A DNA stretch of 51,265 nt from a virus (lineage: Duplodnaviria > Caudoviricetes), in the IMG/VR virus record IMGVR_UViG_3300036900_000099, positions 1 to 51,265 of that record; one strand, 5' to 3'. Under the pieces are notes generated by a model. It ran no database searches and had not been told where the DNA came from. It saw only the letters and a program-made list of their open reading frames with translations. Position 1 is the first letter of the stretch. The number at the start of each line of letters is the position of its first letter. Below, one piece after another: positions 1-51,265 of the stretch. Position numbers and translations under genes: made by a program.

Positions 1-127
1 GAGCGAGCAACTTATGATAGGAGCTTACGCTCTTCAAAGCTGAAAGCTTGAAAGGAGCATTTTGATGCTACCCATACTAATCTCTCAAGGTCTAGCCTTG
101 AGTTATATCAATGATCCATATCTATGG
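1..127. repeat. 127-bp exact terminal overlap, left copy
   Basis: Identical to 51139-51265; the length is typical of an assembler k-mer overlap and indicates a circularly closed contig. Confidence 0.95.
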
Positions 128-198
128 GATTGTAGTCACGCAATGTTTACGGGATACTGTGCATGGTTGTATATGTAGGTATATAACGAAATACAAAT

Positions 199-226
199 AA
201 AAAAAAGAGGGGGCTTGCGCCCCCTC
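199..226 (-). terminator. Rho-independent terminator
   Basis: Minus strand GAGGGGGC-GCAA-GCCCCCTC followed by T8, just downstream of the 522-aa ORF. Confidence 0.9.
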
Positions 227-249
227 CTTAGTTTTGATTGGTAGCTAGG

Positions 250-1818
250 TCATGCAACTTTGGCACCACGCGGCTTATCACTTTCCTTCACCCCGACGAT
301 ATCCTCAATCGTCATAGGGTCAAGCTTTTCCAAAGTAGCAACTCGCTTGCGCAGGTCTGGTTGAGTAGCGAACATGGAAAGTATGCCTTGCATGATACGC
401 CACGTGGATTGCAGCTTGGCGTCGCTGTCCTCAGGCTTCTGATTGAGGCTTTGCTGCCAGTTGGCCCATGCTGCCGGTGTCTCAACAGACGTAGCGATAG
501 CTGCGATGTAGCGTTCCAGGTCCGAATTAGAAAGCACTACGCGTGCTGCTTTCTGAGCCTCTGCCGTCTGCCCCGTGCCGCTACCAGCCGCACGTTTAAT
601 CTTGATAACGGCCTTGCGGAAGTCCGCTAGTGTGCCACCTGCCTTCCCCGCAACGCTTGGATCATGCGACAGAAATTCACCGACGCGGAACGTAGCGGTC
701 TCATTGCTCACCTTGTCGTGAACTACAATCGGACTATCCATCCGCGCAAGCTTAGTCGGATCATCATCCCACGACTTGGTAGACGTGTTCCACTTTTTCT
801 CGGTCCGGAATGTAGCAACGCAACGGGGTGGTTGCCCGCTAGGTGCCATTTCATTAACCGCCCATATCTGGCGCAGTAGAGTAACAGCACGCTTTAGAGC
901 CTTGACCATCGTATCAATATCGTTCGAGCATTCATCAGCCTTCTTTTCTGCGGTCATAGCATCGCAATAGTCAGGCGATGTTTGATCGGCATACTTACCC
1001 GTCGGAACCTTTGCTGCTGCGAGCAAGTATTGCTCTTTCTCATAGACTAAGGATGCACCTGCCGGAGTATCCCGAATTACTTCACCATAGAACGATACTG
1101 GTACGGCCTTGTTAGAACCATTCGGATATTTCATCATAATATCCGGGTTATTAACCACGTTGCCGTTACTATCCTTCTCTTTCGTTCCGATAACTGGCCA
1201 CGGATAATTAGCACCGTTATCAAACTCCGGTCCCGTGCCTTCGATCATGTTGCAGAGGACCTTGCCGGTCTCGTCTTTACGCACATACAGACGCTCTAAC
1301 GTCCATGCCAGTTGGGCTGGAGCTTGCTTCCTGGTGCGCTCTGCATCCACGATAGCGCCTTGTATGGCACTATACGTTTCGTCGTGTGATAGGACGCTCG
1401 CTGCCTTGTGCGCACTAGAGCGGATGTTACTAGCAGTGATATCCGAAGCGCTGGTCTCTTGGTTTTGTGGATCAGCCTCAGCTTGCGCCATAGCAGCAAT
1501 GAGCAAGCCTATGCCGTTGCCGTCTCCGTTCTCTATCCACATACGATCATCGTTCGCACCAGGATTGGTAGCACGGATATCATCATAGATGCGCATCAGA
1601 TATTCATCGGATAGAGTAGATACAGCGTCACCCGTCTGAGCTACGGGATCAGCAAAGAATGTAGCACCATACTGCTTGCGCATTCTGTCACCAATGCCGC
1701 TCGCCTTAAACGTATCCAGCGGTGACTTGATAACAGCAGCGCTAGTCTTGACGTCGACCTTGCCGTTGTTCTTCTTCGAAGCAGGAACCAACGTCACCTT
1801 GTTCGTCTTCGTGTTCAT
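250..1818 (-). CDS. Hypothetical early protein, 522 aa
   Basis: Long ORF with GGAG RBS, its own promoter and terminator; no family recognised. Confidence 0.9.
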   Translation of the reverse strand: MNTKTNKVTLVPASKKNNGKVDVKTSAAVIKSPLDTFKASGIGDRMRKQYGATFFADPVAQTGDAVSTLSDEYLMRIYDDIRATNPGANDDRMWIENGDGNGIGLLIAAMAQAEADPQNQETSASDITASNIRSSAHKAASVLSHDETYSAIQGAIVDAERTRKQAPAQLAWTLERLYVRKDETGKVLCNMIEGTGPEFDNGANYPWPVIGTKEKDSNGNVVNNPDIMMKYPNGSNKAVPVSFYGEVIRDTPAGASLVYEKEQYLLAAAKVPTGKYADQTSPDYCDAMTAEKKADECSNDIDTMVKALKRAVTLLRQIWAVNEMAPSGQPPRCVATFRTEKKWNTSTKSWDDDPTKLARMDSPIVVHDKVSNETATFRVGEFLSHDPSVAGKAGGTLADFRKAVIKIKRAAGSGTGQTAEAQKAARVVLSNSDLERYIAAIATSVETPAAWANWQQSLNQKPEDSDAKLQSTWRIMQGILSMFATQPDLRKRVATLEKLDPMTIEDIVGVKESDKPRGAKVA

Positions 1819-1860
1819 GATTAATCACTCCGTTTAGGTAGGCACCATTGCCTAACTATA

Positions 1861-1888
1861 AGTCTAAAGCCAATAGGCACTATGTCAA
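1861..1888 (-). promoter_or_regulatory. Sigma70-like early promoter
   Basis: TTGACA-16 nt-TAGACT on the minus strand, 42 nt upstream of the ATG at 1818. Confidence 0.7.
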
Positions 1889-1969
1889 AGGGCTATCGAC
1901 CTTAAACTGGAAGGTTTACATCAACCCTTCCGTAAATGGCACGGTTTGACCATGCCATTTGAGTAAAGG

Positions 1970-2212
1970 TTATTCGCCAAACCATATTCGTGCATATGTT
2001 ACTATGTCGTGTAGTGAAGGCCATAGCCTAAACCAATGTAACTCTGCGCTCGCATACTGGACATACATTGCAGTCGCAGCGTTTTGCATTGTTGCTGGTA
2101 CGGGATAACGTGGCTTAAAAAACCCACGTTGATACCATAATTCACGATCTATGCACCCTTGCTCATACATTTCTTGGATGTATGTAGTAATGTCTGAATG
2201 ATCTAGTGTCAT
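1970..2212 (-). CDS. Hypothetical protein
   Basis: 80-aa ORF closely following the upstream ORF. Confidence 0.6.
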   Translation of the reverse strand: MTLDHSDITTYIQEMYEQGCIDRELWYQRGFFKPRYPVPATMQNAATAMYVQYASAELHWFRLWPSLHDIVTYARIWFGE

Positions 2213-2215
2213 GTG

Positions 2216-2419
2216 TCACCTTACTTTGATGTTAGGGATTGAGGTATAGAAGTCTGCAAGGCGCAGTAAGTAACTGCGTTCATACTTATGCGGTGGCATA
2301 TTTAAGTCGAGTATCTCAGGCATAACCCATGCCTTTGGTTTGCAGATACAGAACGAGAATTGAATGCGTCCGATACGTAAGAAACGTATCCCGCCATTCC
2401 GAGTGTATTTGATTGTCAT
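2216..2419 (-). CDS. Hypothetical protein (start revised to MTIKY)
   Basis: GGAG RBS before ATG 2419, in frame with track ORF 2216..2488. Confidence 0.55.
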   Translation of the reverse strand: MTIKYTRNGGIRFLRIGRIQFSFCICKPKAWVMPEILDLNMPPHKYERSYLLRLADFYTSIPNIKVR

Positions 2420-2489
2420 AGCTTCGCTCCGTTGTGCTTGATTGCACATACTCCACATAGCAAAGCCACCTAAGCGGTGCAATCGCACA

Positions 2490-3000
2490 CCAGGTGGCTG
2501 TTCATGTTTTGTACTGTCGCTTATCGTCGCAGTTAACGTCTTAGTTGTATGATACTATTCCTAAGTTGTAGGAACATTATCATCCGTCAAATGACGGAAG
2601 ATAGTGCGATATCTGATACTAAACTGATACTGATTATATATTAATATCAAGACTATTTAATAGAGCAGTATATTATAACGTAATAGAAAACAATATGTAT
2701 ACATAATGATCATTATAGTATTATATACTCTAACATAATAGTATTTATTATAGTTTACATATTCTATACATACGTATGTATACTTATACGTTACTTATAT
2801 AGAGAGCGAGCAACTTGGCCTAAATACCACCTTCTTAAGAGATAGCTATAACGATAATCGTTGACGGGGTATGAGGGGGGTTGGGGGTGCCTCAAGGCCC
2901 GAATGAATCACTATCTTAAAATTGCTCATAAAAATTTTACTAGTTATACCAAGTTCTGAACCTTTAGGTTCGGAGTACAACTTTAGTTGTACCATGTAGC
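2490..3000. other. AT-rich non-coding control region, candidate origin or genome terminus
   Basis: No credible ORF; very AT-rich at 2630-2800; several palindromes; G-tracts at 2865-2888. Confidence 0.5.
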
Positions 3001-3086
3001 ATTACACTTAAAACATTTATAATACCCATATTCTTGATAACCACTCATCCATGTCCAGACGTGATTACATGTTTCTTCATAGATAT

Positions 3087-3311
3087 TCATAATCCTCTTT
3101 CCTTACGTAATCTGTCTATCTCATCAAATCTATCTAAATTACCTTTTGTGTCTATTTTACGTATCTTCAAGTCATGTTTATCAAAGATTGAATCATAACT
3201 CTGATGTCTAGACAATTCTGCTTGTATTGGTCCTGCAATTACCTTCCAATTAAGTGTTTTAGGAGGTAACTGTAGATAGTCTAAATTGGTATACTTTTTA
3301 TGTGTTTTCAT
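3087..3311 (-). CDS. Hypothetical protein
   Basis: 74-aa ORF in AT-rich DNA with AAGG upstream. Confidence 0.5.
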   Translation of the reverse strand: MKTHKKYTNLDYLQLPPKTLNWKVIAGPIQAELSRHQSYDSIFDKHDLKIRKIDTKGNLDRFDEIDRLRKERGL

Positions 3312-3362
3312 GATTTAGGTACCTTTACTACTATATTCCCCCAAACTCTTACCAGTGAGCTT

Positions 3363-3623
3363 CTAATGAGCTTGGTGAGGCATTTTAAATGAGATGGAGG
3401 ATGTCATATTTGTTAGTTCTTCTTCTAGTTGTTTTCTTATCTTTTCTTCGAACTCTTTAGAACGTATTAAATAAGGATCGGTAGATGTAACTACTACATC
3501 TCTAGATGTGTAAAAACGTTCTAAAATATCTGCTACTTCTATAGCTTCTTCTTTGGTATAGGTAACAACATCATTATCCCAATAAAGTTCAATAATGTTA
3601 CCTTTAATTGCGTAGTCAATCAT
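3363..3623 (-). CDS. Hypothetical protein
   Basis: 86-aa ORF with ATGA overlap to the upstream ORF. Confidence 0.55.
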   Translation of the reverse strand: MIDYAIKGNIIELYWDNDVVTYTKEEAIEVADILERFYTSRDVVVTSTDPYLIRSKEFEEKIRKQLEEELTNMTSSISFKMPHQAH

Positions 3624-3826
3624 GAATATCTCTTTCTTCCAACATAGGATAATTGTTCTTGTTTTGATGCATTACGTTCTTCTTTAATCTTTCTTAAGTT
3701 TTGTAATTCATACAGGTTTCTTTCTCCAGGTTGTCTTTTGTAAGGAATACTAGGCGTATTAGCCATTTCTTCCATCATCTTACTAATATAATTTATTTCC
3801 TTTTCTTTGAAAATATCTATTGACAT
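3620..3826 (-). CDS. Hypothetical protein
   Basis: 68-aa ORF; overlaps the + strand promoter. Confidence 0.4.
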   Translation of the reverse strand: MSIDIFKEKEINYISKMMEEMANTPSIPYKRQPGERNLYELQNLRKIKEERNASKQEQLSYVGRKRYS

Positions 3827-3848
3827 CGTTATTTCTTTCTGTTATAAT
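3820..3848 (+). promoter_or_regulatory. Consensus sigma70 promoter heading the morphogenesis arm
   Basis: TTGACA-17 nt-TATAAT with an extended TG. Confidence 0.8.
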
Positions 3849-3920
3849 ATGTATTAGGCATAGACGTATGCTAATTATTTGATGAGCTTTAGCTCGTCGT
3901 TATTAAAGGATATATATTCA

Positions 3921-4397
3921 ATGGCTACTATCGGACTACCGTTAGACCTTTCAGGCAATAGCCTAATGTCTACTACAAATACAATTAATGCTACCGCTAA
4001 TCTTACTCTACCAGCAGGAACTAATTCTGTTGTAGTGTTAAATGCACTAGCTGGTTGCACAATTACCCTTCCACCTCCTGCTAAAACTCCTATTGGTACT
4101 AGGTATGATTTCTTTGTAGGAGTGGTTAATACCTCTAACACCTACAAGGTTATTACTGATACTACCACTACCTTCTTAGCTGGTGGTGTCTACATGGACA
4201 AATCACTTACCGTTACACGGTATGCAGCTAATGGTAGTACTATTCGTTCTATCAATCTAGCTGGGTCTGCTCAAACTACAGGTGGTGGTACAGTCGGTGA
4301 CTACTTCAAATGTGTGCTCGTCTCTCCCACTCAGTGGCACATTGAAGGTACACTCTCTGCTACTGGCACTCTCGCAACTCCTTTCGCTACTTCATAA
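3921..4397 (+). CDS. Putative virion decoration protein (beta-rich)
   Basis: AAGGA RBS before ATG 3921; Thr/Gly-rich with a TITLP motif typical of virion appendages. Confidence 0.55.
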   Translation: MATIGLPLDLSGNSLMSTTNTINATANLTLPAGTNSVVVLNALAGCTITLPPPAKTPIGTRYDFFVGVVNTSNTYKVITDTTTTFLAGGVYMDKSLTVTRYAANGSTIRSINLAGSAQTTGGGTVGDYFKCVLVSPTQWHIEGTLSATGTLATPFATS

Positions 4398-4410
4398 GGA
4401 TAACATATAA

Positions 4411-4500
4411 ATGGCTAAAGGTCAATTAAATAAAGATAAGATGAAGAACAAAGCCAAGAAGGCTAAGAAAGTCATCGATAAAGATAAGGATATGATGTAA
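4411..4500 (+). CDS. Lys-rich microprotein, 29 aa
   Basis: MAKGQLNKDKMKNKAKKAKKVIDKDKDMM; AAGGA RBS; fills the gap exactly. Confidence 0.6.
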   Translation: MAKGQLNKDKMKNKAKKAKKVIDKDKDMM

Positions 4501-4502
4501 TC

Positions 4503-4832
4503 ATGGCAAAATATAAGAACAGAGATGTCACTGTTATGGAAGTAACTCCTGACGTCGAATATACTAACACAGTAACAATTACCCACGCAGATGGTTCTAA
4601 AGAGGATGTGAAGAAGAGTGAAGTTATGGTCTCTCTTGCTGAAGCAGCCCGCTTGCGGAATGCTACGCTCGGTGGTTCAGATCCAATGCTGCTCCCTAAA
4701 GCAGAACGTCCTGTAAAGGGTCCTACTCTAGCAGAAGTTTCTGCTAAAGAAGCTGCTGAGGAAAAGGCAAAGGTTGACGCTGAGAATCATAAACCTCTAA
4801 TCCCCTTTATGGCTCCTCACAAGGCTAAGTAG
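4503..4832 (+). CDS. Hypothetical protein
   Basis: 109-aa ORF with AAGGA RBS. Confidence 0.8.
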   Translation: MAKYKNRDVTVMEVTPDVEYTNTVTITHADGSKEDVKKSEVMVSLAEAARLRNATLGGSDPMLLPKAERPVKGPTLAEVSAKEAAEEKAKVDAENHKPLIPFMAPHKAK

Positions 4833-4994
4833 ATGACTCTATTTCTCTTAGTCTATTGGATTTTAATGATCCTATGGTTCTTTGGATATACATGGTCTAA
4901 TTGGGGTAATCAGCTAGCTATGGGCACAGGTCTTGTGCAATGGGTGCTATTTCTTCTGTTAGGTATCAAAGTATTTCCAATTCCATTGGGTTAA
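4833..4994 (+). CDS. Small membrane protein, 53 aa
   Basis: MTLFLLVYWILMILWFFGY...VQWVLFLLLGIKVF; two hydrophobic segments; abuts the upstream stop. Confidence 0.7.
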   Translation: MTLFLLVYWILMILWFFGYTWSNWGNQLAMGTGLVQWVLFLLLGIKVFPIPLG

Positions 4995-4998
4995 TTCA

Positions 4999-5310
4999 AT
5001 GTTCAACGCTATGTTAAAAGAACTTCGTAATGAAGCTTATGCATACGAAACTAAAATCAATACAAAATTAGATAAAATCTTAGAAAGGTTACACAAAATG
5101 TCTATTGAACTCGACAATCTAACTGCACAGGTTAAAGCAAACTCTGATTTGCTCGACAGTGCAACTACGCTCATCAACGGTATTGCTGACCGCATTACTG
5201 CTGCTGGCGTAGACCCTGCTAAACTAAAGGCTCTTACTGATGAGCTTAAGGCTAAGGATGATGTGCTCGCAGCTGCAGTTGTAGCTAATACTCCTGCTCC
5301 TGCTGCGTAA
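4999..5310 (+). CDS. Coiled-coil hypothetical protein
   Basis: Heptad-like Ala/Leu-rich sequence; possible second in-frame start at 5098. Confidence 0.75.
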   Translation: MFNAMLKELRNEAYAYETKINTKLDKILERLHKMSIELDNLTAQVKANSDLLDSATTLINGIADRITAAGVDPAKLKALTDELKAKDDVLAAAVVANTPAPAA

Positions 5311-5339
5311 TGTTAAATTCTGAAAGAATTTGACGTTCT

Positions 5340-5486
5340 ATGTCTTTTGCAGCAGTAAAAGCAAAGATAGCAAAAAAGGAAGGCGTCTCACGGAAACGTG
5401 CAGGCGCCATTCTTGCTGCGTCTTCTAGAAATGCTTCTAGCGTAGCTAAACGAAAGAACCCTAATTTGAAACGTGTTCGTGGTTAA
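5340..5486 (+). CDS. Basic microprotein, 48 aa
   Basis: MSFAAVKAKIAKKEGVSRKRAGAILAASSRNASSVAKRKNPNLKRVRG. Confidence 0.7.
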   Translation: MSFAAVKAKIAKKEGVSRKRAGAILAASSRNASSVAKRKNPNLKRVRG

Positions 5487-5535
5487 ATGATTGAAACTTC
5501 AATTAAAACTACTTTCTCCACAGGATTTTGGTTCT

Positions 5536-5709
5536 ATGACTGCTAAACAATTAAGTGGTAGTACGGCTCCTGACGGTTCTAACTACGTTTGTCAAACAAA
5601 TGGTAATGGAACATTAACGTTAGGTGGAACTAAACAATTAAAAGGTAATACTGCTCCTGATCGTTCAGGTTATATTACACTTACAGATGGAAATGGAAAT
5701 CTAGTCTAA
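5536..5709 (+). CDS. Two-repeat small protein related to the N-terminus of the next gene
   Basis: AGGA RBS; two copies of KQLxGxxAPDxSxYxxxTxGxGxL. Confidence 0.75.
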   Translation: MTAKQLSGSTAPDGSNYVCQTNGNGTLTLGGTKQLKGNTAPDRSGYITLTDGNGNLV

Positions 5710-6683
5710 TGACTGCTAAACAACTTAAAGGTCTGTTTGCACCTGATGGATCACAATATGCAACTTTAACTGATGGTGCAGGTAACTTAGCTGCTACTGG
5801 AAGTGGACTTACTATAGGTACATCTACAATAACAGGTGGAGCTGATACACAAGTATTGTTTAACAATGCTGGTGTCGTAAGTTCTGACGCCGGTTTAACT
5901 AAGGTAGCAGGCTCAACAGGCTTAGTTAGTTTTGGTGGTAGTATAAATTTACCTAATACTGCTGCCGGCCCAATCGGTATTATCAATTTTGCTGGGACTC
6001 CATTTCTTCATGATGCAGGAAGCTTCGATAATATTTTCTTAGGGCATAATGCTGGAAATCTTTCAGTAACTGGTACACGAAATGTTATCCTCGGAGAATC
6101 GGCAGGAGGAGCTCTTACTTCTGGTGCAAATAACATATTTATAGGTCGTTTTGCTGGTGGGCAAATTACGACTACAGGTAATAACGTAGCTATAGGGACC
6201 TCCGCATTATCTTCTGCTATCTCTAATGCTAACTGCGTTGCAGTAGGATTTGGATCAGTAACAGGTTCTGGAAATAATAATACTGGGGTTGGGGCAACGT
6301 CTCTTTCAAGTTTAACTACCGGAACCGGTAACGTAGCTATTGGTCAAGGAACAGGGGTAGGAATAACCACAGGTACAAATAATACAATATTAGGAGCTGG
6401 TGTCTCAGGTCTTTCTGCAGGTCTTTCAAGTGCCGTTATCTTAGCAGCTAATGGAATTAAAGCAGACTTCGGTAATACTAACGCAGTGACTTGGACATTT
6501 GCAGGTCCTGTACGTCCTCAAACATATACGGTAGCTACCTTACCTGCTGCTCCAGGTACAGGTGCTATTGCTGTTATAACAGATCAACTAACTACTGCTG
6601 TTGCTAAAGGCGCAGCACCTACAGGGGGCGGCGCAGTGGTTTGTACTGTTATTTATACAGGTGCTAGTTGGGTAGGCATTTAA
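5709..6683 (+). CDS. Tail fibre-like protein with beta-roll repeats
   Basis: Repeated N-x-A/F-I-G...G-x-x-N units, like trimeric adhesin heads. Confidence 0.7.
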   Translation: MTAKQLKGLFAPDGSQYATLTDGAGNLAATGSGLTIGTSTITGGADTQVLFNNAGVVSSDAGLTKVAGSTGLVSFGGSINLPNTAAGPIGIINFAGTPFLHDAGSFDNIFLGHNAGNLSVTGTRNVILGESAGGALTSGANNIFIGRFAGGQITTTGNNVAIGTSALSSAISNANCVAVGFGSVTGSGNNNTGVGATSLSSLTTGTGNVAIGQGTGVGITTGTNNTILGAGVSGLSAGLSSAVILAANGIKADFGNTNAVTWTFAGPVRPQTYTVATLPAAPGTGAIAVITDQLTTAVAKGAAPTGGGAVVCTVIYTGASWVGI

Positions 6684-9425
6684 TTGTCTAAACTAGTTTT
6701 AAACGACGTGTCAGGCAATATATCAACTATTGCAACTACTATTAACAGTAATAGTGCTGCAACTGAAACAGCATTAGAAAATACTTTATCTAGAGATGGT
6801 ACATTACCTAATCAAATGATGTCTGATTTAGATATGAATTCTAATCAGATACTTAATCTACCTTTTCCTTCTAGTCCTAACTCTCCTGTAAGATTAATAG
6901 ATATTGAATCAACAGTAGGTAGTCCAAGTCTTATTACTTTTGATACTTTAGCGCAGTTTAAAGCTACGACGGAATCTATTACATCATCTTATATTAAAGT
7001 AAATGCAGTAACAGGTACTTATCCAGCTGCAGATGGTTTAGAAGCAACTCCTTTAACTTATAAAGCTATTACATCTACTCTTGGTTTGTATGGAGAAATT
7101 ACGGTAGCCGGGCAATTATATGCTCCTATATATTCTACTAATCCAGTGAATATGGGTGAGTTTGGTATAGTACCAGATGCTTCTTTTGCTCAAGGCACTA
7201 ATTATATAACGGCTACCGCAAATGGTACAACTACGTTAACAACATCTAATACAGCAGGAGTCACTGTTGGTGCTAATATTGCTAATTTAAGTTGGCATTC
7301 TTTTGCAGCAGCGGCAGTAGGAAATGCAGGTGTTATACCGATTGGAACTACGGTTATATCTTTTGTTCCTAATGTAAGTATTACGTTATCTAATCCTGTA
7401 GTTGCAGCATCAAACTTAGCTTTAATGTGGTGGACAGAATCTTTAACGGGGACAGATAACATCGTTGCCATGCAAGCAGCCATCGACTTTGCTATGCAGA
7501 ATGGTTACACGGATATAACAATCCCGCTTGGAAAGTACCTCATCAGTGACACACTTCATGCTGGATGGGGGGACGGATTCTATCAAATTCATATTCGCGG
7601 CATCGAGCGCATGGCTACCGGGTTCGACACTGGAGTAAATATTTACACGACGAAGACGGATCGTCCATGTCTAAGTTTACAAGGAACCCGATCGGCTAGT
7701 GTACAGGGAATTGCGTTCATCGGGAGAATGAAACAGTTCACTGAGTTTGCGCAGGGGTTTTCTCATCTGCTATCTAGCGACCCCCTTGATTGGGTTGATC
7801 CCAGATTTGTTCCGACCGGAAACAATCCAGGAGGTTTGCAACTCAGTGCCCCATGGGCTTGTATCACGCAAGATGCTTATTCGGGATCACAGCCGACCAT
7901 ACATTATCCAAATCGAACTTATCCGGCATGGGTCATAGCGAAGGGATATAGCACTCAATACGGCGGCGCATTTAGTTCTAACATACTGATACAGGATTGC
8001 TCCATATCTGGGTTTGCTGCGCTCATTGTTTCTGGTATCAATACCGACAGTCAAGGGGACTTCCTGAAGATGAACAGGTTAAGTCTTGAAGCTTGTGCTT
8101 ACGGAGCTTCAATTGGGAACAATCAGTCGAGAAACGTTCTATTTGAGAATATTGACGCTGCCCGGTATCACACGCTATTTTCTGGAACCAACTTAGGCAA
8201 GCAGGATGGAGAGATCGTTGGTCCTCTCGACAACATATCAGGCGGAAACGCTTATCAGTTTTTCGACTTCACCAGCTTGGCTATCACCGGCACACTAACG
8301 ATCAAGAATCTCTATTGTGAAGATCAGATTAGAATTGGGAACATGATCGGAGGAACATCGATTCCAGGAACGATAATATTCAAGGGAGGGTTCATTGATT
8401 GTCAAACAATATCAGGAAGGCTCCCGGCATCCCTGCTAACAATGGGGCAATTTGGGCAAGTGGTATTCGATGGGACAACGATAGACTATACCTATCGTAT
8501 AGCTAATATAGCGAATGGTGGTGGCGTACTAAAGCTGATGGCGGGTGGCTGGAATCTTGCCAACGTAAATCCGTCCACAGTTGCCCAGCAGAGGGCCATT
8601 AATTATTGTGGCGGGTTCTTAGCTGGAACGTCTCGTTTCAATGCGCTTGGGAGGAACAACTTTAAGGTAGATATGGCAAATATGTCGTATTACCCGACAT
8701 TGAATGCCGGAATCACCAACCTGTATCATGACGACGAGATAAAGTTTCTCTCGTCAGCCGGAGCACTTAACCGCTCTCCTATGACGCAAGCAGCAAAGAG
8801 GTACGTGGATCAACAGCATCGTCAATGGCGAATGACGGTTCCCCCGGAAGTGACGATATCAATCACTCCCGGCTATTCCAATGATGTCATGACATTCAGT
8901 TATGCGTCTGGGTTGCAGACTAATGTCAATGTCATGTATAACTTGACTGTCGGCGACATGCTGTATCACCCGCCCACCGGAACTATATTCGTCATTACAG
9001 CCATTGGGTCGGTATCTGGAGGGTTTTACCCTATAACGACTCAGCAACAGAATAACATCACAGTAGATTCTTCCAATAATTTCCAGTCTCAAAATAATAC
9101 TGATACTACGTTGGTTGGAGGCGTCATCATCGTCAAGACCGAGGCGGTAATTCCTGCGACCCTTGAATATGCAACTTTCGCTTCTGGAAGTGGTAATTTG
9201 ACGAACATTAGCGATGGTACGGGAACATCTAGTATGGCTGGAGATTATGTCAATGGTGATTATTTCTTTGGGGTTCCTAATCCCGCTGAAACATACCGCC
9301 AATGGCCGGTGACAGCGGGTTCGACGATTTCTGCTATCGTGGATGGCACTCCTGGGACTGCTACGTTGAGCGCTAACGCTATTGTGTCTGGACGATTCCC
9401 TCTTTTTCCTTATGAGTTATACTAA
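6684..9425 (+). CDS. Tailspike / receptor-binding protein, probable beta-helix depolymerase
   Basis: TTG start abutting a stop; N-terminal anchor shared with the 16498 ORF; TDN..AMQAAID...ITIPLGKYLISDTL is a pectate-lyase-3-like entry motif. Confidence 0.75.
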   Translation: MSKLVLNDVSGNISTIATTINSNSAATETALENTLSRDGTLPNQMMSDLDMNSNQILNLPFPSSPNSPVRLIDIESTVGSPSLITFDTLAQFKATTESITSSYIKVNAVTGTYPAADGLEATPLTYKAITSTLGLYGEITVAGQLYAPIYSTNPVNMGEFGIVPDASFAQGTNYITATANGTTTLTTSNTAGVTVGANIANLSWHSFAAAAVGNAGVIPIGTTVISFVPNVSITLSNPVVAASNLALMWWTESLTGTDNIVAMQAAIDFAMQNGYTDITIPLGKYLISDTLHAGWGDGFYQIHIRGIERMATGFDTGVNIYTTKTDRPCLSLQGTRSASVQGIAFIGRMKQFTEFAQGFSHLLSSDPLDWVDPRFVPTGNNPGGLQLSAPWACITQDAYSGSQPTIHYPNRTYPAWVIAKGYSTQYGGAFSSNILIQDCSISGFAALIVSGINTDSQGDFLKMNRLSLEACAYGASIGNNQSRNVLFENIDAARYHTLFSGTNLGKQDGEIVGPLDNISGGNAYQFFDFTSLAITGTLTIKNLYCEDQIRIGNMIGGTSIPGTIIFKGGFIDCQTISGRLPASLLTMGQFGQVVFDGTTIDYTYRIANIANGGGVLKLMAGGWNLANVNPSTVAQQRAINYCGGFLAGTSRFNALGRNNFKVDMANMSYYPTLNAGITNLYHDDEIKFLSSAGALNRSPMTQAAKRYVDQQHRQWRMTVPPEVTISITPGYSNDVMTFSYASGLQTNVNVMYNLTVGDMLYHPPTGTIFVITAIGSVSGGFYPITTQQQNNITVDSSNNFQSQNNTDTTLVGGVIIVKTEAVIPATLEYATFASGSGNLTNISDGTGTSSMAGDYVNGDYFFGVPNPAETYRQWPVTAGSTISAIVDGTPGTATLSANAIVSGRFPLFPYELY

Positions 9426-9553
9426 TGTTTAATGAACAAGATAAACAAAATTTAATAGCATGTATTGATTTAGCGATTAAACATGAAGGTTTAAAAGGGG
9501 CGTCCGTCCTTTTAGCGTTAGCACAAAAAGTACAAGAATTGAAAATTGAATAA
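9425..9553 (+). CDS. Hypothetical protein, 42 aa
   Basis: TAATG overlaps at both ends. Confidence 0.65.
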   Translation: MFNEQDKQNLIACIDLAIKHEGLKGASVLLALAQKVQELKIE

Positions 9554-9819
9554 TGATCGTATGGGAAATATCGTTAGGTAGTCTACTTACTATCTTTACT
9601 ATTTTATTTGCAGGATTAGGGTTTTATTTTCAGACTTTATATGACTCTAAAAGATTTAAAGTAGATATCAGTGAAATAAAGACTGATTTAAGAGTTTTAA
9701 ATAAAGTAATCGCAGATTTAGCCGTTCAGACAAGTAGATTAGATAACCAAGCAGAAAGACTTAACAGATTAGACGCCCGATTAGATGAATTGCGACATGG
9801 AAAAGGTTTTGTCCAATGA
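9553..9819 (+). CDS. Membrane-anchored coiled-coil protein, possibly lysis-related
   Basis: N-terminal TM segment followed by heptad repeats. Confidence 0.65.
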   Translation: MIVWEISLGSLLTIFTILFAGLGFYFQTLYDSKRFKVDISEIKTDLRVLNKVIADLAVQTSRLDNQAERLNRLDARLDELRHGKGFVQ

Positions 9820-10219
9820 GACTTTGTTCACATTAATTCAAGAAGCTGAGAAACGTAATACTCAACGTTTTGATGCTCAGCAAGAAGCTGTTGCAGTTGC
9901 AATGCTCGCACAAGAGAAAGCTGTATTAGCTGCTATGGCTGCTGCTGAAAAAGCAGTAACTAAAGCAGAAATAGCTTCAGAGAAACGTTTTGAATCAGTT
10001 AATGAGTTTCGTAAAGCTTTATCTGATCAAACAGCTACTTTTATCACACGTATTGAATTTTCGCTTATGTCAGATAAGTTAAATGTTGTGGATAAAATTG
10101 TAGGTGAACTGAGAGAACATCGAAGTACTGGAAGTGATATACTAGGACGTTTATTGTCTATCGCAGCAATTGTAATATCAGCATCTACTTTAATATTTTT
10201 AATATTTAGGCATGTATAA
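9785..10219 (+). CDS. Coiled-coil protein with C-terminal TM segment
   Basis: Ala-rich helix and hydrophobic C-terminus; start uncertain. Confidence 0.65.
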   Translation: MNCDMEKVLSNETLFTLIQEAEKRNTQRFDAQQEAVAVAMLAQEKAVLAAMAAAEKAVTKAEIASEKRFESVNEFRKALSDQTATFITRIEFSLMSDKLNVVDKIVGELREHRSTGSDILGRLLSIAAIVISASTLIFLIFRHV

Positions 10220-10221
10220 GT

Positions 10222-11787
10222 ATGGCAAGACCCAAGAAGACCGTTCTTGAGGCACAACGTAGTGAAACTAGATTAAGATGTGAATTAGATTTCATCTTCT
10301 TTATTAATACAATCGCACCTAAACGCCTATTAGGTTCTATACACATCGAGATATGTAAGTGGTTAAGTGCATCTAATGCTTGCTCTTATCAGTTACTTCT
10401 TCTTCCTAGAGATCATATGAAGAGTGCATTAGCAGCTTTCTTTGTCTCTTGGTTGATCACTAAAGATCCTACACTTAGGGTGCTCTATATCTCTTCTACT
10501 TCGTTGCTCGCTACTAAGCAGTTGAAGTTTATTAAAGATATAATTACTTCTACTAACTATCGTCTACTTTGGCCAGAGATGGTGAACAAAGAAGAAGCTA
10601 AGAGGGAGAAATGGACTGAAAGAGAAATATCAGTTGATGATCCTAGACGTGCTGCTGAGTCTATTCGCGATCCTACCATTATTACTGCTGGTCTTACTAC
10701 AAATATCGTGGGTCTTCATGCCGACGTAATTGTATTCGATGACGGTGTAACAGCGGCTAACGCTTATACCGAAGAAGGTAGAGAAAAGACTAGAGAACAG
10801 TACGGTTATCTGTCTTCTGTGCAGAGCACACATCCCAGAATATTAGTAGTTGGTACGCGTTACCATCCTAAAGATTTATATCCTTCCTTAAAGGAAATGA
10901 CGGTAGATGAACATAATGAATTTGGTGAAGTCATTTCTCGACGCTCACTCTATGACGTTAAAGAATACCCGGTCGAATCCATCGGTGACGGAACTGGTGA
11001 GTTTATTTGGCCGCGTCAACAAAGAGCGGACGGACAGTGGTTTGGATTTGACCAAAAAGTCTTGGCTGAAAAGCGAGCACAGTATATTAACCAAACTCAC
11101 TTCAGAGCCCAATACTACAACGATCCTCACGACGTCGATTCGTCCCCTATCGGGAAAGATCTCTTCCAATACTACGAACCCGGCCATCTTAGTGTTAGAG
11201 ATGGAAGATGGTTCTTTAAAGGAAACCGTCTTAACCTCATTGCAGCGGTTGATTTTGCATATACCACAGGAGTCCGAAGCGATTATACATCTATCGTCGT
11301 TGTCGGAGCAGATGGACAACTTAACTACTACATCTTAGAGATTGAAAGATTTAAAACTAGTAAAATCTCAGAAGTTTATAATCGTCTTTTCAAGATGTAC
11401 GAGAAGTGGGGTTTTAGAAAGTTAATGGCTGAGACTACTGCTGGCCAGAGAATGATCGTAGAGGACATACGTGACAACTATATCAGACCAGCCGGGCTTT
11501 CCTTGCAGGTGGAAGAATACTCCCCAACCCGTTTCGAAGGCTCAAAGAACGAGCGGATTATGGCAGTCTTGGAACCCCGTTACCACAATCGTCAGATCTG
11601 GCATTACCCGGGCGGCAATTGTCAAGTGCTCGAAGAGGAACTCATCTATCAGAATTCCCAACACGATGACTGCAAAGACGCCTTGGCCTGTGCCGTCAAG
11701 AATGTCCTTGCACCAATGACACTTAATCAACATAAAACAATTACACCAACACTAACTTACCATTCACGCTTTGGAGGCGTTGTATAA
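10222..11787 (+). CDS. terL: Terminase large subunit
   Basis: LLLLPRDHMKS Walker A variant, VIVFDD Walker B, VVGTRY coupling motif, AAVDFA and HDDCKDALA nuclease motifs. Confidence 0.95.
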   Translation: MARPKKTVLEAQRSETRLRCELDFIFFINTIAPKRLLGSIHIEICKWLSASNACSYQLLLLPRDHMKSALAAFFVSWLITKDPTLRVLYISSTSLLATKQLKFIKDIITSTNYRLLWPEMVNKEEAKREKWTEREISVDDPRRAAESIRDPTIITAGLTTNIVGLHADVIVFDDGVTAANAYTEEGREKTREQYGYLSSVQSTHPRILVVGTRYHPKDLYPSLKEMTVDEHNEFGEVISRRSLYDVKEYPVESIGDGTGEFIWPRQQRADGQWFGFDQKVLAEKRAQYINQTHFRAQYYNDPHDVDSSPIGKDLFQYYEPGHLSVRDGRWFFKGNRLNLIAAVDFAYTTGVRSDYTSIVVVGADGQLNYYILEIERFKTSKISEVYNRLFKMYEKWGFRKLMAETTAGQRMIVEDIRDNYIRPAGLSLQVEEYSPTRFEGSKNERIMAVLEPRYHNRQIWHYPGGNCQVLEEELIYQNSQHDDCKDALACAVKNVLAPMTLNQHKTITPTLTYHSRFGGVV

Positions 11788-11788
11788 C

Positions 11789-11995
11789 ATGGCAGATTAC
11801 AAAGGCTACGGTGCGGACTTAGAAGGTCCTTACATGCCTAATTACAGTAAACAACCTTCAGGAAACCTAAGCATTAGACCTAGTTTACCTGTGGGAGCTA
11901 CTGATACACATGAGTCTACTTACAGTACTTACAAACAAGGCAGGGATGCTAAGAATATTTCAAGAGCGGTACGGCCAGAACTGACTGAAGAATAA
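11789..11995 (+). CDS. Hypothetical protein
   Basis: GGAGG RBS, ATG 11789, TAATG overlap with portal. Confidence 0.65.
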   Translation: MADYKGYGADLEGPYMPNYSKQPSGNLSIRPSLPVGATDTHESTYSTYKQGRDAKNISRAVRPELTEE

Positions 11996-13860
11996 TGACT
12001 GGCACCGTACTAGGTCTTGAGAATGTAGAAGGTTCTACACAGAATACAGGGTTTATTGTCCCTGATCGGCTTGCTATTAGATTAACAGAGAAGTTTGTAC
12101 AATGGAACATTTTAAGACAACGGAAAGTGAACGACTGGGAAGAGATACGTCGTTACATATTCGCAACGGATACGACTCAGACGTCCAACGCTACTCTTCC
12201 GTGGAAGAACAAAACGACGGTCCCCAAATCGTGTCAGATCCGGGACAACCTACTCGCGAACTACATCGCTACATTATTTCCCCAACGTAATAATATCTAC
12301 TGGGAAGCTAACGAACTCGATAGCGCACAACCAGCTAAACGTGATGCGATTGAAGCATACATTGGTTGGGCGATAGATCAACCTCATTTCATTACTGAAA
12401 TGGAGAAGATTATTGCGGACTACATCGACTTTGGTAACTGCTTTGCTACGGTAGAATGGGTTGATTCTAGAGCTGAACAGATTCCAGGAGTAACCCAAAC
12501 AGGATTTATTGGTCCTGCGATTAAACGTATTAGTCCGCTCGATATGGTGATGAATCCTACTGCAGAGAGTTTCTACCGGTCTCCTAAATTTGTACGTTCG
12601 ATGGTATCTTTAGGTGAACTTAAAGAATATCTACAACGAGAATCTACCGATGATAATCGCCAAGAGATGGAAGAACTTTTCAACTACCTTAAGAACTTAA
12701 GATTTAAGGCTAGGGAGTTTCAAGGAGAATGGGCTCAACGTGATCGCCTTTATGCTATGGACGGCTTTACTAGCTTTCGTAATTACTTGCTTAGTGATTA
12801 TTGCGAAGTCATAACTTTTTACGGAGATTGGTATGATTACGTTAATGATGAATTTCAGAAAAACAGGATCATTACAGTCGTTGATCGGCATAAGCTTATT
12901 GGGAATCGTCCAAATCCTTCTCTTTATAGCTATCCTCCTATCTATCATGTCCCATGGAGACGTAAACAAGACAATCTTTGGGGTATGGGTCCTCTCGATA
13001 ATCTTATTGGTATGCAGTACCGTATGGATCATGTTGAGAATCTCAAAGCCGATGTATGGGACTTTACAGCTTTCCCAGTCCAAAAGATCAAAGGTTTCGT
13101 AGATGACTTTACCTGGCAACCAGGTGAAAAGATTTATGTAACTGAAGAAGGTGACGTAGATATAGTCTCTCCTGACGTTAATGCGCTCAATGCTAATTTA
13201 GAGTTAGACCGTATTGAACGTCTTATGGAAGAAATGGCCGGCGCTCCAAGAGAAGCAATGGGATTTAGGTCTCCTGGTGAAAAAACAAAATACGAAGTTC
13301 AGCGTTTAGAGAATGCTGCAGCTCGTTTATTCCAGAATAAGATTAAGCAATTTGAAGTGCAACTAGTAGAGCCACTACTTAATGCAATGCTCGAATTAGC
13401 ACGGCGTAATCTTACTGGAGTACAAACTATCCAGATATTCGACAATCCAGGTCAAGGAGTAATATTTCAAGAACTGACTGTCGATGATATTACCGGTATA
13501 GGCCGAATCAAACCGATTGCTGCACGACATTTTGCTGAACAAGCAGAGTTAGTACAGAACTTAACTTCCCTTGCAGGAAGCCAATTATGGCCGATCGTTC
13601 AGCCACACTTTAGTGGTGTCGGACTTGCGAAGATGTTCGAAACCACGTTTAACATGAAAGACTACCACCTAGTCACACCTAATATTGCACTAGCAGAACA
13701 AGCAGAGATGCAGCAACTCTCCCACTCTATGGAAGAGCAGACGCATAAGATGATTGGTACTCCTACGGGTATGGGCGATGACTTTGACATCCCACCTGGG
13801 TCACCTGTTCCACAGATGGCTCAACAACAGCAGCAACAGCTACAACCACCACAGGGTTAA
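11995..13860 (+). CDS. Portal protein
   Basis: 621 aa after terL; DFGNCFA, RISPLD, WGMGPLDNLIGMQY and EEMAGAP motifs of podoviral portals. Confidence 0.9.
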   Translation: MTGTVLGLENVEGSTQNTGFIVPDRLAIRLTEKFVQWNILRQRKVNDWEEIRRYIFATDTTQTSNATLPWKNKTTVPKSCQIRDNLLANYIATLFPQRNNIYWEANELDSAQPAKRDAIEAYIGWAIDQPHFITEMEKIIADYIDFGNCFATVEWVDSRAEQIPGVTQTGFIGPAIKRISPLDMVMNPTAESFYRSPKFVRSMVSLGELKEYLQRESTDDNRQEMEELFNYLKNLRFKAREFQGEWAQRDRLYAMDGFTSFRNYLLSDYCEVITFYGDWYDYVNDEFQKNRIITVVDRHKLIGNRPNPSLYSYPPIYHVPWRRKQDNLWGMGPLDNLIGMQYRMDHVENLKADVWDFTAFPVQKIKGFVDDFTWQPGEKIYVTEEGDVDIVSPDVNALNANLELDRIERLMEEMAGAPREAMGFRSPGEKTKYEVQRLENAAARLFQNKIKQFEVQLVEPLLNAMLELARRNLTGVQTIQIFDNPGQGVIFQELTVDDITGIGRIKPIAARHFAEQAELVQNLTSLAGSQLWPIVQPHFSGVGLAKMFETTFNMKDYHLVTPNIALAEQAEMQQLSHSMEEQTHKMIGTPTGMGDDFDIPPGSPVPQMAQQQQQQLQPPQG

Positions 13861-13869
13861 TCTAGACCG

Positions 13870-14190
13870 ATGATTACAAAGTGGACACAACACCTTAAAG
13901 AACCTAAAGATCAAGAGGATTTTAAGGAAAGTATTTATAGAGCACGACATGTCTTAGATAGACTTAGAGCGATATGCGACGAGTTCGAAAGCGCCGTAGA
14001 ACGTTCTGAGCAGTCTCCTAAGATATATGATTGCTCTAATTGGGCTTATCTACAAGCTCATTATAACGGCTTTAAACAGTGTCTGTCTCAATTCAAAAGT
14101 CTCCTAGACCATAGAGAGGAAGAAAACAATGGACGACCTGTTCCACATACAAGACCCCAATTCCCAACTACCACAAATAGACCCGAATAA
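13870..14190 (+). CDS. Hypothetical protein between portal and scaffold
   Basis: YDxxNWAYLQAHxNG motif; synteny. Confidence 0.75.
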   Translation: MITKWTQHLKEPKDQEDFKESIYRARHVLDRLRAICDEFESAVERSEQSPKIYDCSNWAYLQAHYNGFKQCLSQFKSLLDHREEENNGRPVPHTRPQFPTTTNRPE

Positions 14191-14932
14191 GAATTATCTT
14201 AACGAGTATGTGGGAGAAGGAAAGAAATTTAAAACAGTAGAAGACTTAGCTAAATCTAAGTTCCATGCTGATACTTACATACCACTTCTAGAGCGACGTT
14301 TAGACCAGTACGAAGCAGATAGAGCGGCGATGAAGAAAGAGATCGATACTCGGCAAAGTATCGAGGAGATTGTAAAAGATCTTATGAATAAACAAACTAC
14401 TACCACTCAGCCACTTACCCAGGAGAGCAAAGTAGAGTCTGTTAAGATTGCCCCGACACTAGATCCAACCAAGATCGACGAACTAGTATCCACTAAGATC
14501 AACGAGTGGGATATACAGAAACGTCAGACTGCGAATGTCGCAGAAGTGCGCGGTAAGCTTAAAGAACGTTTTGGTGAAAGATTCCCTGACGTGCTTAAAG
14601 CAAAAGCAGATGAACTGGGAGTTTCTCCTTCGTTCTTGAATAACCTTGCTAAAGATCATCCTTCTGTTTTGTATAAAACCTTAGGTCTTGATCAGAATGT
14701 ACAGGCGACTAATATCAATCCTCTTACTACTACAACGCGCTTTGCGCCTCAAGGTGAGAAGAAACGTACTTGGTCTTATTATCAAGAAATGAAGAAGACT
14801 GATCCAGACACCTACAACAATCCACGAACTGCTTTGCAGATGCAACGTGATGCTATTGAGTTAGGAGATACCTTTCAAGATGGTGATTATCACAAAGACT
14901 TTAGCAGAGCATTTCATTTAACTCCAAACTAA
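14129..14932 (+). CDS. Capsid scaffolding protein
   Basis: VGEGKKFKTVEDLAK motif, coiled coil, immediately upstream of the capsid gene. Confidence 0.8.
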   Translation: MDDLFHIQDPNSQLPQIDPNKNYLNEYVGEGKKFKTVEDLAKSKFHADTYIPLLERRLDQYEADRAAMKKEIDTRQSIEEIVKDLMNKQTTTTQPLTQESKVESVKIAPTLDPTKIDELVSTKINEWDIQKRQTANVAEVRGKLKERFGERFPDVLKAKADELGVSPSFLNNLAKDHPSVLYKTLGLDQNVQATNINPLTTTTRFAPQGEKKRTWSYYQEMKKTDPDTYNNPRTALQMQRDAIELGDTFQDGDYHKDFSRAFHLTPN

Positions 14933-14954
14933 TTCCAAAAGGAATAATTTAACA

Positions 14955-15914
14955 ATGGCTAGTGGTTTTACTACACTTACGAACGAACATTTGATTCGTT
15001 CCAACGTGTGGGAACGACAACTTAAAGAGCTGTTGCTCGATGACCTGAATGCGACTAAGTTTGTGCGCATGATTCCCGACTTTACGGATGGCACTACGTT
15101 GAACATCCCGTCGCTCGGTGAAGCTGAGACTGCTGACTTTGCAGAAGGTAATGCGATTAAGTATAACAAGATGGATACCGGTAATTTTACTTTTACCATC
15201 GACCAGTATATTTATTCTGCTAACTCCATTTCTGCTAAGTTTAAGCGTGATTCTTGGTACTCCCAAGAAGTTATGGCTGCTTTCGTTCCGCGACAGCACC
15301 GTGCTTTGATGGAACGTATCGAAGCTCGTATTCTCAGCCGTGGTAATGCCGGACAAACTGCTTCTTCGTTGAATGCCATTAACGGTGGCAATCATCGTTG
15401 GGTTGGTTCAGGAACTTCGAACTCTATTGCTCTTCAAGATTTTGCTAAGGCACAGTTCTCGCTTCAACGCGCGAATGTTCCTCTGCGCAATCTCTGTGCG
15501 GTGGTCGATCCTTCCGTTGCTTACACTCTCCAAACTCAGACTAACCTCGTCAATCTTTTGACTCCCAACTCTCGTTGGCAGCCGATCGTAAATAACAGTG
15601 CAATGACTGGCTTTCAGTTTATGTATAACATTTACGGTTTTGACGTCTATGTCTCTAACTATCTGCCGCGTGGTATATCGGAAACGGTAAACTCTGTGGC
15701 AATCACAAATGGTGTTGCTAATCAGCTCTTCAGTGCAGCTGCTGGCGATATCATGCCCTTCGTCGGTTGTTTCCGTCAAATGCCTACTGTCTACTCGGAG
15801 TTCAATAAAGACCTCCAGCAAGAAGAGTATCTGACGATTACTGAATATGGTTACAAGCTTTATCGGCCTGAGAACTATGTCCAGATTATGACCGACACCA
15901 CCATCGTCACCTAA
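14955..15914 (+). CDS. Major capsid protein
   Basis: 319 aa; GTTLNIPSLG, IYGFDVYVSNYLP and YGYKLYRPEN motifs; strong RBS and biased codon usage. Confidence 0.92.
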   Translation: MASGFTTLTNEHLIRSNVWERQLKELLLDDLNATKFVRMIPDFTDGTTLNIPSLGEAETADFAEGNAIKYNKMDTGNFTFTIDQYIYSANSISAKFKRDSWYSQEVMAAFVPRQHRALMERIEARILSRGNAGQTASSLNAINGGNHRWVGSGTSNSIALQDFAKAQFSLQRANVPLRNLCAVVDPSVAYTLQTQTNLVNLLTPNSRWQPIVNNSAMTGFQFMYNIYGFDVYVSNYLPRGISETVNSVAITNGVANQLFSAAAGDIMPFVGCFRQMPTVYSEFNKDLQQEEYLTITEYGYKLYRPENYVQIMTDTTIVT

Positions 15915-15926
15915 GGAGGTACTCAT

Positions 15927-16457
15927 ATGACTGCTCTCGCAACTATTACGGGTACACAGAACTTCTTGGATAACGATGGCTTGCTCCGGAAGTACGGTAC
16001 GGATAAAACTGTTCCCACTTCTGCTGGTGAATATCGCATGCCCGGTGAACTTCGTGAGATTGAGTTTATGCTCGATATCTCGAAGCTGACGACTACGGAC
16101 CAAATCATTAACGACCAAGTGTTCTTTCCGAAGACTGCTTGGGTTGAAAAGGTTGTGATTGACGTTCAGGTCGCAGGTGCAACGATCACTGCTCTGAACA
16201 TTGGACTTACGTCTACTGCACGTGACAGTGCTACGACTACTTCCAACGCTTTCTTGGATGCAGAGGTTGTTGCTACGCTTGCGCTCGGTAAGATCATTAC
16301 TTATGATGCAACCACTACTCACCATGGTGTTGCGCTAGGTACTGCTCTTTCTACGAACGCTCCTGGCTACATCACTGCAAACATTACTGGTTCGACTGGT
16401 ACTGGCCTTCTGAAGGTTCGTATCTTCTATCGTTCTAGCACTGTTACTACCCAATAA
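15927..16457 (+). CDS. Capsid decoration / cement-like protein
   Basis: TAAGGAGG RBS; directly follows the MCP, before a hairpin. Confidence 0.65.
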   Translation: MTALATITGTQNFLDNDGLLRKYGTDKTVPTSAGEYRMPGELREIEFMLDISKLTTTDQIINDQVFFPKTAWVEKVVIDVQVAGATITALNIGLTSTARDSATTTSNAFLDAEVVATLALGKIITYDATTTHHGVALGTALSTNAPGYITANITGSTGTGLLKVRIFYRSSTVTTQ

Positions 16458-16487
16458 TGAGTGGGGGAGGCAACTCCCCCATCATTT
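16457..16487 (+). terminator. Leaky terminator or hairpin after the capsid genes
   Basis: TGGGGGAG-GCAA-CTCCCCCA with a short T tail. Confidence 0.7.
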
Positions 16488-16497
16488 AAGGAAAACA

Positions 16498-17565
16498 ATG
16501 GCAAAAATTACGCTTACGCACTTAACTAATCTTCAGAATGAAAACACAGCGGTATCTACTGTCAACGCTAATACTGATACAATTGTTTCTAGTTTTGATA
16601 ATACTCTATCTAGGGATGGTACTACTCCTAACCAGATGATGAATAATCTGGATATGAATAGTAACCAGATTTATAATTTACCTAGTCCAGGATCAGCTAC
16701 ATCTCCTGCTCGTCTTCAAGATGTTACGGGCTCTGTGATCATTTCTTCTGTTCCTCCTACCGGTACATCCGGTGCAGTTGTAGGATTTCTAAATGGAAAC
16801 AATACCTATTCTGGAAATGATGTTTTTAGCGGTAATAATACTTTTACTGGCACCAATACTTTTACTAATGCTGCTCCTATCACCGTGGGCGCTAATAGTG
16901 GCAATAATGGTCTTATTAATTTTAAAGGGAGTACGAGCGGTACAACGGTGGTTCAAGCCACAGCAGCCGCTTCCGGAACACTTACCTTACCTGCTGCTAC
17001 GGATACATTAATCGGTAAAGCTACAACCGATACATTAACTAATAAAACTTTAGATACAGCGGGGACTGGAAATGTTTTTAAGATCAACGGTACTAGCATT
17101 AGTGCTATTACTGGCACTGGCAGTGTTGTGCTCGCTACCAGTCCTACTCTTGTTACTCCTAACATAGGTGTTGCTACAGGTACTTCTTTAGCTGCTACAG
17201 GTTTAATTAAATCTTCAGGAACAGCTGGTATAGGTTATGCAACAGGTGCTGGCGGTACGGTTACTCAAGGAACTAGCAAATCTACAGGTGTAACGCTTAA
17301 TACTATAACTGGACAAATTACTACAAATAATGCTTCGCTTGCGGCTAATACTGGAGTATCTTTTGTTTTAACAAATTCTACTATTGCTGCTACTGACATG
17401 GTATTAACTAACATTATCAGTGGTGCAACTAACCCTGGTAAGTATACTATTACCACTGCACCAGCAGGCGGTTCAGTTACTGTAACTATTTATAATACTT
17501 CTGCTGGAGCTTTAGTAGAAGCTTTGGTTATTCAATTTATCGTATTAAAGGCAGTAACAGCATAA
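16498..17565 (+). CDS. Tail fibre / virion appendage protein
   Basis: Thr/Gly-rich; NTLSRDGxxPNQM...LDMNSNQI anchor; TLTLPAATDTL/TDTLTNKTL fibre motifs. Confidence 0.75.
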   Translation: MAKITLTHLTNLQNENTAVSTVNANTDTIVSSFDNTLSRDGTTPNQMMNNLDMNSNQIYNLPSPGSATSPARLQDVTGSVIISSVPPTGTSGAVVGFLNGNNTYSGNDVFSGNNTFTGTNTFTNAAPITVGANSGNNGLINFKGSTSGTTVVQATAAASGTLTLPAATDTLIGKATTDTLTNKTLDTAGTGNVFKINGTSISAITGTGSVVLATSPTLVTPNIGVATGTSLAATGLIKSSGTAGIGYATGAGGTVTQGTSKSTGVTLNTITGQITTNNASLAANTGVSFVLTNSTIAATDMVLTNIISGATNPGKYTITTAPAGGSVTVTIYNTSAGALVEALVIQFIVLKAVTA

Positions 17566-18428
17566 TGACACTAATTCAAAAGAACCAAGAACGTTGGGAT
17601 AATATGCATATCACTCCTTCTCGTGTAGATGGTCTTGCTAATGTTGCTAAACGTTTAATTAACCCTAGTGCTAAAGAACGTTATCAACAGATTGAAGCTA
17701 CTACAGGTGTTCCTTGGTTTATAATCGCTGTGATACATGAACGTGAAGCTTCTCAGAACTTTAACAGACAATTAGCGCAAGGCGATCCGCTCAATAAAGT
17801 ATCTACTCATGTTCCAAAAGGGCGCGGACCCTTTCTTAATCATCCTAACGATCCTCCTGGTCACGATGCTTTTTATCGTGGCGCTTTAGATGCGTTGATT
17901 GATTGTCCTCCACATGCTTCTAAGTGGAAGGATTGGTCTCCTGGTGGAGCTTTAACTTTACTTGAAGAATACAACGGTCTTGGTTACGCTAATAAAGGTC
18001 TACCAAGTCCTTATGTCTGGTCAGGTACTAATCAGTATACTTCAGGTAAATATATCAGAGATGGTGTTTTTAGCGCAACAGCAGTCGATACCCAAGAAGG
18101 ATGTGCTCCGCTCATAAAGATTATGATGCAATTAGACCCAACTATAAAGTTTGGGACACCTACTACTATTCCACCTATTATTCTACCTACAAAGGAAACT
18201 TATATGTTAAATTGGAAAACTACATTTGCTGGTATTACAGCAATTCTATCGTCTATTGGAATGCTCTTCACTACTGGTAAATTCGATATATCTCAGCTAA
18301 GCACGGTTCTTCCTGGCATTCTTGCTGGTCTAGGTCTGCTCTTCGCTAAAGATTCTGACGTGCACTCTACGCCTGCTGAAGTTAAGAAAGCTGGTGTTGT
18401 TGCTGATCTAACTACTGCTTCTAAGTAA
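17565..18428 (+). CDS. Endolysin (lysozyme-like, COG5526-type) with C-terminal membrane domain
   Basis: GVPWFIIAVIHEREAS, LEEYNGLGY and PSPYVWSGTNQYTSGKYIRDG motifs. Confidence 0.85.
   Translation: MTLIQKNQERWDNMHITPSRVDGLANVAKRLINPSAKERYQQIEATTGVPWFIIAVIHEREASQNFNRQLAQGDPLNKVSTHVPKGRGPFLNHPNDPPGHDAFYRGALDALIDCPPHASKWKDWSPGGALTLLEEYNGLGYANKGLPSPYVWSGTNQYTSGKYIRDGVFSATAVDTQEGCAPLIKIMMQLDPTIKFGTPTTIPPIILPTKETYMLNWKTTFAGITAILSSIGMLFTTGKFDISQLSTVLPGILAGLGLLFAKDSDVHSTPAEVKKAGVVADLTTASK
18204..18428 (+). CDS. Nested in-frame holin-like protein, 74 aa
   Basis: AAAGGA 7 nt before ATG; MLNWKTTFAG...GLGLLFAKD with two TM segments. Confidence 0.55.
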   Translation: MLNWKTTFAGITAILSSIGMLFTTGKFDISQLSTVLPGILAGLGLLFAKDSDVHSTPAEVKKAGVVADLTTASK

Positions 18429-18611
18429 GTGAGCGCAGCTTTAATAGCTTTCATTATTGAAACGGTATTGCCGTACGTTCTTCGGAATTTACCGGCAATA
18501 CTTAGTTTCATCGCAACTATTAACCCTCAAGCCCATGAACAGATTGTGAATACTGTTAAGAGTCATTCCAAAGACCAGGGGCCTGATTTTGATTGGCATA
18601 GTGGTCCATAA
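18429..18611 (+). CDS. Small hydrophobic protein
   Basis: GTG abutting a stop; TAATG overlap downstream. Confidence 0.6.
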   Translation: MSAALIAFIIETVLPYVLRNLPAILSFIATINPQAHEQIVNTVKSHSKDQGPDFDWHSGP

Positions 18612-18847
18612 TGTATACTGAAGATCACGACGAATTACCTCATCCCTCTCCGGGACCTGGTGAACCTGAATATAAACATTCAGGAACTCAGCTTGCGATG
18701 GATTCTCCTTCCATAGTTCCTAGTCAAACAGCTCTTCAAGAAGGTAATGATGCTTATCTTCAAAAAGGTAAAGATGCTTTAACTAAAGGTGCTTTAGGCA
18801 TGTTTAAATATTTTGGCCCGTATTTAAGAAAACCGGATACAAGATAA
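18611..18847 (+). CDS. Hypothetical protein
   Basis: TAATG overlaps at both ends. Confidence 0.65.
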   Translation: MYTEDHDELPHPSPGPGEPEYKHSGTQLAMDSPSIVPSQTALQEGNDAYLQKGKDALTKGALGMFKYFGPYLRKPDTR

Positions 18848-19611
18848 TGAGCATGACTCTTCTTGATATGGTACAAAACATCTTATCTGATTTAGATTCA
18901 GATGAGGTGAATTCCATATCTGATACTACCGAGTCTTTACAGATAGCTAATATCATTAAGACTAAGTATAATGATATTGTCTCACGGAGTTCTATGCCTG
19001 AGCATACTAAGCTTATACAGCTTACGGCTTCAGGAGATAATACTAAACCAGTGTTGATGTATGCGCCTGCAGGTACTAACGAGATATCTTGGATTAAGTA
19101 TTACAACGCTGATCCTTCATTAGCAGTTAATGAATTTGAATACGTAAACATCGTACCTGTGGAACAGTTTTTGTCCACAGTAAATCAAATGAATACGGCA
19201 GATTCTAACGTAGGTACTTGGGTATTTAACGAACCTCCGTATAACTTTAATCTAAGGTTCTTTAACGATAAACAACCACAGTCTTGCTGCATACTAGAGA
19301 ATTATTTCATACTTTTCGATATGTATAATTCAACGGTAGATACTACTCTTCAGACTAGTAATACGATGGCATATGCACAGCTAATGCCTCCGTTTAGTTT
19401 AGTTGATACGTTTGTTCCAGACTTGGACGATAGTTCTTTTGCGTTACTGTTAGCAGAGTCAAAGGCTAATGCTTTTGTTACTCTTAAACAAACCGTTAAT
19501 CCTAAGATTGAGCAAGAGACTAAGCGTCAATGGTCTTCTGTACAAAAGAATAAAGGGTTATTTAATGCTCCTACATACTTCGATGCTCTGCCTCATTTTG
19601 GAAGGAAATAG
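18847..19611 (+). CDS. Tail tubular protein A / adaptor
   Basis: MTLLDMVQNILSDLDSDEVNSISDTTES N-terminus typical of podoviral adaptors. Confidence 0.85.
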   Translation: MSMTLLDMVQNILSDLDSDEVNSISDTTESLQIANIIKTKYNDIVSRSSMPEHTKLIQLTASGDNTKPVLMYAPAGTNEISWIKYYNADPSLAVNEFEYVNIVPVEQFLSTVNQMNTADSNVGTWVFNEPPYNFNLRFFNDKQPQSCCILENYFILFDMYNSTVDTTLQTSNTMAYAQLMPPFSLVDTFVPDLDDSSFALLLAESKANAFVTLKQTVNPKIEQETKRQWSSVQKNKGLFNAPTYFDALPHFGRK

Positions 19612-19648
19612 TTGAGGTACTAACGTACTTCAAACCTAAAGGTTTAAA

Positions 19649-19966
19649 ATGGCTTCTCTATTTCATAATTCTACCTCTAAAGATCATTCTAAAGTTATGC
19701 ATAACGATGTACGTACGATAACTTTTCAGATAATGGATGATAAAAAGCCTACGTCTTCTACTGGTATAGTTGATCCACGTCTTTATAAAGGTGGTAATAA
19801 ATTATACGCTACTAGAGGTGATGATTTCCTTTGGTATGTAAAGTACGACAAAGGTGCTATTCCTCCTGCGCTACAGCAGAAGTGGACACACTTTCCACGT
19901 ATGGTTGATGATATTACTGGTTACTTTAACACACGTAATGTTGCTATTAAACAGATTGAGGATTAA
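19649..19966 (+). CDS. Hypothetical protein
   Basis: 105 aa; GAIPPALQQKWT motif; lies between tail genes. Confidence 0.75.
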   Translation: MASLFHNSTSKDHSKVMHNDVRTITFQIMDDKKPTSSTGIVDPRLYKGGNKLYATRGDDFLWYVKYDKGAIPPALQQKWTHFPRMVDDITGYFNTRNVAIKQIED

Positions 19967-22317
19967 TTGCCATCCCTCAGAATAATTCACTACAAGTACA
20001 AAATAACTTTGTCGGAGGACTTAAAACTGAGTTCACTGGATTAAACTTTCCAGAGAATGCAGTAACTTCGACAGATAATTGCGTTTACTCCGTCATTGGG
20101 GACGTCACTCGCCGTGGTGGCATAGATTACGAAAGTAACTTTCAACTCAATGCGATCGGAGTCGCCGCTGCGGCTAAGTCTTCTTTTAAGTGGGAGAACG
20201 TAGGCGGCGATGGTTCAACACAGATGGTAGTCCAACAGATTGGGTCTACTCTGTATTTCTATAAATCTTCAGCCGCAACTACAGCTAATCCGTTATCTAA
20301 ACAAATATTAGCTTCTACAATTTCTATTACGCCGTTCCTGGTATCAGGTAGTTCTGCTGATCCCTCTCAGCTAGAGTGTACCTATGCTTCAGGCAACGGC
20401 TATTTGTTTGTGTTTAATCCTGCTTGTGAACCATTCTACATATCGTTCGATGGCGTATCTACGATGACTGCTGCTGCGATTACTGTGCAAGTCAGAGACT
20501 TTATCGGTATACCTGAAACAACTGCTTTTAACTTTCAACCTGTTAGTTTAACTACCGATCATAATTATAATCTAATTAATCAAGGTTGGGGTCAGTCTTT
20601 TGTGATACCTTTAGCGGTAGGTCAAGTAACTACTTACGCAGGTTCAGGCACATTTACTTTTAATACTGGTAGTGTAGATCCTACTAATTATGCTATTCCT
20701 ACTGGTGCATCTGCGCTTAAGGTTGTAGTATCTGATCCTAAAGACTTTTCACCAGTACCTTATATGTTAGGTACTTTGGTATCTATGACGTCTAATAGTA
20801 TTACGATTACGATGACTTCAACGTCTTCTGGTAGTCCAGGTGCGCTCACCTCTTTTATAGCTTGGAACATTACTGTAGCTACTGATTATATTGGTACGTA
20901 CTTTACAGCTATTAATGCTTATCCATCTAACTCGGAACAGTGGTGGCAGTATCGTTCTACTAACGTAAACCAAGCCTCTCCTGATGGTACGTTTAAACCT
21001 TCAGCGACTAAAGGTTATGTTGTGCTCAATAATAACCAAGCTCCACAAGGTTCTGTAATACTTAGTGCTTTTAATCAAGATAGAGGAACAGCTTCACATC
21101 TTAGTGGCATCACAACTGTATCTACTTTAAATAGACCTACTAACGGCTGTTGGTTTCAAGGACGTGTATGGTTTTCAGGTGTAAATGCTTCACAACAAGC
21201 TTCAGGAGATATGCCATTTGTTACTTGGACAGAGAACATTTACTTTAGTCAAATCGTAACACGTGTTGAACAATTTGGTAGGTGTTATCAAAAGAATGAT
21301 CCTACTTCCCCAGACTTCTTTGATTTACTTCCGGATGACGGTGGTGTGATTACTATTCAAGGTAGTGGTCAGATATATAAACTAGTTCCTGTGCAGAATG
21401 GTTTAATGGTATTTGCAGCTAACGGCTGTTGGTTTATCACAGGTTCACAAGGTATAGGTTTTGCTCCTAATGACTACACTATCACGCAGATATCCGGCAT
21501 ACGCAGCAACTCCGAGACATCTTTTATCGACGTCCTGGGGTGGCCGGTCTTTTGGAACGAGGAGGGAATTTACTCCGTCACTCCCAGTAGGCAAGGAGGA
21601 GGCATTGAAGTCAACAATCTCGTTATCGGGACGATCGCATCCTACTATAGCGCTATACCCTTGGTATCGAAGAAATTCGCTAGGGGAACCTACAATCCCT
21701 TAGATTATACTATGCAGTGGGTATTTAGGAGTACAGTTGAGAGTAATATAACAGAGAGATATCAATATGACTCAATCCTTGTCTTCAACACAGCGAATAA
21801 AGCGTTCTACGTCCACACCGTTTCCGGCACTACTCGAATACATGATTGTATATATGTTAGTTCTCCTGGCAATAGTAATGCTCCTGAGCCCATTATAAAA
21901 TACATCGTTTCTGCGAGCACCAATATGACATTTGCAGAAGAGAACGATTTTACTAATTACGTAGACTTTAACAGCGGCACACCAGTGAACTTTGTTTCAA
22001 CCTTCACGACTGGGTACATGCTCCATGGTAAAGCTGCGATGAAGTTCCAAGTGCCATATGTCTTTATGTTCCTGAACTCAAATGATGGCTCTTACAAGAT
22101 CAATGGCCTTTGGAACTATTCTGCTACCGGTAACTCAGGTAAGTGGACGAACACTCAAGTATTTACATTGACTGATAATCAGTATGATAAGATGTATAAC
22201 AGAGTAAGAATTAGAGGTAGAGGTAATGCTCTACAGATTAAGATAACTTCAGAAGATGGACAACCATTTGATTTCAGTGGTTGGGCACTCTACGAGAATA
22301 TAAATACGAGTATATAA
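19966..22317 (+). CDS. Tail tubular protein B / nozzle, extended to a non-canonical start
   Basis: Frame is open from 19960; NNFVGGLKTEFTGLNFPENA...DVTRRGG lies upstream of the first ATG (20224); FQGRVWFSG, YFSQ and RIRGRG motifs; exact start uncertain. Confidence 0.8.
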   Translation: MAIPQNNSLQVQNNFVGGLKTEFTGLNFPENAVTSTDNCVYSVIGDVTRRGGIDYESNFQLNAIGVAAAAKSSFKWENVGGDGSTQMVVQQIGSTLYFYKSSAATTANPLSKQILASTISITPFLVSGSSADPSQLECTYASGNGYLFVFNPACEPFYISFDGVSTMTAAAITVQVRDFIGIPETTAFNFQPVSLTTDHNYNLINQGWGQSFVIPLAVGQVTTYAGSGTFTFNTGSVDPTNYAIPTGASALKVVVSDPKDFSPVPYMLGTLVSMTSNSITITMTSTSSGSPGALTSFIAWNITVATDYIGTYFTAINAYPSNSEQWWQYRSTNVNQASPDGTFKPSATKGYVVLNNNQAPQGSVILSAFNQDRGTASHLSGITTVSTLNRPTNGCWFQGRVWFSGVNASQQASGDMPFVTWTENIYFSQIVTRVEQFGRCYQKNDPTSPDFFDLLPDDGGVITIQGSGQIYKLVPVQNGLMVFAANGCWFITGSQGIGFAPNDYTITQISGIRSNSETSFIDVLGWPVFWNEEGIYSVTPSRQGGGIEVNNLVIGTIASYYSAIPLVSKKFARGTYNPLDYTMQWVFRSTVESNITERYQYDSILVFNTANKAFYVHTVSGTTRIHDCIYVSSPGNSNAPEPIIKYIVSASTNMTFAEENDFTNYVDFNSGTPVNFVSTFTTGYMLHGKAAMKFQVPYVFMFLNSNDGSYKINGLWNYSATGNSGKWTNTQVFTLTDNQYDKMYNRVRIRGRGNALQIKITSEDGQPFDFSGWALYENINTSI

Positions 22318-22854
22318 ATGTTTCCAGGTATGGGAGAATACGGTTTAGCTGGTCAAAGCGTTGGGTTAGTTGCCCAAGGCGTAGGGGCTTATATGGGCTA
22401 CCAAGCTCAACAAGGTATCAGCCAAGCTAATCAAAACATAGCTAAAGACCAACAAGCGATTAACGAGCAGAACTTAATTCAAATGAAGCTCAATGCTCGT
22501 CGTGCTCAGATGGAAGTATTGCGCAATAACCAGCGTGCACGTTCAATGGCCTTGTCTTCTGCAACTGGACAAGGTGCTCAGTTTGGTAGTGGTTTGTCTG
22601 GAGGCTACGGACAGATTGCAGGTACGGCTGGTACAAATCTACTTGGAATTAATCAGAACCTTAAGATCGGTGAGACTATCTCTACGTATAATCAAGATAT
22701 AACTAATCAACAACTTGCGGTGTCTAAGTATCAATCACAAGCATCTACTGCTCAAGGTATAAGCAGTCTTGGTTCAGGAGCATTTAGCTTAGGTCAGGGG
22801 CTAACGTCTTATGGTACTCCATCTAAATATAATCCAGGAGCGGCTACCGGCTAA
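22318..22854 (+). CDS. Internal virion (ejection) protein
   Basis: Gly/Ala/Gln-rich, hydrophobic N-terminus, position after the nozzle gene. Confidence 0.7.
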   Translation: MFPGMGEYGLAGQSVGLVAQGVGAYMGYQAQQGISQANQNIAKDQQAINEQNLIQMKLNARRAQMEVLRNNQRARSMALSSATGQGAQFGSGLSGGYGQIAGTAGTNLLGINQNLKIGETISTYNQDITNQQLAVSKYQSQASTAQGISSLGSGAFSLGQGLTSYGTPSKYNPGAATG

Positions 22855-25800
22855 TGTACTCTCCTCTTGATCAAACTCCTCCTGAGGATAACTCTCCTCT
22901 TACTTTACCTACGACTCCGAACATTCCTATGTCTCCGGAAACTGCTTCTCCATTGGCAGGTAAAGTATCGTGGGCGTTTGATAAACCTTACAACGATGTT
23001 TATGATGCTTTGATTAGAGGACAAGAAGATCCTTTGCGTGCTAATCTAGCTGCAGAGGAATCGAGTAATCAGCTATCTAACATCGGAGATATTATACGTA
23101 AGGCACGTTCTTATATAACTCCTACTGCACTAACTCAATTAACTGCTCCTAAAGATCCTAGAGATATCTTTGAGAAGAAGTTTGCTGAGAAGTCTATCAA
23201 TAGTCTAACTGACTATAAAGAAGATGATGTTGATGAGAAACCTACTGCGATACTAGATGCTGCGCGTGAAGATCCTGCTGGTCTAGCAGAAGATACTGCT
23301 GCCGGTAAGAGTATTGCATATAGACGTCAACTACTTGAGACTGGATTACAAGATGCCCAAGATACTTATAAACATCAAGGTTATTTCAGTTGGGGATTAG
23401 ATCTTGCTAAACAGTTAACTCAGATTTATCCAGAAGCTAAACTCAGAGGTAATATACCTGGAGTAGGTGCATTTGAAGGTGGATTACTTGGTGAAAACTT
23501 AGAGAAGCAACGTGTTGGTTTGCTCAGTATTCCAGATGATGAAGAGTTTAAGAATACTTACTTAAACATTCTTAATAAGCTTAAACAAGATAATCCGTCT
23601 ATGGCAGTAGCATTTGCTCAAGCTATGTACGGGCAGTCTTTGTCAGATCGTTACATTAATAACGCTATGACTGCTATAGGCGCTCTAGATATTAAATCTG
23701 GCTTCTTAATTGGTAAAGGAATAGCTGGTAGAGTTGCAGCTCGTCGTGCGCTGACGGATATTATAAACAGGGGTGCAGATGAGGCTGCTAAGGGTTTAGA
23801 TGCTGTAGCGCCTTCTATTGCGACTGCAGAGGCATCTGGACACGTAGGAGATGCTGCGCTACAACAAACTGTCAATAGGATTCTCGATCAAGAAGCTACT
23901 AGGATAACTCCTGAGCGTACTGCGCTTGAAGGTCTTATGAGTATTATGAAACAGGGTAAGAACCTTGCTTTGGATAATACTCCTGAAAGAGTACGAGCAG
24001 TAATCACAGGAATGCGTAAGACATTAGAATTTAACGCAGCTTCTAAAGATCCTGCGATAATCGAAGAGATGAAAGTTTTACAGACGCACCTAGATGAGTT
24101 TACTAAAGATAATGAATTAGCTGCTAAACATCCTGAAGTAGCACGTGAGATATTCGCTAGATTAAGTGAACAGTATGATAATACTACCGGAGCATTTATT
24201 GAAGCTCGCCTTAATCTTCAAAACGTATTGCGCATTGGTAATGCGTTAGCTAATCGTAAAGTATTAGAACAAGTATGGAAAGAGATTAAAGGACGCACTC
24301 AAGGTCTTTCTGACAATGTAATCGATCAAACCATTCCTAAGTTTAATCCTATTACTCAAAACCATGAAGTTACAACTATCTTTGGACGTAATTCTGCTGA
24401 GCTATTTAATAACGATGCAGAAGCTATTGGTACAGTAGAAAAGCACGGTTTGCGTGTAACTATGATTGATGGTGTTCCTGTTGAAGGAGTTAAGCCTGGT
24501 GAGTCAGGGGTATCTATTGGTAGTGTAGGTGGCAAGTATTATGCTGCTATATCTAGACCGATTAATGAAATAGAACATTACATCAGAGATGCTGTTGTTG
24601 AGACAGAAGAATCTAAAGCAGGTAACCACGGTATTCTTAACTCTTGGGGGTTAGGTTGGGGGCGTACACCTGATGAAGTATTACCTCAATTAGAGAACAT
24701 GAACCGTAAGATTGCGATCTACGGTCCTGCTGCTCTACGTGATGTATTAGAAAGATATATAGCATCTAAGGTTGACTTAGCTAGAGCTAGATTACGTGGT
24801 AAGAATCTATTTGAAGTATTCAATAACCTTGGTAAAGGTTCACAATTTCAGCGAATGCTCGATCATCTACAAAGAGCTATTAATCCTGAGACTGGTAAAC
24901 CTGGAATAGAGTTTAAGACTCCTCAAGAAGTGTATTCATTCTATATGACTAATTACGGTCGTATGCCTGATCCAATCGAATATGAAGCATACTTTGCTGC
25001 TAAGCACGGTATGGATATGGATCTATCCTTCCGTAACATGATGGTAGTTAAGAACATCGCTCGTCTTGGTGGTGAAGAACATCGTATTAGTGTTTATAAC
25101 GGTAGGGCTCCTGAAGGACGAGACAAGTCTAAATGGTTTGTCGGTATGACTGTTAAACCTGAAGGTGAACTACTTCCTGCAATTCCTGAAGGAACTACTA
25201 ATCCTAAAATAGACCGTAAGTTAACTGATCCTGGTCTTAATGTTCAATACAAAGAAGTAGAGTTTGGTGGTAAGAAGTATACTGCTGCGTTTAGTGGTGG
25301 TAGGAAAGCTGACGTACGTCTTGGTATACCTAATGATGCTCCGATAGCACATGTAGGTGACAATACCGGTGAATTAAACATTACATCTGCCCAGAGCTTT
25401 GCTCAGTCTAGAGTTGGTAAGGATATTATTCCTAAGTTACAGACTGGTGAGTATAAGTTAATTAAACTTTACAACGTTCATCAGAATGATTTGAATGGGT
25501 TTAACGGTATCGGTAACGAACGTATTCAATACGTGATCACTAGAAATCATGAAGTACGTCCGGTGTCTTTTCAACAAATACCTAGACAACCTGGGTTTCA
25601 TATTCAGTATGATCATCCGTTCTATATGAAGCAAGCGGATATTAGAAAAAGTATAGTTGGTCCTGATGAATACCATTGGTATGAAGGCGACAATACTGCG
25701 TTTCTTCTTCAGAATAGATTGATGGGTGAAGACCTCGCAAAGGTTATGAATGAAGTACGTGGTCATATAGCTGGTGGAAGAGAAGCAGAGGCTGAAGCAG

Positions 25801-28049
25801 CTGCTGCTAAGTTACCTATTGGATATAAAGAACTACGTAGTTGGTTTAGTGAATCTAGAGGACCTGGTGGTGAAATAATACGTCCTAGGTTTAATCTTAC
25901 GGAAGATTTTAAAGTTATTCCTAAGAATACAACCATTATGGATTTCGATAGAACCTTAGCTGATAAATATAAACTTTATAATTTCAGAGACGGTACGCGC
26001 ACAGGTTCTCCTGCACGTCAGTTTCAAATAGAATTCTCTGGTCAACGTGATGCCCGTGATGTGATGGAGATTAGCAATAAAGGTACTCGGTATAATCCTG
26101 AGTATAGTTACGATCCAGCGCAGCCGATGGATCCTATCACGAGTATGAATAGAGCATTAACTAACATCACAAACTCAGTCTTTATGGATGACGTTAAGAT
26201 ATCTTCGATGGAGAACTGGCTACGTCGTCATAAAGATGTATTAGAGGTTGAAGGTAATGCTGATTTGATGAGTGCGCCATTCTACCATTTTAATACAGCT
26301 AAGGTTAGTAAAGGTCAACCTAAGCGTATCCAGTCACAGATTGAAGCTGAGCGCTGGATGATTAAACAGTTTAACGGTACTCCTTCTGTTTGGGATACTA
26401 CATTAGCGTCTATTCAAGATAAATTGATGGATGACATCTACGGAGCAGGAGGATGGAATACTAAATATGCTGCAGCTACCGTAGGTAAATGGGGAGTAGC
26501 CCTTATTAAAGATGGGCCTTCTTATTTACGATACATGGCTTTTAAAGCAGGCTTGGGAATGTTTTCTATTCCCCAGTTCTTTACTCAAGCTAATACGATC
26601 GTATCTATTATGGGTATGGCTGGTTGGGGTAAAGCTGCTCAAGGTACATCAGCAGCGATGATGCATACGTGGTCTAGATTTAACAGAGACCCATCGATAC
26701 TGCGTACTATGGATAAGAAACTTCAAGCATTTGGCTGGAAGCCTGGTGAGTTTCTTGAAGCTAATAATGCTATCAAAGGCACAGGATTTGATTACGTCTC
26801 TAACGAGACTAATTCAATGTTTGGTTATACTAAGACAGATAGTATCACTAAGAATGCTGGACGTTCGATTATGGACGTTGGAGATATTCCTTTTAAAGAA
26901 GGGGAACGTCTAGGTAGATATGCTTCTTGGTACACAGCTTTTAAGGAATGGCGTGATGCTAATCCAGTAGCTAAGTTTAATGATTTAGCCAGAGCAAAAG
27001 TATTGCAGCGTGCAGATGATTTGTCTGGTAATATGACACTCGCATCTAAGTCTGGATTACAGACAGGTGTATTGTCTTTCCCAACGCAGTTCCTTGGTTA
27101 TACTATGCGTATGACTGAGCTTGCCTTAGGGCATCGTCTTACTTGGCAACAGAAAGCTAGATTGTTTGGTACGTATTGGACTATGTATGGTTTACCTGTA
27201 GCGCTCGGTATTACTGGTACATCTACTTTTGGTAATATGTGGAAAGAATCTGTCGCTAAGAGTGGATATAGTCCTAACGAAGCTGGTATTAGTCAAATGG
27301 TCAATGAAGGATTACCTGCTGCGTTCCTTCAACTAGTAACAGGTAATACTTATAACGTTGGCGAGAAGTTTGGTAATCCTGGTTTAGCAGATATTCGTGA
27401 GTTTTTGTCTAAAGATAAGACTACGATGGAGAACGTAATGGGTGCTTCAGGTACATTGCTCGAAGGATTGGCTAATGCAGACGGTTATTGGAAATGGTTG
27501 ACTACCTTTGCTAAAGGTGAAGATAATGCTTATGGTTTGACATCTGCTGATGCGATTAAACCTTTTCAAGCTATATCTTCTGTGAATAATTTATGGCGCA
27601 CAGAAGCAGCAGTTAATATCGGTAAGTACATGACTAAGAATGAAAATGTGCTCAAGGATAATACTGGTGTGATGAATGCAATCTTTATGGGTGTAACAGG
27701 ATTACAACCTAAAGATGTTGATACTCAGACATTACAACGTATGAAAGATCAACGTGAAGAGAAACAGAAAGAAGGATTGAATTCCTTTATCCGTAATACT
27801 CATCGTGCGATGGATGCGATTAAGAATAAAGATCCTCAATTAGCTAATGTTTTCTTTAACAATGCTAAGATGGATTTGATTATATCTGGTTACCCAGAAG
27901 AGAAGCGTCTAAAGGCTTGGGAAGCTGCCGTACAGAATAGAACGTTACCAGAGCGTGAACTCTGGAACTATTGGCTCGAGAACGTTCCTCCTGAAGAGAG
28001 AGTTGAAAGTGCTAAGATCTACGATAATATTATAAGGAATACTAAATAA
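22854..28049 (+). CDS. Large internal virion protein, 1731 aa
   Basis: Size and synteny; C-terminal helical region with a QFxxY motif as in ejectosome proteins. Confidence 0.75.
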   Translation: MYSPLDQTPPEDNSPLTLPTTPNIPMSPETASPLAGKVSWAFDKPYNDVYDALIRGQEDPLRANLAAEESSNQLSNIGDIIRKARSYITPTALTQLTAPKDPRDIFEKKFAEKSINSLTDYKEDDVDEKPTAILDAAREDPAGLAEDTAAGKSIAYRRQLLETGLQDAQDTYKHQGYFSWGLDLAKQLTQIYPEAKLRGNIPGVGAFEGGLLGENLEKQRVGLLSIPDDEEFKNTYLNILNKLKQDNPSMAVAFAQAMYGQSLSDRYINNAMTAIGALDIKSGFLIGKGIAGRVAARRALTDIINRGADEAAKGLDAVAPSIATAEASGHVGDAALQQTVNRILDQEATRITPERTALEGLMSIMKQGKNLALDNTPERVRAVITGMRKTLEFNAASKDPAIIEEMKVLQTHLDEFTKDNELAAKHPEVAREIFARLSEQYDNTTGAFIEARLNLQNVLRIGNALANRKVLEQVWKEIKGRTQGLSDNVIDQTIPKFNPITQNHEVTTIFGRNSAELFNNDAEAIGTVEKHGLRVTMIDGVPVEGVKPGESGVSIGSVGGKYYAAISRPINEIEHYIRDAVVETEESKAGNHGILNSWGLGWGRTPDEVLPQLENMNRKIAIYGPAALRDVLERYIASKVDLARARLRGKNLFEVFNNLGKGSQFQRMLDHLQRAINPETGKPGIEFKTPQEVYSFYMTNYGRMPDPIEYEAYFAAKHGMDMDLSFRNMMVVKNIARLGGEEHRISVYNGRAPEGRDKSKWFVGMTVKPEGELLPAIPEGTTNPKIDRKLTDPGLNVQYKEVEFGGKKYTAAFSGGRKADVRLGIPNDAPIAHVGDNTGELNITSAQSFAQSRVGKDIIPKLQTGEYKLIKLYNVHQNDLNGFNGIGNERIQYVITRNHEVRPVSFQQIPRQPGFHIQYDHPFYMKQADIRKSIVGPDEYHWYEGDNTAFLLQNRLMGEDLAKVMNEVRGHIAGGREAEAEAAAAKLPIGYKELRSWFSESRGPGGEIIRPRFNLTEDFKVIPKNTTIMDFDRTLADKYKLYNFRDGTRTGSPARQFQIEFSGQRDARDVMEISNKGTRYNPEYSYDPAQPMDPITSMNRALTNITNSVFMDDVKISSMENWLRRHKDVLEVEGNADLMSAPFYHFNTAKVSKGQPKRIQSQIEAERWMIKQFNGTPSVWDTTLASIQDKLMDDIYGAGGWNTKYAAATVGKWGVALIKDGPSYLRYMAFKAGLGMFSIPQFFTQANTIVSIMGMAGWGKAAQGTSAAMMHTWSRFNRDPSILRTMDKKLQAFGWKPGEFLEANNAIKGTGFDYVSNETNSMFGYTKTDSITKNAGRSIMDVGDIPFKEGERLGRYASWYTAFKEWRDANPVAKFNDLARAKVLQRADDLSGNMTLASKSGLQTGVLSFPTQFLGYTMRMTELALGHRLTWQQKARLFGTYWTMYGLPVALGITGTSTFGNMWKESVAKSGYSPNEAGISQMVNEGLPAAFLQLVTGNTYNVGEKFGNPGLADIREFLSKDKTTMENVMGASGTLLEGLANADGYWKWLTTFAKGEDNAYGLTSADAIKPFQAISSVNNLWRTEAAVNIGKYMTKNENVLKDNTGVMNAIFMGVTGLQPKDVDTQTLQRMKDQREEKQKEGLNSFIRNTHRAMDAIKNKDPQLANVFFNNAKMDLIISGYPEEKRLKAWEAAVQNRTLPERELWNYWLENVPPEERVESAKIYDNIIRNTK

Positions 28050-28080
28050 ATGGCGACTGAGACTCGTCGAAGGAGACTTT

Positions 28081-30246
28081 ATGGCGGTATTTAACCCCAA
28101 TCCAGGACAAGTTCAAGAAGAAGACTTCAGGAACTTCTCACATCCTATATCACCTGTAGAAGGTAATAAGGCTTTAGGTACTGCGTTAACTGGCGTAGGC
28201 CAAGGTTTAGCGCACGCTGGTGAGTTTGTTAAAGACATAGGTAAGGTACAGGAGTTTAATACGAGACAAGATATTGAGAATTCTCCTGAGCTTAAAGCTG
28301 CGGGTGCTGCACGTGATCAATCTATTGCTGCATATGAAAACTTTTACAATCAAGGTGTAGATCAGAAAGAGCTTCAGACTTCTATTAATGCTCCTAATGC
28401 TGGTGTAGAGTTAATTGCCCCTGGTGTAGATAAAGCAAGTTTACCTACAGACTTACGCACTCTTCCTCAGATTGCTGGTGGTCTAGCTCAAGCTAAGCTT
28501 GATACTAAAGTTAATCAAGTATTACTTACAGCTGAAGTAGAACGTAATGCTAAGGCTTTACGTGCTCGGTTTCCTGATCATGTAGATTATATTGATCATG
28601 TCTTTCGACAAGCAGGGTTTGGTAATACAGCTAATGAAAAGCTACATGCACTACAACAATTCTATCTAGCAGCTAATGCTAGTAAGAATGATGAGACTAA
28701 AAGTGCTATTGCTTTTGGTCATACTCTTATTGATAAGGGAATACCTAACACTGCACCGCTCGTAGATGCGGTACGTCAAGGGGTACCTGGTGCTATTCAA
28801 AAATTAGAAGAACACGGTAACAGATATTTAGCTGATGACTATATTCTTAAGAAGGGTTTAGAGAGATTAAGAGGGGGTAATGAATTAGATAAAGATGCTG
28901 CTGCTAAGTCTTTTGGTACGTACTTAGATGGAGTCGTTAATAGCGGTCTTCAGTCTGTGTATGCTAATTCTGGTTATAAGAACTTCGATGAGATTCAAGC
29001 ACGTGTACAGTGGATACAAGCACATCCAGAAGCAACTAATCCTTTAGAAGTTGAGAAGCTTAGTCAACAGCTACATTTGCTTAGGGATCAACATGAATCG
29101 TTGATGACTAGAAAACTATTTGAACCTGTTACTAAAGGATCAGGAACAACAAATGCTACATTGCTCGGACCTGATGGTGCTCAGACTGGTCAAGCGATGA
29201 TTAAAGCTCGTCTTTATCCAATCGATCAAACTATTCAAGCTGTAGAGAATAAAGACTTTGGACTAGCAACCTACATACCTCATATGGTTGATGCGTTTAC
29301 CCAAGCTGATATTAAAGCGATGATGGATGACAAAGAATTACGTCCACATATAGTTGACTTACTTGCAATGATAAAACTTAGCCCTCAACTAGGTGAGAAG
29401 ATCTACTTTCAAACTCATGAAGGTATTGATAAAGCCATGCTCGCATTTGTTCAGAATAGACAAGTAGGTATGGTAGCTAAGGGTACTCCGGTAACAGACG
29501 GTCTACAAGAACTTATTAAATCTGGTAGAGCTTCCGTAGCAGCTAAACCTATGCTCGATGTAGCTAATTGGATACATGACGGTACGTTAACCAATGACGA
29601 TCAGAAACGTACAGTTGCTAAGGCATTCTTTGATTTCAGTAATCAAGGTAATCTAAAACTATTTCCTCAAGACCGTTACGAACAACAAGGAAAGAATCGA
29701 GTATTCATTCCTGGTAGAGAGTTTATGTTTAAGGATCTCACTAGTCCTAAGATGACTGACGAGATGAAACGTCTTGGTCCTCAGACATGGAATATGTATA
29801 AGACTTACGTTGATAAGGAACATGGTGAATCCATCTTTCTTAGTCAGATTAGACAGTTAGAACAGTTTACTACTGGACCTAACTTTAAAGGATTAGAGAT
29901 TGCTTGGGATGATAAAGATGGACACTTTCATGCTAAGGGAAGTACACGGTTTTCTCCTGGCGTGCCTCCTGCAGTAGAGCGTACGATAGCTCAAGTAAAT
30001 GAAGGATTAGATTCTCTTAATTATATTGGTAAAAAAGATGGACAATCTCCTTCTGTTTATACTTTACGTAAGCTTAGAGAGTTAGGTGCAGACCTTGGTG
30101 GATTCAGTGGTATACCTGCAGAGATGCTTAAAGCTGTGCAAGGTTCTACTACACAAGGATTTAAGATGCTTCCAGGTGAGACTAAGGCACAAGCTAGAGA
30201 ACGTATCCAAAATAAAGGTAAATCTAGTGGCGATAACAACGAGTAG
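28081..30246 (+). CDS. Internal virion protein, 721 aa
   Basis: AAGGAG RBS; helical; synteny. Confidence 0.7.
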   Translation: MAVFNPNPGQVQEEDFRNFSHPISPVEGNKALGTALTGVGQGLAHAGEFVKDIGKVQEFNTRQDIENSPELKAAGAARDQSIAAYENFYNQGVDQKELQTSINAPNAGVELIAPGVDKASLPTDLRTLPQIAGGLAQAKLDTKVNQVLLTAEVERNAKALRARFPDHVDYIDHVFRQAGFGNTANEKLHALQQFYLAANASKNDETKSAIAFGHTLIDKGIPNTAPLVDAVRQGVPGAIQKLEEHGNRYLADDYILKKGLERLRGGNELDKDAAAKSFGTYLDGVVNSGLQSVYANSGYKNFDEIQARVQWIQAHPEATNPLEVEKLSQQLHLLRDQHESLMTRKLFEPVTKGSGTTNATLLGPDGAQTGQAMIKARLYPIDQTIQAVENKDFGLATYIPHMVDAFTQADIKAMMDDKELRPHIVDLLAMIKLSPQLGEKIYFQTHEGIDKAMLAFVQNRQVGMVAKGTPVTDGLQELIKSGRASVAAKPMLDVANWIHDGTLTNDDQKRTVAKAFFDFSNQGNLKLFPQDRYEQQGKNRVFIPGREFMFKDLTSPKMTDEMKRLGPQTWNMYKTYVDKEHGESIFLSQIRQLEQFTTGPNFKGLEIAWDDKDGHFHAKGSTRFSPGVPPAVERTIAQVNEGLDSLNYIGKKDGQSPSVYTLRKLRELGADLGGFSGIPAEMLKAVQGSTTQGFKMLPGETKAQARERIQNKGKSSGDNNE

Positions 30247-30814
30247 TGGTGATAGGTACGACTCCTTAGAAAACTTCATTGGAGGTAATCCTTCGGAATA
30301 TGTTGAACTCAACGATAATACTCCTAAGGTAGAAACTACTGTTCCTAATATTGCAGGTGGATTAAGCACTTCTCCTAAGCCTGCTAATGATAATGATAAT
30401 AGGAAACCTATGAGAGTTAGTCCAGGAGTAGATGCTATTGCTCATGAAATAGATTATAATGAATTAGAAGAGAATCTAAGAACTAATCCGCAAGTAGATC
30501 CAAGTATGGATCTATTACGTAAAGGTATTAAACTTCCTAAGGTTGGAGATATATCTAGTGTTAAACCTTCTGAAAATATAGTTGATAGAGGCAGTGCTCT
30601 TTATAATTCTAAAGAGTTAGCTTACGATGCAGAAACAGCACGTAATAGACTTAAAGATTATGGTAAAGAAGAAAGAGATACGTTAGGTATTGGTCTCGAA
30701 GACTGGCAACATATGATCGATATGGCTGTTGCCAAATCTGAATACAGACGTAGAGTTAAAGAAGAAACTATGAAAAAGAATGTAATTGTTCCTTCTAAGG
30801 AGTTAACACAATAA
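30227..30814 (+). CDS. Hypothetical protein (start revised to GTG 30227)
   Basis: AAAGG upstream; in frame with track ORF 30086..30814; contains PANDN. Confidence 0.65.
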   Translation: MAITTSSGDRYDSLENFIGGNPSEYVELNDNTPKVETTVPNIAGGLSTSPKPANDNDNRKPMRVSPGVDAIAHEIDYNELEENLRTNPQVDPSMDLLRKGIKLPKVGDISSVKPSENIVDRGSALYNSKELAYDAETARNRLKDYGKEERDTLGIGLEDWQHMIDMAVAKSEYRRRVKEETMKKNVIVPSKELTQ

Positions 30815-31077
30815 TGCCAGCTATTTTAGAAAGATTAGTGTCGCAGCTTCAAGCAAAAGGGAAATCTAAATCAAGTGCATTTGCAATCGCCACTAGCGTA
30901 CTACAAAAATCAGGAGATCTTAAGAAGGGCACTCAGCAAGCGACTGCTAAAGGCGCTAAGCGTGGGGCAATGTCCCCTGGCGAAAGAGCTAAAGACAGAG
31001 CTTCTAAAAGATCCAAACATAAATCAAAAGACTATAAATATAGCTCTAAAACTAATCGAGCAACATTGAAGAAATAA
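30814..31077 (+). CDS. Highly basic small protein
   Basis: Lys/Arg-rich 87 aa; TAATG overlap. Confidence 0.8.
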   Translation: MPAILERLVSQLQAKGKSKSSAFAIATSVLQKSGDLKKGTQQATAKGAKRGAMSPGERAKDRASKRSKHKSKDYKYSSKTNRATLKK

Positions 31078-31100
31078 ACACTTCTTAGAATTTAGACATG

Positions 31101-31140
31101 AAAAAGCCTCCCCCAGAATAAATCTGAGGGAGGCTTCTTT
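31101..31140. terminator. Bidirectional terminator between the two genome arms
   Basis: A5 - AAGCCTCCC...GGGAGGCTT - CTTT between convergent genes. Confidence 0.85.
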
Positions 31141-31244
31141 ATTAGTTCAGGCATCAACTAGCTACTCACGCGAGTAAAGCTTCTAGTTAGATGCCTGACT
31201 CTATTCCCGCTTGAGCGTTGGAGCGCCCACCTAAGCGGGGTAGG

Positions 31245-31745
31245 TTAAGAATTCAAAGCCTTAACTGTGGCCTTGAAGTCTTGAAGGGCCTTGAGGCCAT
31301 CTTCCTCGGGAAGAGCAAAGATGACATCGATCGTATCCTTCTTGGTTTCGAGCAGAGCTTTTGCAGCCTCCTCGTAACCTTTACGATCTGCGACCTTAGT
31401 CGGTTCACGCCAGATCAGTCCATAAGGACCAGTGCCATAAGCAGTGATCCCATCCTCGTCCGTAGTGGGCAAGGTGAACTCATCAGACTTGATCCGATCA
31501 ACGAGTTCCTTGGCAGATTGAGGAGGATCATTCTCGGTAATGTTAAACTTCCGAGCGAGCGCCTTCTTACCATCAAACCAGGTATCCTCGATACGGTCGC
31601 GCAGGTAACGCTTGGTATCAAACATGGGAGTTTTCTCTCCTTCTTCTTTTTGTACAGGTGGGTATTTTGATTTACACACCTTAGGTTTGCAAGGTACAGC
31701 GTTTGATCTCTGTGCCTCATTGATCATTTCAAAGACGTCAAACAT
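31245..31745 (-). CDS. Hypothetical protein
   Basis: ATG 31745 overlaps the upstream ORF end; a second in-frame ATG (MFDTK) has an AAGGAG RBS. Confidence 0.75.
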   Translation of the reverse strand: MFDVFEMINEAQRSNAVPCKPKVCKSKYPPVQKEEGEKTPMFDTKRYLRDRIEDTWFDGKKALARKFNITENDPPQSAKELVDRIKSDEFTLPTTDEDGITAYGTGPYGLIWREPTKVADRKGYEEAAKALLETKKDTIDVIFALPEEDGLKALQDFKATVKALNS

Positions 31746-31881
31746 TGAACGGAGGCTCCGTCTGCTGTCCGACATCCTCTTCCGACTGAACCTCAAAAAC
31801 TTGAGCGAGGGGTTTTACCTCTCCAGTTTCAAGGTCCTTAACGGAGAGAGTTTCTCCGTTCCTTATAGTGGTAAGCTTCAT
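31738..31881 (-). CDS. Hypothetical protein, 47 aa
   Basis: GAGGAG RBS; MKLTTIRNGETLSVKDLETGEVKP... Confidence 0.65.
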   Translation of the reverse strand: MKLTTIRNGETLSVKDLETGEVKPLAQVFEVQSEEDVGQQTEPPFNV

Positions 31882-31916
31882 TGCTTACTCCTCTTGTTAG
31901 GGGATTACTCCCCGGT

Positions 31917-32156
31917 TTAACGGCTACCTCTTTTAGGTTGCCGTATTCTATTAGCATGTTTGGATACCACAGCAGTAGGCACTCTGTCAAGAGATCCTGT
32001 GCGATGATATCCTAGATGATCAACCTCTTTGTTATCGCCCTTGTGTACTAAGCCCTTTTTAGCGGCTTTACGTCTGGCTTTATTACGAGCCTCTCGACGT
32101 CTAACTTGTGCGGGCGAGTCTTCGTAACGCGTTTCACGCGGATAGTTATGAACCAT
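31917..32156 (-). CDS. Small HNH-like endonuclease
   Basis: Basic N-terminus and GDNKEVDH...VVSKHANR. Confidence 0.7.
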   Translation of the reverse strand: MVHNYPRETRYEDSPAQVRRREARNKARRKAAKKGLVHKGDNKEVDHLGYHRTGSLDRVPTAVVSKHANRIRQPKRGSR

Positions 32157-32379
32157 TGTATACGGTAAGTTTTACCTTCACCTCCTTTTTAAGTGGAGGA
32201 CAACGACCACCAAGCGGTGGTCCCAGTAGCTGATATCCAACCACTATATCCCCTTTATCTGTAATGTCAAGCCAACTTTCCAAGATATGATCTTGAGGGC
32301 GTATGAGTGCGATCGTTTGTGTGCGGAAATAGTGTGCGATGATGTCTAGGAGAATATCATCAGATATCGATTTCTCCAA
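32146..32379 (-). CDS. Hypothetical protein with C-terminal VKLTV motif
   Basis: 3' part of track ORF 32146..32475; TTG start inferred. Confidence 0.6.
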   Translation of the reverse strand: MEKSISDDILLDIIAHYFRTQTIALIRPQDHILESWLDITDKGDIVVGYQLLGPPLGGRCPPLKKEVKVKLTVYNGS

Positions 32380-32536
32380 AGTTCTTCGCTCGTACGAGGG
32401 CTTTGTGGGTTTCCGCTTCTTCGAATAGTTCGCGTTTGCGTAGGAGCCCTTTTGGTTTGACCTTCGGGCGTTCATGCTTTTTCTCCGCTACCAATCTATC
32501 AGCTTTGCTCTGCGGATGATGTATATGTTTATTCAT
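32360..32536 (-). CDS. Basic hypothetical protein, 58 aa
   Basis: MNKHIHHPQSKADRL...; overlaps both neighbours. Confidence 0.5.
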   Translation of the reverse strand: MNKHIHHPQSKADRLVAEKKHERPKVKPKGLLRKRELFEEAETHKALVRAKNFGEIDI

Positions 32537-32669
32537 ATACGTTACCGCAGGCTTTCATGATTTGCTTAAGCGCATCATAGTAGACGGCGTAGTCGATCAT
32601 CCACATCATCATTCCGCCGATGAGTAGACCCATGGTGAACATGAGAGTTGAGTAAACTGTTGTTTTCAT
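32529..32669 (-). CDS. Small membrane protein, 46 aa
   Basis: One hydrophobic segment; AAGG upstream. Confidence 0.55.
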   Translation of the reverse strand: MKTTVYSTLMFTMGLLIGGMMMWMIDYAVYYDALKQIMKACGNVYE

Positions 32670-32705
32670 AGGAATTGTGACCTTCTGTTTGAGTAAACCC
32701 ACCAG

Positions 32706-33131
32706 TTATTTCTTAACTGGACGTGTACACCTTCTTGGTAACCGTACTTTCGTAACCGTCGTTGTGCGTTTCTTGCGCTCAGCGTCATTAAGCCACTCCT
32801 CTGGAATTGTACTTATTGCGTACGGTATTCCATATTTCGTTGCCCAACGTAAATCCTGCTTTCTTCGATCATTATAAAATAATATACGTAAGTCGATGTC
32901 AGGATGTTGGGCTTTTATCGCTCTAAGCTTTCTTTTATCCTCTCGCCGTAAATATCCTTTGAGTTCGATGCGTAGTGGTGTTGTTTGCAGAACTCGGCGG
33001 ATAGTAAAGTCTGGCAAGTAAGTAGCGTGGAGGACATAAGGAAGCTTTTCCGCTTCGTATTCAAAGTTTATCTTCTTTTCTATCAGGTATTGGTTTATCG
33101 ACTTCTCGAAAGAATTGCGTAACTTCGCCAT
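32706..33131 (-). CDS. T7 endonuclease I-like resolvase
   Basis: RNSFE...FEYE...YLPDF...IELKG...HPDIDLRILF...WA...IPEEW. Confidence 0.9.
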   Translation of the reverse strand: MAKLRNSFEKSINQYLIEKKINFEYEAEKLPYVLHATYLPDFTIRRVLQTTPLRIELKGYLRREDKRKLRAIKAQHPDIDLRILFYNDRRKQDLRWATKYGIPYAISTIPEEWLNDAERKKRTTTVTKVRLPRRCTRPVKK

Positions 33132-33279
33132 CGTTAATAATAGTCATCACATAAGCTATGTCAGGTTCAGCTGCGTAGTAATCCTCCGGTTTGTTGTGCC
33201 TGACGCACGGATGAATATGTTTACACTCCTGCCACGGGTTCTGGCATTTGCATCGGCCACGTAACATTAGGCAACCCAT
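33061..33279 (-). CDS. Cys-rich small protein
   Basis: GGAGG RBS; CLMLRGRCKC..ECK resembles ORF 34731..34907; bridges the two nuclease genes. Confidence 0.55.
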   Translation of the reverse strand: MGCLMLRGRCKCQNPWQECKHIHPCVRHNKPEDYYAAEPDIAYVMTIINDGEVTQFFREVDKPIPDRKEDKL

Positions 33280-34141
33280 TGTAAACTACCCTCCCGTGTT
33301 TGTCTATTTCTTTTACGTTTTTAGGTTCACGTACAACCTTTGTTAAGTAAACTATTTTAGGTTTACTTCTTTCTGCGTAGATGAAGGTTCGGAGATGAGG
33401 ATGGCAGACGTAGCGCATCTCGTCGTAGCTTGCTCTAGTGTCGAGCTTAACGTTTCCACTTGCTTGGAAAGGTTCTGTTCCACAGCCGCAAGCCGGCGGT
33501 TGAGGGAGAGCAACAATCCTTTGATAATCCCTAAGTCTTTTTTCGATGTGATCTGGTCTATGCTTGTGTTCATGTAATGCTAAATGTCCTAGTTCTTTAC
33601 CGATGCCCAATAAGTATCCACGATCTTTTACGGTTGTAAGTGGGTCAAGTGCACTCCCGCTAAGATAAGCGTCAAGCTGATCAAGATAACCAAAGCTGTC
33701 ATCCTGCTCAATGGACCCAGACTTGAGCTTCTCCAAAGCCAAGACGCTAGAAGACTTAACATCGACCAAGCAGCCATCAATAACAGCGTCCCGATGACCC
33801 AGGACACCACAGACTTCCAGTTCATCCTGCTCTCCTGTGACTGTGTGGCCAGCGGCACGTGCTAGTGTCAAGACCAAAGCTTCAAGGATGTGTCCGTACA
33901 TCAGTTTAATGTGGACCCAAGGTGGGAGTGGAGCAGCTAATTCAGGAGTGTGTACACTGTGCCATAAGGCTTTGGGACATCTAGGTCCTAACTTCGACAA
34001 GCGAAGTCCGTTCCGGCGTACCTTTTCAGTGTCTAACCGTTTCGAGATGTCCCTAGCCAACAGTTCGGATAACTTAGGAGTCATCCAATCGGTATTTACA
34101 ATCTTATAGATGTCAGGGATTAGAGTATGAATTGTTTTCAA
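33221..34141 (-). CDS. PD-(D/E)xK (Cas4/RecB-like) exonuclease
   Basis: LRLSKLG..CPKALW, YGHILE, GHRDAVIDGCLVDVKS and DDSFGYLDQL motifs. Confidence 0.88.
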   Translation of the reverse strand: MKTIHTLIPDIYKIVNTDWMTPKLSELLARDISKRLDTEKVRRNGLRLSKLGPRCPKALWHSVHTPELAAPLPPWVHIKLMYGHILEALVLTLARAAGHTVTGEQDELEVCGVLGHRDAVIDGCLVDVKSSSVLALEKLKSGSIEQDDSFGYLDQLDAYLSGSALDPLTTVKDRGYLLGIGKELGHLALHEHKHRPDHIEKRLRDYQRIVALPQPPACGCGTEPFQASGNVKLDTRASYDEMRYVCHPHLRTFIYAERSKPKIVYLTKVVREPKNVKEIDKHGRVVYNGLPNVTWPMQMPEPVAGV

Positions 34142-34440
34142 TGATTGTTCACAATCAGTCTGAGAAGATATGCGGAAAGGTCGAGAAGTTTAACGAGTCC
34201 TAGTCCCCAGCCATAAAACGCAAATACTGAGAGAATGCCTAGGAATGGCAGTCCGAAGAAAAAGATAACCCAAACAATTCGTTTTGTCAACTCTTTTTTC
34301 TTCTTAGCTGCATCATCTTTCTTCTTCTTTTCACTTTCATTACGCTTATCAGCGCGGTTCTTTCTTCGACGAGGTGGACGTTGCGGATTGTTGTTGTATC
34401 CCCCGCCCTGGGGAACGATGATAATCGGGGGCTGGTTCAT
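34138..34440 (-). CDS. Membrane protein with basic N-terminus
   Basis: MNQPPIIIVP start, Lys/Arg tract, long hydrophobic C-terminus; ATGA overlap. Confidence 0.75.
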   Translation of the reverse strand: MNQPPIIIVPQGGGYNNNPQRPPRRRKNRADKRNESEKKKKDDAAKKKKELTKRIVWVIFFFGLPFLGILSVFAFYGWGLGLVKLLDLSAYLLRLIVNNH

Positions 34441-34540
34441 TGCTCGTATCCTTTGTGAACCCTGCTTTACAGAAATCGCATTTACATCCTATTGGATGTG
34501 TTGTCTGTCCATGTTTTAAAGTCCTCGGGGGTTGGTTCAT
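34349..34540 (-). CDS. Hypothetical protein with CxCxxC
   Basis: GGAG RBS, TAAATG junction; overlaps the downstream gene by 92 nt. Confidence 0.45.
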   Translation of the reverse strand: MNQPPRTLKHGQTTHPIGCKCDFCKAGFTKDTSNEPAPDYHRSPGRGIQQQSATSTSSKKEPR

Positions 34541-34738
34541 TTATATCTCCCAAAACCAGAGAGGGGTGGTATCTTTTGCTTCGTCCCGGAAGCCTTCAAC
34601 AATCACAATGACCATCCAGAATAACACAATCACGATTCCTATTAGCCATTGCATTGGAAGTCTCCTATGTTTGGAGGGAGTGTTGTTGTAGTCTCCCCTT
34701 CCGCCAGGGGTAACTATGATCGGCGGACCGCTATTCAT
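34541..34738 (-). CDS. Small membrane protein, 65 aa
   Basis: N-terminus similar to the 34138 ORF; one TM segment. Confidence 0.6.
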   Translation of the reverse strand: MNSGPPIIVTPGGRGDYNNTPSKHRRLPMQWLIGIVIVLFWMVIVIVEGFRDEAKDTTPLWFWEI

Positions 34739-43238: not shown

Positions 43239-43855
43239 AACGGTCTCTCCTTGGTGTAAAAACTACCGATCCACATCGAGTTAGGTGTGAGTGCATCGGC
43301 TGGTTGATATTTGGTGTCGCTGTCGATAGCTGCTTCGAAGACCTTACGATCTCCTTCCCACATCCATGCTTGGATTTGGGTGACGAGCAGCTGCCAAAAG
43401 GGTTTAGAGTAAGGAAAGGTTACTGCTTGCCGAGTTGGAATGAGCAGCGGCACGAACTTACGCTCGAACAATACCGTATTCTGGACATCCGTGTCAATCT
43501 TTATTATCTGCTGTGGAGACAAAAGATGAAGATTACCACGGATGCGCATAGCAGGGGCAGAGCAGAAAGCTCCATGCCGTTTAACTGGGTCCGACCATGC
43601 CGGAGCCTTACACACTTGATCACGTTCAGTAGCAGAGAGCGCAACTAAACCGTTAGTTTCTTTGTTGCGCCAGAGCACATAGTTCTCACGCGTAAAAGCG
43701 ATACAGCTTCTCTCTGTCTCGATGTAATAATCATCGTACATGAAGACATACCACGCTGTACGTGAGAACAAGTTAGGCACATCAGGAGTGTGCTTAGTCC
43801 TGATGAGCCCGTCTATGTTCCAGACAGACAGGGATTTCATGAAGGTTCCGTCCAC
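43235..43855 (-). CDS. Gamma-glutamylcyclotransferase (AIG2)-like protein
   Basis: VFMYD...IRGNL...ID...N..LFER...AWMW pattern. Confidence 0.55.
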   Translation of the reverse strand: MDGTFMKSLSVWNIDGLIRTKHTPDVPNLFSRTAWYVFMYDDYYIETERSCIAFTRENYVLWRNKETNGLVALSATERDQVCKAPAWSDPVKRHGAFCSAPAMRIRGNLHLLSPQQIIKIDTDVQNTVLFERKFVPLLIPTRQAVTFPYSKPFWQLLVTQIQAWMWEGDRKVFEAAIDSDTKYQPADALTPNSMWIGSFYTKERPL

Positions 43856-43960
43856 GTTGGAGGGTTAAGGAGGGGTGAGTGAGCTTCCGGGGCCAACCAG
43901 ATTGGCTCTTCTCACCCCTCTAGACGCAGGCTTGTGCTTTCGGGTCGAAGCCTGCGAATA

Positions 43961-45346
43961 TTAGGCGGCCTTCTTTCCTTTTGGGACGAGAAGTCCTGCC
44001 TTCACCTGTGATTTGGACGGTTGAGTCACAGAGATTTTCTGACCGGCGATGTTCATCCGAATCAGTTCCATAATAAGATTAGTAGCGAGCGTTTGATGTT
44101 GCTCGACGAGATAATTGATGGACTCGGGCGGTTGTTTGGACAGATCACTCAATGATACGCCGGTTTGTTCGGCGAAAGTAGGGACCTTATAGTCCTCCGC
44201 AGCCAAAGACTTGGCTGTCGTAATGTTGGGATTGATGTATCCGTGCTTTAACCAACCCTCCGTAAGCTTGGCCAATTCTTGTGCTGACATCACAGGGACA
44301 AACGGTTTGGGTTCTGTGGTGGCTTGAGCCGTGTTCTTTTTGGTGACTGGGATCCCTGCAGTAGGCGGGACAGCGGTTGCTGTAGTCGCCGCAATATTTC
44401 CACGAAAGGAAGGGTCTGCTTCCCACTTCGCCTTGTCGACCTCGACGCTCGGACGTTTCTGGAAGTCTTCCGGAACCAGGCCCTTGCCGTCCTTGGCCTT
44501 GGCATAGTTCCAGGTCTGGTACCAACTGACTAACTCCTTGGAAGTCTTAACAGACTTCGGCGGATGTACCGTAAGAAGAGTGACGGCGCCGACTGCTTTG
44601 TCGATCTCAGCAGCAACGCTCTTGCCCTTAGGAACGAGCATGCCAGTTGCTTTAGGCTTGACGTTAGGCACCGAGCCTTGTTTGTTCGGCATCTCAACGT
44701 AATCGTACGGGTTGGACATGTAGCCCCAAAGATAGCCCTTTCCCGGTGCTGCTGATCCTTCGAAGTTGAGGAACAGCGTATCGACGATGAGCAGGCAGAA
44801 ACTCGATGTCTCGGACATGACGCCAGTAGTGAAGGCATCCATGTGTTCCTTGCTGTTGTGCAAGTATTCTTGGAACTTGTCGATGTCGCCATTGACTTCC
44901 GTCGCTACTTTCTCGCAGCGCGGCTTGATCAGGTTGGTGAAGCAGTTGAATTCCGGGGACTCGGGTCCGTCGTTGTCGTGCTTCTCGAAGTCACCGTCGA
45001 AGCAGGCGACGCCGAATACTTGATGACTTGTCTCACCATCCGGTTTTTCTGGATCGACGGGCACATCCATGCCGAACACTTCGTACGGCTGCGCCGTCTT
45101 GACGACGCTATCCGAGAACCAGTACATTGCCGCTCCTTCCTTGTAGGACTCGGCGTAATCACAGATCTGCTTGATCGCTGCTTCTTCGTTATCCCAATCG
45201 AGTACACCTTGTTGCAAGATGATCTGGTTGTCGATTGAGACAGCGATACCAAATGCTTCTCGGTTATCCTTGGTCGCAGCACGGATTGCAGCTACCGGCG
45301 GAACGTAACCCTTCTTCGTGAACATAAACATAGTCGTTCGCTCCAA
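43961..45346 (-). CDS. Large hypothetical protein, N-terminus reminiscent of a degenerate class II amidotransferase
   Basis: 461 aa, GC-rich codons; F.KKG..P....AA.DN..AFGIA pattern; no N-terminal Cys; function tentative. Confidence 0.6.
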   Translation of the reverse strand: MERTTMFMFTKKGYVPPVAAIRAATKDNREAFGIAVSIDNQIILQQGVLDWDNEEAAIKQICDYAESYKEGAAMYWFSDSVVKTAQPYEVFGMDVPVDPEKPDGETSHQVFGVACFDGDFEKHDNDGPESPEFNCFTNLIKPRCEKVATEVNGDIDKFQEYLHNSKEHMDAFTTGVMSETSSFCLLIVDTLFLNFEGSAAPGKGYLWGYMSNPYDYVEMPNKQGSVPNVKPKATGMLVPKGKSVAAEIDKAVGAVTLLTVHPPKSVKTSKELVSWYQTWNYAKAKDGKGLVPEDFQKRPSVEVDKAKWEADPSFRGNIAATTATAVPPTAGIPVTKKNTAQATTEPKPFVPVMSAQELAKLTEGWLKHGYINPNITTAKSLAAEDYKVPTFAEQTGVSLSDLSKQPPESINYLVEQHQTLATNLIMELIRMNIAGQKISVTQPSKSQVKAGLLVPKGKKAA

Positions 45347-45363
45347 TGTTTGGATAAGGTAGA

Positions 45364-45915
45364 TTAGGCTACTTTGCTGCTAACGCTTCCAGCGTTGGCG
45401 TTGGTGCCACCGACGACAGTCAGCTTTACAGCCGCGCGTGCCTTTTTGGCGCGTTGTGCTTTGAGTTTCTCTTCCGCAACTTCTTTTCCACCCAAAGCTT
45501 CGACAGTCTTCTCACGAAGCTGCTCAACCTTGTACGGATGAAGCGGTCGGTAGTACTTCAACACAGGATGCAACTCAGGCAGATTGAGTGCCTGACCTAG
45601 CACTTGAAGTTTGTGCTTAGCATCCTTCTTTGATAGTCGCCCGGAGGCGGCATATCGCATTGTGATCGCCACGATGGCATCAGCCACATCGGAGTCGTAG
45701 CTCCAATGCATGAGCTTTCCCATCTGTCTGTTCCTCCAACAGACGAACTTCCACCACGCCACACGTACGAACGGTGTGATGAGATGGACGATGAGCCACA
45801 CCAGAAGACACGCGCCTGCGAAGACCGTAAGCCACGGATATTCTGCTGAGCGTTCACGCAAAAAAGTGGCTAGGGCTTCGAGCCTGTCGCCACTCCACAT
45901 TAGAATACTTTCCAA
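45364..45915 (-). CDS. Membrane-anchored protein with VKLTV motif
   Basis: AAGGA RBS and TTG; one TM segment; internal GGAGG-ATG (MGKLM). Confidence 0.75.
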   Translation of the reverse strand: MESILMWSGDRLEALATFLRERSAEYPWLTVFAGACLLVWLIVHLITPFVRVAWWKFVCWRNRQMGKLMHWSYDSDVADAIVAITMRYAASGRLSKKDAKHKLQVLGQALNLPELHPVLKYYRPLHPYKVEQLREKTVEALGGKEVAEEKLKAQRAKKARAAVKLTVVGGTNANAGSVSSKVA

Positions 45916-46108
45916 GTACCATCCTTCTGTTTAGGTTGAGGCAGAGGAACCGGGAGAGGACGGCCAAACCGCCCAGTTAAGGGAGATAAATCCCCTCCCG
46001 GTCTTCTACTAGCCTTACGCTAGCAGAACGGGTTGGGGAGAGGTCAATGCCTCGGCGGCTGTTATGCCTCTCCCCTTGCACTACCGCTGCGGAGGTTCAA
46101 CGGTAGTA

Positions 46109-46543
46109 CTAACTTAATTCAATTTCTGTCTTCCACGTGATACCAAACCGTGTGCCTTCTTCCCATCCACATTCCATAGCGTGGATCGCACGATCCTTGT
46201 CTCCATATACGATGGAGATCTTTTTCTTTTGGCAGCGCCAATCTTCAAGCTGCCACATGTATCTATGCCCGCTAAAGAGCAGACTTAGGCGGTAGTAGTG
46301 CTTGATCTCTTTGTACACAACCGCGTAGTAGTCTTGCGTACCTTGATGCCGAGCACCTCTCCACATTTCACGTACAGTGGATATGCTCGCAGCATTCTTT
46401 TCATAGCGTGATTGAGCTTCTTGCTCTCTAGCTGCACGCCATTCAGCTGTCTTTGGTTCTTGCTTCAACTCAGCAAGTGACCATCTTCCGTAACGTCTGT
46501 TTTTGACGCCTTTAGCGCGAGGCTTCTTGCGGTTTTTCCCCAT
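46109..46543 (-). CDS. Basic hypothetical protein
   Basis: GGAGG RBS directly downstream of a promoter. Confidence 0.8.
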   Translation of the reverse strand: MGKNRKKPRAKGVKNRRYGRWSLAELKQEPKTAEWRAAREQEAQSRYEKNAASISTVREMWRGARHQGTQDYYAVVYKEIKHYYRLSLLFSGHRYMWQLEDWRCQKKKISIVYGDKDRAIHAMECGWEEGTRFGITWKTEIELS

Positions 46544-46570
46544 AGTCTTTCCTCCGATTGACTATCTACC

Positions 46571-46598
46571 AGTATAAGGGATTTAGTCCTTATGTCAA
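46571..46598 (-). promoter_or_regulatory. Sigma70-like early promoter
   Basis: TTGACA-16 nt-TATACT. Confidence 0.75.
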
Positions 46599-46604
46599 CT
46601 GGGT

Positions 46605-46898
46605 TTAGCCCGCAAACCAAGTCCTTCCAGCCTTACCATCTGAATAATGAGTGAAGTCCATCTTTTCAAAGATGGTACAATCCTTCTGGTATCCACCTGC
46701 TTCTGGGTCCCACCACGCAACGAGATATTCATCTTCATTATGAAGAGCACTGACGATTTCTCCACCTCCGTACTTGCCTTCTAGATCACGTCCGTGGCTA
46801 AACACGGCATCACCCACAAGAGGGCGGGATAGTTCGCTCACCTCGACTTTATCTGCTTCATTCAGACTGTCGAGGATACTGAGTACGATGTCGCTCAT
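46605..46898 (-). CDS. Hypothetical protein (start revised to MSDIV)
   Basis: TAATG overlap with the upstream ORF. Confidence 0.7.
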   Translation of the reverse strand: MSDIVLSILDSLNEADKVEVSELSRPLVGDAVFSHGRDLEGKYGGGEIVSALHNEDEYLVAWWDPEAGGYQKDCTIFEKMDFTHYSDGKAGRTWFAG

Positions 46899-47161
46899 TA
46901 CTCTTTCCTTTCGATCACATAATCGCGCCATAGACGATGGACTGTGCCAGAAGGCGACAATCCGGTGTATTCGTAGACAGGTACGTCGAACATGGAAGCG
47001 TATACGAAACCCTTCCACATCAGTCTTCGGTATTCCAGATTCGGGTCACCGACACAACGTCCAGGCATTTGCTGCACGACGTCGGTGATAGGAACGATCA
47101 CGAACTTTTCGAGCGTCGTTTCCAAGCCGTGCGCTTTGATGAATGGTTTGATGATGCTCAT
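46898..47161 (-). CDS. Hypothetical protein
   Basis: AAGGAG RBS, ATGA overlap. Confidence 0.7.
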   Translation of the reverse strand: MSIIKPFIKAHGLETTLEKFVIVPITDVVQQMPGRCVGDPNLEYRRLMWKGFVYASMFDVPVYEYTGLSPSGTVHRLWRDYVIERKE

Positions 47162-47346
47162 CTGTATTCTCCTTGGTTGGTGATGTCAACCTTGTCGGGG
47201 TGATCCCGTAACAGGGTCGTGGGAGAGTTCGGCTTGTTTGATGTCGGTCTTGACGACGGCTTCTCCTCTCGGTTTAGCCGATGTGCAATGTACATCAATA
47301 ATACGCTGATGCCTATTGCGATAATCAATACGTGGAGTTGCATCAC
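47158..47346 (-). CDS. Small membrane protein
   Basis: N-terminal TM segment; ATGA overlap downstream. Confidence 0.55.
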   Translation of the reverse strand: MMQLHVLIIAIGISVLLMYIAHRLNREEKPSSRPTSNKPNSPTTLLRDHPDKVDITNQGEYR

Positions 47347-47446
47347 GTTTCTCCCATTTGTCGAGTTGATGATTAGCGACGATGTAGAACAACAAACCTA
47401 CGTTTGCTGCGAGCGACATGATTAGTGTAGGGTACATCCAATACAT
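47186..47446 (-). CDS. Small membrane protein
   Basis: AAGGAGGT RBS; N-terminal TM segment. Confidence 0.6.
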   Translation of the reverse strand: MYWMYPTLIMSLAANVGLLFYIVANHQLDKWEKRDATPRIDYRNRHQRIIDVHCTSAKPRGEAVVKTDIKQAELSHDPVTGSPRQG

Positions 47447-47734
47447 GCTCCACCTCCTTTAGAATACCCCGCCACGCTCATTAGAAGCCCGCTGGTGCGA
47501 GATATTACAAAAAAGGTAGTTAGATAGCCTAAGTAAAATAAGTAGGGGAACGGTAGGAGATGGGGGATGAGCACCGTTCCCCTATGCTCACATCGAGTGG
47601 GTGTGGCTTAACTCGATGGAGCTATCTTGTGTACGGTAAAGTATCCGGTCTCACGCTCTTCATTCATGAGTCGACACTTGTTAATCGCAGCGATTTCATC
47701 ATCCTCAAAAGAATGAATGACCGTTCCTGCCGGA

Positions 47735-48094
47735 TTACGGATTTGATAGTACGTCCCCGTCAGTGACGAGTCCGGAGGATTTGTCGTTGATGACGGTGAG
47801 CTTAACACGCTCTCGTCGCTTGCGCTCCCGCTCTTGACGGGATGCACACTCGGCTTCTTTCGCGAGCTGTTGCGCGGCCTCCCTTTCCTTTCGATACGCT
47901 TCGATCTCTTCGGCACGTTTATCCTCCTCAAGGATGTAGTACCAAAAGTCAGTCTCCTTGTCGTAGGCATAGCCCTCACCACGGAGACGATAAGTGAGAG
48001 TATTCCAAGCCTTGGTTACAGAACCAGGCACAGCTTCGACATGATTGTCGATAGCCTTACGCCAGCGCTTACGTGCGTTACTCTTATTCGCCAT
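47735..48094 (-). CDS. Hypothetical protein with VKLTV motif (start revised to MANKS)
   Basis: AAGGAG RBS; charged helix. Confidence 0.7.
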   Translation of the reverse strand: MANKSNARKRWRKAIDNHVEAVPGSVTKAWNTLTYRLRGEGYAYDKETDFWYYILEEDKRAEEIEAYRKEREAAQQLAKEAECASRQERERKRRERVKLTVINDKSSGLVTDGDVLSNP

Positions 48095-48296
48095 TGTCTT
48101 TGTCTCCTTTCTTGATGATCTTGCTAAAGTGTTCGAGACGAGCAGCTTTGGCTGCTGCTGCACATTGATGCGCAACAACAGCCCTAACTGTCGCATCCTT
48201 GATATGATCTTTCAGTATCCGCTGGATAGCTGAAATCTCAAGTAGCCGCTCACCGCTGAGCCTACGCAAAAATGCCATAGACAGTGAGCTTAACAA
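48084..48296 (-). CDS. Hypothetical protein
   Basis: Fills the gap; start uncertain. Confidence 0.45.
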   Translation of the reverse strand: MLSSLSMAFLRRLSGERLLEISAIQRILKDHIKDATVRAVVAHQCAAAAKAARLEHFSKIIKKGDKDNGE

Positions 48297-48501
48297 CAGG
48301 AGGATTGAGATTAACCAGAGGGTTGGCTAACCGTGGAACCCATGTCAAACCTTGGTCAGGCATAGGCACAGCCTTGTTTTTAAGTGGCCGATATGTGTAT
48401 GGCTTAGCGTTGTCGATGAGCATTAGTTTACCCATCTTAACGCCAGCCATATGTTGCTCATACCTACGCATGAGCTTAAGTCTGTTGAGTTCGTCGAGCA
48501 T
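48262..48501 (-). CDS. Hypothetical protein with C-terminal VKLTV motif
   Basis: TGATG overlap at 48501. Confidence 0.65.
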   Translation of the reverse strand: MLDELNRLKLMRRYEQHMAGVKMGKLMLIDNAKPYTYRPLKNKAVPMPDQGLTWVPRLANPLVNLNPPVVKLTVYGIFA

Positions 48502-48713
48502 CAGTTCATAAGCTCCACGGTTGCATAAGGATTGAACTTGTCTTCGTGACCGTGGGCACATCTTGCCCAACATTCATCGTCTGGCCGATCAGGCGGAGTT
48601 TCGATGGCTGTGTACTCCTCCCACGGACTTACTGGCGTTGCACGCCACCTGAATTTCTTTCCGATTGGAACTTCCCACATATCCATTACTTGATCCTCCG
48701 CACGAATGCCCAT
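48501..48713 (-). CDS. Hypothetical protein
   Basis: 70-aa ORF; GGAGGA before an internal ATG. Confidence 0.6.
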   Translation of the reverse strand: MGIRAEDQVMDMWEVPIGKKFRWRATPVSPWEEYTAIETPPDRPDDECWARCAHGHEDKFNPYATVELMN

Positions 48714-48868
48714 CCACGGGCAGTGAGACGAGCCTTATTGCCGATAAGACCCTCATCTTTGAGAGCCTTGATAGTCGTGAGCTTAGGGACCTTGCGGAAT
48801 TTCTTACGTCCGCAGTAATCTCCTTGAGCTAAAGCTAGCATCCCTGCCTTACGAACATTAGCGAGCAT
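48686..48868 (-). CDS. Small basic protein
   Basis: 60-aa ORF overlapping both neighbours. Confidence 0.55.
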   Translation of the reverse strand: MLANVRKAGMLALAQGDYCGRKKFRKVPKLTTIKALKDEGLIGNKARLTARGWAFVRRIK

Positions 48869-49199
48869 CTGGGTTCCCCTGATAAACAGAGTTACACGGT
48901 GGCTGATAATTCCAGGAACGCACTACCTTTGTGCGCACAGAGTTGATATAACGTCCTGGTCTCTGCGTCCCATCCTTACGGATGCGAAAGTTCTTCCAGA
49001 AAGTGGAAGTCCGTTGATAGAATATCTCGATCGACGGACCACCGTATCCATACTCCTCGTTGTATGAACAGTAGTCGTCGGGGTGGCACACCCACGGTAG
49101 ATGAAAATCTACGTAGAGTATCACCGCAGGAACAGGGAAGTTCGGTTGAATGAAGTAAGGATCAGCCATCATCACCTCCGTGATTAGGTTCAAGCACAT
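48858..49199 (-). CDS. Hypothetical protein, first gene of the early arm
   Basis: TAGGAG RBS before ATG 49199, downstream of a promoter. Confidence 0.65.
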   Translation of the reverse strand: MCLNLITEVMMADPYFIQPNFPVPAVILYVDFHLPWVCHPDDYCSYNEEYGYGGPSIEIFYQRTSTFWKNFRIRKDGTQRPGRYINSVRTKVVRSWNYQPPCNSVYQGNPDAR

Positions 49200-49218
49200 T
49201 TGCTTTCTCCTATTATCC

Positions 49219-49246
49219 ATTCTAAAGGAAACAAGTCTTATGTCAA
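49219..49246 (-). promoter_or_regulatory. Sigma70-like early promoter
   Basis: TTGACA-16 nt-TAGAAT. Confidence 0.75.
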
Positions 49247-49460
49247 CGAAGGTTTAAAGAAATATTGAAAGGTTCATCAGAAGTTGTACGATTTATCTTT
49301 ACTTTGTTCTCAAAATATGATACGCGTAACGCTTCTTTTAGTTTTGTCCTGATGCTCCTAACAGCAAGCGATCAGGGGTTTTTCTTTTCTTGGGTTTGAT
49401 TAATAGTATATATATACGCGCTTACACATCAATAGTGGGCGCATATACAGAGGAACAAAT

Positions 49461-49586
49461 ATGGAATGGAATGAATTATCTCCTAAAGAACAACAGATCT
49501 GGAATAAGTTAGAAGAAGAGTGGATGAAGTACTCAGCAATAAGGTTCTTTGAATATCTAAGCGTAGAGTTAAATGACAATATTTGA
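49461..49586 (+). CDS. Hypothetical protein, 41 aa
   Basis: GAGGA RBS; MEWNELSPKEQQIW... Confidence 0.55.
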   Translation: MEWNELSPKEQQIWNKLEEEWMKYSAIRFFEYLSVELNDNI

Positions 49587-49758
49587 AACAGATACATATA
49601 GAGGTTACTCTCTAGCTAAACAATCAAGTGACTCAATACAGACAGAAACACTATTCTGGAATGTAGTCACACCTATTACTATTCCAGAGCTACTTACGCC
49701 CTGGACTACAAAAGAGATACTTAAATCTAGGATAGATTTATATTTAGGTGGTAGATAA
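49573..49758 (+). CDS. Hypothetical protein
   Basis: TAATG overlap downstream. Confidence 0.6.
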   Translation: MTIFETDTYRGYSLAKQSSDSIQTETLFWNVVTPITIPELLTPWTTKEILKSRIDLYLGGR

Positions 49759-49961
49759 TGAATTTATACATATGGGAAGGTAATGGCGTGCTCACAGACT
49801 ATTCAGATGGTATGATCATAGCATTAGCTAACACTCAAGAACAGGCTGAGTCAATAGTTGATGTATACGACCGGAAGAACTATCCTGCTGAGCCTACTGA
49901 AATAATAGATTTAACTAAAGCTTTTGTGCCTAAAGCTTGGATATGTTGGGGTGGTGCATAA
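49758..49961 (+). CDS. Hypothetical protein
   Basis: TAATG overlaps at both ends. Confidence 0.7.
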   Translation: MNLYIWEGNGVLTDYSDGMIIALANTQEQAESIVDVYDRKNYPAEPTEIIDLTKAFVPKAWICWGGA

Positions 49962-50419
49962 TGGCTGAAACAGTATGGCATCCACATATAGCAGTTACCT
50001 GTATTATTCGATACAAAGGTAAATACTTAATACTTAAAAGATTAGATACCTTAAAGAAATGGCCAGGTAAATGGACATTCCCAGGAGGTAAAGTAATTCA
50101 AGAAGACTTTATCGGTACTCCTACTACAATTAATAATCAATGGTATAAGACCTTAGAGTTTGCGTGTATGCGTGAGATAGAAGAAGAAACAGGAATTAAT
50201 AAACATAAAATAGGTTCACTAAGATACTTGTGTAACATAGCGATACCTGATACACTAATCGTTTCATTTGTGGCTAACTTAAGGTCTGATGAAATACCTG
50301 TAATTAAAGTTCAAGAGACAGAGTGTTCTGAATACAAATGGGTAACTTTATATGAAGCTTATTCAATTGATTTAATTGATGGTCTCCTACATGAACTACA
50401 GCAAGCCGAGGAACTGTAA
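49961..50419 (+). CDS. Nudix hydrolase
   Basis: WPGKWTFPGGK...REIEEETGI Nudix box; E.SEYKWV motif. Confidence 0.9.
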   Translation: MAETVWHPHIAVTCIIRYKGKYLILKRLDTLKKWPGKWTFPGGKVIQEDFIGTPTTINNQWYKTLEFACMREIEEETGINKHKIGSLRYLCNIAIPDTLIVSFVANLRSDEIPVIKVQETECSEYKWVTLYEAYSIDLIDGLLHELQQAEEL

Positions 50420-50637
50420 TGGATTTAAACATCGAAGGATTAGGAGAAGTCTCTGGTTGGTTTCCCCCTATTACTGATCACATAGAAACTCCCGGATTTA
50501 CAGCTACGAAAAACGCATTATATGAAGTCTTTGGTAGTAAATTACTACCTAATTCAAAAGTGCATCAAACTCGTAAATTTATAGATATTCTATTTCAAAA
50601 AGGATATATCATTGCTAAATACGATGGAGATGAATAA
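50419..50637 (+). CDS. Hypothetical protein
   Basis: TAATG overlap. Confidence 0.6.
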   Translation: MDLNIEGLGEVSGWFPPITDHIETPGFTATKNALYEVFGSKLLPNSKVHQTRKFIDILFQKGYIIAKYDGDE

Positions 50638-50803
50638 ATGATTTGGGAAATGCTAGGAATAGTATTAGCTATAGTGTTTTCATTTGGCTTTGGCGTAATC
50701 GTAGGAGCAAATATGGTATGAGCACAGTAACATGTTTACACTGTCTTAGTCAAAATGATCCTAGTAACACTACATGCTACCGTTGTGGGAATAAGCTTAG
50801 GAA

Positions 50804-51181
50804 ATGAAAGTATTAGTCACTGGCGGTAGAGATTACAAAGATTATGGCGTAGTGGCTCAAGAGCTAGCTAAGCTTAAACCTGATACTATAGTTCAAGGTG
50901 GTGCTACAGGTGCTGATCATCTAGCGCGTGTATGGGCTAACGCTAATAATGTACTATGTGTAACATACCCTGCTCAATGGAAACAGCATGGCAAGAAAGC
51001 CGGATATTTACGCAACAAACAAATGCTAGAAGAAGAACAACCTGATTTAGTGCTCGCCTTTCCTGGTGGCAAAGGGACTGCTAATATGGTGAAGATAGCC
51101 ACGGATAATAACACAGCTGTGCAACTTGCGCCCCTGCCGAGCGAGCAACTTATGATAGGAGCTTACGCTCTTCAAAGCTGA
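50804..51181 (+). CDS. SLOG-family (YspA/DUF2493-like) protein
   Basis: VLVTGGRDY, IVQGGATGAD, AGYLRNKQM and AFPGGKGTANM motifs. Confidence 0.88.
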   Translation: MKVLVTGGRDYKDYGVVAQELAKLKPDTIVQGGATGADHLARVWANANNVLCVTYPAQWKQHGKKAGYLRNKQMLEEEQPDLVLAFPGGKGTANMVKIATDNNTAVQLAPLPSEQLMIGAYALQS

Positions 51182-51265
51182 AAGCTTGAAAGGAGCATTT
51201 TGATGCTACCCATACTAATCTCTCAAGGTCTAGCCTTGAGTTATATCAATGATCCATATCTATGG
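51139..51265. repeat. 127-bp exact terminal overlap, right copy
   Basis: Identical to 1-127. Confidence 0.95.

Follow-up and report, generated by a model that had tools for sequence, protein, structure and literature searches.

A recurrent VKLTV-type peptide at the termini of otherwise unrelated replication-block proteins of an uncultured phage, a putative docking tag

The window, meaning the whole stretch of DNA analysed here, comprises the 51,265 nucleotides of IMG/VR record IMGVR_UViG_3300036900_000099 and derives from an uncultured, 51-kb phage, an SIO1-like podovirus without an RNA polymerase of its own. A minus-strand block of this DNA encodes a primase-helicase, DNA polymerase A, a gp2.5-like SSB, a Cas4-type exonuclease and endonuclease I, together with the proteins described below, termed carriers, each of which bears the same type of short peptide (the tag). 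The SSB has a similar strand in its interior, CMITVYNY. Six-frame translation of the window gave exactly six matches to VKLTV, all on the minus strand and each in frame with a long ORF, followed in coordinate order (32158 to 48294) by Y, Y, W, V, I and Y. A preliminary description had placed six in-frame copies in six early proteins; all six copies and carriers were recovered at the same positions, and the count proved too low, a degenerate seventh copy (MKLTTI, in ORF 31738-31881) bringing the carriers to at least seven. The designation early is taken from the position of the carriers amid the replication genes, and is used here in that sense. The tags and carriers are as follows.

32158-32175, minus strand: tag 1, VKLTVY, followed by the last 3 aa of ORF 32146-32475
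32146-32475, minus strand: carrier 1, 109 aa, no known family
37304-37321, minus strand: tag 2, VKLTVY, with one K between it and the stop codon (1 aa before the C-terminus), ORF 37298-37504
37298-37504, minus strand: carrier 2, 68 aa, no known family
41199-41216, minus strand: tag 3, VKLTVW, N-terminal, straight after the start Met (MVKLTVW) of ORF 40755-41219
40755-41219, minus strand: carrier 3, 154 aa, predicted small beta domain and helix, then a disordered tail
45412-45429, minus strand: tag 4, VKLTVV, followed by the last 15 aa of ORF 45364-45915
45364-45915, minus strand: carrier 4, 183 aa, N-terminal helix hydrophobic, tag preceded by a long charged helix
47789-47806, minus strand: tag 5, VKLTVI, followed by the last 17 aa of ORF 47735-48196
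47735-48094, minus strand: carrier 5, 119 aa if read from the Met at 48094
48277-48294, minus strand: tag 6, VKLTVY, preceded by NLNPPV and followed by the last 4 aa of ORF 48262-48573
48262-48573, minus strand: carrier 6, putative gene, 103 aa, found in this genome only
31864-31881, minus strand: tag 7, MKLTTI, degenerate, at the N-terminus of ORF 31738-31881
31738-31881, minus strand: carrier 7, 47 aa, acidic

The carriers match no family in PHROG or Pfam, carrier 1 included, and none has a known function. A search of all 1.84 billion representatives returned 6 matches to carrier 1 at E <= 0.001. A further conserved stretch, KP.YY.R.TQ.R, lies in the disordered tail predicted for carrier 3. 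Foldseek found no PDB match to this protein at E <= 0.001, its best VIA-align Z of 5.1 is within the noise that the tool describes, and its BFVD matches (best E 8.6e-5) were uncharacterised phage proteins only. The hydrophobic N-terminal helix of carrier 4 suggests that this protein is probably anchored in the membrane. The true start of ORF 47735-48196 is probably the Met at 48094 (MANKSNARKRW), the one used by its homologues; ESM Atlas gave no usable match to carrier 5. Carrier 6 is the least supported carrier gene, because it has no homologue in the related genomes G001-G003 and its exact ORF is absent from the protein collection. The same collection contains the exact sequence of carrier 7, called as a gene in this genome.

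In a set of 85 greedily picked ORFs (15,798 aa), VKLTV was found in 5 proteins, the sixth carrier, 40755-41219, being left out of the set by the overlap rule, while KLTVY, which overlaps VKLTV, was found in 3 and every other 5-mer in 2 or fewer. Among 1000 within-protein shuffles, the most widely shared 5-mer was found in 2 proteins in 670 and in 3 proteins in 330, and 0 of 1000 reached 4. The tags were also closer to protein ends than expected (Fisher combined p = 0.002 for the seven carriers), as had been proposed; three of the seven end within 4 residues of the C-terminus, two lie 15-17 residues from it and two are N-terminal. The minus-strand block holds 29.5% of residues, yet all seven carriers (p ~2e-4). 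All-against-all BLASTP of the seven sequences gave a single alignment beyond the tag, between 45364-45915 and 47735-48094 (32% over 40 aa, E 0.008 in the seven-sequence database), comprising a charged helix and the tag, and the claim that the carriers are otherwise unrelated holds at the BLASTP level. At six residues the tag is within the 3-10 residue size of short linear motifs, and it recurs across seven carriers that share no other similarity.

The VKLTV codons of the six copies (GTA/GTT, AAA/AAG, CTT/CTA/CTG/CTC, ACC/ACT) are as first reported. The corresponding DNA pattern, GTNAARCTNACNGTN, has 6 reverse-strand and 0 forward matches in the window, and the same pattern read backwards, used as a control, has 0 and 0; no out-of-frame or intergenic copy was present on either strand of the window. 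A relative, G001 (DNA polymerase 77% identical), uses TTG, ATT or ATA where the window has CTN and differs at further wobble bases, for example GTA AAG CTG ACT GTC GTC in one genome and GTG AAG TTG ACA ATT GTC in the other. Since codons differ between genomes, the comparison indicates that selection acts on the peptide, not on the DNA, as the preliminary description had argued; conservation as DNA regardless of frame, which it had named as grounds for abandoning the idea, was not seen. A DNA-level repeat or regulatory site was rejected, and the more general view that the peptide is a translated DNA or RNA element (promoter, operator or recombination site) is close to refuted. This view can point to the placement of all copies on one strand and, within this genome, to the first Val codon always being GTW and the Thr codon always ACY (each about a 2% chance given codon usage, noted post hoc), but variation is confined exactly to wobble positions, six of six copies are in the coding frame, the next start codon lies ~19 to ~200 nt away, and one copy is just inside a gene start.

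The motif is also present in homologues of the carriers, the evidence comprising two genome lineages and metagenomic protein fragments. In five carriers the homologues, from G001 and from metagenomes, keep [VI]-[KR]-[LI]-[TS]-[VI]-hydrophobic at the same terminus (VKITII, YKLTIF, KITVYN, VKLTIV and IKLTTI in G001), with linkers that vary in sequence and length around a tag that stays terminal. All six VKLTV copies are exactly identical in the lineage of the window, whereas the G001 tags differ among themselves. Four protein families, those of carriers 1, 3, 4 and 5, were aligned (39 rows in all), and the tag was present in 38 of 39 rows, with K (31) or R (7) at position 2 and T or S at position 4 in 35 of the 38. 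Residue-class identity within the tag was 0.75-1.00 in all four alignments and 0.08-0.58 in seven of the eight 12-aa flanks, the exception (0.75) being the folded core that follows the N-terminal tag in the 40755-41219 family. Relatives at ~50% polymerase identity lack the tag, and most carrier genes are absent there too.

The individual tags vary within these limits. Tag 1, which follows a Pro-rich, basic linker (GPPLGGRCPPLKKEVK), appears in homologues as VKLTVY, VKITVI, VRVSRI, VRITVY and VKISIY, and in G001 as VKITII. Members of the 90% cluster of carrier 2 end in VKLTVWK, VRLTVYK or VNMTVWK with linker lengths differing by 3 to 10 aa, the VNMTVW form (N at position 2) being found in one member, and the G001 counterpart ends in YKLTIF and a stop codon. 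Tag 3 is kept in 8 of 9 family rows (VKLTVW in five, then PKITVY, MKITVI and HRMTVI), the ninth having a different N-terminal domain and no tag. Tag 4 is kept in 10 of 10 rows (VKLTVV in six, then VRLTVV, VKLTIV, VKLTII and IRLTVV), with L165 and T166 invariant and the residues just before diverging. Tag 5, preceded by a long Glu/Arg/Lys-rich helix, reads VKLTVI in five of 14 rows, VKCTII in two, and VKLTII, VRISSI, IKLTSY, IKLTTI, IKTIVI, RKVVVI and RRVVVI in one each, IKLTTI being the G001 form and the last two belonging to distant homologues. The G001 counterpart of carrier 7 is a syntenic 48-aa ORF that starts MKLTTL, with AAGGAG 9 nt upstream of its ATG; between the two genomes the N-terminal MKLTT[IL] alone survives and the rest of the sequence has diverged. 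By alignment the tag is not strictly invariant and, given the VNMTVW, RKVVVI and RRVVVI forms, the requirement may be little more than a basic residue and a hydrophobic strand after it.

AlphaFold2 modelling of two carriers placed the tag outside the modelled fold in both, one N-terminal and one C-terminal. In carrier 3, pLDDT is <50 over residues 1-7, with a folded core that begins at residue 14; in the all-helical model of carrier 4, pLDDT is <50 at residues 163-165 and 167-183, and as the input alignments were shallow (9 and 10 rows) these low values are not proof of disorder. Pro-rich or charged linkers of variable length precede the tag, which on these shallow-alignment models would lie in a flexible region of the kind that short linear motifs occupy. 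From alignments and models together, the peptide appears to behave as the shared tag that had been suggested, carried on flexible ends by proteins of no evident kinship.

Our preferred reading, to which we give roughly even odds, is that the six VKLTV copies and the degenerate seventh constitute a clade-specific short linear motif, a common docking tag for one putative partner. The tag would be a six-residue amphipathic beta-strand with the consensus [VI]-[KR]-[LI]-[TS]-[VI]-[Y/W/F/I/V], often followed by N or G, carried on a flexible N- or C-terminal tail by at least seven otherwise unrelated proteins of the replication or early block. We infer that the tag has a binding partner, that this partner is the same for every copy and that the tag binds it by adding a strand: all tails would contribute their strands at a single site of one protein, which would thereby serve as a hub for different payloads, among them the 47-aa acidic peptide, several small domains and the protein that is probably anchored in the membrane. 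We consider a host protein a likelier hub than one of the phage, since a recognisable peptide-binding fold was seen in none of the phage ORFs scanned and the carriers are among early genes. A bolder version is offered tentatively, as somewhat doubtful: a phage-encoded motif-mimicry network in bacteria, in which a beta-strand docking tag of a new class, distinct from the clamp-binding, SSB-tail and SspB motifs, would plug at least seven early payloads into a single host hub. If true, the reader of the tag would reveal an unrecognised site on a host hub and the take-over strategy of a phage group without a cultured member.

A common partner may be unnecessary if the peptide is a structural strand, convergent or inherited, with which each carrier completes its own fold or oligomerises. 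Alternating V-x-L-x-V is generic for beta-strands, VVVI is tolerated in distant homologues of the tag 5 family and the internal strand of the SSB is similar, but exact identity over six unrelated folds, one of them all-helical, variable linkers before the tag and a tag left unpacked in both AlphaFold2 models make this reading improbable. We regard as equally improbable a hubless arrangement in which the strands pair with each other, N- with C-terminal or like with like, and zip the carriers into a heteromeric early complex. Identical amphipathic strands could pair, two tags are N-terminal and five C-terminal, and the six copies of the window lineage are exactly identical; against this, a lone six-residue strand pairs weakly and unspecifically, simple pairing does not need the invariant K and T, and the tags of the G001 lineage differ from one another.

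The conserved K and T could instead be substrates: one phage or host enzyme would modify the invariant Lys or Thr (by phosphorylation, acylation or ADP-ribosylation) or cut the tail there. That K/R (38 of 38 family tags) and T/S (35 of 38) are the best-kept residues and that the site is in an exposed tail agree with this idea, which we nevertheless consider very unlikely, the hydrophobic positions being as conserved as K and T and no kinase, transferase or protease being recognised among the ORFs scanned. Slightly stronger than any of these, though still unlikely, is a common signal for degradation or tethering. Its reader would be a host AAA+ protease or the adaptor-binding domain of one (ClpX N domain, Lon, FtsH), the outcome being timed removal of early proteins or delivery of bound targets for destruction. 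LRVVK, the tail of SspB, is found at the extreme C-terminal end of that adaptor, and VKLTV matches it in the first three residue classes. The tag is also terminal, exposed, hydrophobic and often placed after basic residues, and SspB tethers through a short segment that ends its disordered C-terminal region (PMC9963277). Nevertheless, tags at N-termini and 1-17 residues from C-termini suit a docking site better than engagement by a pore, and there is no sequence match to LRVVK beyond residue class.

The docking-tag reading has several precedents. In the short-linear-motif mimicry of eukaryotic viruses and in the cargo-loading peptides of encapsulins, the same short peptide on disordered ends addresses unrelated proteins to one site; these systems belong to other kingdoms and use other motifs, and no observation made here suggests capsid loading, the carriers being encoded in the replication block rather than with the virion genes. 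In phage T4, gp43, gp33 and gp55 dock through their C-terminal tails on the gp45 clamp, and as in our phage several different proteins have a common terminal hydrophobic tail, there directed to one ring-shaped hub, but no clamp gene was recognised among the ORFs scanned here and the motif sequence differs. A dnaN gene lies at L100:1492-2589 in a metagenome-assembled genome that contains a G001-like contig and is a putative host only. The ClpX N domain, the partner of SspB, is zinc-binding. It is bound by the short end segment of the SspB tail (PMC9963277), a strand-forming segment in a disordered tail that resembles our tag, for which a tethering role would have to be supposed; there, however, one adaptor has one tail at its very C-terminus, whereas here seven proteins use both termini and the likeness to LRVVK is of residue class at three positions only. 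No finding of this analysis links the tag to ClpX, the hub suggested initially, and we consider that identification very improbable. The carriers had also been cast as adaptors, a role that can only be supposed for proteins of no known function.

A close parallel is the clamp-binding motif QL[SD]LF, which is used by MuC and Mor of phage Mu and works at either terminus in MuC, T4 using the same clamp-docking strategy (PMC12867686). The tag differs in having K or R in place of the defining first Gln, which is found in 0 of the 38 family tags (K 31, R 7; one further cluster member has N), and in an extra conserved hydrophobic residue that precedes the K or R. By analogy, the host sliding clamp is the leading named candidate for the hub, if an unlikely one. 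Both motifs are of 5-6 residues at an extreme terminus and common to unrelated proteins, which the Mu motif docks on one hub. They further share a hydrophobic spacing of i, i+2, i+3 with a small polar residue between (L-x-V-Y in the tag, L-x-L-F in the clamp motif), so that clamp-motif positions 2, 4 and 5 are hydrophobic and position 3 is small and polar in KLTVY, KLTVW, KLTVV and KLTVI of the window, and the same spacing is kept by relatives in KITVY, KLTIF and KLTIV.

Six-frame translation of the window placed all six copies of VKLTV at the coordinates named in the preliminary description. Every copy lies on the minus strand in frame with a long ORF, and the next residues are, in order, Y, Y, W, V, I and Y; five end 1-17 residues before the C-terminus of the protein and one follows the start Met. 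A looser scan recovered a seventh, degenerate copy, MKLTTI, with which an acidic ORF of 47 aa begins. The tagged proteins (carriers), all encoded in the presumed early block, are:

32146-32475, minus strand: carrier 1, tag at 32158-32175
37298-37504, minus strand: carrier 2, tag at 37304-37321
40755-41219, minus strand: carrier 3, N-terminal tag at 41199-41216
45364-45915, minus strand: carrier 4, tag at 45412-45429
47735-48094, minus strand: carrier 5, tag at 47789-47806
48262-48573, minus strand: carrier 6, tag at 48277-48294
31738-31881, minus strand: carrier 7, degenerate N-terminal tag

A degenerate DNA pattern for the tag matched the window six times in the reverse and 0 times in the forward orientation, and the reversed-pattern control gave 0 matches. 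Among 85 ORFs selected greedily, a selection from which the overlap rule had removed carrier 3, VKLTV was present in five proteins, and none of 1000 within-protein shuffles produced a 5-mer shared by more than three proteins. The carriers have nothing else in common at the BLASTP level, as expected of the unrelated proteins they had been taken for. VKLTV does recur, and well beyond what chance would give.

The preliminary description also held that the peptide, rather than the DNA, is constrained. Codon differences among the six copies in the window fall at wobble positions. All six use a CTN codon for Leu, which is not significant because CTN makes up 70% of Leu codons in the minus-strand block, and the restriction of the first Val to GTW and of Thr to ACY (~2% each, post hoc) is mildly unusual. 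The decisive comparison is with the closest relative (G001; polymerase 77% identical), in which homologues of five carriers each keep a version of the hexapeptide at the corresponding terminus (VKITII, YKLTIF, KITVYN, VKLTIV and IKLTTI); their codons differ from those of the window, with TTG, ATT and ATA among those used for Leu/Ile. Retention of the hexapeptide with different codons strongly supports a constraint acting at the peptide level. A promoter or ribosome-site role for the tag DNA does not fit, since the distance from tag to next start codon varies from ~19 to ~200 nt. Carrier 7 also has a syntenic counterpart in G001, a 48-aa ORF that starts MKLTTL, has a good ribosome-binding site and is otherwise diverged; IKLTTI is the form taken by tag 5 in G001. 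Three further loose matches, MKTTVY (ORF 32529-32702), NKVTLV (N-terminus of ORF 250-1818) and VKLAKF (ORF 37630-37872), are not kept in G001 and were not counted as tags.

Searches of large protein collections yielded small homologue families for four carriers, with the following tag forms:

Carrier 1 (alignment A5, 6 rows): VKLTVY in two; VKITVI, VRVSRI, VRITVY, VKISIY
Carrier 3 (A2, 9 rows): VKLTVW in five; PKITVY, MKITVI, HRMTVI; one tagless row with a different N-terminal domain
Carrier 4 (A3, 10 rows): VKLTVV in six; VRLTVV, VKLTIV, VKLTII, IRLTVV
Carrier 5 (A4, 14 rows): VKLTVI in five; VKCTII in two; VKLTII, VRISSI, IKLTSY, IKLTTI, IKTIVI, RKVVVI, RRVVVI

The tag is thus present in 38 of 39 family rows, with K (31) or R (7) at position 2 and T or S at position 4 in 35 of the 38. 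Residue-class identity is 0.75-1.00 in the tag columns versus 0.08-0.58 in seven of the eight flanks (12 residues on each side); the exception, on the C-terminal side of the N-terminal tag in A2, is folded core and reaches 0.75. In the carrier 4 family the L and T of the tag are invariant and the preceding 20 residues have diverged. The 90% cluster of carrier 2 (n=4) ends in VKLTVYK, VKLTVWK, VRLTVYK and VNMTVWK, after linkers that vary in length by 3-10 residues. The carrier 5 alignment also indicated that the real start of this protein is the Met at 48094.

Some C-terminal tags lie downstream of Pro-rich linkers (GPPLGGRCPPLKKEVK, NLNPPV, EYPGQEITT) and others follow long charged helices. 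AlphaFold2 modelled carrier 3 as a confident small beta domain plus a helix (pLDDT ~90, residues 11-90), with residues 1-7, which contain the tag, below 50, and carrier 4 as all-helical, with pLDDT below 50 for the tag and all residues C-terminal to it (residues 163-165 and 167-183); the alignments being shallow, these results show only that the models leave the tag unpacked. PHROGs and Pfam gave no family for six carriers, scanned with ~30 other ORFs, the sole row being a sub-threshold PDDEXK_2 match on carrier 5 (18 bits; cut-off, 27 bits). Fold searches with the carrier 3 model gave no functional lead: Foldseek found no PDB match at E 0.001 or better, BFVD returned uncharacterised phage proteins only, and the best VIA-align Z was 5.1. 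ESM Atlas held no usable match for carrier 5. The C-terminal tail of carrier 3 (40755-40830, minus) contains a second conserved stretch, K-P-x-Y-Y-x-R-x-T-Q-x-R, which is disordered in the AlphaFold2 model, is kept in seven of the nine family rows (the other two end sooner) and may be another short motif.

The virus record that makes up the window is complete, at 51,265 bp, carries direct terminal repeats and is organised as follows:

~5.7 to 31 kb, plus strand: terminase, portal, tail and internal virion proteins
~31.2 to 49.6 kb, minus strand: T7-type primase-helicase, DNA polymerase A, Cas4-type exonuclease, endonuclease I
Within ~31.2 to 49.6 kb, minus strand: gp2.5-like SSB (weak match)

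The window ORFs scanned include no recognisable phage RNA polymerase, and no tRNA or Rfam family match was found anywhere in the window. The SSB-like protein ends in DPIW (37874-37885, minus) in both this genome and G001, and its C-terminus is also aromatic in two relatives at ~50% polymerase identity, G002 (NPEF) and G003 (EYNF), an ending reminiscent of the Phe with which T7 gp2.5 terminates.

Four other features of the window were recorded. The genome is tightly packed except at 34900-37300, where ~2 kb hold no ORF >117 aa on either strand; this region shares 66% DNA identity over ~1.7 kb with a G001-like contig (window ~34913-36648), has no Rfam match even at E up to 1, and could hold numerous very small genes or encode an RNA not yet described. 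At 47608-47760 (minus), a protein-like frame that finishes with ...YYQIRNPAGTVIHSFEDDEIAAINKCRLMNEERETGYFTVHKIAPSS runs over the end of carrier 5, out of frame with it. Near its plausible start there is no ATG, GTG or TTG, and the frame is missing from G001; it might use an unusual start codon, be produced by a frameshift or have arisen by chance. The 461-aa ORF at 43961-45346 (minus) contains LVPKGK twice, internally (GMLVPKGKS) and C-terminally (GLLVPKGKKAA), a pattern not found in G001-G003. Adjoining small membrane-protein ORFs at 34138-34738 (minus) have similar N-termini (MNQPPIIIVPQGGGYNNNP, MNSGPPIIVTPGGRGDYNNTP) and look like tandem paralogues.

The tag system is confined to a small clade comprising this genome, G001, two near-copies of G001 (L008 and L099) and metagenomic fragments. 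Most carrier genes are missing from genomes at ~50% polymerase identity (G002, G003 and others); G003 has a carrier 3 homologue whose alignment starts only at residue 12, and G002 a weak 25-residue match to carrier 2. The genomes at this distance gave no tag-like matches; a position matrix derived from the tags of this genome and G001, and circular for these two, found 0 matches of at least 11 bits in G002 and G003. An IMG/VR search (7 loci) and a metagenome scan (76 loci) added no close relatives beyond one 2.3-kb fragment, and several tags together were seen in none of the 76 metagenome loci and in no distant relative; reduced-alphabet k-mer counts were too insensitive, missing even the known tag. 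Among cultured phages, the closest are CRP-4-, CRP-5- and SIO1-like podoviruses of Roseobacter and Lentibacter (polymerase identity <=39%), and megablast of the window against phage records gave no match. L099, a 50,792-nt contig, was binned in a 2.1-Mb MAG labelled Rhabdochlamydiaceae. This MAG contained no spacer-like match, and when 401 genomes of its phylum were drawn and 400 of them scored, the best short match lay in ordinary coding sequence, not a repeat array; nor was the tag pattern enriched in the MAG (1 match versus 3 for controls). With no spacer or other link found, the Rhabdochlamydiaceae assignment is one of binning alone. To our knowledge, only small single-stranded DNA phages are known from chlamydiae, and a tailed phage would be notable if the host link is true.

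The tag has the features of a short linear motif, being short, located on loose ends of unrelated proteins and conserved above its surroundings. The V-K-L-T-V-hydrophobic alternation is that of an amphipathic strand with both faces conserved, which suggests that the tag strand would be clasped by, or added to, the sheet of a partner protein, and the occurrence of one tag in seven proteins would most simply mean one common reader. A shared docking tag, predicted and as yet unproven, is the best explanation. A shared degron, tag-to-tag zipping, a strand with a private structural role in each protein and a modification site were each given lower odds. The tag resembles the strand with which MetJ or CopG reads DNA, but a ribbon-helix-helix reading was dropped because most tags are C-terminal and two helices do not come after them. 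As to the reader of a docking tag, no peptide-binding domain was recognisable among the phage ORFs scanned, and a search of the polymerase, primase-helicase and SSB for hub-binding insertions found clade-specific inserts of only 10-17 aa, nothing clear. A complex prediction with carrier 3 residues 1-110, the SSB-like protein and carrier 2, scored for carrier 1 as partner, returned a score of 0.01 and a mark of 0.32, which is the tool's 'no answer', had no controls and counts neither way.

Many cellular and viral proteins reach hubs such as the clamp, SSB or a protease adaptor through docking peptides held in common. We know of few such cases in phages, each found one protein at a time, and this motif is not known to us from any phage system described so far. 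Open-access text likewise yielded no phage system with the motif, no paper combining short linear motif, bacteriophage, early proteins and C-terminal, and, judged by title, nothing on phages among nine papers with the string VKLTV. Here the genome itself marks seven orphan proteins as one set, giving a handle on genes otherwise without any annotation. A synthetic tag peptide could serve as bait for the hub, the identity of which would suggest roles for the early proteins and possibly the host of the phage. The case also illustrates how a scan of phage proteomes for over-represented terminal peptides can reveal functional links missed by homology searches.

Among known hubs, ClpX, put forward in the preliminary description, would be an analogy with SspB-ClpX (PMC9963277) and is unsupported. 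The defining Gln of the clamp-binding motif is never present in the tag, which places the tag outside that motif family. The sliding clamp is nevertheless the nearest formal parallel, both in the spacing of hydrophobic residues and in the use of either terminus: according to PMC12867686, which also cites a list of clamp motifs in 100 Mor/C members, the clamp-binding motif of phage Mu MuC works at either terminus.
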